The position numbers were made by a program, and so were the translations under genes. A DNA stretch of 51,217 nucleotides from an uncultured Candidatus Saccharibacteria bacterium (GTDB lineage: Bacteria; Patescibacteriota; Minisyncoccia; Phycocordibacterales; CAIZLB01), in the NCBI GenBank assembly GCA_964520545.1, contig CAZFOD010000001.1, positions 4,752-55,968 on the forward strand. The letters are read 5' to 3'. The notes under the pieces were generated by a model. That model had not been told where the DNA came from. It made no database searches and saw only the letters and a program-made list of their open reading frames with translations. Below, in pieces: positions 1 to 51,217 of the stretch. The number at the start of each line of letters is the position of its first letter. Positions within the stretch are counted from its first letter, which is position 1.

Positions 1-92
1 TGCTCGTAGGAAATCTAGGGCCTTTTTTAAGGCCGCACATTTCCTACGGGCACACAATAAGTGGATTTTTAAAGAGCTAACTTATAGGTCAT

Positions 93-120
93 ATTATAGC
101 ATTTCTAGCAAAAAAGTCAA
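93..120 (-). promoter_or_regulatory. sigma70-like promoter (TTGACT-N16-TATAAT) firing off the left edge
   Basis: agtcaa at 115-120 and attata at 93-98 on the + strand. Confidence 0.5.
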
Positions 121-152
121 CCCCACCTGCGCAATGCACAGATGGGGCTGGA
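109..152 (-). terminator. intrinsic terminator after the 172..732 ORF
   Basis: - strand CCCCATCTG...CAGGTGGGG stem followed by a T run. Confidence 0.6.
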
Positions 153-171
153 TGACCTTCTTTTTTCACCA

Positions 172-732
172 CTACCGGTTGAACGGTTGAGGTGGGCGTC
201 GCGGGGCAGCGTGATATAGCGGCCCCGCATTCCTTTCATAGTCGCCGAGATCTCCTTCGAGAACAAGGTTTCCCGACTGTGAAAATGACGCTCGTCCTCC
301 GCGTGGAGCCATGCGGTAATCCGCATATACTCCGCCCGCTCCGGGTGGGTGATTCATGCCCTCGAAAGGTGCACGATATTGTGGCCGAGGAGCGAATGCT
401 CCACCGCCACTTCCACCGCGATATGAGGTGCCCTTCAGGGTCACCTCTACGCTGGCACCAGGCAGTTGCTGCAAGATCCGTTGCCGGACCTCCTCGGGAG
501 TGCCGCCGCGACGCTTTTCAGCTTCCGCGACTTCGGCGAAGTCGCTTTGCGTATAGTCGCCGCCCGAGATGTGGATGTGATAGCTATCGCACCTGGTCTG
601 AGGCACCGATGCACGATTGCAGTTTTCCACCATGCGGCCTTGATAGACGCGACCACAATGGCCACGACGGTTGTTGCAGCACGCTGAAGCGAGAAGCGCC
701 GCGAAGAGCGCTAGGATGACTTGGAGTTTCAT
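172..732 (-). CDS. hypothetical exported/lipoprotein-like protein, GC-rich
   Basis: 186 aa; hydrophobic N-terminus ending LLASAC; Gly/Pro-rich; own promoter (TTGACT-N16-TATAAT at 844-817) and terminator. Confidence 0.6.
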   Translation of the reverse strand: MKLQVILALFAALLASACCNNRRGHCGRVYQGRMVENCNRASVPQTRCDSYHIHISGGDYTQSDFAEVAEAEKRRGGTPEEVRQRILQQLPGASVEVTLKGTSYRGGSGGGAFAPRPQYRAPFEGMNHPPGAGGVYADYRMAPRGGRASFSQSGNLVLEGDLGDYERNAGPLYHAAPRRPPQPFNR

Positions 733-918
733 AAGACTGATTTGTTTGGTTGTGCCAAAGATCTTCTGTCGCCCACATGGGCTACAGGAGCCCTTGGACG
801 GTGATTGTTTAAAAATATTATATCACTTCGGGCCATAAAGTCAATAGGCGGTTTCCTTGGTTATTCCTTTCACCTATTTCAAAAAAAGGCTAAGATAAAG
901 GGACAAAAGCACCTCAAC

Positions 919-2691
919 ATGACAATCCATTTTGACGAAGATAAACAGAACCAGCGATTGCGCCAACTCCATCTAGACGAGGAAGAGAAAGTGGCTCAAA
1001 TGCTGTCTGAAAAATACGGTATTCCCTATATTGATCTCACTCGAGTTCCGATAAACACAGATGCACTACGTCTAATTCCTGAACCTGAAGCAAGAGAAAA
1101 TGATCTTGCTGTGTTTGAAATTATTGGAAACAATATTTCTGTCGCAATTCATTCTCCAACAAATGAAAACACAACCGCGTCAATAAACACACTCAAAACA
1201 AAAGGATATAACCCTTCCCTGTTTATGACGTCAACAAACAGTCTCAATAAAGCATGGGATCGATACAAAGATCTTTCGTTTGCATTCGAAACAGAAGCAG
1301 GTTCACTTGATATCTCAAATGCAGAAATTGAAAAACTTATTGAGAAGGCAAAAAAACTTGAGGATGTTACAACACTCATTAAAGAAGCACTCAACCTAAA
1401 GAAGAGTCACCGCATCTCACATGTACTTGCAATCATTATGGCAGGTGCGCTTTCCATAAAGGCATCTGACGTGCACGTTGAACCAGAAGAACAGTATGCT
1501 CTCGTGAGGTACCGTCTTGACGGTGTACTTGTTGAAGTCATTCGCTTTGACGTAGAAACATATCACCTCCTTCTGTCACGTATCAAACTTCTTTCTGGAT
1601 TAAAGTTGAATATAAAAGAAAACGCACAAGACGGAAGATTCACCGTTAAGATCTATATGACAGACATAGAAATCCGTACATCCACTATTCCAGGCGCATA
1701 CGGAGAATCTATTGTTATGCGTATCCTCAATCCGAAGTCTATTTCAACTCCAATAGAAGAACTGGGTATTCCAAAAAAGCTTTTTAATCTTCTCGAGGCA
1801 GAAATTGCAAGACCGAGTGGAATGATTCTTACAACAGGACCGACGGGTTCTGGTAAAACAACAACGCTATACGCCTTTCTTCGAAGAGTGCAGAACTCAG
1901 AAATAAAAATTATCACAATCGAAGACCCTATTGAATATCACCTGCCTGGTATAGTCCAAACACAAGTCGAAGAAAAGAAAGGATATGACTTCGGATCTGG
2001 ATTACGATCTGCGATGCGACAAGACCCTGACATCATCATGGTTGGAGAAATTCGAGACAGTGAAACAGCCTCAACTGCAATTCAAGCATCACTAACAGGA
2101 CACCTTGTGTTCTCTACTCTCCACACAAACAATGCGGCTGGTACATTTACACGTCTCGTTGATCTTGGAGCTGACCCAAAGATTCTCACCTCTGCTATCC
2201 ACGTTGCAATTGCACAGCGACTTGTACGAACTCTTTGCAAAGACTGTAAGAAGAAAATCCCGATGCCTCAAGACCGTAAGGCTCTCGTTGAAGAGGTGCT
2301 AGCATCACTTGCCGGACTTGAAGAAGCTAATGAATTTAAAACTGTGCCGGATGAAATTTGGGGTGTAGTTGGATGCGAATCATGCAACAAATCAGGATAC
2401 AAAGGTCGTATTGGTGTGTTTGAAGCTATCATTGCCGACAAAAATATTGAAAACATTATCCGTGAAAACCCAAGCGAACGAGAAATCAAGGAAGCAGCTA
2501 AACCTCAGGGCCTTATCGATCTTCGACAAGATGGGGTCTTGAAAGTATTGCGTGGTGTTACTACATTTGATGAGCTTGAGCGTGTCATCGACCTTGTTGG
2601 CGACGGATCACTTACACCTGAATTGTCTGCAAGTGGGCGAGAATCGAAACCAACCGAATCTAATTCCTATGTCGACACGCCAGCTGTGTAA
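919..2691 (+). CDS. pilB: GspE/PilB-family type IV pilus assembly ATPase
   Basis: ASDVHVEP, Walker A GPTGSGKTTT, TIEDPIEY, MRQDPDIIMVGEIRD, TLHTN, tetra-Cys motif; start moved to ATG 919. Confidence 0.9.
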   Translation: MTIHFDEDKQNQRLRQLHLDEEEKVAQMLSEKYGIPYIDLTRVPINTDALRLIPEPEARENDLAVFEIIGNNISVAIHSPTNENTTASINTLKTKGYNPSLFMTSTNSLNKAWDRYKDLSFAFETEAGSLDISNAEIEKLIEKAKKLEDVTTLIKEALNLKKSHRISHVLAIIMAGALSIKASDVHVEPEEQYALVRYRLDGVLVEVIRFDVETYHLLLSRIKLLSGLKLNIKENAQDGRFTVKIYMTDIEIRTSTIPGAYGESIVMRILNPKSISTPIEELGIPKKLFNLLEAEIARPSGMILTTGPTGSGKTTTLYAFLRRVQNSEIKIITIEDPIEYHLPGIVQTQVEEKKGYDFGSGLRSAMRQDPDIIMVGEIRDSETASTAIQASLTGHLVFSTLHTNNAAGTFTRLVDLGADPKILTSAIHVAIAQRLVRTLCKDCKKKIPMPQDRKALVEEVLASLAGLEEANEFKTVPDEIWGVVGCESCNKSGYKGRIGVFEAIIADKNIENIIRENPSEREIKEAAKPQGLIDLRQDGVLKVLRGVTTFDELERVIDLVGDGSLTPELSASGRESKPTESNSYVDTPAV

Positions 2692-2698
2692 TTGTCAA

Positions 2699-2727
2699 TT
2701 GACTTCAATTCATAGCGGGCGTATTGT
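2699..2727 (+). promoter_or_regulatory. sigma70-like promoter TTGACT-N17-TATTGT
   Basis: hexamers and spacing read directly. Confidence 0.5.
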
Positions 2728-2791
2728 GAACCTTAGTTGAGAAAAAAAGAAAAGCGCGACGGTGAGTCGCGCAATTTGCAAGAACAGCTAT

Positions 2792-2941
2792 TTGAATCTC
2801 TAAGCAATGCTTTCGATCCGGAGATTGAAAGCCCGATAGTCCTTTAAGGATAACTCCAGGAACGTGCCACAAGGGTCGCACCAAAATGTCCTATAAGGAA
2901 AACCGATAAAAGCGCAAACTTCGTATTGCTTAGAGATTCAA
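2792..2941 (+). ncRNA. candidate structured RNA or long ruvB leader closed by a 19-bp stem
   Basis: 2792-2810 pairs with 2923-2941 (one G.U); internal hairpins; no ORF. Confidence 0.45.
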
Positions 2942-2980
2942 GGAGCCGTTAGTGAAATATACTAGCACGAAACTATTTTT

Positions 2981-4036
2981 ATGTCAAGCACCCCCTTCCC
3001 TCAACCTATAGACCCCTCAGAAACCGATAATGATGCGGATTCAACTTCAGTTGAGGAACGAGTTCTCGATCAAACTCTTCGTCCTCACAAATTTGAAGAA
3101 TATATTGGTCAGGAAAACATCAAAAACAACCTTCATATCCTTTTGACTGCAGCAAAAGAAAGAAACCATCCACCAGAACACCTCCTTTTTTACGGCCCAC
3201 CAGGTCTTGGTAAGACCACTCTTGCACACCTCATTGCAAAGGAAACAAAATCACAAATGAAAGTGACATCTGGTCCTGCAATTGAACGTGTCGGCGACCT
3301 CGCATCTATACTTACAAACCTTTCACCAGGAGATATTCTTTTTGTAGACGAAATACACCGCCTAAACAAGACCGTAGAAGAAGTCCTCTATCCTGCCATG
3401 GAGTCAGGACAGATTGATATCATCATAGGTAAAGGCCCTTCGGCCCGAACCATACAACTTGATCTGCCACCGTTTACACTAATTGCGGCAACTACACGTA
3501 TCGCGATGATATCCTCCCCTCTTCGCTCTCGATTCTCTGGTGGAGTGTTTCGACTCGAATTCTATACAGAAAAAGAAATCGAAGAGATTGTTAGAAGATC
3601 TGCGAAAATACTTGGTATAGAAATTGACCCTGTAGCACTTGTTGAAATAGCCAGTCGCAGTAGATCTACTCCACGAACTGCAAACTATCTACTTAAACGC
3701 TGCCGTGACTTTGCACAAATAAAGAAAACAGATATGACAAAAGAGATTGTCGATGGAGCACTCGCTCTTTTGGGCATTGATCAAAAAGGTTTAACACTTT
3801 CTGACCGAAAGATATTAGAGACCGTGGTGAATAAATATAACGGCGGGCCAGTTGGTCTCAACACAATTGCGGCATCACTTTCAGAAGATCAGGCCACAAT
3901 CGAAGAATTTAACGAACCTTACCTTATTCAAATCGGGTTCATTGAGCGCACACCTCGAGGAAGAATTGTAACAAAGGCAGGTTATGCGCACCTTGGTGTT
4001 GAATACCCTGATGAGAAACAGCCGAAACTCGTATAA
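2981..4036 (+). CDS. ruvB: Holliday junction branch migration helicase RuvB
   Basis: LRP..F.EYIGQ, GPPGLGKTTLA, TSGPAIE, FVDEIHRL, RTPRGR. Confidence 0.97.
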   Translation: MSSTPFPQPIDPSETDNDADSTSVEERVLDQTLRPHKFEEYIGQENIKNNLHILLTAAKERNHPPEHLLFYGPPGLGKTTLAHLIAKETKSQMKVTSGPAIERVGDLASILTNLSPGDILFVDEIHRLNKTVEEVLYPAMESGQIDIIIGKGPSARTIQLDLPPFTLIAATTRIAMISSPLRSRFSGGVFRLEFYTEKEIEEIVRRSAKILGIEIDPVALVEIASRSRSTPRTANYLLKRCRDFAQIKKTDMTKEIVDGALALLGIDQKGLTLSDRKILETVVNKYNGGPVGLNTIAASLSEDQATIEEFNEPYLIQIGFIERTPRGRIVTKAGYAHLGVEYPDEKQPKLV

Positions 4037-4038
4037 AC

Positions 4039-4518
4039 ATGCGTGTACTAGCAATTGATCCTGGATACGAAAGACTTGGAATTGCCGTTATTGATAAAAC
4101 GACAACAAACAAAGATGATCTTGTGTATTCAGACTGTCTCCGAACTTCTCCGAAAGAATCATTTGAACAAAGACTTTTAGTAATTGGTAATGAAATAGAA
4201 AAAGTTATTGAAGAATATTCACCAAAAGCTTTAGCGATTGAAAATCTTTTTTTAAGTAACAATCAAAAAACAGCAATGCGTGTTGCAGAAGTTCGTGGTG
4301 CAATATTGTATCTTGCTGCAAAAAACGGACTAGTGATAAGTGAAATGACACCTCTACAAATCAAACTTGCAGTAACTGGTGATGGAAAAAGTAGCAAAGA
4401 TCAAATGATGAAAATGGTTAACCTTCTTATAAAAACAACCAAGAAAGATATGCTTGATGACGAGTATGATGCCATCGCTGCAGGTATAGCGTTCTTTGCT
4501 CTTAATAAGAAATTTTAA
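4039..4518 (+). CDS. ruvC: crossover junction endonuclease RuvC
   Basis: AIDPGY, AIENLF, EVRGAI, DDEYDAIA. Confidence 0.93.
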   Translation: MRVLAIDPGYERLGIAVIDKTTTNKDDLVYSDCLRTSPKESFEQRLLVIGNEIEKVIEEYSPKALAIENLFLSNNQKTAMRVAEVRGAILYLAAKNGLVISEMTPLQIKLAVTGDGKSSKDQMMKMVNLLIKTTKKDMLDDEYDAIAAGIAFFALNKKF

Positions 4519-4629
4519 TCACCTTAATCTTTCCCTTGAGTTATCCACCACTCCAAAAGGTTGCATATTTTAGACGATATGATAAATAGTATCTACACAA
4601 CCAATTTATTGTAATTTTACACACAAACC

Positions 4630-4866
4630 ATGGCAGATGATTTGTTAGAAGAAAAAGAAGTGACGGAAGAAAAAGATATACCAGTTGCAGGCATCATTGC
4701 AGCTGCTGAAGAGGAACACGACGACGCTCACGACCCCTTCCTCGATGGAGGATTCGGAGATGAAAGCCTTGATCCAGAAGAAGCAGATGCACTAGCGATG
4801 GGATACAGAATCAAGGGAGGAGCAGAGGAAGAAGAAGATGATTTCTTCAGCGGAGACGAGGAATAG
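4630..4866 (+). CDS. small highly acidic hypothetical protein
   Basis: 78 aa D/E-rich ORF with upstream promoter-like sequence and downstream terminator. Confidence 0.7.
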   Translation: MADDLLEEKEVTEEKDIPVAGIIAAAEEEHDDAHDPFLDGGFGDESLDPEEADALAMGYRIKGGAEEEEDDFFSGDEE

Positions 4867-4874
4867 AACATAAC

Positions 4875-4903
4875 AAAAAGAGCACCTGGGTGGTGCTCTT
4901 TTT
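4875..4903. terminator. bidirectional intrinsic terminator
   Basis: AAAAAGAGCACC-tgggt-GGTGCTCTTTTT between convergent genes. Confidence 0.85.
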
Positions 4904-4906
4904 GTA

Positions 4907-6097
4907 TTATCGTATTTTCAGTTTTATAAACCGCCTCTTACCAACCTTTACAACAATTTCCTCATTAACCTCAAAGTTAAAATCAGACACCTTCTCTCCT
5001 CCAACAACTGATACACCCCCTTCTTTTACAAGACGCTTAAATTCACCAATCGATTCAATAACAGCTGCATCAAGAAGTGCTTTTGAAAGAAGGGTTCCTC
5101 CTGCAATTGAGGATTCAGGAATTTCTGTTGGAACATCTCCTTTAGAAAAAGCATTCACAAAAGATTCCTCGGCGGTATCCGCAGCGGTTTTACCGTGATA
5201 GAAAGTAACAATTCTTTTTGCGAGATCAACTTTTATATCCCGTGGATTTTTTGAGGCGTCAGCAAGTTGTTCAGAAATGTTAGCAAGTTCTTTTTCATTC
5301 ACATCTGTGCAAAGTTCAAATCCTGGAATTATCATTCCATCAGTCCAGCTCATTATTTTTCCAAACATATCTTGTGCAGAGTCAGACAAAGAAACCATAT
5401 TACCTTCTGTTTTTCCCATCTTCTTACCAGTCGCATCTGCCAAGAGCTTCATTGTAATAGCTGCCTTTTCTTTGTTCAGAAGTTTCTTTTCCAAATCTCT
5501 ACCCACGAGCATATTAAACATTTGATCGTTTCCACCGATTTCTACATCTACTTCGAGAGCCACACTGTCATACCCTTGGAGCAAGGGATACATAAATTCG
5601 TGAATGGATATTGGCTTACCTTCTGCTGTTCGTTTTGCAAACATGTCACGCTTAAGCATTTGATCAACCGTCATGAGCGATGACAGATGGAGAATTTCTT
5701 TCAAACCCATTTTCTTAAGCCAGGTTGAGTTGTATACAATCTTTGCACCACCCCAAGAGAAGTTGAGAAACTTCGATGCCTGCTTTTTGTACACCTTCAT
5801 ATTTTTTACCACCTCTGCTTCAGAAAGCACCTTTCGTGTATCCGACTTGTCTGTTGGATCTCCGATTAGTGCAGTAAAGTCACCAATGAGAAGTATCACC
5901 TCGTGACCAAGCTTCTGAAACTCAGCAAGTTTCTTGAGCACAATTGCATGACCTATGTGTAGTGTTGGGCCCGTTGGATCTATGCCCGCATAAACTCTAA
6001 GTCTCTTTTGTTTTGAGATTTGTGAATTTAAAAAATCAACCGATGGTATGACCTGCTCCACCCCGCGGGTAAACAATGAGGAGTTGTGACTATTCAT
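4907..6097 (-). CDS. tyrS: tyrosine--tRNA ligase (bacterial type)
   Basis: GIDPTGPTLHIGH, YPLLQGYD, GGNDQ, KMGKT, C-terminal S4-like domain. Confidence 0.96.
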   Translation of the reverse strand: MNSHNSSLFTRGVEQVIPSVDFLNSQISKQKRLRVYAGIDPTGPTLHIGHAIVLKKLAEFQKLGHEVILLIGDFTALIGDPTDKSDTRKVLSEAEVVKNMKVYKKQASKFLNFSWGGAKIVYNSTWLKKMGLKEILHLSSLMTVDQMLKRDMFAKRTAEGKPISIHEFMYPLLQGYDSVALEVDVEIGGNDQMFNMLVGRDLEKKLLNKEKAAITMKLLADATGKKMGKTEGNMVSLSDSAQDMFGKIMSWTDGMIIPGFELCTDVNEKELANISEQLADASKNPRDIKVDLAKRIVTFYHGKTAADTAEESFVNAFSKGDVPTEIPESSIAGGTLLSKALLDAAVIESIGEFKRLVKEGGVSVVGGEKVSDFNFEVNEEIVVKVGKRRFIKLKIR

Positions 6098-6217
6098 GAA
6101 GATAAATCTAGCATATTTTGCTCTGGTTTGGTATGCTCGGCAACGTTCGTTTTTAAACCGTTTTTAACCTATTGTTGAGGCTTTCACTGTGATACGATTA
6201 AGTTTGCATACATATAT

Positions 6218-8659
6218 ATGATAAAAAAAATAAAAAAGTTCATTTCGCGAGCAAAAGCTGCAATCAAGAACCCTACGGAAAGGAAACTGATACTCCGTGA
6301 CACATTCCTTGTTGGTATTATTGTCGTAGTCCTTGGATCAGGCTCCCTTCTTTTATGGGCTGCTAGCCTTAAAACCCCCGATCTCAACTCGTTCGACGAT
6401 CGACTTCTAGGCCAATCTGCCAAGATATACGACCGAACAGGAACAATTCTCCTCTACGATCTTAGCCAGCGGGTTCGAAGAACTGTTGTCCCTTTTGACC
6501 AAATCAGCAAAGATCTCAAAAATGCTACCGTATCTATTGAAGATGCCGATTTTTATAAACACAAAGGAATCAAGACAACATCCATTGTTCGAGCTGTATT
6601 AGCAAACCTCCTCACACTACGATTTAGCCAAGGAGGATCAACAATCACCCAGCAGGTAATTAAAAATTCCCTTCTTACCACAGATAAAGATATTTCTAGA
6701 AAACTTAAGGAGTGGATATTGGCACTTAAACTTGAAAAGGTTGCAGACAAAGACTCGATTCTCAACCTCTACCTCAACGACACGTCTTATGGAGGAAATA
6801 TTTATGGAGTAGCTGAGGCAAGTTCTGTATTCTTTGCTAAGAAACCTTCAGAATTAACATTGGCGGAGTCTGCTTACCTTGCAGCAATTCCTCAAGCTCC
6901 TACTCGGTATTCTCCATATGGAACACATGTAGACGAGCTTGTTTCAAGAAAGAACTTGGTACTGAAGAAGATGGAAGAATATTCTTACATCACAGACGAG
7001 CAGTACAACCAGGCGATAAACGAAGCGGTGGTGTTTCAGCCGAAAAGTGTTGGTGGAATCAAAGCACCACACTTTGTGATGTTTATTAAACAATACCTAG
7101 AAGACAAGTATGGTGATGAGCTTCTACAAAAAGGTGGCTTTAAAGTAATCACCACAATTGACTACAATCTCCAGCAAAAAGCTGAGGAGATTGTAAAGAA
7201 ATATGTAACTGAAAACGAAAAGAATTTTAAAGCATCAAACGGAACACTTGTTGCAACAGATCCTAAAACAGGCCAAATATTAGTGATGGTTGGATCAAGA
7301 GACTATTTCGACAAAGACATAGAGGGTAACTTCAATGTTGCCACAGCCCACAGGCAGCCAGGATCAGCGTTCAAACCGTTTGTGTATGCAACAGCATTCA
7401 ACAAAGGTTTTGTGCCTGAGAGCCCAATATATGACGTATTCACAGAGTTCAACGCTTCGTGCTCAAGTCTTGGAACCCCTAATGTAACTGGTGCTAAATG
7501 CTACCACCCGCAAAACTATGAAGGTGGTTATCAAGGCCTCATGACACTAAGGTCTGCTCTTGCTCAATCAAGAAACATCCCTGCTGTAAGACTCTTGTAT
7601 ATGGTTGGTATTGAAGAAGCAATTAGAACAGCAAGAGCGATGGGGATTGATAGTCTAACAACAGCGGCTCAGTATGGATTAACACTTGTACTTGGAGGTG
7701 GAGAAGTGTCCCCTCTTGATATGTCGAGTGCGTATGGAGTTTTTGCAAACGATGGTGTTAGAAATCCTTACACGGGCATCCTACGGATTGAAGATTCAAA
7801 CGGTGTTGAGATGGAAACATACGCAACATCAACAAAACAAGTGATTCCTGTTCAAACAGCACGACTCATGAACGATGTACTTTCTGATCCATTTGCAAGA
7901 ACAGCAATCTTTGGCTCACGATACTTTGGAGACAAGAGGGTTGCGATTAAAACCGGTACAACAAACAACTCTCGTGACGCATGGATTGTTGGCTACACGC
8001 CAAATATTTCAGTTGCATCTTGGATGGGAAACAATGACAACTCTCCTATGGTACAGAAAGCTTCTGCCATCATTGTTGCACCGATGTGGAAACAGTTTAT
8101 GAACTATGCGATTGAACAACTTCCCGACGAAGAATTTACAAAACCTGAACCAACAGATCCAGACCTCAAACCATATCTCAGAGGAGTGTGGCAAGGGCCA
8201 GGTACACAGGTTCACTCTGAGCTTTATTGGATAGATAAAAGTAATCCTGCAGGAGATCCTCCCGCAAACCCTGGTAAAGATGGTTTATTTGCTAACTTCG
8301 AATTCGGTGTGAATGGTTGGGCAGGCTCTCATCCTGTACAAGACCCGGTGGCAACCTCAACGTACACAGGACAAGTAAACACCACCACAAGCTTTAGAAT
8401 TGGCTCACCAGCAAACTTGAGTGCAATTGAAAAGAATAGTCGGGCGACAATTACCTTAACAAACATTCCTTCAAACGCGTCGCGTGTTGATTTCTATATC
8501 AACGATCGTGCGATTGGAACATCTAAAGAATTCCCTTACTCGTATTCATTCATTCCTTCTCAGGTAAGTGGAATTCAAGATGAAAACGAACTTAAAGCAG
8601 TAGTCACTGATACACAAGGAACTACACAGCAGAATATTATTCTCTTCTCAGTAATCTAA
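6218..8659 (+). CDS. class A penicillin-binding protein (transglycosylase/transpeptidase) with C-terminal Ig-like domain
   Basis: EDADFYKH, QGGSTITQQ, RKLKE, SAFK, SRN, KTGT. Confidence 0.93.
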   Translation: MIKKIKKFISRAKAAIKNPTERKLILRDTFLVGIIVVVLGSGSLLLWAASLKTPDLNSFDDRLLGQSAKIYDRTGTILLYDLSQRVRRTVVPFDQISKDLKNATVSIEDADFYKHKGIKTTSIVRAVLANLLTLRFSQGGSTITQQVIKNSLLTTDKDISRKLKEWILALKLEKVADKDSILNLYLNDTSYGGNIYGVAEASSVFFAKKPSELTLAESAYLAAIPQAPTRYSPYGTHVDELVSRKNLVLKKMEEYSYITDEQYNQAINEAVVFQPKSVGGIKAPHFVMFIKQYLEDKYGDELLQKGGFKVITTIDYNLQQKAEEIVKKYVTENEKNFKASNGTLVATDPKTGQILVMVGSRDYFDKDIEGNFNVATAHRQPGSAFKPFVYATAFNKGFVPESPIYDVFTEFNASCSSLGTPNVTGAKCYHPQNYEGGYQGLMTLRSALAQSRNIPAVRLLYMVGIEEAIRTARAMGIDSLTTAAQYGLTLVLGGGEVSPLDMSSAYGVFANDGVRNPYTGILRIEDSNGVEMETYATSTKQVIPVQTARLMNDVLSDPFARTAIFGSRYFGDKRVAIKTGTTNNSRDAWIVGYTPNISVASWMGNNDNSPMVQKASAIIVAPMWKQFMNYAIEQLPDEEFTKPEPTDPDLKPYLRGVWQGPGTQVHSELYWIDKSNPAGDPPANPGKDGLFANFEFGVNGWAGSHPVQDPVATSTYTGQVNTTTSFRIGSPANLSAIEKNSRATITLTNIPSNASRVDFYINDRAIGTSKEFPYSYSFIPSQVSGIQDENELKAVVTDTQGTTQQNIILFSVI

Positions 8660-8910
8660 GAGATATCGGCAAAGTGTCGATCAGGAAACTCTTCAGAAAT
8701 CGCCGCCATAAGCGGTGATTTCTTCATATAGATAGCGCTCTTTATTGCCGCATGTGCGGATATGATTATATTATGACCCTTTATCCCGACACAGGCTGGA
8801 TCAACAACTACTCCGCAGTGCTTTTTAATTAGCACAGCAATAAGCTGTTTATCGAGAGCGGGGTCTCTTATTATTTTAAATTTTTGGAGAAAATCAGAGA
8901 GACTTTTCAT
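8656..8910 (-). CDS. small hypothetical protein, possibly DciA/DUF721-like
   Basis: 84 aa directly downstream of dnaN; family suggested only by position and size. Confidence 0.45.
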   Translation of the reverse strand: MKSLSDFLQKFKIIRDPALDKQLIAVLIKKHCGVVVDPACVGIKGHNIIISAHAAIKSAIYMKKSPLMAAISEEFPDRHFADIS

Positions 8911-8922
8911 GTCTCAATCATA

Positions 8923-10023
8923 CTACCGATTCATTGGCATCACGAGGTACAAGAAGCTCTTATCTCCTACTCCTCTGATGATGAGGGGCTTTGCGGCACC
9001 GCTAAAGTACAAACAGAGGCTATCTGACTCTACAGACTGGAAAGAGTCACTTATATACCTGTAATTAAAGTTAATATCGAGACTGTCACCGATAATAGCG
9101 CCGCTTAGACGAGCTGCATTTTCCCCTACCTCCTTATTCTTTGTCACTATTTCCAATTCCTTTGATAGAGGGTGAACAATAAACTTAACATGATTGAAAG
9201 CGTCGCTAAATATAGTGCTTAATTTAAGGATATTTGAGATATCCTGCTTAAGAAGTGTTACTTCTGTCGTGCTTTCTTTAGGAATAATCGCTTTATAGTC
9301 AGGGAAATTACCCTCTACAGTTCTAGAAACAACATAAACACCCTCTGCAGAGATGGCGAGCTGATTTTGATCAACAGATACTGTTAGATCAGTGTCAGCA
9401 CCTTCAAACACTCGTATAATCTCCATCGCATTCTTAACAGGGATTAAGATGTGGGAAAAATCAGGGGTATTCTTTAATTTAATCTTTTTTTCTGCCAATC
9501 TGAATCCGTCTGTAGCAACAAAAACAAGGGAATCATCGCTAGGATAGACTCTAATGCTTGAAAGTTCAGGTTTAATACTAGATGTCGCAGAGCTATACCA
9601 AACGCTCTTTAAACCGCGAATAAAGGCATCTGAGGGCAAGTTAAAAACTGTACCTCCTTCAACTTTTGGTAGGGTTGGATAATCTTCAGTTGGGTACGCC
9701 TTAATGACAGTACTAGTCTTTGAGGTAAAGATATGTAGGTTTCCGTCTTTAAGTTCTAGATGAACACCTTTTTCACCTGAAAGATGTGAGAGGAAGCTGT
9801 TTATTGTAGACCCTGGCACCGCAACAACTCCTTCAACCTCTACTTTTGCAGGAATAACCATCTCAATTCCAATATCTAAGTTTGTTGAACGTACGACGAG
9901 TGAATTCTTCTGTGCCTCAAAGAGCACACACTTCAAAATAGGAAGTGTTGCATTCTTACTTGTGATCTTCTCAGCTTTGTTGACCACCTCAGATAATTTT
10001 TCCCGTAAGCATTCCAGTTTCAT
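8923..10023 (-). CDS. dnaN: DNA polymerase III beta clamp
   Basis: LPILK, STNLDIGI, VATDGFRL, GNFPDY, YLVMPM. Confidence 0.97.
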   Translation of the reverse strand: MKLECLREKLSEVVNKAEKITSKNATLPILKCVLFEAQKNSLVVRSTNLDIGIEMVIPAKVEVEGVVAVPGSTINSFLSHLSGEKGVHLELKDGNLHIFTSKTSTVIKAYPTEDYPTLPKVEGGTVFNLPSDAFIRGLKSVWYSSATSSIKPELSSIRVYPSDDSLVFVATDGFRLAEKKIKLKNTPDFSHILIPVKNAMEIIRVFEGADTDLTVSVDQNQLAISAEGVYVVSRTVEGNFPDYKAIIPKESTTEVTLLKQDISNILKLSTIFSDAFNHVKFIVHPLSKELEIVTKNKEVGENAARLSGAIIGDSLDINFNYRYISDSFQSVESDSLCLYFSGAAKPLIIRGVGDKSFLYLVMPMNR

Positions 10024-10260
10024 GTTTCTATTTATTATATATAAAGTCTATTACTATATTTATCCCTGTGGATATGTGGATAGCAATCTCATCCTTATTC
10101 TACGCCGTTTTTTTGGCTCCTTCCCTAGTCTTTGTGTGGAGTCTGTGTGCTGTGGAAGCGGGGATAACTTTTTAGGTGGGGATAACTATCTGTTTTTCCC
10201 CAACTCAATCCGCTTATTCGCAGTGTTATCCCCCAGCTTTTCCACAGGCCTTTCCCCACC
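10024..10260. other. replication origin oriC (dnaA-dnaN interval)
   Basis: AT-rich tract 10024-10062 next to overlapping boxes TGTGGATAT/TGTGGATAG (10067-10083), plus several degenerate DnaA boxes (GGGGATAAC x2, TTATCCCCA, TTTTCCACA). Confidence 0.85.
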
Positions 10261-11595
10261 TTAGATCAAAGAACGAATCTGAGCAAGTTCGTTTATAAGC
10301 TCACTATTGTTCTTCAGCTCGTTCCTAATTTTCTCGCAAGAGTGAATAACTGTTGTGTGATCTCTTCCCCCCAGCTTCTGCCCAATAGAAGGGAAAGAGA
10401 CGCTAAAGTCTTCTCTAAGTATATACATAGTGAGTTGGCGAGGTTTTACCACTTCCTGACGGCGAGTTTTGTTATATATACTGTCTTCTTCGATGTTGTA
10501 GAAAGAAGCAACAGCTTTAACCACATCTTTAACAGAGACGTTTTTATGAGGCTTACTAGAATTCTTTGTTGTATTCTTTATTTCAGCAAGAGAAAGATCT
10601 TTTCCTTTTAGTTGTGTTTGGCAAATGATTGAGTTCAACACTCCCTCGAGCTCTCGGATACTTCCGTCAACAGAAGACGCTAGATACTGAGCAGTTTCAG
10701 GTAAGAGGTCAAAGTTGTTCAACTTAGCCTTAGCTTGAAGAATTGCGATACGAGATTCTATATCAGCAGGTGAAATATCAACAATCATTCCCTGCATACA
10801 CCTAGATTTGATTCTGTCTTCAAGGTTTTGAAGGTAATTAGGGTGTACATCTGATGAAAAGATGATTTGTTTATTGCTGTCGTAGAGATAGTTGAACAAG
10901 TGAAAGAATTCCTCTTGTGTTTTTTCTTTGTTAGCAAGGAATTGGATGTCGTCCATAATGAGTACATCATATTTTCGGTATTTCTCCTTGAAGTTGTTTA
11001 CTTTGTTTGCCTGAACAGAGTTTATGTAGTCGATTGTAAACTTCTCAGATGTTACATAGTGAACTCGCTTATCCTTGTGGTGAAGCTTGTAGTGGTTCCC
11101 TACTGCCTGCATGAGGTGTGTTTTTCCTAATCCGGTGTTTCCATAGAAGAAAAGAGGGTTGTATGCTACCGGCTTCTTTAGAATTGCTTGAGCAGATGCA
11201 TAGGCAAGCTCATTAAATGGCCCAACAACAAAGGTTTCGAATGTATATCGAGGGTTTAGGTTGTCTTCGGGGCTAACATACAAACCTTCAAGAGGTAATT
11301 CCCTATTTGGAGCAGGTATCTCGATTGAAGGAAGATCTTTTTTCTTGTTTTGCTGATTGATGATGTATTCAACAGAGCGAACGCCCTCAGTGAGGTTGCG
11401 TAGAGATTGCAAAATTGTCTTGTGATACTTATTTACAAGCCAATCTTTTACGAATGTATTAGGAACAGAGAGATAAACAGTACCAGAATCTACTTTTGAA
11501 ATGTAGGTGTCTTTAAACCAGGTGTTGAAGTTGGCTCGAGATACTTCGAGTTCTGCCTGCATCAATACCGTATCCCACAATTTTTTTGCATCCAT
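10261..11595 (-). CDS. dnaA: chromosomal replication initiator DnaA
   Basis: LNPRYTFETFVVG, YNPLFFYGNTGLGKTHL, DDIQF, GGRDHTTVIH; probable start ATG 11595. Confidence 0.98.
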   Translation of the reverse strand: MDAKKLWDTVLMQAELEVSRANFNTWFKDTYISKVDSGTVYLSVPNTFVKDWLVNKYHKTILQSLRNLTEGVRSVEYIINQQNKKKDLPSIEIPAPNRELPLEGLYVSPEDNLNPRYTFETFVVGPFNELAYASAQAILKKPVAYNPLFFYGNTGLGKTHLMQAVGNHYKLHHKDKRVHYVTSEKFTIDYINSVQANKVNNFKEKYRKYDVLIMDDIQFLANKEKTQEEFFHLFNYLYDSNKQIIFSSDVHPNYLQNLEDRIKSRCMQGMIVDISPADIESRIAILQAKAKLNNFDLLPETAQYLASSVDGSIRELEGVLNSIICQTQLKGKDLSLAEIKNTTKNSSKPHKNVSVKDVVKAVASFYNIEEDSIYNKTRRQEVVKPRQLTMYILREDFSVSFPSIGQKLGGRDHTTVIHSCEKIRNELKNNSELINELAQIRSLI

Positions 11596-11599
11596 GTTG

Positions 11600-11771
11600 G
11601 AACTATTATATCCTTCAATTTTTTTTAGCAAACTTGTTTAGTTTTGATAAGTATGTTGATAAGTTGTGGATAATGTTTTTTCTGAAACTTTTTAAGTGAA
11701 GTGTCAAAGAAATTGCAGGGATAAAATAGACATTTGTAAAAAAAAGACATTTAGGCTATGATTGCCCTACT
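11600..11771. promoter_or_regulatory. dnaA/rpmH divergent promoter region with DnaA boxes
   Basis: perfect TGTGGATAA near 11666 and TGTTGATAA just upstream. Confidence 0.65.
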
Positions 11772-11915
11772 ATGTCATTCACATATAATCCTAAAAAGAA
11801 GAAGCGATCAAAAACCCACGGTTTTTTGGTTCGTTCAAAAACTCACGGCGGACGACGAGTTCTTAAGGCTCGACGACAGAAGGGCCGAAAGGTTCTCGCT
11901 GTAGTTGGAAAGTAA
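11772..11915 (+). CDS. rpmH: 50S ribosomal protein L34 (missed by ORF track)
   Basis: [47 protein letters not shown]; dnaA-rpmH-rnpA-yidC synteny. Confidence 0.95.
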
Positions 11916-11960
11916 TCTCCTCTAAATACAGGATAAAAGGCCTCAACAAGGCCATATAAC

Positions 11961-12320
11961 ATGAAATCCACCCCTCGATTAACATCAGAAATGGTTGCAG
12001 AGGTAATGGTTCAAGGAAGAGCTCTAAAAACAGGCTCTTTTTTGTTTAAATACCTACTAAATTCAGAAAAAAGGCCTAATAATAAGGCTTGTATTAGCTT
12101 TATAGCTCCTAAAAAGACCTTCCCTACTGCTGTGGAGAGAAACAGGGCTAAGAGACGGGGTAAGGCCGCTCTTCAGGGTGTTGTGGTAAAAAACCCGGCA
12201 TTACTCCCCTCATATTGTGCTTTTGTGTTAAACAAAGCCTCAATAGAGGCTTCTATTAGTGATATTGCTCATGATATTGAGCAGGTTTTGTTAAAAAGCG
12301 GTATACTTGTCAGACAATGA
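11961..12320 (+). CDS. rnpA: ribonuclease P protein component
   Basis: KK...AVERNRAKRR (RNR motif); synteny. Confidence 0.85.
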   Translation: MKSTPRLTSEMVAEVMVQGRALKTGSFLFKYLLNSEKRPNNKACISFIAPKKTFPTAVERNRAKRRGKAALQGVVVKNPALLPSYCAFVLNKASIEASISDIAHDIEQVLLKSGILVRQ

Positions 12321-13048
12321 TATCTTCAATATTTCACACGGTTTTTTATAACCCTCTTTATAACGGTCTCATCTTCCTCATTGCACATATTCCAGGGGGT
12401 AATATCGGGGTCGCTGTCATTATTTTCACAATAGTCGTTAAGTTGATACTCATGCCTCTTTCTAAGGGCGCTGTGGTCACTCAATTGAAGATGAAGGAGC
12501 TTGAACCAGAGCTTGCAAAGATTCGTGAGAAGTATAAATCAGACGCACAGGAACAGGGTCGCAAGACTCTTGAGTTCTACCGAAAAAACGGACTAAATCC
12601 ATTTGCAGGTATTGTTTTAATGCTCATACAGCTCCCTATCATTCTTGCTCTCGCTTTTATCTTCTATCGAGGGGGTCTACCTGTTGTTAATCTAGATCTT
12701 CTCTATTCTTTTGTTAAAGCCCCTTCTGTTGTGGATACACATTTCCTTGGTTTCTTTGATGTAAGCGTAAGAAATGTGTTTCTTGGAGCACTTGCTGGTA
12801 TTACTCAGTTCTTCCAGGTGCGATTCTCAGTTCCCGCCTACAAATCAACAGGAGAAGCACCTAATTTCAAAGATGATCTCGCTCGAAGTATGAATGTTCA
12901 GATGCGATATGTGCTTCCTGTTCTTGTGTTCTTTATCTCTCTCGGTGTTTCTGGTGCGGTGGCCCTTTATTGGATCACAAGCAATCTTTTCACCATTGCT
13001 CAAGAGCTATATTTTCGAAGTACAGTAAAGAAAGGTTCCGCTATCTAG
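12317..13048 (+). CDS. yidC: YidC/Oxa1 membrane protein insertase
   Basis: TIVVKLILMPL, ELEPELAKIREKY, LIQLPI, LYWITSNLF. Confidence 0.93.
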   Translation: MISSIFHTVFYNPLYNGLIFLIAHIPGGNIGVAVIIFTIVVKLILMPLSKGAVVTQLKMKELEPELAKIREKYKSDAQEQGRKTLEFYRKNGLNPFAGIVLMLIQLPIILALAFIFYRGGLPVVNLDLLYSFVKAPSVVDTHFLGFFDVSVRNVFLGALAGITQFFQVRFSVPAYKSTGEAPNFKDDLARSMNVQMRYVLPVLVFFISLGVSGAVALYWITSNLFTIAQELYFRSTVKKGSAI

Positions 13049-14420
13049 TAGGTGTGGTTGTTGCTGTAGAAGTTGCTACAGGGGCAATAATTGGCTTTAC
13101 AAGCTGGTAACTCCACAGAGAGAGATCGTTCTTGTCTTGGAATGTAACAAAATCCTCTTTCTTGCTTAGGGTGAGATTCACCATGTCGAGAGATTGTCCA
13201 ATCTTAGTTGCTGGTTGAACGAGTTGTCGTATCTCCCCTGTTCCTATATCAATCTTCCAAAGGCTGTCTGAGAATGAGATTGTTCCAATATACCAAGCGT
13301 CGGGATATACACCGTATGAGATGTCATCAGGGATTGCACAATAGACAACATTTTTATCCTTCTTACTCCAGACACACTTTTCAGGGAAGGTTCGGACGAA
13401 TAAATCTTTGATAATACCTGTTTGGCGGTTAAGAACGCTTAATTTGATTGTTGCGAGAGGGCTTTCCCCTACCAAAACATTGTTTCCGTCAGGAGAAACA
13501 AGGGTTGTGAGTCCGTCCCTATTACCCACCAGCTTCGATAGGGCGCGAGTTTTTGTATTAAATATATATGCATACCCAGGAGCTGTTCCAGAAGGCTTTG
13601 TGTTGAGTACAACTGTTTGCGCAGAGGGCCAAGAGACGAGCCATTCGTGGAACTGGGAGTTGAATACATTTGTTGAGCTTCCACCGTCAGGTTTTGATAT
13701 CGTACCTCGAACATTTGTGGGTAATATCGAAAAGATTTGATCTGATGTTGGTGAAATTGCTAATTGAGTGATATTTAGAGGTAAATCTGTGAATTTAAAA
13801 GTAAGCTGTGTTGAGGTTGCTGTTTCAGGGCGGAGGATGCCGTAGCGTGTACGTATTGCATCACTGTCACCGATGAGGTCGCGAAAAAGAACAGTTGATC
13901 CTTTACGATCGACAAAGTATGCCTCGTAGATACGGGGCACTGTTACGTTAGAAATTCGTATGGTTTCCAAGGTTGAAGAAGAGGTTTCGTAGATATTGCC
14001 AGTTGCTCTATCTATCCATCTAAAAACTTCTACAGAACCAACTACTTTTGACGTTGTTTTCGTGCTTGTTCCTACAGTACTGGTTGATATTGCAAGCACA
14101 TCTTTGTCTATGAATGCAGCACCTGCTACAGGTGCGATCGTGAGGTGTCTTAGATCTGGTATTGGTCGTGGAACAGTGACTGTGACGACAGGAGTAGATG
14201 TTGCCTCATCAGAAGGTGATGAAACAGTCGTTGTGGAATTAGTTGAAGGAGTTTTTGTTGATCCAAGGCCGAAGAAACCACCTTCACGAGGTTTTTCGGT
14301 AGGAGTCGCCGCTGTATCAATACCCCCCTGCTGTCTTAAATAGAAATACCAACCTGAAAGTCCTCCGACTACCAGACTCACTACGATGATGATTGAAATA
14401 AGTACGCTTTGTTTTGACAC
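13041..14420 (-). CDS. membrane-anchored hypothetical protein, probable beta-propeller
   Basis: N-terminal TM, Thr-rich linker, repeated SP-D/T motifs. Confidence 0.7.
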   Translation of the reverse strand: MSKQSVLISIIIVVSLVVGGLSGWYFYLRQQGGIDTAATPTEKPREGGFFGLGSTKTPSTNSTTTVSSPSDEATSTPVVTVTVPRPIPDLRHLTIAPVAGAAFIDKDVLAISTSTVGTSTKTTSKVVGSVEVFRWIDRATGNIYETSSSTLETIRISNVTVPRIYEAYFVDRKGSTVLFRDLIGDSDAIRTRYGILRPETATSTQLTFKFTDLPLNITQLAISPTSDQIFSILPTNVRGTISKPDGGSSTNVFNSQFHEWLVSWPSAQTVVLNTKPSGTAPGYAYIFNTKTRALSKLVGNRDGLTTLVSPDGNNVLVGESPLATIKLSVLNRQTGIIKDLFVRTFPEKCVWSKKDKNVVYCAIPDDISYGVYPDAWYIGTISFSDSLWKIDIGTGEIRQLVQPATKIGQSLDMVNLTLSKKEDFVTFQDKNDLSLWSYQLVKPIIAPVATSTATTTPTR

Positions 14421-14482
14421 AATTAGATATGTACAGATTCATTTTATCACACAAACATTTGTTGTTCAGTCAAAAGCTGTGT

Positions 14483-15463
14483 TTAATTCGCTGCTCGGTA
14501 TATGTATGTCTGAAGACCTTTGCCTTCAAAGTAGTTTTGCCAAGTAGTAGCTGTGTAGTTTTCTGTAACTTTTCCCTGAGAGCTACTGTTTGAAATGATA
14601 CCCCCTCCCCCGTCTTCAGAAACAATACCAGTGTGTCCTCTGTTTGAACCGACAGTAGGACTAACTACGATATCCCCCTTCTTTGTTTGTTTAAGGTCAC
14701 TTCCTGCATAGTAGAAATTTTGACTGCTTGCCAGAGCTTTATTTAAGTCAGCTGTGCTTAAGCTATCAGTAACATTAATTCCTGTAGCGTTCGCTACAAT
14801 TGTGTCCACGGCGTATACACAAGCTACTCTTCCTCCGTTTGTTCCTGACGCACTACAAGTATTCATTTGTGCATTACTTGCGGCCACTGCCCCTCTATAT
14901 ATTTTGTCAGCTGTTCCGCTTCCTGAGTTTGCTGCTTGATTTATGGTATCACCGACAGGTCCTTCGAAGTTTGTTCCCAAAGGATTTGAGTTTGCATTAA
15001 TTCTTCCGTCATTTACCGCAATTATCGATGCTCCCCCACCACTCTCCACCGCAGCCACCTTCTGCTCCTGTAGTCCCCTAATCTTCCCACTCAACATGGC
15101 AGGGTTTAGTGTGTTTAATATCAAATATGACGTAAGAGCAAGAATGAGCCCATATATTGCTCTCATGATTGTCGACTTAGCTTCTCCCTTGCTTGTCACT
15201 GAATCAGTTAATGTATATTGAATGGCTCCATACACAATTACTATTACAGCAAGTCCTGTAGCTGCTGCTATTAATATCCTTACTATCTGATTTAAATATG
15301 GAGCTAAGCTATCCTCTTTTCCCAGCACTATCGTACGATCAATGAACCCATTTATCGGAGCAAGTGGTTGGTATATGATGGTGGCTTGGGCGAAACTTGT
15401 TTGAGGAACAATCGAAACAAGAAGGACAAGAGAGAAAAAAATATACACCAATGACTTTTTCAT
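14483..15463 (-). CDS. TrbC/VirB2-like pilin fused to a CHAP/NlpC-like Cys-His hydrolase domain
   Basis: signal peptide, two hydrophobic helices around K.EAK..I..AI.G; C-terminal AC.YAV, GDIVVS, GHTGIV. Confidence 0.7.
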   Translation of the reverse strand: MKKSLVYIFFSLVLLVSIVPQTSFAQATIIYQPLAPINGFIDRTIVLGKEDSLAPYLNQIVRILIAAATGLAVIVIVYGAIQYTLTDSVTSKGEAKSTIMRAIYGLILALTSYLILNTLNPAMLSGKIRGLQEQKVAAVESGGGASIIAVNDGRINANSNPLGTNFEGPVGDTINQAANSGSGTADKIYRGAVAASNAQMNTCSASGTNGGRVACVYAVDTIVANATGINVTDSLSTADLNKALASSQNFYYAGSDLKQTKKGDIVVSPTVGSNRGHTGIVSEDGGGGIISNSSSQGKVTENYTATTWQNYFEGKGLQTYIYRAAN

Positions 15464-16403
15464 TGGTATATATTATATCAGAATCATTTCATTGGTTGTT
15501 TAATCCTCAAGAAACGTGTAGGTGATATTGTGCTGTTCTGCACTGTTTCCGTTTTTTGTTGTCCACGCTCCCAGCTCTCTCGCGGCTGCGAGAGAAAGCT
15601 CCCCGAAACCATTCCCTGTTGGTCCTCTGTCTCCTACTACAGCCTCAATACTTTTTCCAGTCGTGTTGTTTTTAACCACCACTTTCGTTCCAAGTTTGAT
15701 ATCTGACCCTATAGGTACGACTACGTAATAGTCGGTGTTTGCATTGAGGCCTGCAAGAGAAGTTTGTCCTTGCCAATCAGGATCGTTAAATGGGGGCCTT
15801 TCGGTGCCGTCGGTATCAATTGCTACTCTTCCAGGGGTTATTGATCTTCCTAAAGACGTTTGCTGAAGATCGAAGTTGTTCCCAGTTTTTACATTGGCTG
15901 CATATACAGCAGATCCGTATCTAGGGTCTTCTGGTTGGTATGGATACGCGGGGTCTCCGGGGTATATAGCTTTTGTGCCACCAGATGTCGAAGTATTGTC
16001 TGGTATTGCAACCACACCCTGGTCTGGTGTTGTCCCAAATCCCCCACCACTCTCCACCGCAGCCACCTTCTGCTCCTGTAGTCCCCTAATCTTCCCACTC
16101 AACATGGCAGGGTTTAGTGTGTTTAATATCAAATATGACGTAAGAGCAAGAATGAGCCCATATATTGCTCTCATGATTGTCGACTTAGCTTCTCCCTTGC
16201 TTGTCACTGAATCAGTTAATGTATATTGAATGGCTCCATACACAATTACTATTACAGCAAGTCCTGTAGCTGCTGCTATTAATATCCTTACTATCTGATT
16301 TAAATATGGAGCTAAGCTATCCTCTTTTCCCAGCACTATCGTACGATCAATGAACCCATTTATCGGAGCAAGTGGTTGGTATATGATGGTGGCTTGGGCG
16401 AAA
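15032..16403. repeat. 364-bp identical direct repeat (15032-15395 and 16040-16403)
   Basis: compared base by base, offset 1008, no difference seen; encodes the shared pilin part. Confidence 0.9.
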
Positions 16404-16489
16404 GCGGTTGGAGCTGAAAATATAAAAATAGTATAGATGCTCGTTAACAGTATTGTGACTAAGAGTATGTTAAATGACCGTTCTCTCAT
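15500..16489 (-). CDS. TrbC/VirB2-like pilin fused to a DPBB/GH75-like glycoside hydrolase domain
   Basis: same pilin segment; C-terminal IDTDG, YVVVP, AVVGDRGP, GELSLAAA. Confidence 0.7.
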   Translation of the reverse strand: MRERSFNILLVTILLTSIYTIFIFSAPTAFAQATIIYQPLAPINGFIDRTIVLGKEDSLAPYLNQIVRILIAAATGLAVIVIVYGAIQYTLTDSVTSKGEAKSTIMRAIYGLILALTSYLILNTLNPAMLSGKIRGLQEQKVAAVESGGGFGTTPDQGVVAIPDNTSTSGGTKAIYPGDPAYPYQPEDPRYGSAVYAANVKTGNNFDLQQTSLGRSITPGRVAIDTDGTERPPFNDPDWQGQTSLAGLNANTDYYVVVPIGSDIKLGTKVVVKNNTTGKSIEAVVGDRGPTGNGFGELSLAAARELGAWTTKNGNSAEQHNITYTFLED

Positions 16490-16492
16490 GTT

Positions 16493-17536
16493 TTATTGTC
16501 TTAGAAAGACTGAAGAGTTTGTGTTGAAGAATAAAGAAAACTCTTTTGTTGCCTCTTGTAACAGTTTATCAATACTGTTTATCCTCACTCTAACTCGAAC
16601 ATCTGCTGAATTTTGATCTGTCTTTCGGAATCCCATATAGTTTTGGTTTTCTGGAGCGGTGATAGTACTGTCATTTAGATTCCATTGATATGTAACTCGA
16701 TTGTTTTTGTTGTTTGTACTGAAAAAAAGCGGGTATGCTACAAACTTCCTTTCATTATCATTCATCTCGAAGGAATATATAGCTTTGTTAAAAAGAATTC
16801 CATAGAGAGGATGATCTTCATATATGTAGGCTTGAGGGTCTGTTGCTGTGAGATCTACCCCACTTAAAGCCTTAATACTAGAGTCTTTTTGAGCATAAGC
16901 TTCTACTTGAATGAGGTGTGGTCGTAAGATAATTGGCCCTGTGTATTTAAAGGTGTTTTTCCCTGCTCCCGACTTATCACCTTCTACTCTGTAATCGGTT
17001 TTCCATGTATATACAGCTTGTGATTCGTTGATGGATGATCCATTTGCAGACAAGTTTGGTAATGCAACAAAAGTAACATCTGCTTGCGGCGTAAACAACG
17101 CTTTTCCTTTGTAGAAAGGAGGTGTGTATGTGCTTGCTTCCCAGAGTAGGTCTACCTCGGCTGGTGTAAATGAGAATGTTTTAGTTATTGTCGGCCCGCC
17201 TGTTGGAACAATTGTTGCCTTTATTGAGTTTTGTGTGCCAACCTTGCTCGCAATGAATTCAAACACTTTCTCACCTACTCCTTTAAGGGATTCTCTCCCG
17301 TTGTACGTCCAGGTTATATTCGCTTGATTAAGGTCTGTGCCGTATGCAGAAAGTGTCACAGTTACCTTGTCTCCAGGCTTTGGTACACGAGGTTCGACAT
17401 CTATGGAGATTTGTTCTTGTACATCTGGTACAAGGCTAGGAATTGAAAAATCAGACGCTGATTGCGCGAAGATATTACGAGGGGACAAAAACACGCCTAT
17501 GAGTACTATGAGCAAAACAATAGAAACCTTATTCAT
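16493..17536 (-). CDS. exported protein with Ig/PKD-like beta domains
   Basis: signal peptide; beta-rich repeats with ITW/YTW/YQW. Confidence 0.7.
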   Translation of the reverse strand: MNKVSIVLLIVLIGVFLSPRNIFAQSASDFSIPSLVPDVQEQISIDVEPRVPKPGDKVTVTLSAYGTDLNQANITWTYNGRESLKGVGEKVFEFIASKVGTQNSIKATIVPTGGPTITKTFSFTPAEVDLLWEASTYTPPFYKGKALFTPQADVTFVALPNLSANGSSINESQAVYTWKTDYRVEGDKSGAGKNTFKYTGPIILRPHLIQVEAYAQKDSSIKALSGVDLTATDPQAYIYEDHPLYGILFNKAIYSFEMNDNERKFVAYPLFFSTNNKNNRVTYQWNLNDSTITAPENQNYMGFRKTDQNSADVRVRVRINSIDKLLQEATKEFSLFFNTNSSVFLRQ

Positions 17537-17589
17537 TGCATATATAATAACACACTGATTTTAAGTGAGTTTATATTATCCCCTGTAAG

Positions 17590-18063
17590 CTATACCACTT
17601 CCTCTTCCTCTATATACCTGTTAGATCTCCCATTTGGTCGATTCGAAGGTCTTTGATAGTTCTGCGCCTCATTCATTGATGCGTTAATTGAATTTTGTGT
17701 TTTTCCGTCATCTTCTTCTTGCGACACACTTATAACATGAGCCACCATATTTACAATTCCTGGCTGGGGAATGTTATTTTTACTCAATCTGAAGTACAAG
17801 ATGTTAATTACAGGGATAAGAGAAAGAATAAGGCTAACTATCGATCTACCTAGAATACGCGGGCCAAGAAGCGATACTCCTTTGTATGTAAACCACATTA
17901 CAAATACAGCATACGAGATTCCCATAAATAGAGGGCTCAGGAAGAGGCCTGCCCCCCACCAATCAGTCACTAGTTCTAGCAATAAATTAAATGCATACAC
18001 CCCATATGCTAAGGCTTTCATTAAAACCTCTGTCCCTTTTGTGATTCTGTACTGATTTTCCAT
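17590..18063 (-). CDS. hypothetical membrane protein
   Basis: 157 aa with 3 hydrophobic segments, in operon. Confidence 0.65.
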   Translation of the reverse strand: MENQYRITKGTEVLMKALAYGVYAFNLLLELVTDWWGAGLFLSPLFMGISYAVFVMWFTYKGVSLLGPRILGRSIVSLILSLIPVINILYFRLSKNNIPQPGIVNMVAHVISVSQEEDDGKTQNSINASMNEAQNYQRPSNRPNGRSNRYIEEEEVV

Positions 18064-18073
18064 GACTGTGTTG

Positions 18074-19927
18074 CTAAACTATGTTCTCTTGAGGTCGAGG
18101 TGCCGCTGCGTTTGTTTGCATTTCCGCAAGGTCAGCTTTCGCTTTCTTAATTGCGAGTACTTGTGATGGGTTTGAGGTGATAATTTGGTCTTCGGTGTAT
18201 GAAGCAATGATTTTGATTGCCACATGCTTAAGTCCAGCGAAGAATATTCCCTCCCCCACATCTGATTCAAGAAGAAGATATTTTTCTTCATCGGTAAGGT
18301 TGAAGGTCTTTTGCACAACATCAATCGAAGACGGAGATTGCTTTAACAATATTTGAATTGAAGAGTTTGTAATAATCGGTAGTCCGTACGGAGATTTAAG
18401 GAAGTCTTCAACGTCTTGTGTGATAGTAGCAAGACCGAGATAGTATTTTCTTCCTCGTTTTGCGAGACCATAGAGGAAAGATGCTGTGTCTTCTGACTTC
18501 ATCATCCACCATGCCTCGTCAATAACAAGAAGACGTTTCTTAAGTTCTTTTCTAACAGAGTTCCAGATGAAGTGCATGACAATATACATAGCCACAGGCT
18601 TGAGTTCATCTTCCATATCTCGAAGTGAAAATACAACGAACTTCTTGTTTATATCCACATTAGAAGGTCGGTTAATGAAGCCCGCCCATGTACCTTTTGT
18701 ATATTTAGTGAGTCGCTGCACAAGTGACTCCCCTCCTTCCATACCCGCAAGCACAAGCTCAAAGTCTGACATGAGTGGTGGTTCTGTTGCTGCAAAGTTT
18801 GAATCTGGTGTGATGTCTTTGAGAGCATAAGTTTCGCTGATAGCTCGGTCGATGATTGAATCTTCTTCCGGAGTAAGTCCTCCAAGCATGATGCGGAAAA
18901 GTCCTACAAGGCTCACAATGTTTGATCTCAATACATCAGCTGCTGATTCATCTTCTCTGGGTGTAGGAAGATCAAAAGGGTTGATGTGGTGCTCTGAGGT
19001 GAGTGAAATGTTGAAATATCTTCCACCAGTAGCCTCTGCCATGTATTCATATTCTCGTTCAGGGTCGAGTACAATAACATCTGCATCGAACATGAGTGTA
19101 CGAAGAATTTCGAGCTTTGTGGCATATGATTTACCAGAACCCGCCTTTGCGAATGTTACGGAGTTATAGTTTTCAAGAGAGAATCGATCGAAAAGAATGA
19201 GGCTTGAATTGTGTCGGTTGATACCGTACAAGATACCTTTGTCCGATGTGAGGTCGAAGGATATGAATGGAAACATACTTGAAAGCGGTGACGAGTTTAA
19301 CTTTGAATGAACTGAAAGTTGATCATCTGCAATTGGTAGCACACTCTTGTATCCTTGCTCTTGTTGAAAAAGAGCAGGTTTTACATACACAAGGCTTGCT
19401 TCAAGGATAGATTTAACCTCCGACTCTAACTTATCAAGTTCCCCTTCTGTTTCACCGTAGATGGAAATATATAGGCCAACATCAAAAATCTTTTCTTGTG
19501 CTTGCTGAAGATTGTCTCGAAGAGATTCAAGATCTTGGTATGCAGTATCAAGGACCGGGTCTCTAACTAGCCCCTTCTCTTCTCGTATATGTATTTGGCT
19601 TTGTACCTCCGCAACTTTCTTCTGGAAAGATCTAAGAACTGATGCTGTGTCGATTGGGTGAACGAATATTGATATATCAAAAATCTTGTCGAGGTTTATT
19701 ATCGGTGCAAACCAACTCTCAGAAAGGAATCGAGGGTATGAGATGACAAAGAATGTTCGAACAATCTTGTCACCAAGGTTTAAAGACCGTGGAGAAACCT
19801 TCATCGCTGATGGAGCAATGATGTCTTGGAGTTCAAGAACTCCAGATTGATAGATCTCCTGAGGAAGGATTGAGGTTATAGGGCTCCGTTCCTTTTCTTT
19901 TTTCTTTGTAAAATCAAATATTCCCAT
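18074..19927 (-). CDS. virB4: VirB4-like type IV secretion ATPase
   Basis: AKAGSGKS, LDPEREY, INPFD, IDEAW, RGRKY, TITQDV; start moved to ATG 19927. Confidence 0.88.
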   Translation of the reverse strand: MGIFDFTKKKEKERSPITSILPQEIYQSGVLELQDIIAPSAMKVSPRSLNLGDKIVRTFFVISYPRFLSESWFAPIINLDKIFDISIFVHPIDTASVLRSFQKKVAEVQSQIHIREEKGLVRDPVLDTAYQDLESLRDNLQQAQEKIFDVGLYISIYGETEGELDKLESEVKSILEASLVYVKPALFQQEQGYKSVLPIADDQLSVHSKLNSSPLSSMFPFISFDLTSDKGILYGINRHNSSLILFDRFSLENYNSVTFAKAGSGKSYATKLEILRTLMFDADVIVLDPEREYEYMAEATGGRYFNISLTSEHHINPFDLPTPREDESAADVLRSNIVSLVGLFRIMLGGLTPEEDSIIDRAISETYALKDITPDSNFAATEPPLMSDFELVLAGMEGGESLVQRLTKYTKGTWAGFINRPSNVDINKKFVVFSLRDMEDELKPVAMYIVMHFIWNSVRKELKKRLLVIDEAWWMMKSEDTASFLYGLAKRGRKYYLGLATITQDVEDFLKSPYGLPIITNSSIQILLKQSPSSIDVVQKTFNLTDEEKYLLLESDVGEGIFFAGLKHVAIKIIASYTEDQIITSNPSQVLAIKKAKADLAEMQTNAAAPRPQENIV

Positions 19928-19935
19928 TTGTCTAA

Positions 19936-20592
19936 TTATGCCACATGGATAGGTTTGTCGACATCGCCAGGGTTGAATATCTTGTAGAAGAGTTCGATTA
20001 GTTCTTCTGTACCAAGCTCTACCACACGAATACCGCATCGTACGAGGCCCTGCTCTACCACATCCATGCGCTGTTGAAGCTGACTACGGTGTTCTTCGAA
20101 TGTGCTTGTGGCGTCTGCTGCTAATTCCTTCTTGTCTTTCTTAGGCCCAAACATAGAGGTAACGTTTGAAATCGGGTTATTTCCCTTTCCTCCTAGTACT
20201 GGAGGTGTGTATGGAATTACGATGAAGAAGCTTTTCGTCATGATGTTGGTTGAATCAGTAAAGCTTTTGATGAACTCGATGTACTCTCGAGTTTGCATCT
20301 TCATAAGGTCACCGGTTTGTTCCTTTTGTCTTTGCTCGAGAAGCGCAATGTATGGCCGGATATCAAGTCGTCGGGATTGTACGAATATTTGTATAGAGAA
20401 GTTAATGGAATTAAGAAAGTTCTGGAACTGGAAGATGATAGATTGCTGCTCGTCTGCTGATTTAAGTGCAAAGTTAAGAGAGGATGCAAGTAGAAGTGCT
20501 CGCATGCTACCGTCTTTTAGAATGAGGACTCCGTCACGGACCTCTTTTACAGGAACGAACGACTGGGTTGCTTTCGCATCTACTTGTGCCAT
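19936..20592 (-). CDS. TraC/VirB4 N-terminal-like protein
   Basis: IKDG-like start, S.NFALKS.DEQ..I...FQ.FLNS; directly upstream of virB4. Confidence 0.65.
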   Translation of the reverse strand: MAQVDAKATQSFVPVKEVRDGVLILKDGSMRALLLASSLNFALKSADEQQSIIFQFQNFLNSINFSIQIFVQSRRLDIRPYIALLEQRQKEQTGDLMKMQTREYIEFIKSFTDSTNIMTKSFFIVIPYTPPVLGGKGNNPISNVTSMFGPKKDKKELAADATSTFEEHRSQLQQRMDVVEQGLVRCGIRVVELGTEELIELFYKIFNPGDVDKPIHVA

Positions 20593-20637
20593 ATCGATTA
20601 GTATAACAAAAAAAGAAAGAACGTGTGCCTAAAAGAA

Positions 20638-21108
20638 CTAGAAAGGTGTTACCTTGCTTCCCATACCTCTACCCTGTTGCATCTTCTTTGATTCCTTTGA
20701 GTATATTGTTTCGTTTATATCAAGGCTCCATGTGAGATCTTTGAGTTTGCTTTCAGAAAGCTTAGGAACATTGAGTCCCATAACCTCTGATGCAATGTCT
20801 TCAACCTTCTCTTCTTTTTGAGGTGCTCTATTCTCTTTTTTCCAGATATATAACTTACTAGAAAAAGCATAGTTGAAAGCTGATTCTAAGACATCAAGAA
20901 AAGGTCGCCCGTTCATCTTGTAGAACGCAAGAGCCGCTCCAAGGGCAAGAGCAGGGATCATAATAAACACAGCAACATATAGAGGGAGAAATCTGTATGC
21001 GAGGAATGCTATTCCCGCTCCCCCGGCCATATATGCAAACTGCTTGAATGTGAATGGACCGAATATCTTGTCTTCGACTTCGATGAATTGAGGTACTTGA
21101 TAACGCAT
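20638..21108 (-). CDS. PrgI-family (VirB3-like) membrane protein
   Basis: VPQFIEVEDKIFGPFTFKQF, two TM helices, NGRPF. Confidence 0.8.
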   Translation of the reverse strand: MRYQVPQFIEVEDKIFGPFTFKQFAYMAGGAGIAFLAYRFLPLYVAVFIMIPALALGAALAFYKMNGRPFLDVLESAFNYAFSSKLYIWKKENRAPQKEEKVEDIASEVMGLNVPKLSESKLKDLTWSLDINETIYSKESKKMQQGRGMGSKVTPF

Positions 21109-21115
21109 GATTGTT

Positions 21116-21775
21116 CTATTCTACAACTTCTTTGTACGGATCGATACTGTGTTTGATTTCTACTGGTTTTGATACCATTGGTTGCTCTAGTTTTTGATTG
21201 AGAGTTGCTGCAATTGTGGCTACAGGTGTTGGGTTTTGGACCGCTATAGGTTGTTGTGGAACAGGCCATCCTGTAGGAAGAGGGGTTACTTTTGGAGCTA
21301 CGGGAATTGGTGGGGCAGTAGGTGTTGAAACTTTTTGTGGAACGATTGTTTCGTGAAGTGTGCCAACTGAAGGTTGAGGATTCTCCACTTCAGCGAGGAT
21401 ATCTTCAGCTTTTAGGCTTGAGTGATCTTCGGGGGCTTCCTCCTCGACGACTTCGTCTTCATCTTGAATGTTTTGCAACTCGTTTTTAATAGGCTGCATG
21501 ATTTTCGCATCAACTTCCTGAGCGATTTCTAGACTCTTTGCAGGGTCTATATTGAGCGTTTTTGTGAGATTTAAAACATAGTCTTCCGTGTCGATTTCTC
21601 CGAGCATGAGTTTGAATGTTAACTCCTCCATCATTGCAGCTTGGTCGATGTGCAGTTTCTGAGATACTTGAATTTCTTCAAGTCCGGATAAGTAGTCGGT
21701 ATTAACAACCGCCTCTCGCACATCGAGTGGAAGGTCTTTTAGTTTTTCACGAAAGTAAGAAAGTCCTGTTGTCAT
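21116..21775 (-). CDS. hypothetical protein, Pro-rich tail ending DPYKE
   Basis: 219 aa ORF in operon. Confidence 0.75.
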   Translation of the reverse strand: MTTGLSYFREKLKDLPLDVREAVVNTDYLSGLEEIQVSQKLHIDQAAMMEELTFKLMLGEIDTEDYVLNLTKTLNIDPAKSLEIAQEVDAKIMQPIKNELQNIQDEDEVVEEEAPEDHSSLKAEDILAEVENPQPSVGTLHETIVPQKVSTPTAPPIPVAPKVTPLPTGWPVPQQPIAVQNPTPVATIAATLNQKLEQPMVSKPVEIKHSIDPYKEVVE

Positions 21776-21789
21776 TTTTTTAATTATAC

Positions 21790-24498
21790 TTAAGTTGTAG
21801 GTTCTTGCTGTAATTTATCAACCGAATCAAGATGTGTGAGAACTTTTTCTTCCAAGGATTCTTTTCTCTTGTAAAGATTGTTGAGCTTTGTACTTTCTTT
21901 TGCGATTTCGCCGGCAGAAGCACCCACCACCTTGATTGCAGCTTCAGATGCGGCGATATCTGCCTGAATCGCGCTTAATTTACCGCCGGCTATGAATGTT
22001 CCCTCATTAATCTTTTTCTTAAGAGCAAGAAGTCTGGTTGTATCAATGCTCTGCTCCTTGTGATCAACCCCAGGCTTACTTGGATCGTGAAGCTCGGCTT
22101 TCGCTTCGGCAGATCCTATGATGTCATCGATGTTCTCAAGATATGCTTTCTTTCGAGTAACCTTATCAACTGTACTTTTACCCTTCTTTTTAAGCTCAGA
22201 AATGTATTTCTGCTGAGCTTCTCTAAATCCTCGTGCATCAGCTCTTGATATGGCTGTAGTAAATGGTGTTGATGCTGATAGGAAATTACCCTTATCATCA
22301 ACCTTGATACCCAAGGAAGCATTTTTTCTCGCTGTCCCTGCTGCTTTTTGATTTGTTTCATATTTTGCTCTTTTTGCTGAATACTTTGTCCCGTCTTCAA
22401 ACCATCTCTGGGATCGGTACGTGTTGCTTCCTGAAGCAAATTCAGCAACTTGCTCTCTTCTCTTTTGTCTGTCGTTGACGGCTTGTTCAAAGCCTTTCTT
22501 TGTTCCAAACTTTGCCGCTCCAACCTTGTCTAGACCAGTTTTAATGATGCCTCCTCCAGGCAGTCTCGCGGCTATAGATCTCATTGTGTTGCTATTAGCG
22601 GCTGCATAAGCTGTGCCTCCAATGACTCCACGAGCAGCTACGCCCGCTGCGCCAATAGTAGCTCCTCGTGCTACCCCTCGTGCTGTATCCTTTCCCCACC
22701 CTGCTATTTTCCTACCCATACTCATTACTCCAGATGATGCATATCCTCCAAATGAAGTTGCGGCTGTGAGAGACATGACCATGAAACCTATGATCATGAT
22801 GAAACTAATTGCGGTACTAACTCCGACTGATGTATTTCCCGCAAAAAGAGCTGCAAAGTTTCCACCCTTTGGACCTGATTTCATGAGTAAAATCACAAGG
22901 TATGTAAGTGCCATGTATGCAGGAGCGAACAATGCTTGAGACCAAAGTTTAGACCACCACTTCCCTGACAAGCTGTTGAGGTGTCCACTTGGAATTGCCT
23001 TAGACATGAATGCAATAGGTGCCGTTGTCATGAGGAACACGAATATGATTGCTCTATAGAAGAACAATATTGTTGCAGCAAAGAACATAAATGCTGTTAT
23101 GAGAATCAAAATAGTTCCTCCGAAGGTTACGAGCATAATGTTCCATGAGTTGGAATTTAACCAACTCACTTTTCCATCAGAGGCCTGTGTTGCTGCGCTA
23201 CCATTGCCAGAACTAGCCGACTGCCCGCTTCCTATGGTGTATAGCGTAGTAAGATTTAATCCTCGAATAAATTGCGCCGCGATACCCGTCGCATCACCTG
23301 ATGTTGGAGCTTTACTAATGTCGTCACCATTCATTTGCGCGTAAAACTGTAGAGTAACGATGTTTGAGGCGTCTATAATGACCTTTGTAAAGAAAAGGCT
23401 GAAGTTTATGAGCACGGCAGCCATCAAAATGCTCGGTATTAGTGACTTAGAACCTAGCTTGCTGTTGTTCAAGATTGTTCCAATGGAAATGAATAGCAAG
23501 ATGAATATAAAGAAGAGATTTGAAATGTCTCTAAACATACCCCAGCCAACAGTAATAAACGTTGATTTTTCAACGATGTCTTTGAATCCAGAGCCGAGTG
23601 TGTAATCAAGAGTTTTGTCAAAAATGATTGCTGATGCCCAAAGAATCCAAGCCGCTCCCTTTAGAATAATATTACCTATCATCGCAAAACATCCCGAGAA
23701 GTTTATGGTTGGTAGTGTTACTCCTCTTATGCCCACTTTTCCATCCGAACCAATACAATATATTGCTTCCGCATCTCCTTGCGGGGGATCAATTCTACTT
23801 CTTGCAGCAGCATTTGTTTTAGCCGCCAATACAGCCCATTTTTCCTCAAGAGCTTTAATTTTTGCATCAACCTCTGTCGTATCTTCATCGTTATTAATCG
23901 CCTGCTCCCTTGCGTCTTTAGCAGCATCAATTTGTCTTCGGACATCCAGTCTTTCATCTGTCTGCGCCTTTATTGCTGCGTCACTATTATTCTTACTCAT
24001 TACGGTTGTATATGGATCAGTAGAGGTATCACCTGTAGCTTGTGCAATTGTATTTACCGCTGCTTGTTGGTTCGCAACGTTCGTATTAGGGATTGGACTT
24101 TTTAGAGACCTATATTGTCCATCGATTCCGATTACTCCTACTAGCGCATCCTTTGAATTGTCTCTTATTGCACCACCTTCGATATCAGGCGAACCTTTGC
24201 TAAAGATTGTGTATGTTTTTCCATCGGTTACGTAGTAATACCCTCCAGCACCAATATCAGAAGTACCTTTACTGGTGTCTTCATTGTAAATTGCCTTGAT
24301 GTTGTTAACGGAAAGAATGCCATTATTCTTTAGATCAATTTGTGTTGTGGGACTATTAAAACTATTTACGGTTATTACCTCTTTTCCATCATTAAGATTA
24401 ATAGTTAGAGCCTCCGTTTTTAAAGGAAAAAAAGTAAAAGCTAACGACATCACTAAGATGCCAAAAAAGAAAGCTCCGATTTTTTTTCCGGTGAGCAT
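21790..24498 (-). CDS. VirB6/TrbL-like polytopic membrane protein
   Basis: 902 aa; GW..FRDI.N, LINFSLFFTKVIIDASN, many TM helices, Gly/Ala-rich then coiled-coil tail. Confidence 0.65.
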   Translation of the reverse strand: MLTGKKIGAFFFGILVMSLAFTFFPLKTEALTINLNDGKEVITVNSFNSPTTQIDLKNNGILSVNNIKAIYNEDTSKGTSDIGAGGYYYVTDGKTYTIFSKGSPDIEGGAIRDNSKDALVGVIGIDGQYRSLKSPIPNTNVANQQAAVNTIAQATGDTSTDPYTTVMSKNNSDAAIKAQTDERLDVRRQIDAAKDAREQAINNDEDTTEVDAKIKALEEKWAVLAAKTNAAARSRIDPPQGDAEAIYCIGSDGKVGIRGVTLPTINFSGCFAMIGNIILKGAAWILWASAIIFDKTLDYTLGSGFKDIVEKSTFITVGWGMFRDISNLFFIFILLFISIGTILNNSKLGSKSLIPSILMAAVLINFSLFFTKVIIDASNIVTLQFYAQMNGDDISKAPTSGDATGIAAQFIRGLNLTTLYTIGSGQSASSGNGSAATQASDGKVSWLNSNSWNIMLVTFGGTILILITAFMFFAATILFFYRAIIFVFLMTTAPIAFMSKAIPSGHLNSLSGKWWSKLWSQALFAPAYMALTYLVILLMKSGPKGGNFAALFAGNTSVGVSTAISFIMIIGFMVMSLTAATSFGGYASSGVMSMGRKIAGWGKDTARGVARGATIGAAGVAARGVIGGTAYAAANSNTMRSIAARLPGGGIIKTGLDKVGAAKFGTKKGFEQAVNDRQKRREQVAEFASGSNTYRSQRWFEDGTKYSAKRAKYETNQKAAGTARKNASLGIKVDDKGNFLSASTPFTTAISRADARGFREAQQKYISELKKKGKSTVDKVTRKKAYLENIDDIIGSAEAKAELHDPSKPGVDHKEQSIDTTRLLALKKKINEGTFIAGGKLSAIQADIAASEAAIKVVGASAGEIAKESTKLNNLYKRKESLEEKVLTHLDSVDKLQQEPTT

Positions 24499-24560
24499 AA
24501 ATGTAGTTCAATTATATAGCTCTAGTGCTATATATACAACAAACTTTTCCTCTGTTTTTG

Positions 24561-25715
24561 TTAATTCTCCTTGTCTCCTTCGAGTACCTCATTAAGGGCA
24601 ACCTTAATTAAGCTGTTGATGAGTACGGTTACGAGTTGATCAAACTTTTGTGCAAGTACTAGACGATCTTTTGGAATTCCAAGACTTTTCTCAAGAGAGC
24701 TCTGGACAAGTGTTCCTGGGGTATCGGTGACGCAACTTTCGGGCCTAGTCTTGTCCTCACAGTGCTTGAAGTTAAGGAATCCGTTGTTCCAACCTAGTTC
24801 AAGTTGAGCAGTGTTGTTTTTTGCTGCAACACGAGCATACAACTCGTCACTTCCTAGAATATATGAACCGTTGAAGTTGTTTGAGTCGTTTTGAGTCACT
24901 GTAAACCAGTCTTGGTAGAAGTTTTCGTCTTCGAAGTTGTTGTTTACGAATGATTCAAAGTTCCCTACTATTTTGTCGAGACTACAACTAAGGCGTCTTC
25001 CTCCCCCATTGGTACCATATGCTTTGGCTAGATTTATACCTATTTGCACCCTAAATGGCTGACAAACATTTATTCCTCCCTTAGCAACACCACTTACAAT
25101 TTCTTGAATAAATGCTCCAGCTTCTTGATCCGCAAGGCTAGTAAAGAACTGTTCTGGGTTGTCTATGAAGGCAGGGTTTCCATTAAACCCAGTCTTTGCC
25201 CACTCAATAGTTGCATCAATGAGATACTCAATGATTGTGTTAATTACACACCACGCAATAGAGTCCCAGCTAGGCTGTGTAATTGTGAAGCCTGTAGGGT
25301 CAAGTGTTCCTGTACTCGCCGCTGTGCCTGTTCGTGATTGTGCTTCAAGTTGTGTTCCGTCAGCTGTGATTGGAACTCGAGGTGCTCCTGTTGTGGAAAC
25401 ACCCGTTGATCCTAATAGCGCGTTGATTCCCGATGAAATTGCTGATGTAAGGAGTTGGCCGAGAATTTGTCCTGCTGAGCATGCAATTGCGCCCCCTGCT
25501 ATGTTTGCCGCTGCACCGCTCGAATTAATACTTCTATTCTGATCTATTCCCTGTGTATATGCTCTGGCTTGAGCGTTCTCTGTCTGATTTGTTGAAGTGA
25601 TTCCTACTGTTTCAGTTGCAGAGAAAGCAATTTTAGGAGCGGCAGCAAAACCACTTCCAATGATGATTGAGAGGATTAGAAAGAATGAAATAGTGCGTTG
25701 AAAGAATCTTCTCAT
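24561..25715 (-). CDS. exported hypothetical protein of the T4SS-like cluster
   Basis: signal peptide, Cys pairs, W...GF.GNP.F. Confidence 0.75.
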   Translation of the reverse strand: MRRFFQRTISFFLILSIIIGSGFAAAPKIAFSATETVGITSTNQTENAQARAYTQGIDQNRSINSSGAAANIAGGAIACSAGQILGQLLTSAISSGINALLGSTGVSTTGAPRVPITADGTQLEAQSRTGTAASTGTLDPTGFTITQPSWDSIAWCVINTIIEYLIDATIEWAKTGFNGNPAFIDNPEQFFTSLADQEAGAFIQEIVSGVAKGGINVCQPFRVQIGINLAKAYGTNGGGRRLSCSLDKIVGNFESFVNNNFEDENFYQDWFTVTQNDSNNFNGSYILGSDELYARVAAKNNTAQLELGWNNGFLNFKHCEDKTRPESCVTDTPGTLVQSSLEKSLGIPKDRLVLAQKFDQLVTVLINSLIKVALNEVLEGDKEN

Positions 25716-25721
25716 TGGTCT

Positions 25722-26582
25722 TTATTGGCCCGATGATGTGGCAGCACCAAAAGCTGTCCAGAAAAATCCAGGCTCTGTTTTGTTAAATAGTATACCACTG
25801 GTTCCTAGGTATGTTCCGATTTGTGTGAACATCTCATGCTGTTGCTCAACTGTTTCCTTGTATTGTCGTAGTCCAATCAATGACTTCAAAGGGTCTTTGT
25901 CTTGTTCCATTATCATTTTAAAGTTTTCTCCAGAGAGAATGTATCCATTCGCTATGACGAGGTGTTCAGCCGCGACTGTTACAGGAACTTCCATCTTGAT
26001 CAGTCTCTCGCCTATTACTGCATATATTTTTCCTATTTCTAGGAGGTTGTCTTGGTAATAGCTAGGATTATCTTGTATCTTTTTTATTTCCTCAGCTTGT
26101 ATCTGGGCAAAAAGATTAGCATATGTTTTGAGAAATGCAGGAGTATTAATTCCTGTTACTTTGAGATCGCTCGCTGTATATTTTTCTTTTGGGAGTTGTT
26201 TTACATCTATATTCGCTAAAGCATTGTTTATCAACGCCTCGTTCTGCGACTCTGATTCTGTGCCAGCTTGCACTTGAATATATGAGGTAAAGAAGTTTTT
26301 AGAGAGTTGGTTTGTGAGTGTGTCACCGGCAACAGGAGCGAAAGGATTTGTTGAGCTAGAGCTTATCGTAGCAAGCTCTGCTTGCTGAAGAGCACCAAGG
26401 AGTTTGCTAGTTGAATTACTTGCTGATGCATTCTGGTTTGAATTTGTCGATGCAATGATGCCCTTTTGAGATGTCTCAAGATTTGCTCGTGCAGCTTGTG
26501 CAATTTTGTACGCCCCCACCCCTCCAATGATTGAAAGGCATACTGCGCCGAGGATGAGAATGTTTTTTCCAGGAAGGGTCAT
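25722..26582 (-). CDS. membrane-anchored hypothetical protein
   Basis: 286 aa with N-terminal TM. Confidence 0.75.
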   Translation of the reverse strand: MTLPGKNILILGAVCLSIIGGVGAYKIAQAARANLETSQKGIIASTNSNQNASASNSTSKLLGALQQAELATISSSSTNPFAPVAGDTLTNQLSKNFFTSYIQVQAGTESESQNEALINNALANIDVKQLPKEKYTASDLKVTGINTPAFLKTYANLFAQIQAEEIKKIQDNPSYYQDNLLEIGKIYAVIGERLIKMEVPVTVAAEHLVIANGYILSGENFKMIMEQDKDPLKSLIGLRQYKETVEQQHEMFTQIGTYLGTSGILFNKTEPGFFWTAFGAATSSGQ

Positions 26583-26634
26583 GATACAAGAAGTATATCA
26601 AATTTCCGCACAACATTTTCCTTTCCTGTTGAAA

Positions 26635-27417
26635 CTATTTTCTAGTCGCTAGAGTCAGTAGTTTCCAGTCTTCTTGTGTTATATCCTCAGCTCTTGCCAT
26701 TGGAGAAAGCCCTATTTTTACAAGCACCTCGTCTGAAATATCTAAATTGGCACGTAGAAGCTTCCTTTTGTGAGCAAAACCCGCTTTTAAGGTCTTGAAG
26801 AAGTCATCTTCTGATATTAATGGCTCGCTGGTGAAATATTCCTTTGATATGTTTTTTACGCAAAGTATCGCGGAATCCACATTAGGAGCAGGAACAAAGG
26901 CCCCAGCAGGGACATAGTCGACAATACGGGGGTTACCATAGGCTTTTACGCTCATAGAAAGGATGCTTTCCTTCTTGTCTCTAGCTAGAATTCTCACCGC
27001 AACCTCCTTTTGGACTAGAACTACGGCTAATTTAGGCGGCATTTCACCTCCTAGGATGATGGGAAGTAGTGCCCCGGTTATGTAGTAAGGAATGTTAGCG
27101 ACAACTTTAAAGTTCCCAGCGCTTAACCCTAGGTTTTCGAATGATATTTCAAGCGCGTCTCCGTGAATGAGCTTAAACTGGCCGTTTTCAAGCTCTTTTT
27201 GGAACTTTTCATTTAAAACTGGTATTAAACGGTCATCTTTCTCTACAGCAATCACCTTAACCCCCTTTTCAAGCAGTTCTTTCGTAAGCACACCTTCTCC
27301 AGGGCCAATTTCTACTACAATATCATTTGGGGTGAGTTCTGCAGCTTCTACAATCTGCCTGAGTGCTTTAGTAGATCGTAGAAAGTTCTGCCCGAGTGAT
27401 TTTTTTGCGAATATCAT
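26635..27417 (-). CDS. rsmA: 16S rRNA m6,2A dimethyltransferase
   Basis: KKSLGQNFL, EIGPGEG, VANIPYYIT, P.P.VDSA. Confidence 0.95.
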   Translation of the reverse strand: MIFAKKSLGQNFLRSTKALRQIVEAAELTPNDIVVEIGPGEGVLTKELLEKGVKVIAVEKDDRLIPVLNEKFQKELENGQFKLIHGDALEISFENLGLSAGNFKVVANIPYYITGALLPIILGGEMPPKLAVVLVQKEVAVRILARDKKESILSMSVKAYGNPRIVDYVPAGAFVPAPNVDSAILCVKNISKEYFTSEPLISEDDFFKTLKAGFAHKRKLLRANLDISDEVLVKIGLSPMARAEDITQEDWKLLTLATRK

Positions 27418-27448
27418 GAGTTGTAGAGCCATAGTGGCTGATTTTTAT

Positions 27449-29479
27449 CTAAAAATCAATGAAAATTGATTTGATGCCAGTTGCCCTCTCTTGCTGTTCG
27501 ATGTGTGATTGATCAATGTCGGCGATGAACTCTGATGGAAGATTCACTTGTTTACTGCCGAAAATGGTGCGTACATTTGAATATGCAAGATATAGTTTCT
27601 TTCTGGCGCGGGTGAGGGCTACATAGAAAAGTCTTCGCTCCTCTTCTTGTTCCTCGGGAGATAGAGATTCTTCATTCCCTCGTACGTGAGGAAAGAGTTC
27701 TTGTTCGAGTCCTGTGATGAATACGTAATCAAACTCAAGACCTTTTGATGCGTGCACTGTCATGAGTTTTACAGCGGGTTCATTTTTTTCAAGATTATCT
27801 TGATCACTTGCAAGAGCTGCTTCCTCCAAAAGCTTTTCCATACCTGGAGTGTAGTTCGGAACACTTCCGATTTCTGTCTGTCCCACTTCCTGATCTTCAA
27901 TCATCAAATCATATTTACCTGCGAGTGACACAAGTTCTTGCACGTTCTCTAATCGATCATCATCAGCTTCTTTCCCAAACTTCAACATGTCTTCCATTCC
28001 AGATTCCTTGATGATGAATTTAATTACCTCAGATGTTTTTTCTGTTTTTATTTTCTTCTCTATCTTCCCTAAAAGATTTCTAAATTCAACAACTTTCATT
28101 CTTGTTGCTGCAGGTAAGTCCGCTTCTCTTCCCTCCAATATTTTCAGAAGACTTACCTTGCCTATACCTCGTGCTGGTGTGTTGATGATGCGTTTAACAT
28201 CTGCCATAGATTCAGGATTCAGCGCTGCTCGTGCATATGACAACACATCCTTTACTTCTTTTCGTTCGAAGAATTTAGTTCCGAGTAGTTGATATGGAAG
28301 ACTTCGAGTGAGGAAAGCTTCTTCAAGTGCACGTGATTGAAAGTTCGCTCGATACAATACTGCAATTTCTTCAGCTGGAACCCCCTCTTTTAGAAGATCT
28401 CGAATCGTGTTTGCAACGAAGCTTGCCTCGTCTCCTTCATCGTATGCGCTATATATTGAAACTTTTTCACCCTCAATATTTTTTGTGAAAAGATTTTTTT
28501 TCTTTCTGTATATATTCTTTGAGATGATAGCGTTAGCAACAGCGAGAATTGTTTGAGTGGATCTATAGTTTTCTTCAAGGAGAACAACTTTAGCTTCAGG
28601 ATAGTCTTCTTCAAATCGCAAAATGTTTTTTAAGTTTGCTCCTCTCCATCCGTATATCAATTGATCTGGATCACCGACAACTGCAATGTTTCTTGCTGGT
28701 CCGACAAGCATTCTTGATAGGGTATATTGTACTTCGTTTGTATCTTGATATTCATCTATGCTTAGATATTTCCAGCGTTTTTGATAGTGTTGGCGTACCT
28801 GTTCATTTGAAGCTAAGAGCGATGTTGCTTTAAATAGAAGATCATCGAAGTCTAGTGCCTTATCTTTCTTTAAAAGTGCATCATAGTTTTTCCATATCTC
28901 TGCCACAATTGCCCCCATATATTCATCGCTATTTTTTGCTTCATATTCAAGCTGCGATACAAAGTTCCCTTTCTCTCGGGAAATGATACCAAGCATTTTA
29001 CTCGGCTCGAATTTCTTGGGGTCCTGCCCCGCCATAGTGATTGCCTCCTTAATTGCTGAGCGAGAATCTGAACGGTCATAGATTGCAAAATGACGAGGAA
29101 CACCAATTAGCGTTCCAAATTCTTTTATAATAAGCACTCCTAAAGAGTGGAATGTTGAGAGAAAAGGTCTGCCCTTCCCTGAATTTCCATAGAGAGCCTG
29201 GGTTGAAATTGGTAAATTGAGATCTCGATCCTCATTTATCAATTTCATTACACGTTCTCGCATCTCTTTTGCTGCTTTGTTCGTGAATGTTATGGCTAGA
29301 ATTTCTTCTGGGTTAACTCCATTTTTAATCAGGTGAAGTATTCGATGAGTGATTGTTTTTGTTTTTCCTGCACCTGCACCAGCAAGTATTAAAAGCGGCC
29401 CCTCTGTTGATTGGACCGCTTCTAATTGCTTGTCGTTTAGTCCGTGAAGATGTTTTGCAACGTTATTGTGATCGTTCAT
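27449..29479 (-). CDS. pcrA: UvrD/PcrA superfamily 1 helicase
   Basis: AGAGAGKT, TFTNKAA, DEYQD, VGDPDQ, ENYRS, MTVHASKGLEF, EERRLFYVALTRA. Confidence 0.93.
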   Translation of the reverse strand: MNDHNNVAKHLHGLNDKQLEAVQSTEGPLLILAGAGAGKTKTITHRILHLIKNGVNPEEILAITFTNKAAKEMRERVMKLINEDRDLNLPISTQALYGNSGKGRPFLSTFHSLGVLIIKEFGTLIGVPRHFAIYDRSDSRSAIKEAITMAGQDPKKFEPSKMLGIISREKGNFVSQLEYEAKNSDEYMGAIVAEIWKNYDALLKKDKALDFDDLLFKATSLLASNEQVRQHYQKRWKYLSIDEYQDTNEVQYTLSRMLVGPARNIAVVGDPDQLIYGWRGANLKNILRFEEDYPEAKVVLLEENYRSTQTILAVANAIISKNIYRKKKNLFTKNIEGEKVSIYSAYDEGDEASFVANTIRDLLKEGVPAEEIAVLYRANFQSRALEEAFLTRSLPYQLLGTKFFERKEVKDVLSYARAALNPESMADVKRIINTPARGIGKVSLLKILEGREADLPAATRMKVVEFRNLLGKIEKKIKTEKTSEVIKFIIKESGMEDMLKFGKEADDDRLENVQELVSLAGKYDLMIEDQEVGQTEIGSVPNYTPGMEKLLEEAALASDQDNLEKNEPAVKLMTVHASKGLEFDYVFITGLEQELFPHVRGNEESLSPEEQEEERRLFYVALTRARKKLYLAYSNVRTIFGSKQVNLPSEFIADIDQSHIEQQERATGIKSIFIDF

Positions 29480-29520
29480 TGCGAATCACTATATCACAGG
29501 CATCTATGTGACTGATATCT

Positions 29521-29826
29521 TTACTCGGAGTGTTTTAAAAGGTCGAGTTTTACTTCGGCTAGTTTTAACTTTTCATCAGTAAGTTTTTCTGCTTTGTTTG
29601 CTTTCTCAAGTAGTTCAATGGTCTCATCAAGACTTTTAATATATTCCTTGTTAACCGCATGCATTGCTTTTAGATATGCGTTTGAAATCTTTGTATATAT
29701 CTCCCCCTTCTCTTCTTCTGTAAGTTCTCCAGCGGTTACTTCATCGAGTAATTTCTTCGCTTGTATGAAGTCTCCTGTTTCGATATACTTTTCTAACTGA
29801 TCTATGTTGAGTTCTGGGATGGGCAT
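29521..29826 (-). CDS. hypothetical helical protein
   Basis: 101 aa ORF co-oriented with neighbours. Confidence 0.65.
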   Translation of the reverse strand: MPIPELNIDQLEKYIETGDFIQAKKLLDEVTAGELTEEEKGEIYTKISNAYLKAMHAVNKEYIKSLDETIELLEKANKAEKLTDEKLKLAEVKLDLLKHSE

Positions 29827-29834
29827 GATAGTAA

Positions 29835-31043
29835 TTATATCTTCGCAGTTTCTACCTTTTTAATCAAATGAGATAGCAACAATGCTTGAGCACGACTGAA
29901 CTTCTCAAGCTTCTCCAGCTTTTCTTTTAGTTTTTCAACAACAAATGTTTTTGTCTCTGCCTTTCCTTTTGAACCAAGCTGCTCTCTGTTTATCAACTTG
30001 ACCAGACTCTTCTCAAGTTTGGTGTACTGGTTTGATTCATCAAGATTAACTTCAGAGAGAGCTTTGTCAATTTCTTTGTTTGCCACTTTTTCTGCCTGTG
30101 CATCGATTTGTTTTTGCAATGCTTCTGCCTCATCATCTTCTAGATATGCAAAGGAAAGATTTGAATCTCGGAGTTCGTTGATACGGGAAACTCTTCGCTG
30201 TTCAGCATCGATATCCCCCAGGCTCGCATCTTTGTTGGCGAGCATGCTGTTAATCTGTGAGTTTACTCGAGCTTTTGCTGCTGCATGTATCTCTTTCGAG
30301 AAATCTCCTTGCTGGAGAATGGAGGCTTTCACATCTAAACATCGATCGAGAATGTTAACCCTGTCAGCTTGTAGCTGTGCAATCTCAACATCAATACCAG
30401 CAGTTGTGCCGGCATCTACTGCGATTCGCTCTCCATCAGTTACCAGATTAGTTATCTCCTGCTCAACTGCAATTTTTGCAGTTCCCTCGCTCCAGAATCC
30501 TTTGGAAAACCATGCGCCTCCAAGGCCGGATAGGTTTCGCCATTGTGTTTTATTCTTAACGTTCATGAATTCCTTAGACTTTCCTTCGTCGATGACAGCT
30601 TGGTATCCTTCTCTCTTTTTCTTAAGGAATTCTTTTACATCCGCCTCTCTCTTTTTTGTTAGCTCCGCAATTTTAGCTTCCTTTTCCTTTATTTCCTTCT
30701 GATCTTTCCTTACCTGCTCAAGGTTTCTCATTACCTCGGCAATTTTCTCCGGGTTATTTATTCTGTTGGCCTCTAGGTAGTTTTGAATAGATTTAAAGTC
30801 AGCATCTTCATATTTAATGATACCAGCTGCATCTTCGCGAAAAAGTGACTTTAGATCATTACTGAAGCTTTCTAGGTTTTTGTATGTTTCAAAAAGAAGC
30901 TTGCCGGGATCATCTTGTTTTTCAAGGCTTTCCTGCAATTTTGCTGTATCAATTCCTTTCTCGTCCCCTACCTCTGCCGCATACTTTGCAAACCCTGCCG
31001 TATCTAGTGCTTTTTCAGCAAAATCTTTTTCTGGGGATGTCAT
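29835..31043 (-). CDS. hypothetical coiled-coil protein
   Basis: about 400 aa, K/E-rich; start uncertain. Confidence 0.7.
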   Translation of the reverse strand: MTSPEKDFAEKALDTAGFAKYAAEVGDEKGIDTAKLQESLEKQDDPGKLLFETYKNLESFSNDLKSLFREDAAGIIKYEDADFKSIQNYLEANRINNPEKIAEVMRNLEQVRKDQKEIKEKEAKIAELTKKREADVKEFLKKKREGYQAVIDEGKSKEFMNVKNKTQWRNLSGLGGAWFSKGFWSEGTAKIAVEQEITNLVTDGERIAVDAGTTAGIDVEIAQLQADRVNILDRCLDVKASILQQGDFSKEIHAAAKARVNSQINSMLANKDASLGDIDAEQRRVSRINELRDSNLSFAYLEDDEAEALQKQIDAQAEKVANKEIDKALSEVNLDESNQYTKLEKSLVKLINREQLGSKGKAETKTFVVEKLKEKLEKLEKFSRAQALLLSHLIKKVETAKI

Positions 31044-31103
31044 AAGGGTATTTATTACCACCTGATTGTACGCTGACCTGATTTTTGTGTCCAGATGGAT
31101 TCC

Positions 31104-31409
31104 CTATGCCGCAACAGACATTGCTTTTCTAACGCTTTCAATTTGAGTATCAGTCTTCTCTTTTATTATCTGCTCCAATGTAGGCACTTTCTCTGTGAGG
31201 AATTTTTCCATTTTCTCCTGATCGGTTCCTTTTGTAAGCTCATCAAAAGTCGCGCTGTCTTCATCAGAAAGTAGTGAAACTATTTCAAATGTCACCGATT
31301 TAAGTACATTCTCTCCAAGCTGAGCGATGATTTGATCCTGAACATCTGTTGGAACTCCCTCGAGATTCATTTTTTTTACAAGATCATTTCTGTCTAAGGT
31401 TTTGTTCAT
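31104..31409 (-). CDS. small hypothetical protein (DUF5663-like, typical of CPR)
   Basis: 101 aa; L.G.P...QD.II...LS.ED...F pattern. Confidence 0.6.
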   Translation of the reverse strand: MNKTLDRNDLVKKMNLEGVPTDVQDQIIAQLGENVLKSVTFEIVSLLSDEDSATFDELTKGTDQEKMEKFLTEKVPTLEQIIKEKTDTQIESVRKAMSVAA

Positions 31410-31421
31410 GTGGTAAGTATA

Positions 31422-34040
31422 TTATTTTTGAGCAACTTTTGGCAATTTTTGTACGGCTCGCTCTATATATTCCATAACCTTTTCTCCCTTGTTTGGTTTG
31501 ATGCCAGATTCATTTGAAATTGTCATTAACAAATGTTGTCCTGAGATTGCATCTGGAAGAGAGAAGCTTCTTTTACCCAAAATCTTTGTGAGCTGAGCGT
31601 TGTTGTCGGCGTTTAATATTTTTAACGCATCAGAAACTGCAAATTTACTCCAGCTCTTAGCCTCAGCTGTATCGAAATATCCCTTCATTTCAATTGCAAT
31701 TGAAGGATTTGTATTTTCGATTTCTGTTACGTTGAAGGGTATAAATTGAGGAATGCCTGGTACGTCTGGAGTGGTATCGTCTTTATATAGGGCGAGTGTT
31801 TCGTCGCCGGCTACAATTTCTTTATTGGTTGGCAACGGTCCTTCAATTGGGTTTTTTGCTGATTCACTACTGAGTATTCCTCTGACCTTTAAGCGGCTTT
31901 TCTTTTCAATGATTCCTTGTTTTTTTGCTTCAGCATCAGCGAGTTTTTGTGCCTTTATCTCCTGCTGGTGAACTCCCCCACTTGTTACACCATGACCCTT
32001 CGCTGATAGATTTGTTTCCGGTGCTATTTGACCTGTAGTATCGTATTCACTGATTCCACGATCTGTTGTGACTGTACTCTCCGCAATCTGTTTAGCACCT
32101 CTAGCTACCTTTTTAAGTGCGCCTTCGAATTTTACATCCCTAAGTACATTGCTATCTTTATCGTATGTGAATGTCACGATGTCGCCATTCCGAGCTCTCC
32201 TCTCTATTTCTCCAGGGTGTGATTTTTCATAGTTGGCAATTGCTTTTTCGCTGACACCGTTATGTTTGAGTGCTCCCCAAATTGAATTCCCTTTTCTACC
32301 GAGTTTGTCGTCTATGAAGATGGCTTTGCGCATGCTCGGTGCATCAGGTTTTGCGGGTATGGATTCTGCGACAGTCTCTTGTGCTGTTACTTCCAGGTTC
32401 TCAAATGTGGGTGCCGCTGGAATATCGATAGGAGTTGCATGTATTTCTGTTGCGGCAGGTATTGTCTCAGCGGCAACTGGGGTGGAAGAAAAACCAGAGA
32501 ACCAGTTTTTAATAGGATCGGTTATATGCATTTCGCTTACGATGTGTCGAGCTTCTGCGCTAAATATTCTTGGAAGTACAAATGCCGCGAGACCACCGCT
32601 GATTGCCAACAACTCTTTTCTCTTACTTACCCAGCTTTCTGCTTTTCCTTCACTTCTTTCCCTTTCTGCTTTAGCTGTAAGCAAAGCATTTATTCCCGCA
32701 GCTGTTCCGCTTGCAATGAATGTCCGCTGTACGGTTTTTCCCACTAAAGCAGACCCAAACAAAAGTGGAGCACTAGTTGCTGCGCCAATGAGACCTATCG
32801 ATGCAAGCGCACATGTGAGCGCTATCTTCTGACCTTTTGGAAGTTTTTTGTACCACTCTCCTCCTGCCATAACGGCACTGTATGCATTCTTAGCAGTTTT
32901 TTCTACCATTTCCTTTGCCCGCTTCATTGTTTCAGAATTCTCACCCCTCATTTGCTGAAGGACCTTAAGCGCTGTAATGGATTTCTCTGGAGAAATACCC
33001 TCCTCCATTTTTGCAGGCTCCCCTTCTTCTGTTTTTGTTGGAACAAATTTTCCAACAGCTGCTTCAACTTCTTTTTCTTCTTCTTTCCTTCTTAAATATT
33101 CCTGGTGTCTTTGCATTTCCTCGGGTGACGCTGTAGGGTCTGGATGAAGCTTTGTGAAGACAATACTCTCGTATCTACTCATTAGAGCTTTAGGTATTAT
33201 TACCTCCTCTTTTTCCTCCTTTGCAGTCAGTGTCGATATTTTTTCTCCTAGACTTGCTAGAACTAGAGAAAATTCTTCTGTAGTCCCTCCGTTATCTTCC
33301 ATCACAATTTGCTTTAAGGAGTCGTGAATTCTTCTCCACTCAATCTCCGTAGCATTTCTCAACTCCCGTAGATGCTCCTCTTCGTCTTCTGATAGCTCGG
33401 GTGTTTTACGAAGGATGTGTTTTTTGAACATAGATCCAAGCCCCCTGTCTTCTTCAAGTGTTTTTAACTTTTCGTAAGCGTTTTCTAGGGCAATTCTGTA
33501 GGCGACGACGGTGCCTAAATATGAAGCTGTAAATTCATCGAGTACCACATCAGATACCAAGGGCTCAACGAACATTTTTTCTGCCTTCGGTGCCTCAGGG
33601 GCTACCTCTTCGGTCGGCGATTCTCTTTTTGATTTAAGTAATTCTTCCCGACGCTTGTCGTAGAGTTCCATCATCTTTTCCCGAAGACCTTCTTCCTCTG
33701 GAATGGCGTTGAATTTCACATGATCTTTTCCTAGTGTTTTCGCAGGGGTGTTTAGTAGGTAATCACTGCTTGTCGCCACAATATCAAGAAAACCTAGTAG
33801 GTCATTTATGGCAAAGCGTACCCGGTCCTCCCCGTAGAATGAGTCCTCCCCGTCTACTTTTTGAGGTATTCCTTCGCTATCATTGAACGCTGCCAGAAGT
33901 TGTTCGAAGGTCTCTGCAGATTGAATGAGCTCGCCAATTTGAGGTCTAGCTACTTCTGGATTTTCAGCTTTTTGCGGCGCGGAAGGCTTTGAAGGTGCCA
34001 CTTCCCCGTCAGGAGTCGGTTTTTCTTTTTTTGGAGACAT
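31422..34040 (-). CDS. large hypothetical membrane protein
   Basis: about 870 aa; acidic N-half, central hydrophobic helices, GNSIW (LysM-like) motif. Confidence 0.75.
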   Translation of the reverse strand: MSPKKEKPTPDGEVAPSKPSAPQKAENPEVARPQIGELIQSAETFEQLLAAFNDSEGIPQKVDGEDSFYGEDRVRFAINDLLGFLDIVATSSDYLLNTPAKTLGKDHVKFNAIPEEEGLREKMMELYDKRREELLKSKRESPTEEVAPEAPKAEKMFVEPLVSDVVLDEFTASYLGTVVAYRIALENAYEKLKTLEEDRGLGSMFKKHILRKTPELSEDEEEHLRELRNATEIEWRRIHDSLKQIVMEDNGGTTEEFSLVLASLGEKISTLTAKEEKEEVIIPKALMSRYESIVFTKLHPDPTASPEEMQRHQEYLRRKEEEKEVEAAVGKFVPTKTEEGEPAKMEEGISPEKSITALKVLQQMRGENSETMKRAKEMVEKTAKNAYSAVMAGGEWYKKLPKGQKIALTCALASIGLIGAATSAPLLFGSALVGKTVQRTFIASGTAAGINALLTAKAERERSEGKAESWVSKRKELLAISGGLAAFVLPRIFSAEARHIVSEMHITDPIKNWFSGFSSTPVAAETIPAATEIHATPIDIPAAPTFENLEVTAQETVAESIPAKPDAPSMRKAIFIDDKLGRKGNSIWGALKHNGVSEKAIANYEKSHPGEIERRARNGDIVTFTYDKDSNVLRDVKFEGALKKVARGAKQIAESTVTTDRGISEYDTTGQIAPETNLSAKGHGVTSGGVHQQEIKAQKLADAEAKKQGIIEKKSRLKVRGILSSESAKNPIEGPLPTNKEIVAGDETLALYKDDTTPDVPGIPQFIPFNVTEIENTNPSIAIEMKGYFDTAEAKSWSKFAVSDALKILNADNNAQLTKILGKRSFSLPDAISGQHLLMTISNESGIKPNKGEKVMEYIERAVQKLPKVAQK

Positions 34041-34289
34041 AAAAATCCCAATTTTTGGATATAACATGACCATTATACCCCCTATATATCAATGTTGACA
34101 GTGGATAGGTACACAGTATCATTACATATATACAGTTTTTCCAGATGCTGAATACGGCTTAAATTAGCCATTCAAAACTCAGAATACGGATTTAGAATTA
34201 ACTTCAACTATATTTTACAGCCCCCTCAAGACCCGCATGCACCGTCCCTATCTTCCCAGCGTGCGGAGACCAATATCGACTTAAAAGCC

Positions 34290-35363
34290 TTGGAAAAAAG
34301 TTCCAAGGCATCTTTCCCGCTAAGGGGGTATATTGTTCTCGCTGCGATTTTGGTGGCAGGAACTCCATTTTTTGCCCATGCGAGTGTCTTTTCTATTATG
34401 TCGAGGGTTCTTGGTGAGTCTTCTCTTTCTGACGGTTCCGATGTAGTTATTCCTCAAAATGCCCAAAAAATGCCCCTTTTGCAGGCGCCGACAAATGTAA
34501 ATCCACTTCCAAAGAAGGAAATTCAGGATGTGTCTATGATAGACGGCCAAGCTTTGAGTAATGAAAACGACTCTATTGATGCGAGAAATATCTCTAGCTC
34601 TACAGATGCTGAGATGTATCGCCCGTCTTCTGATCAAATTAGCCTATATACAGTTCATAAAGGAGATACATTGCAACAAATTGCGAAAATGTTCGATGTT
34701 ACGCCTAATACGATTCTCTGGGCTAACGACTTGAAAAAGGGACAAGCTATAACTCCGGGACAGATTCTTGTCATTCTCCCAATTTCGGGTGTTAGGTACA
34801 CAGTGAAGAAAGGAGATAGTTTTAAGAGTGTTGCAGCTGCCTTTAAGGGAGACGCTGATGATATTGCGAGATATAACGGACTCGAGGATGAAAAATTGGT
34901 TGTCGGTGATGAAATTATTATTCCAAACGGTGAAGCTTCAATCCAAGAATCAAGTCCGAAGAAAAGGACATCAAAAACAGGTTTTGCCGCTGTTTCGGGC
35001 GGATCTGTTGCGGATCCAAAAGGTTATTTCACCCGACCGGTGACTGGTGGTATTCGAACCCAGGGTATCCATGGTCATAACGGTATCGATATCGCAGCGG
35101 CATACGGTACTCAGATTCTTGCCGCAGCAGGCGGAACTGTTGTCGTTGGTAAAGGAGGAGGATGGAACGGAGGTTACGGAAGCTATGTGGTAATCCAGCA
35201 TAGTAATGGTCTCCAGACTTTATACGCACATATGAGCCGAGTTAATGTCTCGATTGGAGAGCAAGTATCTAAGGGTCAAACAATTGGCGCCATGGGAAAC
35301 ACAGGTCAATCAACCGGAGTTCATCTTCACTTTGAAGTCCGAGGAGGAAAGAATCCTTTTTAA
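34290..35363 (+). CDS. LysM-containing M23 peptidase
   Basis: two LysM (YTVHKGDTL, YTVKKGDS), HNGIDIA, TLYAHM, STGVHLHFEVR. Confidence 0.92.
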   Translation: MEKSSKASFPLRGYIVLAAILVAGTPFFAHASVFSIMSRVLGESSLSDGSDVVIPQNAQKMPLLQAPTNVNPLPKKEIQDVSMIDGQALSNENDSIDARNISSSTDAEMYRPSSDQISLYTVHKGDTLQQIAKMFDVTPNTILWANDLKKGQAITPGQILVILPISGVRYTVKKGDSFKSVAAAFKGDADDIARYNGLEDEKLVVGDEIIIPNGEASIQESSPKKRTSKTGFAAVSGGSVADPKGYFTRPVTGGIRTQGIHGHNGIDIAAAYGTQILAAAGGTVVVGKGGGWNGGYGSYVVIQHSNGLQTLYAHMSRVNVSIGEQVSKGQTIGAMGNTGQSTGVHLHFEVRGGKNPF

Positions 35364-35373
35364 TTTGGAATTA

Positions 35374-35421
35374 TCGAAACAAAAAAACACCTCAACGTTA
35401 CGAGGTGTTTTTTTGTTTCGA
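35374..35421. terminator. bidirectional terminator, 20-bp perfect inverted repeat
   Basis: TCGAAACAAAAAAACACCTC / GAGGTGTTTTTTTGTTTCGA. Confidence 0.85.
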
Positions 35422-35426
35422 ACTGT

Positions 35427-35792
35427 TTAGGCGTTCATGTGAGCTTTGCACGTAGATGCAGCTGGGTTTGCATCTAGTCTATCGTTCTCGATATTTTGAT
35501 TGCACACTTTGCAGATGCCATGCTTTCCTTGCTCAATCGCTTCAAGTGCATCATTTATTTCCATGAGTCTTGCCTTAAGTGAGTTTACAATCATAACATC
35601 GTCTCCGTATTCAGTTAGTGTTTCAGCTGTCTCAGTTCTATCTGAGGGTTCTTCATCGTTTAAGTCTTTTTCAGCCGCTTCCCATGCATTAGGGTTAAGA
35701 TTGTTTTTAACCCCTATTTTCTGTAGCTGTTCTTCTACAACTTCTCTTTCGGTTTGTAACTTTACTTTGTATGTTGAGGTGTCTGTATTCAT
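35427..35792 (-). CDS. DksA/TraR-family zinc finger protein
   Basis: coiled coil then G.CKVC..I...RL.ANP.A.TC..H. Confidence 0.85.
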   Translation of the reverse strand: MNTDTSTYKVKLQTEREVVEEQLQKIGVKNNLNPNAWEAAEKDLNDEEPSDRTETAETLTEYGDDVMIVNSLKARLMEINDALEAIEQGKHGICKVCNQNIENDRLDANPAASTCKAHMNA

Positions 35793-35831
35793 GAATTAAT
35801 TCTATCAGAGTGCTGGTGAAGGGCAATATAT

Positions 35832-36950
35832 CTATCTGATTATGCGTCCCGTCGTAAGTCGAAATATTACTTCTTTCAGAGCCGCTTCACCTGAGGTTAT
35901 TACAAGAGTCTGCTGATCGACAAAAGAATATATCAGCTTTGTTTTTCCTGTATTATCCAAAAGAATTCTTGTGTCTTTGTTGTTAATTACTTTGTCTACA
36001 AACTGCGCACTTGTAAAGTTTGTAGGAGCCTCTTGTGTTGTTGTTGCCTCATCACTCTTTGTTGAGGTTGCGACTGCTTGTGAGGGCGTGACGATTTGTT
36101 GCTTACGCACTACTCCTCCGAGATCATTTTCAATGGTAGCCTCCCACTGAAGCATACCAGCGTACGCGTTATCGTATGAGTTTATTTTTATAATAACAAA
36201 AGAGTCACGAGGTGTTGATGCGTATATACCGAAAATAAAGCCAGGGTCGAATGATCGGAGAAGAGAGTTTGGCGCCCCTGCTCGTAGAAATGCGAGCCAA
36301 TCTTGGACGGAGAGTTGTTTTTCTTGTCCTGTCTCGTCTGTTTTAACAAATGTAACACGTTCAACGGATCCTTTTGTGAGTTCACTGTTTCTTTCTTTCT
36401 CTAAAATTCTTTCAATGTCATTAAAATCTTTGTCTTGTACATTGACAGTAATTTTTTGCTCTGCATCGAAAGGAGGAGTTTTATCTGTTGATACTGCTGG
36501 TGTTACTGGTGTGTTAGCATTTGGCTGTAGAACTATTTTCCAAAAGAAAAACCCTCCAGCGCCTAAGACTATAAGTGTAATCATTATTCCTATTAACAAA
36601 GGTGTATTTGAAGGTGCGGGAGTTAAAGATCCTTCGAATGTTCCCTGTCTTTCTTGCCGCTTTTTTTCTGCGAGCGCTATTTTGATAAGAGAAACATTGT
36701 CTTCTTTGACGGCGCCAGCAATGTCGCTTTGGAATGTCCTGATGTTTTGCATGTCTGCAGGTCTCTGTCCCATCCCCTCATTGTGAAGTGCCTCGGAGAT
36801 GTGCACGGTCTGTCTCAATTGTTCTTGCGTTAATCCAGAACTTATTGAAGTATCAGGCCCTGTCGTGTTGCTGACGTCGTTCTGCTCTCTATCGGCATTT
36901 GGGTAGGAAAACTTTTTTGGTTCAGTTGATTCGCCGTTCATATGTTTCAT
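35832..36950 (-). CDS. hypothetical single-pass membrane protein
   Basis: IRTFQSDI motif, one TM, A.AGML.WE; start uncertain. Confidence 0.7.
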   Translation of the reverse strand: MKHMNGESTEPKKFSYPNADREQNDVSNTTGPDTSISSGLTQEQLRQTVHISEALHNEGMGQRPADMQNIRTFQSDIAGAVKEDNVSLIKIALAEKKRQERQGTFEGSLTPAPSNTPLLIGIMITLIVLGAGGFFFWKIVLQPNANTPVTPAVSTDKTPPFDAEQKITVNVQDKDFNDIERILEKERNSELTKGSVERVTFVKTDETGQEKQLSVQDWLAFLRAGAPNSLLRSFDPGFIFGIYASTPRDSFVIIKINSYDNAYAGMLQWEATIENDLGGVVRKQQIVTPSQAVATSTKSDEATTTQEAPTNFTSAQFVDKVINNKDTRILLDNTGKTKLIYSFVDQQTLVITSGEAALKEVIFRLTTGRIIR

Positions 36951-37033
36951 TATCCCGTAAATATGGAAAAAACAAAAGGCCATTTCCTGCAGCGCTGTGT
37001 TGCACTGCTAGAAAATGGCCCCTTGTTTTCTGA

Positions 37034-37645
37034 CTACCCTATTATCTCAGAAGGAGTGATATCGAATTCCTCGTCTCCACCCGCAGATGCACCTTTCTGT
37101 CCTGCTCCTCGCTGCCCTCCTCCTGTGCGTCGTGGAGAAAAGTTCATAATGTATTTGCGAGGATTTTCGCACATGTCGATAAATTCATCAGCAGCTTCTC
37201 TTAGTTTTCCAGATGAAGACTTTCCGAATGAAATGACTTCAACTTGGCACCCTTCATTTGTCTGAAGATATTCAACTAGTGGAACGAAGTCCCCGTCCCC
37301 TGTTGCAAGAATAATGGTGTCTAGCTTTGGTGCTAGCTTGATAGCATCCACAGCGAGACCCACGTCCCAGTCTGCTTTCTTTGAGCCAGAGCTGAAGATT
37401 TGAAGATTCTTTGATTTTGTTTCAATTCCAATTTTGCCTAGAGCTTCGAAGAAATTATTTTCTTCACCACTTTCTGTTGTGATAACGTATGCAATTGCTC
37501 GAATGAGCGCACGTCCCGCAAGAGCTTCTTTCATGATGGCGCCGAAGTTGACTCGTCCGTGATAGAGGTTCTTTGCGCTGTGATATAGATTTTGTGTATC
37601 GATAAAGATACCGACACGTTGTTCCTTATGTTTGATTACTGACAT
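37034..37645 (-). CDS. NYN domain (LabA/DUF88) protein
   Basis: IFIDTQNL, KADWDVGLAVD, LATGDGDFVPL. Confidence 0.9.
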   Translation of the reverse strand: MSVIKHKEQRVGIFIDTQNLYHSAKNLYHGRVNFGAIMKEALAGRALIRAIAYVITTESGEENNFFEALGKIGIETKSKNLQIFSSGSKKADWDVGLAVDAIKLAPKLDTIILATGDGDFVPLVEYLQTNEGCQVEVISFGKSSSGKLREAADEFIDMCENPRKYIMNFSPRRTGGGQRGAGQKGASAGGDEEFDITPSEIIG

Positions 37646-37736
37646 AAAAATATTGTAAAAACTTATTAAAATGACCGACGTTTATTAAATTCATGTTTCA
37701 AAGATCTTTTGGCTTTATCGGTCGATGGGGCCAAAA

Positions 37737-37772
37737 ACCAATTCGCTCCTCACTTAAGTGAGGAGCGGTTGG
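37737..37772 (-). terminator. hairpin after rpsO
   Basis: CGCTCCTCAC-ttaa-GTGAGGAGCG, with a T run downstream on the - strand. Confidence 0.6.
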
Positions 37773-37775
37773 ATC

Positions 37776-38051
37776 TTACGCTGACTTTTTCTTGAGTTCG
37801 AGTTTTTCGACCAGCTGCTCATATCGAGCCTTGTTGTGCTTCATGAGATATTTCAAATGCTTCTGTCGATCAGCTACGAGCTGAAGAAGACCACGTCGTG
37901 AGTGGTTGTCTTTGTTGTGCGCCTTGAGGTGCTTTGCAAGCTCTTCGATTCGCTTGGAGATAATAGAAATCTGAACCTCAGGTGAACCTGTGTCCTTATC
38001 GTGAATTTTGACTGCTTTTATCGCCTTTGTCTTCTTCGTCTTTGTTAACAT
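37776..38051 (-). CDS. rpsO: 30S ribosomal protein S15
   Basis: HDKDTGSPEVQI, KDNHSRRGLL. Confidence 0.97.
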   Translation of the reverse strand: MLTKTKKTKAIKAVKIHDKDTGSPEVQISIISKRIEELAKHLKAHNKDNHSRRGLLQLVADRQKHLKYLMKHNKARYEQLVEKLELKKKSA

Positions 38052-38173
38052 GATGCCAAAAGATTATCACGGGAGGTCAAAAAAAGCAAGAGAATAAGGC
38101 TAGTTTGGCAATCCGGGAGAAAATCGATAATTAGACCCGTATATATCGATATATTTGATATACTGGAAAGGTA

Positions 38174-39070
38174 ATGTCGCACAACCTACAAATTCTTAAG
38201 CGCCAATTTCTAGAACACGTCGAAATTGAGAAGGGCCGGAGCCTTAAAACCGTGGAAAACTATGACCGTTATTTGACCCTTTTCCTTGATTTCCTCAAAA
38301 AAGACTCCCCTTCAGACGTGACAGCGGAAGTTATTCGAGAATATCGCCTATGGCTCAATCGAAGAATTAACCAAAAAAGGGCTGATTTTAAGGAAACTAT
38401 CAAGAAAAGGACTCAGAATTATTACCTTATAGCCCTCCGTTCTTTCCTTAAGTATCTAGCAAAGCGTGAAATAAAGGCTATACCAGGGGATATTATTGAG
38501 TTGGCTAAGGTCCCAGAACGCTCATTGGATCTTATAACAACTGAGGAGTTGAACCGCCTATTATCAGGTCCAGACAGTGAAGATAGTGAGCCAAAAAAAC
38601 TTAGAGACAAGGCCATTTTAGAGCTTTTCTTCTCGACAGGGCTCCGAGTTTCAGAGCTTTGCAGTCTCCCTCGAGATTTAGATCTCACAAAAGATGAATT
38701 TTCAGTAAGAGGAAAGGGTGAAAAGGTGCGTGTAGTGTTTCTTTCCGGAGAAGCTAAGGACGCTGTTAAGGCATATCTTGCAAAGCGCGGTGATATTGAT
38801 AACGATCGGTTGTTTCACCTTACGCCGCGCTCTGTAGAGCGGATAGTAAAGTATTACGCCATCAAGGCTGGAATTTCCAAAAAAGTGACGCCTCACGTAA
38901 TAAGACACAGTTTTGCCACTGATTTGTTACAAAACGGTGCAGATCTACGCTCTGTCCAGATGCTCCTCGGGCACGCTAATATTACGACTACACAGATATA
39001 CACCCATGTTACAGACAAGCATTTGAAGGAAATACATAAGAATTTCCACTCCAAGAGAAAGGGATCATAG
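38174..39070 (+). CDS. XerC/XerD-family tyrosine recombinase
   Basis: STGLRVSEL, GKG.K.R, TPHVIRHSFAT, LLGH..I.TTQIYTHV. Confidence 0.92.
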   Translation: MSHNLQILKRQFLEHVEIEKGRSLKTVENYDRYLTLFLDFLKKDSPSDVTAEVIREYRLWLNRRINQKRADFKETIKKRTQNYYLIALRSFLKYLAKREIKAIPGDIIELAKVPERSLDLITTEELNRLLSGPDSEDSEPKKLRDKAILELFFSTGLRVSELCSLPRDLDLTKDEFSVRGKGEKVRVVFLSGEAKDAVKAYLAKRGDIDNDRLFHLTPRSVERIVKYYAIKAGISKKVTPHVIRHSFATDLLQNGADLRSVQMLLGHANITTTQIYTHVTDKHLKEIHKNFHSKRKGS

Positions 39071-39096
39071 GTAATTAGCGTGGTATAATCGTGCCT

Positions 39097-39873
39097 ATGA
39101 AAATCATCTGCTGGAACGTTAACGGTATTCGCGCATGGAGTAAAAAAGGTAGTTTTGAGTGGATGCTGTCCCAAAAACCTGATATTTTCTGCTTGCAAGA
39201 GACAAAAGCTCACCCAGAACAGTTAACCGCAGACATTCTCTCCCCTAGTGGCTATACATCGTACTTTGACCACGCCCGCACCAGGAAAGGTTACAGCGGA
39301 GTGGCTGTGTATACAAAAATAGTTCCCAAAAAGATTGATTATGCTCTCGGTGTTCCGGAATTAGATCAAGAAGGTAGATTCTTAGCCCTATATTTTGATA
39401 CTTTTGTACTTATCAATTGCTACTTCCCTAACGGAGGTGGTGCTCCTGAAAGACTTGCATACAAGCTAGAGTATTACGAAGCTTTCCTTAAGTATGCTGA
39501 AAAATGCAGAAAGAAAGGGCTAGAAATCGTTTTTTGTGGTGACGTGAATGTGGCACACAATGAAATTGACATCGCCCGACCTAAAGAGAACCAAAATCAT
39601 GTTGGATTCCTCCCTATCGAACGTGCTTGGGTGGATAAGGTGATTTCGAAAGGATATGTAGACGTTTTCCGATATTTCAATCCTGAAAAGGCACAGGCTT
39701 ATACATGGTGGGATATGAAATCTTTCGCTCGTGATCGCAATATTGGTTGGCGCATTGATTATTTCTTTGTATCACCAAAACTGATAAAGAAAGTAACAGA
39801 CGTAATGATCCATGCAGAAGTATATGGCTCAGATCATTGTCCGATTGAGATGAAAATTGAAATTAAATCGTAA
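39097..39873 (+). CDS. xth: exodeoxyribonuclease III
   Basis: WNVNGIRA, CLQETK, GYSGVA, GDVNVAH, GWRIDYF, SDHCP. Confidence 0.95.
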   Translation: MKIICWNVNGIRAWSKKGSFEWMLSQKPDIFCLQETKAHPEQLTADILSPSGYTSYFDHARTRKGYSGVAVYTKIVPKKIDYALGVPELDQEGRFLALYFDTFVLINCYFPNGGGAPERLAYKLEYYEAFLKYAEKCRKKGLEIVFCGDVNVAHNEIDIARPKENQNHVGFLPIERAWVDKVISKGYVDVFRYFNPEKAQAYTWWDMKSFARDRNIGWRIDYFFVSPKLIKKVTDVMIHAEVYGSDHCPIEMKIEIKS

Positions 39874-39954
39874 TGTCCTTAAAGGACATAGAAAGTTATC
39901 CACAACTTTCTATGTTTGTCCTTTACATGACTTTTATTGTGCGTAAAATAATAA

Positions 39955-40278
39955 ACAGGTTAGCGTCCAGGACAGTTATGGAGCATGGTTCTTTCACAAG
40001 TCAGTTTAATAGACAATAAAAGTCAGCTCGAAGGTTTGTTTGATTGGGGTTAAGAAACGATTCTCGTTTTTTACTAAGGGGCGCTACGCGTCACCGCAAT
40101 TTTGGGGATCCGTTCCCATACTCCCTTCTCGCTCTCTCTTCGATGGCACTTTTATTAGTCCCGGTTTTAGCCACCCTACGTTTTTATCTATTGTTATCTT
40201 TGCCACGGGTCTTAGTGAGGAATAAGTTCTTCTTTAAGATCCGTGGCCAAGATGACTGCGTCGGGTGGCTTTTTGTTT
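39955..40278 (+). ncRNA. candidate structured ncRNA (about 320 nt)
   Basis: upstream TTTACA-N16-TAAAAT; long-range stems 40012-40033/40137-40160 and 40169-40270 with G.U pairs favouring +; T tract at the end. Confidence 0.45.
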
Positions 40279-40295
40279 CATGATTAACAATGCAA

Positions 40296-40325
40296 GTAAA
40301 AACGGCTCAATGGAGCCGTTTTTAC
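40296..40325. terminator. bidirectional terminator
   Basis: GTAAAAACGGCTC-aatg-GAGCCGTTTTTAC. Confidence 0.8.
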
Positions 40326-41800
40326 TTTATATGGTGCTTTTGTTTGATGGAATCTATTTCCGCTTCCTCTAAGGTGTCTTTAGCCTGTTTCCCCGCCTCG
40401 GCTTTTGTTTTAAGTTCAGTATCATCTAGCTTATTAAGCTCCATCGCCATTTCTTTCAGCTTCTCTTCTGTGTTCAGTGCGGGGTTTTCGAGTACATCCT
40501 CCAAGAGTGCGTGCAATATCCATCCAATTCTAGGACCTGGTTGCATTTGTAACACCTCCATCAGTCCTTTACCGTCAAGCTTGAGCATTCCAACTGAAAT
40601 AGGATCTCTCATGGCTTCTTCTATCATAGCTTTGTACTGTCGTAGTCTGTATGGGTTTTCTTTAGGCCTTCCTGTTCCTATTCTGTCGCATGCGCGAAGA
40701 TTCATGAGATCCCATATATTCTCCTTTCCAACATTTACAATCATTCTACGGACAGCAGAGAGGCTTATTTGCTCTGTGTCAGAGAAGAACATGTGCCATC
40801 GCACTAGTTTTACAACAAGATCAATGGTTTTTCGGGGATATTTGAGATTCTCAAGTATCTTTTTTGTCATTCTTGCACCTACCACCTCATGACCATAGAA
40901 AGTTACATCCCCTTTTTCTGGTGAAAATCGGCAAGTAGCTGGCTTCCCTATGTCGTGTAACAAAGCAGCTAGTCGTATCTCCAAGGCCCACCCCTTATCT
41001 GCGGCGTGCTGGAGACTCCTTAGAAGATGTTCAAATACATCGTAAGAGTGAGCTTGATTTTGTTTCATATGTAACCCTTGCTCGAGTTCAGGTGCTATGT
41101 ACGGAAGAATTCCCATCTTTTGGGCCACAACCAGTGCAATCATGGGTGTATCCGACATGATGAGCTTCGTGAATTCGTCTCGAATTCGTTCTTTTGCAAC
41201 CTTTGAAAGCATTGTTATGTGGCTTAGAATGGCCTTTTCGGTGTCTACGTTAATCATGAAACCAAGTTCCGCAGCCAACCTTATTGCCCTCATAATTCTT
41301 AGCCCGTCTTCATTAAATCTCTCCCCTGCATCCCCTACTGCTCTGATTGTCTTTGTCTTAATGTCAGCTTGTCCGTTATATGGGTCAACAATCTGTCCAT
41401 TAGACGGATCGTATGCAATAGCATTCATGGTGAAATCACGTCTTTTAAGGTCATCAAGTATATTCTTACTGAAAGTTACCTGGTCAGGATGACGGCCGTC
41501 ACTGTATGCGCTTTCTAATCTGTAAGGAGTTACCTCAATTATTTCCTCATTATCCCCTTCTTGAATCACCACCCCAACGGTTCCAAAGGAGTTTTCATAG
41601 AAAGTCTTGGTAAATAGCGGGATAATTTGCTCCGGTGTGGCATTTGTGGTCACATCCCAGTCTTTAGGTTTCTTCCCCCGAAGTATGTCTCGGACACATC
41701 CTCCAACCAAAAAAGCCTCAAAACCAGCGTTTTTGAGAGCAAATGTTACTTGTGTAACATTGGTTGGAATGGAAATGTCATTGAAAACCCCTTTATTCAT
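40322..41800 (-). CDS. cca: CCA tRNA nucleotidyltransferase with HD domain
   Basis: VGGCVRD, KDWDVTT, DLKRRDFTMNA, ED.LRIMRA, LLHDIGK. Confidence 0.9.
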   Translation of the reverse strand: MNKGVFNDISIPTNVTQVTFALKNAGFEAFLVGGCVRDILRGKKPKDWDVTTNATPEQIIPLFTKTFYENSFGTVGVVIQEGDNEEIIEVTPYRLESAYSDGRHPDQVTFSKNILDDLKRRDFTMNAIAYDPSNGQIVDPYNGQADIKTKTIRAVGDAGERFNEDGLRIMRAIRLAAELGFMINVDTEKAILSHITMLSKVAKERIRDEFTKLIMSDTPMIALVVAQKMGILPYIAPELEQGLHMKQNQAHSYDVFEHLLRSLQHAADKGWALEIRLAALLHDIGKPATCRFSPEKGDVTFYGHEVVGARMTKKILENLKYPRKTIDLVVKLVRWHMFFSDTEQISLSAVRRMIVNVGKENIWDLMNLRACDRIGTGRPKENPYRLRQYKAMIEEAMRDPISVGMLKLDGKGLMEVLQMQPGPRIGWILHALLEDVLENPALNTEEKLKEMAMELNKLDDTELKTKAEAGKQAKDTLEEAEIDSIKQKHHIK

Positions 41801-41859
41801 GGGCTCATTCTAGTATATGTTTTGATTTTTAGCCATTTGTAATGTATGATGCTCTCACT

Positions 41860-41931
41860 GCACCTATGGTGAAATGGATATCACAACGGTCTTCGGAACC
41901 GTTATTCTAGGTTCGAATCCTGGTAGGTGCA
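41860..41931 (+). tRNA. tRNA-Arg(UCG)
   Basis: cloverleaf; anticodon arm ACGGT-CTTCGGA-ACCGT; GGTTCGAATCC; CCA not encoded. Confidence 0.93.
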
Positions 41932-42025
41932 CAAGTTGCAATCAAGCGGTGGGTGTATTGCGTGTTGGTTTTGCAACGATATGTTATAGTGTTCAGCGTT
42001 CAGGCGGTAATTAACAGTCGAATAT

Positions 42026-42096
42026 GCGGGTATGGTTTAGTGGTAGAATGCGTCCTTGCCAAGGACGAGACGAGAGTTCGATTCTCTCTACCCGCA
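42026..42096 (+). tRNA. tRNA-Gly(GCC)
   Basis: GCGGGTA/TACCCGC acceptor; CGTCC-TTGCCAA-GGACG; CCA not encoded. Confidence 0.95.
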
Positions 42097-42100
42097 CATG

Positions 42101-42136
42101 TGAAAAAGACAGGGTCAAATGATCCTGTCTTTTTCA
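42101..42136 (+). terminator. terminator after tRNA-Gly
   Basis: TGAAAAAGACAGGGTC-aaat-GATCCTGTCTTTTTCA. Confidence 0.8.
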
Positions 42137-42716
42137 TTGGGTAAATTTTAAGGCGAAAAGCAGAAGATTTTGAGGTTTCTAGAGGAGAAATATGAGTACT
42201 AGTTTTGCACACAACTGTGGATAACTAGGTGGATATGTGTATAAAAGACAATTTTAGCTGTCTAATAAAAATATGGGATTTTTGGCAGTTTTCGCCAAAT
42301 ACGGCTAGCATTATGGTTTAAAACAAAAAGACTGTAACAAAATTAGTCTTATATTGCATAATCAATAGTTTCACGTGCCACACTCTCGAAAGGGTATTCT
42401 CGCGTTACACGTTTAACATCTTTTTAATAAAGGGCTTAAATTATAGGCATCATAATTTTCTACGGCTTTATGTATTTTGTGAATGTTATTTATGAAACCA
42501 AATTTGATCTACTTTCGTACTTTATTTGGAGCTTCTTGTTAGACGGGGGAGTGATCTCCTAGATTATGAGATAAAAGGACACATTTACTATTGGATGGGG
42601 GATATGGGTTATTCGTTTATATATAAATTCTGTGCATGGAGGAGCATCGGCTCCAATTTATTGAGCCCCTAGTAATTGTGTGCTAAGCTACGGCTCTAGA
42701 TTTGAATTCTAGATAA

Positions 42717-42792
42717 CGGGGTGTGGTGTAACGGCTAACATGCTTCACTTGGGCTGAAGTGACTCCGGGTTCGAATCCCGGCACCCCGACCA
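42717..42792 (+). tRNA. tRNA-Pro(UGG)
   Basis: CGGGGTG/CACCCCG; CTTCA-CTTGGGC-TGAAG; CCA encoded. Confidence 0.95.
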
Positions 42793-42830
42793 GTTTTTGG
42801 TAACTTTATAGGTATAACCTAATCAGTCTC

Positions 42831-43154
42831 GTGCAAATATCACGGTTTAAAAGGAAACAAGAGGACTTTGTTTGTGAACACTGTGGCGTTCATGTTGTTG
42901 GTAATGGATATACGAACCACTGCCCAAATTGCCTTTGGAGTAAGCATGTAGACGTAAACCCAGGGGATAGGGCGTCAGAATGTAAGGGTATGATGAAGCC
43001 TGTTGGTGCCGACGGTACGACTAATAACTACAGCATTTTGAATAAATGCATTGTTTGTGGGTATGAAAAGAGGAATAAGTGTGCAAAGGATGACAATATG
43101 GATGTCTTTTTTGCAATTATTGCTGAAAAAATAGCTGAGCAGAGCCGTCGATAA
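42831..43154 (+). CDS. RNHCP domain protein
   Basis: F.CEHCG, NHCPNCLWSKHVD..PGDRAS.C.G.M. Confidence 0.85.
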   Translation: MQISRFKRKQEDFVCEHCGVHVVGNGYTNHCPNCLWSKHVDVNPGDRASECKGMMKPVGADGTTNNYSILNKCIVCGYEKRNKCAKDDNMDVFFAIIAEKIAEQSRR

Positions 43155-44319
43155 GCTTTTGTATTAAATCTAGTCGGTTGTGTTCAAACTGAGAGGCGAT
43201 AGTCTGGGTACTCTGAGAGATATATGAATTTAGGCTTCTTCCTGTGTCTTTTAAGACGACAGAGTTGATGTGTGCAATTGAAAGCCCTCGAGCATGTTTA
43301 AAGAGGGGACTGTCTCCGCTTACGGTAGTTACGATTATCCCCGCTAACCTGTTTGATTTATCAAGCAGAGCTCCTCCCGAAGATCCGTGTTGAGCCTGAA
43401 GGCTGTCGCTCGTTTCTATGAGATCCACTGATGTGCTTTGTGTGAAGCTGAATATATCGCTGACGCGGAGACGCTCAACTTGAACAGTCAGAGGTGCGTT
43501 GATGCCGCGGCTTGCTAGTGAGTCAGCGGGATATGAGGCGATTGATATAGTATCGTTCTTCTGTAATGCATCTGTCGATAGGGGGAGGTAGTTAAATTGC
43601 TTTGATACAGGATTTCCAGTTGCTTTATCGACAATTTGAAGTATCGCAATATCATTTTCACCTGTCTCTGCAAAATTTACCTGCGAGATATTGCGATAAT
43701 TTTGATATATCCAATCCCTAGATACAAAAAGTGTTTTTACTCCGTAGGTGTTATTGATTGGCGAGCCTGTTCTGATAAAACAATTTAAGTTTTTTGAAAC
43801 AGAGCTTCCTTGTAAGAGAGGGAACTGGCCTACGTGTGCATTTGTTAAAACAATACCTCGAGAGTCTATTACAACACCACTACCTGTAATTGCCTTAACG
43901 TTTCTACCTATCTGTACTGTGCAATATATATTTACAACCGAGCTCCTTAAGTCTTGATCATTATTAGTCTTTGCAACTACAGGTAAGTCGATATTTGGAA
44001 TGTTTATTGTTGGAACTTGAATCTTTGGAGTTATTGCTGGAGCTTCGATTGAATATTGAAATATTTTTTTGAAATTATAATCCAAACTCTTTACGGGAAG
44101 GATAGAAACTTTTTCAGGATAGTTTAAATATATTGGAATATATTTCTGTTTTGTTTTGGTTGATATTGTTTCTATATAGTCAGGAATCGAAATCTCTATA
44201 GTTTCAATTGGTGGGGGAATGGTTTCTACGTATTTGGGTGCTGGTGACGGGCTGAGGATGCCTGTGAGGCTGAAAAATAGGCTAAGAAGGCCTTTGCCGA
44301 GCGTTTGGTATAATGCCAT
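43117..44319 (-). CDS. trypsin-like (S1) serine protease, exported
   Basis: GSGVVI, LTNAHV, DIAIL, HGSSGG; start moved to ATG 44319. Confidence 0.85.
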   Translation of the reverse strand: MALYQTLGKGLLSLFFSLTGILSPSPAPKYVETIPPPIETIEISIPDYIETISTKTKQKYIPIYLNYPEKVSILPVKSLDYNFKKIFQYSIEAPAITPKIQVPTINIPNIDLPVVAKTNNDQDLRSSVVNIYCTVQIGRNVKAITGSGVVIDSRGIVLTNAHVGQFPLLQGSSVSKNLNCFIRTGSPINNTYGVKTLFVSRDWIYQNYRNISQVNFAETGENDIAILQIVDKATGNPVSKQFNYLPLSTDALQKNDTISIASYPADSLASRGINAPLTVQVERLRVSDIFSFTQSTSVDLIETSDSLQAQHGSSGGALLDKSNRLAGIIVTTVSGDSPLFKHARGLSIAHINSVVLKDTGRSLNSYISQSTQTIASQFEHNRLDLIQKLIDGSAQLFFQQ

Positions 44320-44398
44320 TTCGGGAGTATAGCAGATTTTCTCAAGCTCTGTTATAGTGTCTGAAGTTTCGTCTTTTACCAAGGGGTCTGGCGAACAT

Positions 44399-44469
44399 GC
44401 GGGATTAGTTTAATGGTAGAACTACAGTTTTCCAAACTGTTGGCGGGAGTTCGATTCTCCCATCCCGCA
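44399..44469 (+). tRNA. tRNA-Gly(UCC)
   Basis: GCGGGAT/ATCCCGC; ACAGT-TTTCCAA-ACTGT; CCA not encoded. Confidence 0.95.
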
Positions 44470-44477
44470 CATATAAA

Positions 44478-44783
44478 ATGATAAAAAGATCTGTTGAATT
44501 TAGAGGTGAAGTTGAAAGAGACGAAGGCACAAGGCAGATGTTGAATTTGGAAAGACAAGAAAAGATGAGGGAAATAAGAAATCTTGAAAGTGAAAAGGAA
44601 AAGATTTTCAACGATGTTCTTCAAAGTCAGGAGGAATTGGGAATGACAGGGGAGTTTGATGCTAATCATTCAGTTATTGTTTCTCGACTTGAACTTTTAG
44701 AAAGTAGATTCAAGGAGATAACAGAATTAACATTGGAGATGCATGAAAGACTCGAATGGATAAGTCGAGAGCTCGGAGAGTAA
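44478..44783 (+). CDS. hypothetical coiled-coil protein
   Basis: 101 aa E/R-rich ORF followed by a terminator. Confidence 0.55.
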   Translation: MIKRSVEFRGEVERDEGTRQMLNLERQEKMREIRNLESEKEKIFNDVLQSQEELGMTGEFDANHSVIVSRLELLESRFKEITELTLEMHERLEWISRELGE

Positions 44784-44826
44784 ACAAAACACCCGCTCAC
44801 GTCTTGCGACATGGCGGGTGTTTTGT
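44784..44826. terminator. bidirectional terminator
   Basis: ACAAAACACCCGC...GCGGGTGTTTTGT. Confidence 0.8.
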
Positions 44827-44870
44827 AAGTGGAATCAAGTGCGACTGATTAAGTATCAGCGCAGTTGAAA

Positions 44871-45143
44871 TTATCTAACCGCGTCCTTAAGAGCTTTAGC
44901 TGCTCGGAACTTTGGAACTCGCATAGCAGAAACCTGAATTGTTTCTCCTGTGCGTGGATTTCTTGCTGTTCGAGCTGCTCGCTGCTTCGCTGAGAAAATA
45001 CCGAGACCTGCGATAGAAACTTCATCGCCTTTTTTGAGCGTAGAAATAATCGCGTCGATGACGGTGTCAACGACCTGCTCAGCCTGAACTTTTGTTGTGC
45101 CGAGAACTTCGTTAACCTTCTCAACAATACCTGCTTTGTTCAT
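44871..45143 (-). CDS. hup: HU-family DNA-binding protein
   Basis: MNK..IV, GLGIF, RAARTARNPRTGE, PKFRA.K.LKDAV; start ATG 45143. Confidence 0.95.
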   Translation of the reverse strand: MNKAGIVEKVNEVLGTTKVQAEQVVDTVIDAIISTLKKGDEVSIAGLGIFSAKQRAARTARNPRTGETIQVSAMRVPKFRAAKALKDAVR

Positions 45144-45280
45144 GTTGGTGTGAAATGAATTGATTGGTAAAGGATTCGACCACCGTTTTCCTTGTTTATA
45201 ATTATATAGTAAGCCATATTTTGCCACAAGTGTCTTTTCAAACGTATTTATTTGTGTTGTCTGGCTTAGACGTGGAGTGT

Positions 45281-46813
45281 TTACCGAGCGAATTCAATTG
45301 CGCGGAGTTCTCGTACAACATTCACTTTGATTTCTCCTGGGTAGCGAAGGTCTTCCTGGATACGATTAGCTATATTTCTAGCCATATTTTTAGCCTCGAG
45401 GTCTGTTACTTTCTCTGGGAAAACGAATACTCGAACCTCTCGTCCTGCTTGGAGGGCGTAGGACTTATCTACCCCAGGGAAGGAGTTAGCTATTTGTTCG
45501 AGCTCAGCAAGGCGCTTGAGGTAGTTTTCAATACTATCCTTTCTGGCGCCAGGGCGTCCTCCTGAAATTGCGTCCGCAGTCTGAACAATCCTTGATTCAA
45601 GAGTTTCATAAGGATATTCCTCATGATGAGCCTGCATTGCCTTAATAATCTCTTGGCTTGCACCGAATTTTTCAAGTATTCTACGACCAATTTCAACATG
45701 AGTCCCTGTTACTTCATGATCTACTGCCTTTCCGATGTCATGGAGAAGTGCACCGGCTTTTGCAACTCCAATGTTGGCACCAAGCTCTTCTGCAATCATT
45801 CCTGCGATGTGAGCACACTCGATTGAGTGTTGGAGTACATTCTGTCCATAACTTGTTCGATAGTGAAGTCGTCCTAGGATAGCTACGATTCGAGGATCAA
45901 GTTGGAGTACACCTGTTTCGTAAACAGCCTGCTCTCCTTTTTCTTTGATTACCTTATTAACTTCTTCTTTTGCACGTTCAACTTCTTTTTCAATCTTTGC
46001 AGGTTGGATGCGACCATCTGCGATGAGTGCTTCAAGTGCCATACGTGCAATCTGTCTTCGAATTGGATCGAAGCATGAAATAGTTATTGCTCCAGGAGTA
46101 TCATCTACAACTACTTCTACACCAGTCTCACGTTCAAACGCTTTAATGTTTCTTCCTTCTTTGCCGATAATTTTTCCTTTTACTTCATCAGAGGTAATAG
46201 CGACATGTGTTGTGAACATGTCAGATGAAACAGAACTCGCAAGGCGTTGAATTGTCGTAGTAAGTATTTCTTTCGCACGAGATTCAAGCTTTTCTTCTGA
46301 GAATGTTTCAAGTTTATGCATTCGTTCAAGAAGATCTTTTTCTCCATTTGTTTCAATCTTTTTAACCAACTCTTCTTTTGCTTGTTCTCTTGAGAGGGAA
46401 GCGATACGTTCTAATTCTTTCTGTAGTGTTTCAGCAGAAGCATCAATCTTCTCCTTGATAGTCTTAATTTCAGCTATGCGGCTTTTTACATCCTCTACAT
46501 CCTTGTCGATTTCACCTTGTCTCTTGTCTAGAAAATCTTCTTTCTTAATAACGCGATCCTCTGCTTTTTTTATTGTTTCTTCTCTCACTTTCATTTCCTC
46601 ACGAGCTGATTTGAGAGTTTCAGCTGCTTTCTCTTCTGCCTCGAGGGTTATCTGCTTAGCTTTCTCGTTTGCATTCACCATCATCTCTTTGATGTTGAGC
46701 TCTATAGAGCCTTTTTTTCCAAGTGCAACAAGTATGCGGAGCACATATCCAAACGCGAGACCAATGCTCCCCATGAATGCTGCGATGAGGAGGACGGTTT
46801 GTAATGGAATCAT
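45281..46813 (-). CDS. rny: ribonuclease Y
   Basis: N-terminal TM, coiled coil, KH (KGKIIGKEGRNI), HD (LLHDIGKA), RTSYGQNVL. Confidence 0.96.
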   Translation of the reverse strand: MIPLQTVLLIAAFMGSIGLAFGYVLRILVALGKKGSIELNIKEMMVNANEKAKQITLEAEEKAAETLKSAREEMKVREETIKKAEDRVIKKEDFLDKRQGEIDKDVEDVKSRIAEIKTIKEKIDASAETLQKELERIASLSREQAKEELVKKIETNGEKDLLERMHKLETFSEEKLESRAKEILTTTIQRLASSVSSDMFTTHVAITSDEVKGKIIGKEGRNIKAFERETGVEVVVDDTPGAITISCFDPIRRQIARMALEALIADGRIQPAKIEKEVERAKEEVNKVIKEKGEQAVYETGVLQLDPRIVAILGRLHYRTSYGQNVLQHSIECAHIAGMIAEELGANIGVAKAGALLHDIGKAVDHEVTGTHVEIGRRILEKFGASQEIIKAMQAHHEEYPYETLESRIVQTADAISGGRPGARKDSIENYLKRLAELEQIANSFPGVDKSYALQAGREVRVFVFPEKVTDLEAKNMARNIANRIQEDLRYPGEIKVNVVRELRAIEFAR

Positions 46814-46822
46814 GTTATTTTA

Positions 46823-47392
46823 TTAGAGTACTTTGTCGATGATGCCGTACTTCTTTCCTTCGTCTGCTGACATGAAGAAGTCGCGATCAATATCTTTTTC
46901 GACTTTTGCGAGAGGCTGACCTGTATTCTGTGACATTATTTTCGCTAGATTAGCACGGAGCTTGAGAATATTTTTAGCACGAATCTCAATATCTGTAGCT
47001 TGTCCCTCAGCACCCCCAAGAGGTTGGTGGATCATTATCTCAGAATTAGGAAGCGCAAAACGCTTTCCCTTTGTGCCGGCTGATAGGAGCCATGCACCGC
47101 CTGAAGCTGCGAGTCCGACACAAATTGTCGACACATCGTTTTTAATGTGTTTGATGGTATCCATCATGGCAAGAGTTGCAGTTGCTGATCCGCCAGGAGA
47201 ATTAATATATAGCTGAATATCTTTCTTTGAATCCTCTGATTCGAGGAAGAGTAGTTGAGCGATTACGATGTTTGCGACATTGTCGTCAATAGGTCCGCCG
47301 AGGAAAATGATGTTGTCTCGGAGTAGTCGGGAGTAGATGTCGTATGCTCGTTCGCCGAACTGTGATTTTTCAATGACTGTTGGTATAAGCAT
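46823..47392 (-). CDS. clpP: ATP-dependent Clp protease proteolytic subunit
   Basis: [31 protein letters not shown]. Confidence 0.96.
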
Positions 47393-47511
47393 GGGAAGTG
47401 TGTTAATTTTTAGAGTATCTTCAGATAGTCGGAAAAGGTCTGAATTTCAGTATTTTCACTATATAATACTTTTATCCAATAATCTAGTTTTTGCTTCTAT
47501 TTAGCCATTTT

Positions 47512-48222
47512 ATGAGACTTCATCGTTTTTATCTGCCAGAGGAGATAGGGAAAAAAGAGACTGTTAAAATTGACGATTCTAAGCTAATGCATCAATGGAG
47601 AAGCGTTTTTCGATATACCACAGGTGCTCAACTCATCCTTTTTGATGGTAGCGGGTTCGAATATTGGGGGGTTATTGATCAGATTAACCCAAATTTCGCA
47701 CATGTTCGGATTATGGACTCCAAAAAAGAGGAAAAATCCCTTAAAAATGAAGCTTTGAGCGTTTGGATTGCCGCTGCGCTCATAAAAAACGATAACTTTG
47801 ATTGGATCCTGCAAAAAACGACCGAATTAGGTGTTTCTGGGATTCTTCCAATTCTGGCTGAAAGAACCGTTAAAAAGAACCTAAATATGGAGAGATCGGT
47901 TCGAATTGTCCAAGAAGCGGCTGAACAGAGCGGTAGATTGGATGTTCCTACGGTTTCGGAACCTCGAAGTATTAAAGAAGTCCTTGAAGGATTTGATGGA
48001 AAGGTCATTGTTTGCCAGGGCGGTGAAGATTCAAAGCAATTTTCTAAGAAAATGCTACCAAAAGAGGGTAAGGTCATGTTTATTATCGGTCCAGAAGGCG
48101 GCTGGTCACCTAAGGAGTTGGAGTTTTTTGGTACGAAGAAGTATACCCAAGTATCTATTGGGAAAAATGTGCTGCGAGCGGAGACCGCGGCAATAGTCGT
48201 TTCTGCTTTGACGTTAATCTAG
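47512..48222 (+). CDS. rsmE: 16S rRNA m3U1498 methyltransferase
   Basis: QKTTELGV, EAAEQSGR, IGPEGGWS, VLRAETAA. Confidence 0.93.
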   Translation: MRLHRFYLPEEIGKKETVKIDDSKLMHQWRSVFRYTTGAQLILFDGSGFEYWGVIDQINPNFAHVRIMDSKKEEKSLKNEALSVWIAAALIKNDNFDWILQKTTELGVSGILPILAERTVKKNLNMERSVRIVQEAAEQSGRLDVPTVSEPRSIKEVLEGFDGKVIVCQGGEDSKQFSKKMLPKEGKVMFIIGPEGGWSPKELEFFGTKKYTQVSIGKNVLRAETAAIVVSALTLI

Positions 48223-48609
48223 TTTCGGCTCGTCTTTGTTGTCTTCATCGTCATTTGGCCAAGCGTCATGAGGAATTAGATCAGGGTTGACTCTCATCTT
48301 ATTCATTATCTCATCTAGTTCCTGTTGTGTATCGGCATGCCCATCGCTGTTTGGTTGAGTCATTAAGGTCCAGCATTTAACTGCACCTGCCTTGTACCAG
48401 TCATCTGCAGATTGTATCTCGGTTCTAGTTTTTCCTTCTACAGCCCCTGGTGTTATTAAATCAAAATGTTTCTTCTGGTCCCTCCATCCTTGTGTATATT
48501 TTTCTAAATCTCCAGCTCTTTCGTCAGACAGTAAGACTCTTGGTACTAAAATACCATTATGAGGCGTAAGTTCGAAGGGATTCTGTTCTTTTGGTTGTTC
48601 CATGTGCAT
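48214..48609 (-). CDS. hypothetical protein
   Basis: 131 aa ORF filling the gap, protein-like composition. Confidence 0.55.
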   Translation of the reverse strand: MHMEQPKEQNPFELTPHNGILVPRVLLSDERAGDLEKYTQGWRDQKKHFDLITPGAVEGKTRTEIQSADDWYKAGAVKCWTLMTQPNSDGHADTQQELDEIMNKMRVNPDLIPHDAWPNDDEDNKDEPKLD

Positions 48610-48675
48610 ATATTTGTAGAGTTTATTATTTGCTAGGATTATATCATTAATATATTGTGGTGATATAATTCAACC

Positions 48676-49428
48676 ATGTTAGAAAAATATCTCCAAGAAA
48701 TTGGTTTGGCGGAAAAAGAGGCAGCTGTATATGCGGCTTTACTCCAAGTCGAGAATGATTCCGTACTTGATATTGCAAAGAAGACAAAGATAAATAGGAC
48801 AACAATATACCCAGTACTTGAATCTTTGGCCAAGAAAGGACTTATAAGTGAAGTTAAGGTAGATAAGAAAATACGTTTTCAGGCTGAACCGCCAGAGCGA
48901 TTAGAGACCTATGTTGAGCGCCAGAAAGTGGTGTTGAACGAACAAGGACGAAGATTGAAGGATATTATACCGCAACTCAAGAGTGTGCAGAGAGAGGTTG
49001 GCGAGCGACCAGTTGTTAAATATTTTGAAGGGCGTGAGGGAATCATCAGTTCACTTGAAGATTTCTTCAGTACGAATGATGAGGGGGGAGAAGCTTACCT
49101 ACTATACTCAAAAGACCTATTGCAGGGATTATTTACTGAAAAGGAGCAGGAAAAGTTTAGATCGCTAAGATTAAAACAACATATTAAAACAAAGGTTTTA
49201 TATACAACAGCCGGTATTGAAAGACCCTCTGATAATATGGGTCAAAGGATAAGAATTGATGGCAAAAAATATCCGATTTCGTGTGATATCAGTATTTACA
49301 AAGATAGGGTACGTATTAATACGCTCGGTAAGTCATTGTCTGGTATCTATATATTAAGCCAGGATCTAGCAGATACTTTAAGAAGTTTGTTCGATATAGC
49401 GTTTGATCAGCTAAAGAAGGAGGAATAA
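48676..49428 (+). CDS. TrmB-family transcriptional regulator
   Basis: GL.EKEA.VY.ALL, INRTTIY..LE.L.KKGLI winged HTH, P.VKYFEG.EGI. Confidence 0.88.
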   Translation: MLEKYLQEIGLAEKEAAVYAALLQVENDSVLDIAKKTKINRTTIYPVLESLAKKGLISEVKVDKKIRFQAEPPERLETYVERQKVVLNEQGRRLKDIIPQLKSVQREVGERPVVKYFEGREGIISSLEDFFSTNDEGGEAYLLYSKDLLQGLFTEKEQEKFRSLRLKQHIKTKVLYTTAGIERPSDNMGQRIRIDGKKYPISCDISIYKDRVRINTLGKSLSGIYILSQDLADTLRSLFDIAFDQLKKEE

Positions 49429-49431
49429 TAC

Positions 49432-49475
49432 AAAAAAGGGCCCCGGATCGTCATGCGACGGTCCGGGGCTTTTTT
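49432..49475. terminator. bidirectional terminator
   Basis: A6-gg-GCCCCGGATCGTC-atgc-GACGGTCCGGGGC-T6. Confidence 0.85.
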
Positions 49476-49869
49476 GATTGCAACGCGGCCAGACAAGATT
49501 GGCAAGGCAGCGTCGAATGCTATTTTGGTGAGAAGTCCCATTCCGCCACATGCTGAGCAGGGGGCGAATGACTTTCCACTGATGACAAACGCGATTGGTC
49601 CTTTGACCTTCGCAATACTAACTTATTCAGTCGCCCATGGTGTGGGTTCCTTTCGGTTTGGTTTCTTTACTGCACAACTTCCTTCCAGAATGCGTCGGCT
49701 AAACTTTGGTGCTTGGCACCGCCCTCTAGCCCTATGATCAGGCTTGAGGGCGGTGCTTTCGCTCCCGCAGATCAGTCGATCATAGACACCTCCTGGTTGG
49801 TTGTTGTTTCGGTCCTAGTCATTTCAAGGAAAGCTGGTTTTGACACCGACTCTCCATAACTGACCTCTG
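49432..49869 (-). ncRNA. candidate 440-nt structured RNA carrying two 3-codon minigenes
   Basis: bounded by promoter 49904-49876 and terminator 49432-49475; 5' hairpin; 11-bp stem 49716-49756; no credible long ORF. Confidence 0.55.
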
Positions 49870-49875
49870 CAGGCT

Positions 49876-49904
49876 ATGATAGCAGATATCGGCTATTCTG
49901 TCAA
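49876..49904 (-). promoter_or_regulatory. sigma70 promoter TTGACA-N17-TATCAT
   Basis: tgtcaa 49899-49904 and atgata 49876-49881 on the + strand. Confidence 0.7.
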
Positions 49905-50142
49905 GCAAAAGTGACAATACCTGTAATATAGCTATATTTATCAACGTAAAAACCTTATTTATGGGCTTCTAGTGCACCATCAGCACGTTTTTTAGCATTT
50001 ACGTAATATTTTTATTACAAAACTATCTTTATTTATGTCAATTAACAGTCGGTTAAGTTGAACACGTTTTACATACTGCATCGGTTTTAGCCCTTAATAT
50101 AAGGGTTTCTCTGTTTTACGAAATAGAAAATGTCAAAACGGC

Positions 50143-50170
50143 TTGACAAAATATTGAAAATGCATATAAT
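50143..50170 (+). promoter_or_regulatory. consensus sigma70 promoter TTGACA-N16-TATAAT
   Basis: both hexamers are perfect. Confidence 0.75.
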
Positions 50171-50290
50171 ATCCAACAGATAGTTTGAAATAGCAAGTTT
50201 GCTTCCATCTGAATCACTTATGAATAGGTGGCTCTGACGGGAGCAAAACGTTCCTAAAACAAAAAACAACCAACCTAGAAAGGAGTAAAT

Positions 50291-50338
50291 ATGACCTACA
50301 CCGTCAACAAGCGCGGCGAAGTTATCGTCCTGAAATAG
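50291..50338 (+). CDS. 15-aa micro-ORF MTYTVNKRGEVIVLK
   Basis: SD GAAAGGAG 5 nt upstream of ATG, after an A/C-rich unstructured tract. Confidence 0.45.
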   Translation: MTYTVNKRGEVIVLK

Positions 50339-50341
50339 GAC

Positions 50342-50486
50342 ACTCTGCGAAAGCAGAGTTTGGAAGTCTGTCATGATCCTTTGGCAAAGATCGTGAACGT
50401 CACAGGTAACATGTGAGCCAAGAGGAAGCAGAGCCTCCGAGTTAAAGCACTCAGACAAAAGCTTGGTGGGTACACAAGTATCCACC
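50342..50486 (+). ncRNA. multibranch structured RNA domain upstream of the ribozyme
   Basis: ACTCTGC-GAAA-GCAGAGT; GTCTG/CAGAC closing four hairpins; GGTGGGTAC-acaa-GTATCCACC. Confidence 0.5.
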
Positions 50487-50488
50487 TC

Positions 50489-50536
50489 CTGTCCACGAAT
50501 GTAATTCGTGCTGATGAGTCCAAAAGGACGAAACAG
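50489..50536 (+). ncRNA. type III hammerhead ribozyme
   Basis: CTGTC|CACGAA-tgtaa-TTCGTG-CTGATGA-GTCC-aaaa-GGAC-GAAA-CAG: full core, three stems, GUC cleavage triplet (cut after 50493). Confidence 0.92.
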
Positions 50537-50538
50537 AA

Positions 50539-50658
50539 ATCTTTACATGGTTCCCTTCACCTCATCCCGCGCTTCGTTTTTACGTCGCGGACATCAACCA
50601 CTCAAATAATATAGTGGTCCCCGCAGGCGCTGGGTGAGGTGAAGGGAATATGGAAGAT
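50539..50658 (+). ncRNA. rod-like structured RNA, Y-RNA candidate or anti-SD leader
   Basis: 17-bp stem 50551-50567/50632-50648 with nested GCGCTT/AGGCGC, GCGG/CCGC, ACCACT/AGTGGT; upstream of TROVE gene. Confidence 0.5.
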
Positions 50659-50699
50659 CTGATCTTTAAATACTTATCTCATAAATATCAAAAAGTTTC

Positions 50700-50767
50700 G
50701 GTTCGGTTTCGGCAGATAGATATTGCTTTAATTAATGAAGGCAATGTTTATCTGTCGAAATTGAATC
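50700..50767 (+). other. 30-bp uninterrupted RNA hairpin with 7 G.U pairs
   Basis: 50700-50729 pairs with 50738-50767, 8-nt loop. Confidence 0.8.
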
Positions 50768-50844
50768 CAATTCTTGGAGCTACCGCCATTGCGGAGTGTG
50801 GTGGGTCACTTCTGATCCATCCTTCAAACCTACAGAGAGAACCT

Positions 50845-51217
50845 ATGAAAAACCTTCAAACGATTCTTGCCGCAGGCCGCAGTGTTCGCGTTAGCAGCAG
50901 TCAGGTGACGAACCGCGCTGGGGCACCAGCGTTCCGCCGCTCCTTACAAGAGCAGGTGGTCCAGGTCCTCTCGACCGGCACGCTCAGTGACACTTTCTAC
51001 GCCACGCGAGAGGAACTCGCGAAGGAGGCGTTGCAAGTGCTCATCGAAGCGCGCGACACGATTCCGTCTTTCTTGGCGCGCGCCCTTGTGTGGGCACGCG
51101 AAGAAGGGCTGATGAAGTCGCTGCCGGTCTTGGGACTTGTCGTGTTGTCGTCCGCGGGGGCTCGCACACGCGAGCTCTTCGAGAACGCCTTTCCGCGCGT
51201 GGTGAAAACTCCTGATG
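50845..51217 (+). CDS. TROVE-domain (Ro60/Rsr-like) RNA-binding protein, 3'-truncated; missed by ORF track
   Basis: MKNLQ...TNRAGAPAF...LSTGTLSDTFYAT...PSFLARALVWAREEGLMKSLP...FPRVVKTPD matches the TROVE N-terminus pattern; alternative in-frame ATG at 50650. Confidence 0.8.
   Translation, partial: MKNLQTILAAGRSVRVSSSQVTNRAGAPAFRRSLQEQVVQVLSTGTLSDTFYATREELAKEALQVLIEARDTIPSFLARALVWAREEGLMKSLPVLGLVVLSSAGARTRELFENAFPRVVKTPD

Follow-up and report, generated by a model that had tools for sequence, protein, structure and literature searches.

What are hammerhead ribozymes doing next to a Ro60 gene? This question is raised by the last part of the window, the whole 51,217-nucleotide stretch of a Candidatus Saccharibacteria genome that was analysed here, where a regulator gene, two divergent promoters, several structured RNAs and a hammerhead precede an ORF that runs off the end (Table 1). 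A first-pass annotation of the letters alone had called this ORF TROVE-like. With only 124 aa of it within the window, too short a piece for the domain to be recognised, the Pfam scan returned no match. The gene continues 2,029 bases past the window end, and we read this genome's Ro60 locus beyond it in coordinates of its own (L004), where rsr occupies positions 2597–4246. The full-length ORF matches TROVE (PF05731, 52.4 bits, cut-off 23), and the vWA domain that had been sought past position 51217 is there as well (vWA_Ro60, PF25045, 39.6 bits, cut-off 27.7). The protein aligns end to end with Deinococcus radiodurans Rsr (2NVO, E = 6.2e-26; residues 18–507 of 2NVO versus 12–501). PADLOC found no defence-system match for Ro60 or for the ORFs that lack a name. 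Ro60 was found in none of 60 relatives and in none of 150 other genomes of the phylum, and the GC content of the island is 0.45–0.61, versus about 0.39 in its flanks. This Ro60 cassette, of which the window covers the 5' half, was probably acquired by horizontal transfer.

Table 1. Features of the Ro60 locus within the window, numbered from its first nucleotide.
Feature	Position	Strand	Evidence
TrmB-family transcription regulator, 250 aa	48676..49428	+	Pfam TrmB HTH, E = 1.2e-15
Bidirectional intrinsic terminator hairpin	49434..49475	both	GC-rich hairpin between A run and T run
Divergent structured RNA, ~436 nt	49434..49869	-	Fold z = -4.79; two SD-preceded mini-ORFs
Divergent RNA promoter, TTGACA-17-TATCAT + TG	49876..49904	-	11/12 consensus
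Operon promoter (50143-50170) with inverted repeat over -35	50131..50170	+	12/12 consensus
Leader RNA with 15-codon micro-ORF, predicted to be released by HH1	50177..50493	+	z = -4.11
Hammerhead HH1, type III	50486..50539	+	RF00008, own model R2, covariation
Rod-like hairpin, stem ~27 bp, abuts HH1	50539..50658	+	z = -6.70
Hairpin, 29-30 bp	50701..50766	+	z = -5.97
rsr (Ro60, 549 aa), 5' part	50845..51217	+	TROVE + vWA_Ro60

The operon promoter proposed in the first-pass annotation stands. It reads TTGACA-16-TATAAT. The 7.8 kb scanned contain 11 promoter-like sites (7.0 ± 2.6 in shuffled sequence), and no other of them is perfect. No terminator-like site was found between this promoter and rsr. 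Co-transcription of the cassette is probable from this arrangement, and against a single transcript we count the weak sites (9/12) that exist internally and may act as promoters. The inverted repeat TGTCA-N8-TGACA (50131–50148) overlaps the -35 element, and the word TGTYAAAA-N3-CTTGACAAA recurs with 0–3 substitutions upstream of the Ro60 region, with its structured modules (see below), in L009, L014, L020, L021, L022, L024 and L029. The palindromic word TGTCA-N8-TGACA is a candidate operator, whereas GTTTTAC/GTAAAAC was rejected as a shared operator word, as it showed no enrichment at the matching place in other loci. Divergent partner promoters are present also in L014, L020 and L024. When 23 other Ro60 loci were searched with tblastn, the TrmB-type regulator was found in 10, with identities of 64% (L029), 49% (L024), 41% (L009), 37% (L021 and L022) and 28–32% (L017, L010, L015 and L019); in L014, only a 55-residue end piece was matched. 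Its AlphaFold model (pLDDT 88) matches TrmBL2 and TrmB over its full length, and this protein probably regulates the cassette. The hairpin behind the regulator gene serves as its terminator on the plus strand and as that of the divergent RNA on the minus strand. It is closed in the minimum free energy (MFE) fold of the divergent RNA and was also aligned as a hairpin in the Rfam search.

The structured RNAs that the first-pass annotation had placed around the promoter were recovered, as none of the shuffled sequences folded as well as the rod or the 30-bp helix (0/200 each), the leader or the divergent RNA (0/100 each). The multibranch domain of the leader is an MFE prediction. The micro-ORF (50291–50338) has an SD-like AAAGGAG in front of it; it was rejected as a conserved leader peptide, since the leaders of other loci have small ORFs of other lengths and sequences. 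Against Rfam, the 30-bp hairpin gave only chance matches to miRNA precursors, far under their gathering scores. The earlier suggestion that rod, helix and leader are Ro ligands found no backing: blastn of these three and of the divergent RNA against the other loci returned no homologue at E ≤ 0.01, and the rod was not matched by the module model R1 described below. The divergent RNA ends at the hairpin and U run (49475–49434) and carries the mini-ORFs AUGAUCGACUGA (49783–49772) and AUGGGCGACUGA (49638–49627). It had no Rfam match at E ≤ 10. RNAs at the same position in L014, L020 and L024 have in common AGGAGGUG with a 3-codon ORF, a second SD with a 3–4-codon ORF, and a terminator, and they align weakly (50 of 576 columns identical).

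Beyond the window, the transcript would run through a series of hammerheads. Four, with HH1 as the first, lie on the same strand within 3.7 kb (L004 2238–2291, 4471–4537, 5373–5426 and 5855–5908). The units they precede are rsr, a pair of Y-RNA-like modules, a small ORF and a gene for a DnaJ-like protein. An Rfam scan of the window at the gathering score reported four tRNAs and nothing else. HH1 is missing from it because its 43.7 bits (E = 8.9e-8) fall below the gathering score of 48.5; so do the other two copies that RF00008 matched (42.7 and 38.9 bits), as a short loop 2 lowers the score relative to the family consensus. Scanned for hammerheads, the whole genome gave three Rfam matches, all in this locus (E = 7.8e-9 genome-wide), and our own model R2 scores HH1 at 73.8 bits. 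Of the three helices around the core, I and II are closed and III is open, as in type III hammerheads. HH1, HH2 and HH3 have the core CUGAUGAG...CGAAA (in HH1, CUGAUGAG...CGAAAC) with cleavage triplets GUC, GUC and CUC, respectively, and HH1 is predicted to cut between 50493 and 50494 (GUC|C). For the other three copies, the predicted cuts fall after L004 4478, 5380 and 5862. In an alignment of seven natural copies, 96.2% of cells pair, versus 33–47% with the partner slid. Both sides change in 13 of the 15 pairs, with compensatory changes in all three stems, and columns 7–50 (U-A) and 35–46 (G-C) are the invariant pairs. Outside the core, UGU in loop 1 and two A's in loop 2 never vary. The hammerhead of the first-pass annotation is thus confirmed as a family member, with self-cleavage predicted. 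A possible vestigial copy between the two modules (L004 4918–4937) was not counted, as it reached 3–4.5 bits with filters off.

It is hardly credible that these hammerheads are inactive relics or chance matches: their scores lie under the Rfam threshold and two kinds of core variant occur (HH4 and the L029 copy carry CCGAUGAG instead of CUGAUGAG, and one L024 copy has the 15.1–16.1 pair inverted, changes that lower hammerhead activity), but the genome-wide E-value, the compensatory changes, the core that is intact in the seven aligned copies and the conserved loop nucleotides all argue against it.

We compared the Ro60 loci of 17 other lineages. They have a cassette in common with our locus, whose recurring parts are the TrmB-type regulator, the conserved promoter with its candidate operator, a structured module and a 3' RNA. 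The module was found in 15 of the 18 lineages, always on the Ro60 strand and in 1–3 copies per locus; our own locus has two, at L004 4586–4686 and 5025–5115, downstream of rsr and outside the window. Model R1, built with Infernal from a four-sequence seed of this module with its variable hairpin, gave 33 matches, every one on the Ro60 strand, beside Ro60 and within about 4 kb. In the module alignment, 91.2% of cells pair (32–53% when slid) and 91 cells change on both sides, versus 27.7 ± 5.8 after shuffling. Enclosing stems of 12–20 bp are seen in L011, L014, L015, L017 and L018, and are indistinct in both copies of this genome. Searches for a tRNA-like domain were negative, with no ARAGORN gene in L004 1–9000 and no match of the tRNA, YrlA and Y_RNA Rfam models at E ≤ 10 in L004 4240–6045. 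A loop of the module resembles a kink-turn; as a kink-turn binder, an L7Ae-type protein was looked for and not found in the genome. The 5'-strand motif UUGUCC(G)A resembles, by eye, the Ro60-contact motif GGUCCGA / GNCGAA(N)G given for bacterial Y RNAs in the available part of Chen et al. (2014, PMC4201824). The module is our best candidate for the Y RNA of this Ro60 clade, and Ro60 would bind it. A second structured RNA often lies directly after the rsr stop codon; in this genome it spans L004 4326–4450. Its nhmmer profile finds the eight known copies and none in the window (E ≤ 10), so the divergent RNA was rejected as its paralogue; the covariation in this post-Ro60 RNA was read by eye, not from a covariance model.

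The association of hammerheads with Ro60 extends beyond this genome, as six of the 17 other lineages also have hammerheads built in the same way and encoded on the strand of Ro60. The seven positive lineages are our own, L018, L019/20, L021/22, L023/26/30, L024 and L029, and the remaining 11 of 18 have none. Their positions are syntenic: 225–306 nt past the Ro60 stop in our locus, L019, L024 and L023, and 49–143 nt before a module in our locus, L018, L019 and L029. The trait clusters on the Ro60 tree, where two changes are needed versus about six for shuffled labels; the groups (own,(L019,L024)) and (L023,(L021,L022)) have support of 85/84 and 100/99, respectively. However, this kind of hammerhead is not confined to Ro60 loci. 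Among 150 other genomes of the phylum, 17 carry members of the subfamily, at 19 sites that all lie away from Ro60. Downstream of 11 of these 19, an open frame of 90 codons or more begins on the same strand within about 120 nt. The genes behind it are unrelated (a histidine kinase, NusA, a binding protein); within the Ro60 set, too, an ORF follows a copy at 33 nt in L021, and in L030 a copy precedes a small hydrophobic ORF. The other distinct Ro60 loci, about 134 kb in all, hold eight copies, versus 19 sites in 150 genomes. This amounts to a roughly 300-fold enrichment, a rough figure because R2 was trained on the copies from Ro60 loci and filtering was stricter in the genome scan. As the subfamily precedes unrelated genes, it seems to be a general processing element at the start of units that is enriched and inherited in the cassette and not required by it, and its link to Ro60 may be only historical.

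The observed motifs, covariation, synteny, phylogenetic clustering and gene content are probably best explained by a horizontally acquired cassette in which type III hammerheads are inherited accessory elements for processing or insulation. Its core would consist of the TrmB-type regulator, divergent promoters with the palindromic word over the -35, one to three modules, rsr and often the 3' RNA. In our genome and a subclade of its relatives, each unit of a long plus-strand transcript would open with a built-in hammerhead. Cleavage at these would yield five pieces: a 317-nt leader, an rsr mRNA with its 3' RNA (~2.2 kb), a 0.9-kb RNA with two modules, a 0.48-kb small-ORF RNA and the DnaJ-like block. 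Each piece would have a 5'-OH and the body of the ribozyme at its start and a 2',3'-cyclic phosphate at its end. Acting in cis, the ribozymes would uncouple the non-coding RNAs from the mRNA.

A stronger role, in which hammerhead cleavage is required to mature the Ro60-bound RNAs, the new ends give these RNAs stability or are recognised by Ro60, and the ribozyme stands in for protein RNases in a reduced genome, seems rather unlikely to us. Its appeal lies in the positions. A hammerhead lies 49–143 nt before a module in four lineages; another follows the post-Ro60 RNA in our locus, L019 and L024, and the link persists down to 53–63% Ro60 identity. The gene content also fits. In this 97.84%-complete genome we found no match to RtcB (PF01139; control positive in 10 of 14 named genomes) or RtcA (PF01137; positive in 5 of 14), and PNPase was not found either, the best TIGR03591 match being 60.3 bits over the S1/KH end versus a cut-off of 525. 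This means that the RtcB repair circuit suggested in the first-pass annotation is unsupported in this genome, and the persistence of Ro60 without PNPase or Rtc points to other partners. However, eight of the 11 hammerhead-less lineages still have modules, so cleavage cannot be generally required. Further, after a type III cut the module would still carry the ribozyme body at its 5' side, unrelated genes have hammerheads of this subfamily as well, and HH1 precedes non-conserved hairpins and no module. Similarly unlikely is the broader idea that ultra-small bacteria without PNPase and the Rtc enzymes depend on ribozymes for Ro60 RNP biogenesis. Cleavage would free from the rsr transcript both its 3' RNA and a new class of Y-like RNAs, whose ends would protect them or mark them for Ro60. 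If true, the cassette would be a self-contained unit of RNA and protein, and its processing activity would travel with it on every transfer.

The hammerheads could also have come with a mobile element, or one derived from a phage, that landed next to Ro60, and play no part in the cassette. The foreign GC content of the island would fit, as would the match of Ro60 to the phage family phrog_850 (PHROGs, 'RNA-binding protein', E = 4.3e-42) and the DnaJ-like and three nameless ORFs downstream, which tblastn did not find in common with other Ro60 loci; clustered hammerheads are also typical of prophage transcripts, according to the available part of Perreault et al. (2011, PMC3088659). This is nevertheless improbable, as the hammerhead positions are syntenic to Ro60 and the modules across diverged lineages. 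Neither an integrase nor a prophage gene was identified (nine proteins by Pfam, seven by PHROGs, three ORFs being nameless), nor a transposase among the nine scanned by Pfam, and repeats in the locus other than hammerheads and modules are short, chance-like pairs.

Slightly less probable still is that the 5'-OH and 2',3'-cyclic phosphate ends are rejoined, by RtcB or by ribozyme self-ligation, into circular or spliced RNAs, for which the 3,135-nt HH1–HH2 unit is one candidate. HH1 and HH2 are 82% identical over 50 nt and have identical stem III strands (CUGUC / GAAACAGAA), so the junction of a circle would rebuild a hammerhead. Such circles were raised for clustered hammerheads by Perreault et al. 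(2011, PMC3088659), who report having detected no such products. Moreover, HH4 lies inside the unit, and the search, which covered RtcB and RtcA, found neither.

We return to the inherited cassette with accessory ribozymes. Few bacterial hammerheads have a known biological role, and those of this cassette are found repeatedly alongside one RNA-binding protein, in a setting that is defined and conserved; the literature searched held no description of this pairing. The natural ligands of Ro60 are a gap in most bacteria, and the locus offers candidates for them. It contributes three candidate RNA families without an Rfam match (the Ro60-side module, the rsr 3' RNA and the divergent RNA with mini-ORFs), together with a conserved regulator and promoter. 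As the whole set spans less than 6 kb, it could be moved into a model host as a testable system.

The locus shares features with several known systems. As in the Salmonella rsr-yrlBA-rtcBA operon with its YrlA Y RNAs, as far as the available text describes it (PMC4201824, PMC7790460), non-coding RNAs lie on the same strand within a few kb of Ro60 in 1–3 copies and are probably co-transcribed with it; unlike there, the RNAs lack a tRNA-like domain, RtcB and RtcA were not found, a TrmB-type regulator takes the place of RtcR, and ribozymes are present. Like the Deinococcus RYPER (Ro60-Y RNA-PNPase), the cassette encodes a full-length Ro60 orthologue, with 2NVO as the nearest solved structure, whereas the known RYPER effector is missing, as PNPase was not found. 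In engineered insulators such as RiboJ, a hammerhead followed by a hairpin in the 5' UTR removes upstream context. HH1 is likewise directly followed by a long hairpin, but it is a natural element, and its 27-bp hairpin may instead be an RNase III site. Finally, the available part of Perreault et al. (2011, PMC3088659) proposes that clustered hammerheads of bacteria and prophages cut a long transcript into unit-length RNAs, and reports that the identities of nearby genes are not constant. Similar to those clusters, several same-strand hammerheads bracket single genes or short blocks within a few kb here. However, unlike them, the bracketed units are the Ro60 gene and its candidate partner RNAs, all copies are of type III with a common loop 1 (UGUR), no prophage genes were seen among the proteins scanned, and the context recurs across lineages.

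All elements named in the first-pass annotation, which had read the right end of the window as a ribozyme-processed RNA cassette linked to a Ro60/TROVE gene, are present in the sequence (source genome: 709,428 bases, 12 contigs, 97.84% complete; window G000:C1:4752-55968). As the finding reaches the right end of the window, we fetched the 19 kb stretch that spans it (L004, G000:C1:53000-72000; window coordinate = L004 coordinate + 48,248). The TROVE-like ORF is complete at 549 residues, contains both a TROVE domain and the Ro60 vWA domain (Pfam), and can be aligned over its full length with D. radiodurans Rsr (E = 6.2e-26); we refer to this gene as rsr. The 124 residues inside the window had no Pfam match because they are too few. 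The Ro60 locus is an island, with a GC content of 0.45-0.61 over L004 1200-8500 and about 0.39 outside, and searches of 60 genomes from its genus, family and order and of 150 further genomes of the phylum gave no Ro60 gene. Two related lineages carry a tmRNA gene 1-1.4 kb downstream of Ro60 (L010 8046-8472, L011 8680-9032), a neighbourhood that may be an insertion site for islands.

Of 11 promoter-like sites in 7.8 kb (shuffles: 7.0 +/- 2.6), the promoter of the cassette alone is perfect. In the window hammerhead the core is complete and the cleavage triplet is GUC; at 43.7 bits (E = 8.9e-8, Rfam) this match is absent from a scan at the Rfam gathering threshold of 48.5. The leader RNA folds with z = -4.11; folding scores of the other structured elements are listed with their coordinates in the table.

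Coordinates of the features of the Ro60 cassette and of the RNA that follows Ro60 in related loci
Feature	Coordinates	Strand	Description
TrmB-type regulator gene	window 48676-49428		left neighbour of the finding
Bidirectional terminator	window 49475-49434	both	3' end of divergent RNA
Divergent structured RNA	window 49434-49869	minus	436 nt, opposite strand, z = -4.79
Divergent-RNA promoter	window 49904-49876	minus	11/12 match, extended TG
Promoter	window 50143-50170		TTGACA-16-TATAAT, 12/12 match to consensus
Micro-ORF	window 50291-50338		15 codons, preceded by AAAGGAG
First hammerhead	window 50486-50539; L004 2238-2291	rsr strand	precedes rod, hairpin and rsr
Rod-like RNA	window 50539-50658		z = -6.70
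Long hairpin (the 30-bp helix)	window 50701-50766		29-30 bp, z = -5.97
Second hammerhead	L004 4471-4537	rsr strand	precedes 0.9-kb non-coding stretch, two paralogous units
Modules of this genome	L004 4586-4686, 5025-5115	rsr strand	downstream of rsr, beyond window
Third hammerhead	L004 5373-5426	rsr strand	precedes 90-codon hydrophobic ORF
Fourth hammerhead	L004 5855-5908	rsr strand	precedes DnaJ-domain gene and three unnamed ORFs
Post-Ro60 RNA	L004 4326-4450; L009 6645-6771; L014 3676-3927; L017 7723-7920; L018 3171-3409; L019 3773-3959; L024 7632-7852; L025 2932-3127

All four hammerheads in L004 lie on the rsr strand. The first, third and fourth are the only Rfam hammerheads in the genome; the second was found at 28.1 bits with a model built from natural copies (R2), and in this copy CCGAUGAG replaces CUGAUGAG and stem I is longer. 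The same replacement occurs in a copy from a different lineage (L029 2011-2065), and another predicted ribozyme (L024 5769-5823) has its cut-adjacent pair inverted (GAC...GAAU). Seven copies, drawn from four lineages, were aligned; 96.2% of cells pair in this alignment, compared with 33-47% after sliding of the 3' partner, and 13 of the 15 stem pairs show changes on both sides. The only invariant pairs are the U-A beside the cut and the G-C that opens stem II; every copy also keeps UGU in loop 1 and a pair of A's in loop 2. Such a pattern of conservation would be expected from selection for a fast-cleaving fold. Downstream of the third hammerhead, the small hydrophobic ORF (L004 5454-5726) has a positional equivalent in L030 (about 1081-1263), also after a hammerhead downstream of Ro60, with no detectable similarity between the two peptides. 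The fourth is followed, still inside the high-GC island (L004 6041-8484), by a 97-aa DnaJ-domain protein and ORFs of 138, 239 and 311 aa without significant matches in Pfam, PADLOC or PHROGs.

Related Ro60 loci were found on two genome contigs (Candidatus Doudnabacteria, 58%, and Candidatus Uhrbacteria, 57%, for the Ro60 protein), on metagenome contigs, some of them short (20 loci, 39-68%), and on one viral contig (38%). After near-duplicates were merged (L011 = L012 = L013; L019 = L020; L021 = L022; L023 = L026 = L030), a step on which the lineage counts depend, these represent 17 lineages, or 18 with our own. A descriptor script and R2 detected hammerheads of the same build (stem I of 6 bp with loop UGUR, stem II of 4 bp) in seven of the 18 (our own, L018, L019, L021, L023, L024 and L029), and none in L009-L017, L025, L027, L028 and L031; Rfam at E <= 0.1 likewise found none in L009 or L010, and no further ribozyme family reached threshold in 16 loci. 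As these 11 of 18 lineages do without hammerheads, the ribozymes are an accessory of the cassette and not a necessity. Credible matches all lie on the Ro60 strand (four minus-strand R2 matches with E >= 0.06 were treated as noise). Their positions recur between lineages: one copy is placed 225-306 nt past the Ro60 stop codon in our own locus, L019, L024 and L023, and one is upstream of Ro60 in our own locus, L018, L019, L024 and L029.

In the Ro60 tree, our own sequence groups with L019 and L024 as (own,(L019,L024)) (support 85/84) and L023 with L021 and L022 as (L023,(L021,L022)) (100/99), while L018 stands alone; L029 is absent because a contig end cuts its Ro60, and L025 was included with six stops as X. 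These stops lie in the translated Ro60 frame (L025 1211-2889) and may reflect a frameshift, a broken gene or the choice of coordinates. The hammerhead trait requires two changes on the tree, against about six with shuffled labels. As the backbone is poorly supported, the tree is compatible with what may have been a single origin of the trait. L014 keeps AACTTTGACAATTTACC (about 1115-1135), which precedes the hammerhead in L029 (about 1990-2010), and there it is followed by a plain hairpin that is not a ribozyme; this hints that a hammerhead may have been lost or replaced.

Beyond Ro60, a scan of 150 other genomes of the phylum with R2 gave 19 sites, spread over 17 genomes (L032-L050), none with Ro60 or the module described below within 1.5 kb. 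Eleven of the 19 are followed within about 120 nt by the start of an open frame on the same strand that is 90 codons or longer; a Pfam scan of ten frames gave no match for six, and among the rest are a histidine kinase, NusA, a periplasmic binding protein and a zinc-ribbon membrane protein. Judged by these matches, the hammerhead subfamily is not specific to Ro60. As its hits precede diverse units, it is a general element ahead of units, which suggests a general role in 5'-UTR processing in these small genomes. It is nonetheless strongly enriched at Ro60 loci, where the other distinct loci, about 134 kb in total, hold eight copies versus 19 in about 120 Mb, a rough figure in that the latter size is estimated from rounded genome sizes and R2 training biases the comparison.

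A word search revealed another shared element, GAGGACUGC-N5-GAGGNUACUUC, which occurs one to three times per locus and on the Ro60 strand only. Folded singly, the copies share one architecture: helix 1 (CCUUAnnnn/nnnnUGAGG), a U-rich internal loop, helix 2 (GUCC/GGAC, covarying to GCCC/GGGC and GUUC/GAAC), an asymmetric loop (5' NNUGAC, 3' (N)A), a hairpin of variable length and a 3' tail (NUACUUC). From four compact copies of this module we built a covariance model (R1), whose 33 matches at E <= 1 lie without exception on the Ro60 strand. Together with the 3'-strand word, R1 places the module in 15 of the 18 lineages; only the three with the most distant Ro60s (L027, L028, L031) lack it. In the module alignment 91.2% of cells are paired (32-53% when slid) and 91 cells show both-sided changes (27.7 +/- 5.8 in shuffles), figures biased towards the structure in that the alignment was fitted to R1. 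The module lies upstream of Ro60 in most relatives and downstream of rsr in our genome, and in several loci a 12-20 bp flank stem encloses it. Its asymmetric loop may resemble a kink-turn; a search of the genome for an L7Ae-type protein gave none.

A second conserved RNA, structured and 129-245 nt long, directly follows the Ro60 stop codon in eight loci and contains three conserved blocks (UCCCAGUCUGACUGCGCG, AUAAAAGACCGAAACC, GAUAAAUUAAUGGGA). Its closing stem covaries, judged by eye (CCCA/UGGG, CCCAC/GUGGG, CCUU/AAGG, CCUC/GAGG), and a hammerhead comes next in our own locus, L019 and L024. The TrmB-type regulator, with a predicted fold like TrmBL2 and TrmB, was found by tblastn in 10 of 23 other loci (nine near full-length matches of 28-64% identity and a 55-residue end piece in L014). 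A promoter word, TGTYAAAA-N3-CTTGACAAA, forms an inverted repeat across the -35 and occurs upstream of the module/Ro60 region in L009, L014, L020, L021, L022, L024 and L029, with a divergent partner promoter in L014, L020 and L024. In the window, a TGTCA-N8-TGACA repeat covers the -35 (50131-50148) and is conserved with the Ro60 cassette; regulator and repeat are a candidate repressor-operator pair. The divergent RNAs of our own locus, L014, L020 and L024 are barely alignable (50/576 columns identical); each has AGGAGGUG with a three-codon ORF, a second SD with an ORF of three to four codons, and a terminator. The SD-preceded three-codon mini-ORFs of the window copy lie at 49783-49772 and 49638-49627. 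No counterpart in other Ro60 loci was found for the rod, long hairpin and leader (blastn), the leader micro-ORF, or the ORFs downstream of our cassette (tblastn).

Taken together, the TrmB-type protein would control the divergent promoter pair, and the plus-strand transcript would span leader, rsr, 3' RNA, modules and beyond; the promoter and rsr are not separated by any terminator-like site. Hammerheads would cut this transcript at the head of each unit, so that the non-coding RNAs and the mRNA would have separate fates, and the modules, perhaps with the 3' RNA, would be the ligands of Ro60. Hammerhead cleavage yields 5'-OH and 2',3'-cyclic phosphate ends. Neither of the proposed repair partners, RtcB and RtcA, was found in the genome. 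PNPase was not found either, with S1/KH fragments only (60 bits against a cut-off of 525); a KH/S1-like stretch lies in a 512-codon open frame on the minus strand (window about 46013-46210; G000:C1:50764-50961; PNPase profile 18.9 bits). RNase III is present, and the two long helices between the first hammerhead and rsr could be its substrates.

In line with the supposition that a hammerhead-Ro60 link is undescribed, full-text searches on hammerheads with Ro60, Y RNA, TROVE, Rsr or RtcB, and on self-cleaving RNA with Ro60, turned up no paper that connects the two, with the proviso that the supplementary tables of Chen et al. 2014 and Perreault et al. 2011 might list such loci. Full-text searches on Patescibacteria/CPR likewise gave no paper that describes hammerheads or Ro60 RNAs from this group. 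Clustered hammerheads flank varying genes in prophage transcripts (Perreault et al. 2011), and the available text of that paper does not mention TROVE. With no Rfam match, the module beside Ro60 is, by its predicted fold, a new structured RNA. In the available text of Chen et al. 2014, Y RNAs have an enclosing stem formed by their flanks and the Ro60-contact motif GGUCCGA; GNCGAA(N)G. Where present, the flank stem of the module corresponds to this layout, and the sequence UUUGUCC(G)A on the 5' strand of the module resembles the motif. YrlA has a tRNA-like domain, whereas the module has none, and on these features it is Y-RNA-like and not YrlA. Unlike the module of the closer clade, a 124-nt tRNA-model match just upstream of a distant Ro60 (L027 406-529; 41% identity) may be a tRNA-like Y RNA of the YrlA type.

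Follow-up and report, generated by a model that had tools for sequence, protein, structure and literature searches.

Two matched three-codon frames in a predicted, probably ribosome-read RNA beside a TrmB-like gene in Patescibacteria

The spacer between a trmB-like gene and a Ro60/TROVE gene in the 51,217-nt stretch of DNA analysed here (the window) is predicted to encode, on the minus strand, a structured RNA that carries two frames of only three codons, each led by a Shine-Dalgarno (SD)-like box and each reading Met-X-Asp-stop. RNAs of this layout form a family that is widespread in Patescibacteria and comes with a dedicated TrmB-like regulator, often together with Ro60 and hammerhead RNAs. 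In most curated loci both frames end on one and the same residue, with eight residue types represented among the matches. Hence the frames are most likely decoded, and on this comparative evidence we consider it likely that both three-codon frames of the window are translated. The small RNA itself probably works by being read by ribosomes, to judge from the sequences.

Should ribosomes indeed read the frames, these would rank with the shortest genes known to be under selection and would be, to our knowledge, the first example of several tiny frames on a single RNA whose last codons co-evolve. A regulatory signal would then lie in which tRNA, or which C-terminal residue, is used. Patescibacteria make up a large and almost uncultured share of bacterial diversity, and their regulation is barely known. 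The locus also poses a puzzle, namely the retention of a perfect Shine-Dalgarno box where the 16S rRNA has lost the matching sequence.

Two short frames on a predicted structured RNA

Both units are present letter for letter on the minus strand as the initial annotation had described them, with an A/C-rich tract, an SD-like box and Met-X-Asp-TGA in the same order (Table 1). Read 5' to 3', the unit of mini-ORF 1 is AACAACAACCAACC-AGGAGG-TGTCT-ATG ATC GAC TGA, with a spacer of five nucleotides (N5), and that of mini-ORF 2 is AAACCAAACC-GAAAGGAA-CCCACACC-ATG GGC GAC TGA, with a spacer of eight (N8). An earlier AUG sits inside the 5' hairpin of the RNA; mini-ORF 1 is therefore not the first AUG of the window RNA. 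The motif ATGNNNGACTGA occurs twice in the window against 0.52 expected, and at least two copies were found in 10 of 100 shuffles. The motif count within the window alone is thus not significant, and it is the comparison of loci that is decisive. This bare count would suit two unrelated short frames that arose by chance in a GC-rich spacer; such an origin is contradicted by the comparative data presented below and is exceedingly improbable.

Table 1. Features of the RNA locus and of its neighbours in the window
Feature	Position	Strand	Basis or remark
TrmB-like regulator gene, 250 aa	48676-49428	+	Pfam TrmB 1.2e-15
Intrinsic-terminator-like GC hairpin and T-run	49475-49434	-	-24.1 kcal/mol; shared with the end of the convergent trmB-like gene
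Stand-alone structured RNA, ~438 nt, both ends predicted	49869-49432	-	Promoter, terminator, fold
Mini-ORF 2: ATG GGC GAC TGA (Met-Gly-Asp-stop)	49638-49627	-	Letters of the window
SD-like GAAAGGAA	49654-49647	-	Upstream of mini-ORF 2
Strong hairpin after mini-ORF 1, 11-bp GC stem and inner stem-loop	49716..49756	-	-38.2 kcal/mol (predicted)
Mini-ORF 1: ATG ATC GAC TGA (Met-Ile-Asp-stop)	49783-49772	-	Letters of the window
A/C-rich tract, then SD-like AGGAGG (49794-49789)	49789..49810	-	Upstream of mini-ORF 1
5' hairpin	49811..49865	-	MFE fold
Sigma-70-type promoter, predicted	49904-49876	-	TTGACA-17-TATCAT, TG before the -10 box, 11/12 hexamer matches
Ro60/TROVE-vWA gene, runs off the window	50650..51217	+	True start probably Met66, 50845

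The predicted promoter and terminator bracket both units, in agreement with the earlier proposal that they lie on one RNA. From the sequence this is a well-founded prediction, and a prediction is also what the single transcript is at present. The terminator hairpin was absent from the output of a simple terminator scan and was seen by folding. The GC content is 0.49-0.54 within the predicted RNA versus 0.28-0.38 in its flanks. Folding of positions 49430-49875 gave -167 kcal/mol (z -5.3), a value as good as which was reached in 0 of 100 shuffles, and the strong hairpin after mini-ORF 1 has a z-score of -5.2 (0 of 200 shuffles as good). All structures described here are thermodynamic predictions made without a covariation model. 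The predicted probability of being unpaired is 0.38 and 0.42 for the two SD-to-stop stretches against an RNA average of 0.40; in the window and in three homologous loci (L025, L013 and L027) the SD region is predicted to pair with the strand 3' of the hairpin. In related contigs, substitutions in the 5' hairpin at 49820 and 49813 turn a U-G pair into U-A and a U-A pair into U-G, so that pairing is preserved, as worked out by hand.

Searches with Rfam, at the gathering threshold and at E up to 10, returned no family match on the minus strand except a weak terminator-like one, and ARAGORN found no tRNA-like gene at the RNA locus. The RNase P RNA and the tmRNA of the genome are encoded elsewhere. 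A hammerhead core inside the minus-strand RNA was considered and rejected by eye, as the core letters do not fit. Inspection by eye also revealed that the hairpin loop at 49740-49732 is complementary to the start-codon region over 7-9 bp in four close loci (the window, L013, L025 and L027); this complementarity is absent in L028, L053 and L059. An energy test on 38 frames gave a mean z of -0.27, with 3 of the 38 below -2, and a pseudoknot between start region and hairpin loop was rejected as a general feature of the family.

Conservation of the frames and of their last residue

Loci for comparison were fetched with a TROVE alignment (37 from genomes and 31 from metagenomes, 68 in total), and for many of them family membership was judged by eye. 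An nhmmer search with the RNA alone against the 37 genome loci gave no match. With the whole spacer as query, one locus, L013, gave a DNA alignment (E 1.3e-20). Its most confidently aligned part consists of the SD and mini-ORF 1, which in L013 reads ATG AGC GAC TGA. The same layout recurs in 23 curated loci. Where the syntenic region was read in other loci, it showed a promoter, an SD, a frame of about three codons, a strong hairpin, a second SD-led short frame and a terminator beside the trmB-like gene. Near-consensus promoters were found at 11 of 12 homologous loci, six of which have the first frame (ORF1) 25-33 nt after the predicted start of the RNA. The SD-like box lies 3-11 nt upstream of the start codon in most family members, and in 10 of 12 homologous RNAs the second mini-ORF follows 89-165 nt downstream of the first. 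A strong hairpin lies 5-16 nt after ORF1 in all six loci that were folded (z -3.5 to -6.8); those of L025, L027, L013, L053 and L024 occupy the same place with unrelated sequence.

ORF1 comprises three codons in 17 of the 23 curated loci. Its homologues (MID, MSD, MED, MFD, MGD, MCD, MSD, MFD and MND) all retain an ATG, an intact frame and a stop, but use any of TGA, TAG and TAA for the stop and either GAC or GAT for Asp. Swapped stop codons and synonymous changes of the Asp codon in an unbroken frame are what decoding leaves behind, and not what an RNA motif would. Close relatives from other samples fit this pattern: ORF1 ends in GAC TAG in contigs X4 and X7 and in GAT TAG in X9 (a loose end), and in X4 mini-ORF 2 is unchanged while indels strike both of its flanks. 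The box GAAAGGAA is likewise kept in X4, with changes at the neighbouring positions 49655, 49656, 49661 and 49665. Thus, units of the form SD-ATG-NNN-GAC-TGA, whose conservation had been put forward as a check, are conserved in relatives as far as start, frame and stop are concerned; the stop triplet, the Asp codon and the last residue vary.

This variation bears on two functions that had been suggested for the TGA codons. Sensing of RF2 does not agree with an ORF1 stop that may be TGA, TAG or TAA in homologues and is TAG in near relatives. As to readthrough, the frame does remain open past the first UGA, for 34 codons by our count where about 35 had been given, but this openness is not conserved in other loci. 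The downstream frame is hairpin sequence, which differs wholly between loci; the distance from ORF1 to ORF2 is not a multiple of three in most of them; and the frames that follow ORF1 in the window, L013, L025 and L027 have no peptide in common. We therefore rejected a readthrough protein.

The commonest last codon of the 85 SD-led three-codon ORFs in the 68 TROVE loci is Asp, with 21 cases, followed by Gly with 13 and Leu with 10. The two frames of one locus end on the same residue in 17 of the 23 curated loci, compared with a permutation mean of 3.9; 17 matches were reached in 0 of 200000 permutations. The list of 23 distinct loci was curated by hand and partly assembled after matches had been seen. 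The curated loci without Asp are matched in 10 of 14 cases, and the matched residues fall into the classes D, G, H, I, K, L, Q and W. The pairs include MGH/MDH, MHG/MGGG, MGDK/MKNVGDK, MGW/MQW, MGW/MMGGW and MGW/MHW, and further MNGI/MDGI, MGGL/MNGL, MGGGQ/MQGGQ and MCGG/MFGG. The unmatched loci are L013, L059, L052, L055, L030 and L086. Stop codons of the two frames in one locus often differ, so that what is constrained is the last sense codon, through its amino acid or its tRNA, and no RNA motif common to both frames.

Two further counts, less subject to this bias, bear on the match. In an unsupervised count of pairs of SD-led mini-ORFs lying 80-260 nt apart, 11 of 25 pairs outside long ORFs have a matched last residue (0.096 expected per pair), compared with 6 of 42 pairs overlapping long ORFs. 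For an independent sample, 15 new loci were chosen by TrmB similarity alone, and 13 of them have an SD-led ORF of 3-5 codons beside the TrmB-like gene. Four of the six clear pairs in this sample match (MNGL/MHGL, MGGV/MNGV, MDD/MGD and MDD/MND, which adds the class V), and two do not (MGDAK/MGESR and MGC/MGL). Seven loci of the sample carry a single mini-ORF. L147 is a minimal unit that consists of an SD, four codons and a terminator and nothing more.

The last residue turns over rapidly. A tree of 37 TrmB-like proteins requires at least 17 changes of this residue, and the clade of L016, whose TrmB-like proteins are 65-74% identical, has W, L, L, I, V, G, G, A and A; all five loci of this clade that have two ORFs are matched.

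How the RNA may act, and the Shine-Dalgarno puzzle

Strong SDs are indeed rare before ordinary genes, as the initial annotation had remarked: they precede 30 of 623 first-ATG starts versus 33 of 623 control positions inside genes, which amounts to no enrichment, and neither the TROVE nor the trmB gene of the window has an SD in front. The 3' end of the 16S rRNA of the producer genome reads GGAAUCAUUCAAUUU, in which CCUCC is absent, and the 16S rRNA of the L027 genome likewise lacks it. A canonical 16S tail was found in the genomes of L012, L084 and L081, and a variant in that of L015. The RNA family therefore occurs in genomes with and without CCUCC, and AGGAGG is kept in both. Given a 16S rRNA without CCUCC and no SD enrichment, AGGAGG cannot act as a classical SD in the window genome, nor can it in that of L027, and ribosome docking through the SD, one of the roles first suggested, becomes doubtful in this organism. 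It is possible that the box has been kept because the locus was transferred recently. Another possibility is an intramolecular role, as the SD is modelled to pair with the strand after the hairpin in four loci. A third is that the SD is read by something other than the producer's ribosome.

Our preferred reading, held tentatively and at rather less than even confidence, is that of a free-standing regulatory RNA read by ribosomes and akin to three-codon uORF sensors. A ribosome would initiate at each AUG and read Met-X-Asp, and its dwell at the last sense codon and the stop would be set by a single tRNA species, here tRNA-Asp. While it dwells, the ribosome would keep the strong hairpin downstream, and also the helix closing over the SD region, from forming, and would thereby set the fold of the RNA and hence its fate or activity. 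Each transcript would carry a pair of sensors, both responding to one tRNA or residue, with no cis-regulated gene downstream, and the output may be in trans or on the TrmB-like gene. We infer each of these steps, namely transcription as one RNA, translation, ribosome dwell and remodelling.

The model for this reading is the vmlR leader of Bacillus subtilis, described as containing a three-codon uORF(MIN) with a single-stranded SD adjacent to a stem-loop, where ribosome stalling remodels the leader; the uORF variants MDN, MDK and MRK are reported to be functional (PMC9226507). The units described here are similar in that an SD-led Met-X-X-stop frame lies beside a predicted stem-loop and its residues are variable, as the same account has it for uORF(MIN) (PMC9226507), and we propose by analogy that here too the stay of a ribosome on a tiny frame may decide the structure of the RNA. 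Unlike the vmlR leader, the RNA has no regulated gene downstream in cis, and its predicted terminator looks onto a convergent gene, at the 3' end of that gene; it has two frames with the same last residue and forms a stand-alone gene linked to a TrmB-like regulator; and its family is found in organisms that partly lack an anti-SD. The uORF(MIN) of vmlR is the nearest mechanism on record, yet large differences separate it from the free-standing transcript with two matched frames and a dedicated regulator described here. A short frame within a regulatory RNA whose tRNA-dependent reading is the signal is also known from dual-function small RNAs and trpL-type attenuators. Unlike in these systems, the frames here are merely 3-7 codons long, a single last codon is informative, there are two frames, and no amino-acid-biosynthesis gene or other target lies in cis.

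Some observations sit uneasily with the sensor reading. Beyond the predicted terminator of the window RNA (49475-49434) comes the convergent trmB-like gene with its 3' end, and a cis-regulated gene is thus lacking downstream; the RNA is, moreover, variously oriented to trmB and TROVE in different loci. AGGAGG is kept in a genome whose 16S rRNA is without CCUCC, and the SD-to-stop stretches are predicted to be about as unpaired as the RNA is on average. Six of the 23 curated pairs and two of the six TrmB-chosen pairs are unmatched, and seven loci have a single mini-ORF. The pace at which the sensed residue turns over is left without explanation by the sensor reading.

The frames might instead act through what they consume. 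As in a trap of the lambda bar kind, which had been among the original suggestions, the two minigenes, translated over and over, would shed short fMet-X-Asp-tRNA, tie up one tRNA and slow the translation of every gene with its codon, at times set by the TrmB-like regulator. The two lambda bar minigenes have their last sense codon in common. The ORFs here are ultra-short and their SD-like boxes strong, both ORFs of a locus end on a codon of the same tRNA, and G000 has one tRNA-Asp gene, all of which would suit a trap. Such a trap would also agree with the inhibition published for minigenes, among which, according to PMC2490762, the shortest inhibit most and mainly affect genes with the codon of the sequestered tRNA, and with the drop-off of peptidyl-tRNA early in translation, which is described as frequent (PMC10192219). 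Like lambda bar and engineered toxic minigenes, as characterised in PMC2490762, the units combine a strong ribosome-binding site with a frame of few codons, and in toxic minigenes the effect is said to depend on the tRNA of the last sense codon and to be stronger the shorter the frame. An efficient ribosome-binding site before a frame of 2-4 codons is found here as well, yet the producer's 16S rRNA lacks CCUCC. Unlike lambda bar, the loci are cellular and not of phage, the frames lie inside a structured RNA of 320-550 nt with its own predicted promoter and terminator, and the last codon differs between lineages. Several points speak against a trap: Pth is present in the genome, so that very high expression would be needed; the organism's own ribosome is without an anti-SD; a long structured RNA with hairpins is needless for a sink; single-ORF units and unmatched pairs occur; and GAC does not belong to a rare codon class here (3331 GAC versus 6328 GAT). 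On balance we regard a tRNA trap as rather unlikely.

An extension of the same idea is a switchable, tRNA-specific brake on translation, the cellular counterpart of lambda bar. The one to three ribosome-loaded minigenes of an RNA, which all end on one class of codon, would turn one tRNA into short peptidyl-tRNA, and the TrmB-like regulator would control the switch. Here the tRNA chosen would be that for Asp; other lineages would use that for Trp, Gly, Leu, Ile, Val, Lys, His or Gln. In a bolder form, which follows from a perfect AGGAGG in a producer whose ribosomes have no anti-SD, the brake would be aimed at ribosomes of a host or competitor with a canonical anti-SD. We consider this brake, bolder form included, improbable.

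The TrmB-like regulator, Ro60 and the origin of the locus

In the window, the trmB-like and Ro60/TROVE genes are separated by a spacer of ~1.2-1.4 kb with few ORFs, and the RNA ends ~800-1000 nt from the TROVE gene. The model of the TrmB-like protein (pLDDT 90.5) matches the fold of TrmBL2/TrmB and combines a long helix with a winged helix-turn-helix (wHTH) and a C-terminal domain that is phospholipase-D-like (PLD-like). A TrmB-like gene adjoins the RNA in all RNA-bearing loci examined. When 140 ORFs from 15 RNA-bearing loci were searched against Pfam, the sole recurring families were TrmB and TROVE plus vWA_Ro60. In three genomes (97-98% complete) the RNA lies beside the trmB-like gene and no TROVE was detected; the constant partner of the RNA family is therefore the TrmB-like regulator and not Ro60, which is a frequent, non-obligatory neighbour.

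The constancy of the regulator raises the possibility that the function resides in the peptides (fMet-X-Asp here, MGW and MGGL elsewhere), which might, for instance, bind to the TrmB-like protein at its C-terminal domain. Both frames would then encode the same signal, whose identity lies in the C-terminus. The RNA lies strictly beside the TrmB-like gene, with or without TROVE, and the fold modelled for the regulator includes a TrmB-type ligand domain. The match between frames is at the level of the amino acid, as with CAG and CAA in L012, several pairs share their last two or three residues (GDK, GGQ, GI, GL, GV and GW), and minimal units such as L147 would also be consistent with a peptide signal. 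Co-variation of peptide and regulator, however, was not reproduced: among the top candidate columns, K219 and position 222 did not hold up when new loci were added, and Y144, present in 13 of 13 Asp loci, occurs in four non-Asp loci as well. At most five independent pairs could be used, so that p was no lower than 0.125. Within the L016 clade the last residue shifts between W, L, I, V, G and A with no change in the candidate columns. The penultimate residue is free in Asp-type loci, and the long conserved RNA structure would be left without explanation. We judge a peptide ligand to be unlikely.

The proximity of Ro60 calls to mind the bacterial Y RNAs, of which YrlA and Yrn1 are described as being encoded beside rsr/Ro60 and as containing the motif GNCGAAN0-1G (PMC4201824). 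Like these, the RNA of the window is a structured, non-coding-looking RNA gene within ~1 kb of a Ro60 orthologue. It could accordingly be an untranslated structural RNA, either a Y-RNA-like partner bound by Ro60 or an mRNA mimic, with AGGAGG, AUG and stop as parts of the structure. Ro60 adjoins the RNA in the window and in many loci, the predicted fold is strong, with the SD region paired in the window, L025, L013 and L027, and AGGAGG is kept even though the producer's 16S rRNA is without CCUCC. The window sequence GGACCGA, moreover, resembles the GGUCCGA that is described as contacted by Ro60 (PMC4201824). Unlike the Y RNAs, however, the family has no conserved Ro60-binding motif, as GNCGAAN0-1G is absent in 11 of 12 family RNAs, that of the window among them, and a GGNCCGA-like motif occurs in two of the 12, the window included. 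There is also no tRNA-like domain according to ARAGORN and no Rfam Y RNA match even at E up to 10. Y RNAs are about 3-4 times shorter than the RNA described here. On these grounds, and since the family occurs in the three genomes with no detected TROVE, its assignment as a Y RNA was rejected. An untranslated structural role in the wider sense would not tolerate that TGA, TAG and TAA freely replace one another, as do GAC and GAT, in a frame that is kept, and it leaves the equal last amino acids of two frames without explanation. We consider it quite unlikely, and return to the sensor reading as the one we prefer. Literature searches limited to bacterial Y RNA and hammerhead, TROVE in CPR bacteria, and the anti-SD and the hammerhead ribozyme of Patescibacteria yielded no relevant paper among those listed.

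A scan of viral contigs with the TROVE profile gave merely two distant loci, and a viral origin of the locus was rejected on this basis. In G000, however, the locus looks acquired: TROVE and the RNA were found in 0 of 40 relatives, a BLAST search with the RNA against 40 relatives returned 0 matches, and the TROVE gene has a GC content of 57-65% versus 42% for the genome.

Origin of the Ro60 locus and start of TROVE

The Ro60 locus (window 49400-51217, continuing on contig C1) appears to have been gained by horizontal transfer. None of 40 relatives was found to carry TROVE, whose GC content is 57-65%, as opposed to 42% for the genome. An integrase gene and a NYN-domain gene lie near L013, a locus bearing the same RNA family. 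The true start of TROVE is probably Met66 (features are listed in the table): the start of the homologues coincides with this residue, and GC content climbs at the same point. With Met66 as the start, the true spacer is therefore ~1.4 kb long.

Features of the Ro60 locus and the 16S rRNA gene (L011 coordinate, window coordinate minus 49248)
Feature	Location	Strand	Remark
Promoter TTGACA-16-TATAAT	window 50143-50170	+	perfect; ahead of 15-codon frame
15-codon frame MTYTVNKRGEVIVLK	window 50291-50338	+	SD-led
Type III hammerhead-like motif	window 50486-50539	+	before TROVE
TROVE ORF start to Met66	window 50650-50845	+	ORF of 614 codons
GC-rich stretch, ~1.8 kb	L011 3250-5040		downstream of TROVE, beyond window
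Type III hammerhead-like motif	L011 4373-4426	+	behind TROVE
Type III hammerhead-like motif	L011 4855-4908	+	behind TROVE
16S rRNA (L114)	contig C6 11800-13312		genome carrying the window

Hammerhead-like motifs and the stretch downstream of TROVE

The whole genome contains only three type III hammerhead-like motifs, every one within the Ro60 locus; they score 43.7, 42.7 and 38.9 bits, all below the gathering score of 48.5. The two behind TROVE flank ~430 nt. No gene for RtcB turned up in this genome. A crude regular expression picked up hammerhead-core patterns close to TROVE in ~20 other loci.

The GC-rich stretch probably encodes several more RNA genes. No ORF with a Pfam match was found in it; it contains internal repeats, in which a CCUUAGU..CAUUUUUGUC-like element and a CUGAGG.UACUUCGAAC-like one each occur twice, as well as a degenerate hammerhead-like core.

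Upstream frame and candidate operator

The SD-led 15-codon frame sits upstream of the first hammerhead-like motif. At the equivalent position L013 has MTYIVNPDGTIEVIRR, with synonymous changes relative to the window; the frame was not found in the remaining loci. By eye, a TGTCAA-N6-8-TTGACA-type inverted repeat (window ~50120-50165) overlaps the -35 box of the promoter, and a repeat of this type occupies the same position in five other loci (L017, L019, L021, L077 and L026). The repeat may serve as the operator of the TrmB-like regulator.

16S rRNA tails and a further mini-ORF

The 16S rRNA 3' tails of the genome carrying the window (GGAAUCAUUCAAUUU) and of that carrying the homologous locus L027 (L115; GGAAUAUUUCAAGG) both lack the CCUCC anti-Shine-Dalgarno core, and SD enrichment is absent at the genes of the former.

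Another locus, L105 (~330-600, - strand), has an SD-led three-codon frame, Met-Ala-Arg, shortly upstream of a gene with an N-terminus that seems to resemble peptidyl-tRNA hydrolase. This proximity may be a coincidence.

Follow-up and report, generated by a model that had tools for sequence, protein, structure and literature searches.

A type III hammerhead ribozyme and its proposed role in segmenting the transcript of an accessory operon in an uncultured Saccharibacteria bacterium

By every sequence-level defining feature, positions 50489-50536 on the plus strand of the window (the whole stretch of 51,217 nucleotides analysed here) constitute a type III hammerhead ribozyme, termed HH1, which misses the Rfam curation threshold alone. 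That HH1 is a genuine hammerhead can be regarded as practically certain in the light of the sequence itself, the Rfam alignment, shuffles of the core pattern and covariation with paralogues and relatives. The best explanation overall, to which we assign a probability of about 0.7, is that constitutive self-cleavage of HH1 segments a polycistronic RNA.

Hammerhead ribozymes are known from bacteria, and their function there is largely open. The locus described here provides a compact case with one strong promoter, four serial ribozymes and defined predicted products. The subfamily to which HH1 belongs lies mostly under the Rfam cut-off, and its carriers have very small genomes and possess few RNases. 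New are the host group, a family that for the most part escapes the annotation threshold, a conserved hairpin directly upstream of the ribozyme and a Ro60 gene as neighbour.

Architecture of the HH1 ribozyme

The topology of HH1 is that of a type III hammerhead: stem III is open and receives the flanking RNA, and loops cap stems I and II. Stem III pairs CUGU (50489-50492) with A50533-G50536 over 4 bp. Stem-loop I (50494-50500/50504-50510, CACGAAU/AUUCGUG) comprises 7 bp and the loop GUA or, alternatively, 6 bp and the loop UGUAA, and stem-loop II joins GUCC (50518-50521) to GGAC (50526-50529) in 4 bp capped by the loop AAAA. The core strands are CUGAUGA (50511-50517), which supplies C3, U4, G5, A6, N7, G8 and A9, and GAAA (50530-50533), which supplies G12, A13 and A14 at 50530-50532 and runs into the 3' strand CAG of stem III (50534-50536). 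The canonical pairs A15.1-U16.1 (A50533-U50492) and G10.1-C11.1 (G50518-C50529) close the core. The cleavage nucleotide C17 is C50493, the last position of the triplet G50491-U50492-C50493; G-U-C satisfies the N-U-H rule (H not G), and the cut is predicted after C50493. The preliminary description had named a complete type III hammerhead with these coordinates, stems and cut site, and a direct reading of the sequence agrees on all of them.

A search with the Rfam model RF00008 (Hammerhead_3), the check proposed at that time, yields an end-to-end alignment of 50486-50539 with model positions 1-54 at 43.7 bits, with an E-value of 4.2e-8 for the 901 nt searched and of 7.8e-9 for the whole genome. 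Since this score is below the RF00008 gathering cut-off of 48.5, HH1 is absent from a default gathering-threshold scan of the window, which returns four tRNAs only and no hammerhead. With the RF00008 consensus HH1 shares the full core, the three helices with stem III open and stems I and II looped, the GUC triplet and the end-to-end match; it differs by its short stem III and by a loop II of 4 nt (AAAA) in place of 8 consensus positions. The shortfall in score results mainly from this loop being 4 nt shorter than the consensus and from two non-canonical pairs in the outer part of stem III. The gathering score is a curation threshold and no biological defining feature. The hammerhead of the tobacco ringspot virus satellite is similar in stems II and III and in part of loop I.

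Four hammerheads in a single operon

The window contains the core pattern CTGATGAG-N10-CGAAA a single time, and none of 100 dinucleotide-preserving shuffles contains it. A structural regular expression that requires the core together with a minimum of pairing (4 bp for stem I, 3 bp for stem II, three of the four pairs for stem III) finds four sites in the 709,428-base genome (0.71 Mb, 97.8% complete; G000), all of them on the plus strand of contig C1 and within 3.7 kb. The same expression gives five matches altogether on 20 locally shuffled genomes.

Three of these copies are also recognized by RF00008. On the locus L004, whose coordinates equal window coordinates minus 50000, HH1 spans 486-539 (43.7 bits), HH2 3621-3674 (42.7 bits) and HH3 4103-4156 (38.9 bits), each on the plus strand. 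HH1, HH2 and HH3 agree in the core and in the two loops, UGUAR and AAAA, and every stem carries compensatory differences: stem I reads CACGAA/UUCGUG, CGAGAA/UUCUCG or UCGGAG/CUCCGA, stem II GUCC/GGAC or GCUC/GAGC, and stem III CUG/CAG or UCC/GGA. The fourth copy (L004 2720-2785, plus strand), found by the structural expression and unreported by Rfam even at E<=5, is well paired in its stems, of which stem I is longer and contains an internal loop, and has the core CCGAUGA, in which U4 is changed to C. The change may be tolerated or may have inactivated this copy; a further CCGAUGA copy is present in the relative G049.

A strain contig (run X4, about 97% identical) differs from the window by 24 substitutions over 1118 nt, none of which falls between 50361 and 50548. 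The same contig bears two more hammerhead-like copies downstream.

A hammerhead subfamily in Patescibacteria and viruses

RF00008 matches at E<=1e-3 occur in 28 of 101 genomes, i.e., in the genome under study and 27 of its 100 relatives, and in none of 14 control genomes; among the genomes that are at least 90% complete, 22 of 83 harbour a match. Matches above the gathering score are restricted to 2 of the 101 genomes, and because the scores fall below this cut-off, routine annotation misses most of the subfamily. In many relatives the hammerheads are clustered on one strand, a few hundred nucleotides apart. The exact subtype pattern CTGATGAG-NN-CAAAAG-NN-CGAAACAG is found in at least 118 stretches of species-representative genomes and in 103 viral contigs. 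The 80 titles among the matches listed comprise 32 Saccharibacteria, Saccharimonas or Nanosynbacter, 26 other Patescibacteria groups, 15 unnamed bacteria and 7 other taxa.

To assess covariation, 44 copies were aligned with MAFFT, three 52-nt rows with misplaced gaps were left out, and the remaining 41 were realigned. Standard pairs fill 97.7% of the 656 pair cells, as opposed to 73.5% in shuffled alignments, none of 500 of which reaches the observed value, and 31-49% when the pairing partners are slid; the percentage paired is inflated, as the set was picked by a structure-aware model and a regular expression that demands pairing, and the variety of pair types is unaffected. Fourteen of the 16 pairs change on both sides (stem I 7/7, stem II 3/4, stem III 4/5), and the canonical core-closing pairs A15.1-U16.1 and G10.1-C11.1 are invariant in all 41 copies. 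C3-A6, G8, A9 and G12-A14 are likewise invariant, and N7 varies. Since the cleavage-triplet column was constrained by the expression, family-wide triplet counts are not independent.

The loops are also conserved. In loop I, U14 and G15 are retained in at least 90% of the 41 copies, and in loop II, A37 and A39 are invariant and A38 is retained in at least 90%. According to passages of Perreault et al. (2011, PMC3088659), loop-loop contacts allow fast hammerhead cleavage at physiological Mg2+ concentrations. The conserved loop residues are as expected if loops I and II form the tertiary contact on which fast cleavage depends.

At the DNA level, conservation is confined to the hammerhead itself: a segment of 50-60 nt (query 387-446) matches in 11 of 60 relatives, and the leader and the downstream hairpins have no DNA match in any of the 60. 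A putative conserved box downstream of the ribozyme (AGAAnnUCUUUAA), noted by eye, was discarded, as it amounts to merely 0.0-0.6 bits per position beyond the stem.

Small genes of the same direction flank the hammerheads, and most ribozymes are closely preceded by a hairpin that ends a few nucleotides ahead of the cut. Among 43 hammerheads of relatives, the closest stop of a same-strand ORF lies no more than 150 nt before the cut in 32 of 42 cases, and the next start codon follows within 150 nt downstream in 27 of 41, as judged by crude ORF calls (first ATG, GTG or TTG, at least 60 amino acids) that place 6 of the 43 hammerheads inside such an ORF. In the viral contigs the median distance from the hammerhead to the neighbouring ORFs is 35 nt upstream and 24 nt downstream. 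Moreover, the upstream 32 nt fold with -6 kcal/mol or less for 31 of 43 hammerheads of relatives (control windows 10/43, shuffled 7/43), 122 of 172 in genome contigs (54/172 and 27/172, respectively) and 96 of 118 in viral contigs (12/118 and 17/118). HH1 itself is directly preceded by a 9-bp hairpin (50465-50486, plus strand), which was identified by folding and would lie at the 3' end of the upstream cleavage product. As hairpins are enriched before the cut in all three sets, this element is a trait of the family.

The accessory island and its operon

The operon comprises, in this order, a leader, HH1, a TROVE gene, a stretch of about 1.1 kb, HH2, the small two-helix membrane ORF orf90, HH3, a gene with a DnaJ domain and three ORFs that match no Pfam family. 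Homologues of orf90 adjoin hammerheads in four genomes: in G000, G047 and G034 the ORF is bracketed by hammerheads, and in G045 a hammerhead follows it. The preliminary description had viewed HH1 as part of a chromosomal leader. The operon instead belongs to an accessory island of about 8.5 kb, because the tig-rsmE loci of 14 relatives lack the island and the hammerhead; neither a hammerhead nor an island protein nor island DNA was found at any of the 14. The two genes are about 8.5 kb apart in the genome under study, and in 8 of the 14 relatives the distance is below 350 nt. The GC content is 50-60% over L004 positions ~800-6700, compared with ~38-42% in the flanks. The trigger factor encoded by tig shares 90% identity with a protein of a Patescibacteria group bacterium and 63-65% with proteins of Candidatus Saccharibacteria and Paceibacterota.

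A TrmB-like helix-turn-helix (HTH) regulator gene (48676-49428, plus strand) precedes the operon promoter by about 700 nt. Its product is 51% identical to the representative of a TrmB-family cluster (c0; Pfam PF01978, E 8e-16), which is itself encoded beside a hammerhead operon in the relative G047. The 709 kb genome contains only two TrmB-like genes. TrmB-like genes occur at 15 of 21 hammerhead loci examined, a raw count that is uncorrected for the background rate in the relatives.

Among the 8 island proteins, Pfam, PHROGs and PADLOC identified no integrase, reverse transcriptase or phage structural gene. The PHROG matches are limited to Ro60-like, DnaJ-like and HTH proteins, and those of PADLOC to the HTH domain of the regulator. 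An interpretation of the island as a defence system or a phage was therefore abandoned. A search of the 97.8% complete genome found no RtcB ligase (PF01139), and a scheme of RtcB-mediated ligation or circularization was rejected on the same ground.

Promoter and leader

A sigma-70-like promoter (TTGACA, 16 nt spacer, TATAAT) at 50143-50170 on the plus strand matches the consensus hexamers at 12 of 12 positions; the strain contig from run X4 carries three substitutions in the spacer and none in the hexamers. From this promoter we infer a transcription start near 50177. The position of the promoter and the hammerhead cleavage rule together predict an upstream product of about 317 nt (50177-50493, plus strand) that would terminate in the 9-bp hairpin, 7 nt and a 2',3'-cyclic phosphate. 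The earlier estimate of about 315 nt ending in a hairpin is thus reproduced in silico. Within the leader, a putative ORF of 15 codons (MTYTVNKRGEVIVLK; 50291-50338, plus strand) follows the motif AAAGGAG.

Downstream RNA structures and the TROVE/Ro60 gene

Between the cut and the TROVE ORF two large hairpins are predicted. The first is a very stable branched stem-loop (50546-50652, plus strand; minimum free energy -55.2 kcal/mol, z -7.15), in which the AUG at 50650 pairs with CAU at 50546; none of 200 shuffles folds as well, and Rfam gives no match. The second is a hairpin of about 30 bp in the TROVE 5' untranslated region (50693-50774, plus strand), characterized by folding and Rfam; microRNA-precursor models match it far below their cut-offs, and it is therefore simply a long hairpin. 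Over 683 nt the untranslated region downstream of HH1 reaches a z-score of -13.35. No terminator-like site was detected in silico between the cut and the ORF, in line with the previous proposal that the downstream RNA would carry the TROVE message.

The 5' part of the TROVE/Ro60-like gene occupies 50845-51217 on the plus strand, and the gene extends on to L004 2494 (Pfam TROVE, E 6e-14; vWA_Ro60, E 6.5e-10). Its product also matches the RNA-binding protein family phrog_850 (E 4e-42), and TROVE homologues align from residue 4-5 of the ORF starting at 50845. An N-terminal extension from the in-frame AUG at 50650 was rejected, as strain contigs carry a 1-nt insertion behind 50653 and the homologues align from the start at 50845. 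One RNA run (1 of 20 matching runs; 6% of sampled words) contributes two contigs only, of 151 and 166 nt with 5-6 mismatches each, which map to 50988-51137 and 51153-51217 within the TROVE coding region and leave the ribozyme uncovered; such contigs cannot show RNA ends.

The stretch of about 1.1 kb after TROVE is devoid of a convincing ORF. It includes the variant hammerhead as well as a conserved RNA module, which is present there twice. This module recurs with compensatory changes beside TROVE in three CPR loci and has no match to Rfam Y RNA; neither Y RNA nor other Rfam families were found in the flanks at E<=10, E<=0.01 or E<=5.

TROVE is present in 1 of 101 genomes, G000. Since it is found there only, a resident operon already punctuated by ribozymes appears to have acquired the Ro60-like gene from a foreign source. 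Two loci of CPR TROVE homologues (57-58% identity; Doudnabacteria and Uhrbacteria) contain no hammerhead detectable by the regular expression or by Rfam at E<=0.1. A TROVE-specific role of the hammerhead was discarded in view of these loci and of the single occurrence of TROVE among the genomes, and the pairing of TROVE/Ro60 with a hammerhead seems to be due to a chance insertion and not to represent a system. Hence, of the earlier view of HH1 as a leader device of the TROVE gene, the hammerhead stands and the TROVE-specific function does not: HH1 is the first of four in the operon, and TROVE occurs in 0 of 100 relatives, as opposed to hammerheads in 27 of 100.

Proposed segmentation of a polycistronic transcript

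According to the model that we favour, RNA initiated at the promoter would fold around HH1 into a three-helix junction and cut itself after C50493. HH1 very probably cleaves in vivo. The ~317-nt leader would be released with its hairpin, 7-nt tail and 2',3'-cyclic phosphate, and the downstream RNA, which includes the two large hairpins and the TROVE/Ro60 message, would start with a 5'-hydroxyl group and bear the compact ribozyme body as a cap-like 5' structure. As the first of four same-strand hammerheads, HH1 would punctuate one accessory operon into discrete units: the leader, TROVE, structured non-coding RNAs, the small membrane ORF, and the DnaJ-domain gene together with three genes of unknown function. 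One polycistronic transcript, the continuity of which we infer, would in this way yield separate RNAs with ends that are poor substrates for end-dependent RNases.

5'-OH ends are poor substrates for 5'-monophosphate-dependent RNases, and we assume, by analogy with other bacteria, that they would exert a stabilizing effect in this organism too. The 3' end of each upstream unit would be guarded by the hairpin and the cyclic phosphate. Because the cleaved ends are poor RNase substrates, the stability of each unit would be uncoupled from that of its neighbours, and so would its translation, which would make the operon a natural counterpart of synthetic ribozyme insulators. A role of HH1 in transcript segmentation and insulation is the assignment towards which we lean, with less assurance than attaches to cleavage as such.

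The chemistry and precedents are taken from passages of two reports. Hammerhead cleavage after position 17 generates 2',3'-cyclic phosphate and 5'-OH ends, and in native polycistronic fragments of about 2 kb with three hammerheads every ribozyme cut in vitro (PMC3088659). Hammerhead insulators of the RiboJ type cleave with an efficiency of 0.84-0.94 in Escherichia coli, and uncleaved mRNA has been modelled with an approximately 2-fold faster decay (PMC7536230).

Relation to known systems

Clustered hammerheads that flank genes are already known from prophages. As far as passages of Perreault et al. (2011, PMC3088659) describe them, these ribozymes share the same orientation, flank single genes or short blocks of varying identity and have been proposed to process long transcripts into gene-length mRNAs. 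The copies described here resemble them in their common orientation and gene-flanking position, and the proposed functions match. In contrast to the prophage clusters, the present operon resides in a 0.7 Mb Patescibacteria-type genome, as a chromosomal accessory operon beside a TrmB-like regulator and with no recognized phage genes; all copies are of type III, a conserved hairpin is located directly upstream, and one unit contains the Ro60/TROVE gene. The literature searched contains no link of hammerhead ribozymes with CPR, Patescibacteria or Saccharibacteria, and the lists in PMC3088659 may already include similar metagenomic copies.

RiboJ-type insulators (PMC7536230) likewise place a type III hammerhead between an upstream RNA or promoter and a coding unit and provide a defined structured 5' end. 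They consist of a hammerhead and a downstream hairpin, whereas HH1 is natural, is repeated along the operon and has its hairpin upstream; insulation is a proposal here. If true, the processing of operons by ribozymes and the protection of mRNA ends would represent a natural version of these synthetic-biology devices, and there would be ground for lower annotation thresholds in these lineages.

Bacterial rsr (Ro60)-Y RNA-rtcBA loci combine a TROVE/Ro60 gene with structured non-coding RNAs, and RtcB-type ligases join 2',3'-cyclic phosphate to 5'-OH ends, i.e., the type of ends made by hammerhead cleavage. In the present locus TROVE also lies beside structured RNAs; it differs from the rsr loci in that RtcB was not found and no Rfam Y RNA matches, and the link to a hammerhead is absent at the two other CPR TROVE loci. 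The literature searched holds nothing relevant that joins hammerheads with Y RNA and Ro60. The Ro60 neighbour suggests a possible tie of ribozyme-made RNA ends to RNA quality control, which is a one-off on present evidence.

Alternative readings

HH1 could belong to a selfish or phage-derived system, in which hammerhead-bounded cassettes spread among genomes and phages, possibly via excised or circularized RNA, and the ribozyme serves the element rather than host expression. The occurrence of the exact subtype pattern in 103 viral contigs and at least 118 genome stretches is in keeping with such mobility, as are the location of the operon in an ~8.5 kb insertion between tig and rsmE that is absent from all 14 loci of relatives, its GC content of 50-60% against ~38-42% in the flanks, and the restriction of DNA-level conservation between genomes to the hammerhead. 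Moreover, the neighbourhoods of the orf90 cassette differ between G000 and G045/G047, and identical tandem copies exist: L035 has the same ribozyme three times, and L045 has two copies of a 576-nt unit at 100% identity. These tandem copies are, however, possibly assembly artefacts. Yet the island proteins include no integrase, reverse transcriptase or phage structural protein, and RtcB was not found in the 97.8% complete genome. Stems III of HH2 (CUG/CAG) and HH3 (UCC/GGA) are not interchangeable, and therefore circularization of the interval between HH2 and HH3 would not restore a well-formed hammerhead. A mobile cassette system, which would also be compatible with the same cleavage mechanism, is thus considered unlikely as the explanation of HH1.

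Slightly less likely still is a conditional HH1 that switches TROVE expression through a marginal stem III and the adjacent hairpin, in response to temperature, to the binding of a protein (for instance Ro60) or to translation of the 15-codon ORF. The preliminary description had already suggested that the short stem III could render cleavage conditional. Stem III comprises 4 bp and adds only ~1.5 kcal/mol in a nearest-neighbour model that ignores tertiary contacts; under the same limitation, a competing helix between the core CUG and CAG at 50534-50536 is predicted to dominate with a probability of 0.86, compared with 0.02 for stem III. The short leader ORF with its strong Shine-Dalgarno-like box and the highly structured downstream untranslated region (z -13.35 over 683 nt; z -7.15) would also suit a switch. 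However, a CUGU/ACAG stem III, and hence the same competitor, is present in most of the 41 aligned members whatever gene follows, and natural hammerheads very often have a weak stem III (passages of PMC3088659). The leader, leader ORF and hairpins are conserved in 0 of 60 relatives, TROVE homologue loci lack hammerheads, and no aptamer-like family was matched in Rfam. Finally, the motif might be a product of chance or decay that has lost cleavage, in view of its score under the Rfam gathering cut-off and of the fourth operon copy, the CCGAUGA core of which (U4 to C) shows that copies can drift. This reading is highly improbable, as HH1 matches the consensus at every core position, the core pattern appears in 0 of 100 shuffles, compensatory changes preserve all stems in paralogues and relatives, and the segment 50361-50548 is free of the 24 substitutions that the strain contig shows over 1118 nt. 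Constitutive cleavage that segments the transcript remains the reading that we prefer.

A broader and decidedly speculative picture extends this preferred reading. Patescibacteria and their phages might share a widespread, undescribed architecture, in which TrmB-like-regulated operons consist of interchangeable cassettes bounded by a hairpin and a minimal type III hammerhead. Each small accessory gene would be freed as a separate RNA that bears 5'-OH and cyclic-phosphate ends, many start codons would be locked in long hairpins, and a foreign Ro60/Y-RNA-like module would have been captured in the present case. The preferred ligands of Ro60 comprise a helix with a single-stranded 3' end. Since the upstream products (a helix and a 3' tail of ~7 nt) resemble such ligands, Ro60 could possibly act on the ribozyme-made ends.

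In several cassettes, inspection by eye places the start codon that follows the ribozyme in the 3' arm of a long hairpin. The start of orf90 after HH2 and the AUG at 50650 after HH1 are likewise located in the 3' arm of a hairpin.

RNA Elements around the TROVE Gene

An RNA module adjoining TROVE genes is conserved in three CPR lineages, represented by the source locus L004 (numbered as the window coordinate minus 50,000 and running past the window end) and by two loci from other genomes, L275 and L276, which encode TROVE homologues without a hammerhead. The module is present in two copies per locus; in the source genome these lie 3' of TROVE and past the window end (L004 ~2834-2935 and ~3273-3365), while the module maps to ~3545-3585 and ~3690-3765 in L275 and to ~3630-3742 in L276. 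Its outer helix, CCUUAGnnC/GnnCUGAGG, shows compensatory changes (AGUC/GACU, AACC/GGUU, AGUUC/GAACU), and is followed by an inner helix, GUCC/GGAC, and a 3' tail, WUACUUCGAMC. A search of the module against Rfam returned no matching family. We consider it a candidate Y-RNA-like RNA partnering the Ro60 protein.

Two unusually stable folds are also predicted 3' of the ribozyme, ahead of the TROVE start. The first, a branched stem-loop at window 50546-50652 (folding-energy z-score against shuffled sequence, -7.15), pairs AUG 50650 with CAU 50546, and the second is a long hairpin of ~30 bp at window 50693-50774. A comparable long hairpin occurs in L276 (1614-1691), 2.3 kb 5' of the TROVE homologue. 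As modeled, the two folds could serve as RNase III sites or protein-binding elements.

Hammerhead Copies and Adjoining Genes

A fourth hammerhead-like element of the source locus, past the window end at L004 2720-2785, has good stems, stem I being long and interrupted by an internal loop, and its core reads CCGAUGA (U4 to C). Another copy with this core is found in a relative (G049, L040 15197-15250). The element at L004 2720-2785 is a copy undergoing decay or else carries a core variant that is tolerated.

Between two further hammerheads of the operon lies orf90 (L004 3680-3974), a conserved ORF with homologues in L035, L036 and L052; members of this family span about 78-90 aa and carry two hydrophobic helices. 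Hammerheads directly adjoin this family in four genomes, and they do so on both flanks in the source genome and in the relatives G047 and G034. The orf90 start codon sits within a predicted 16-bp hairpin, a layout that is reminiscent, by analogy, of small membrane toxins or holins under tight repression.

In the relative G001, a 576-nt unit composed of a hammerhead and a 162-aa ORF occurs in two tandem copies (L045 5839-7044; protein identity 100%). Either the cassette was duplicated very recently or the repeat arose during assembly as an artefact.

The rsmE-tig Region

Relative to 14 relatives, rsmE and tig are separated by an insertion of ~8.5 kb (window 48214-56800, to L004 6800). The corresponding clpP-tig gap of G012, which belongs to another genus, harbours a near-identical hammerhead (locus L043). 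An XRE-like HTH gene and a Phd/RelE-like pair, assigned by inspection of the sequence, come after the hammerhead; no rsmE was seen in this locus. The comparison suggests that accessory genes have a hot spot here. Four tRNA genes, scoring 72.5, 70.7, 64.5 and 63.6 bits, are clustered within 2.6 kb (window 41860-44469) 5' of the rny-clpP block.
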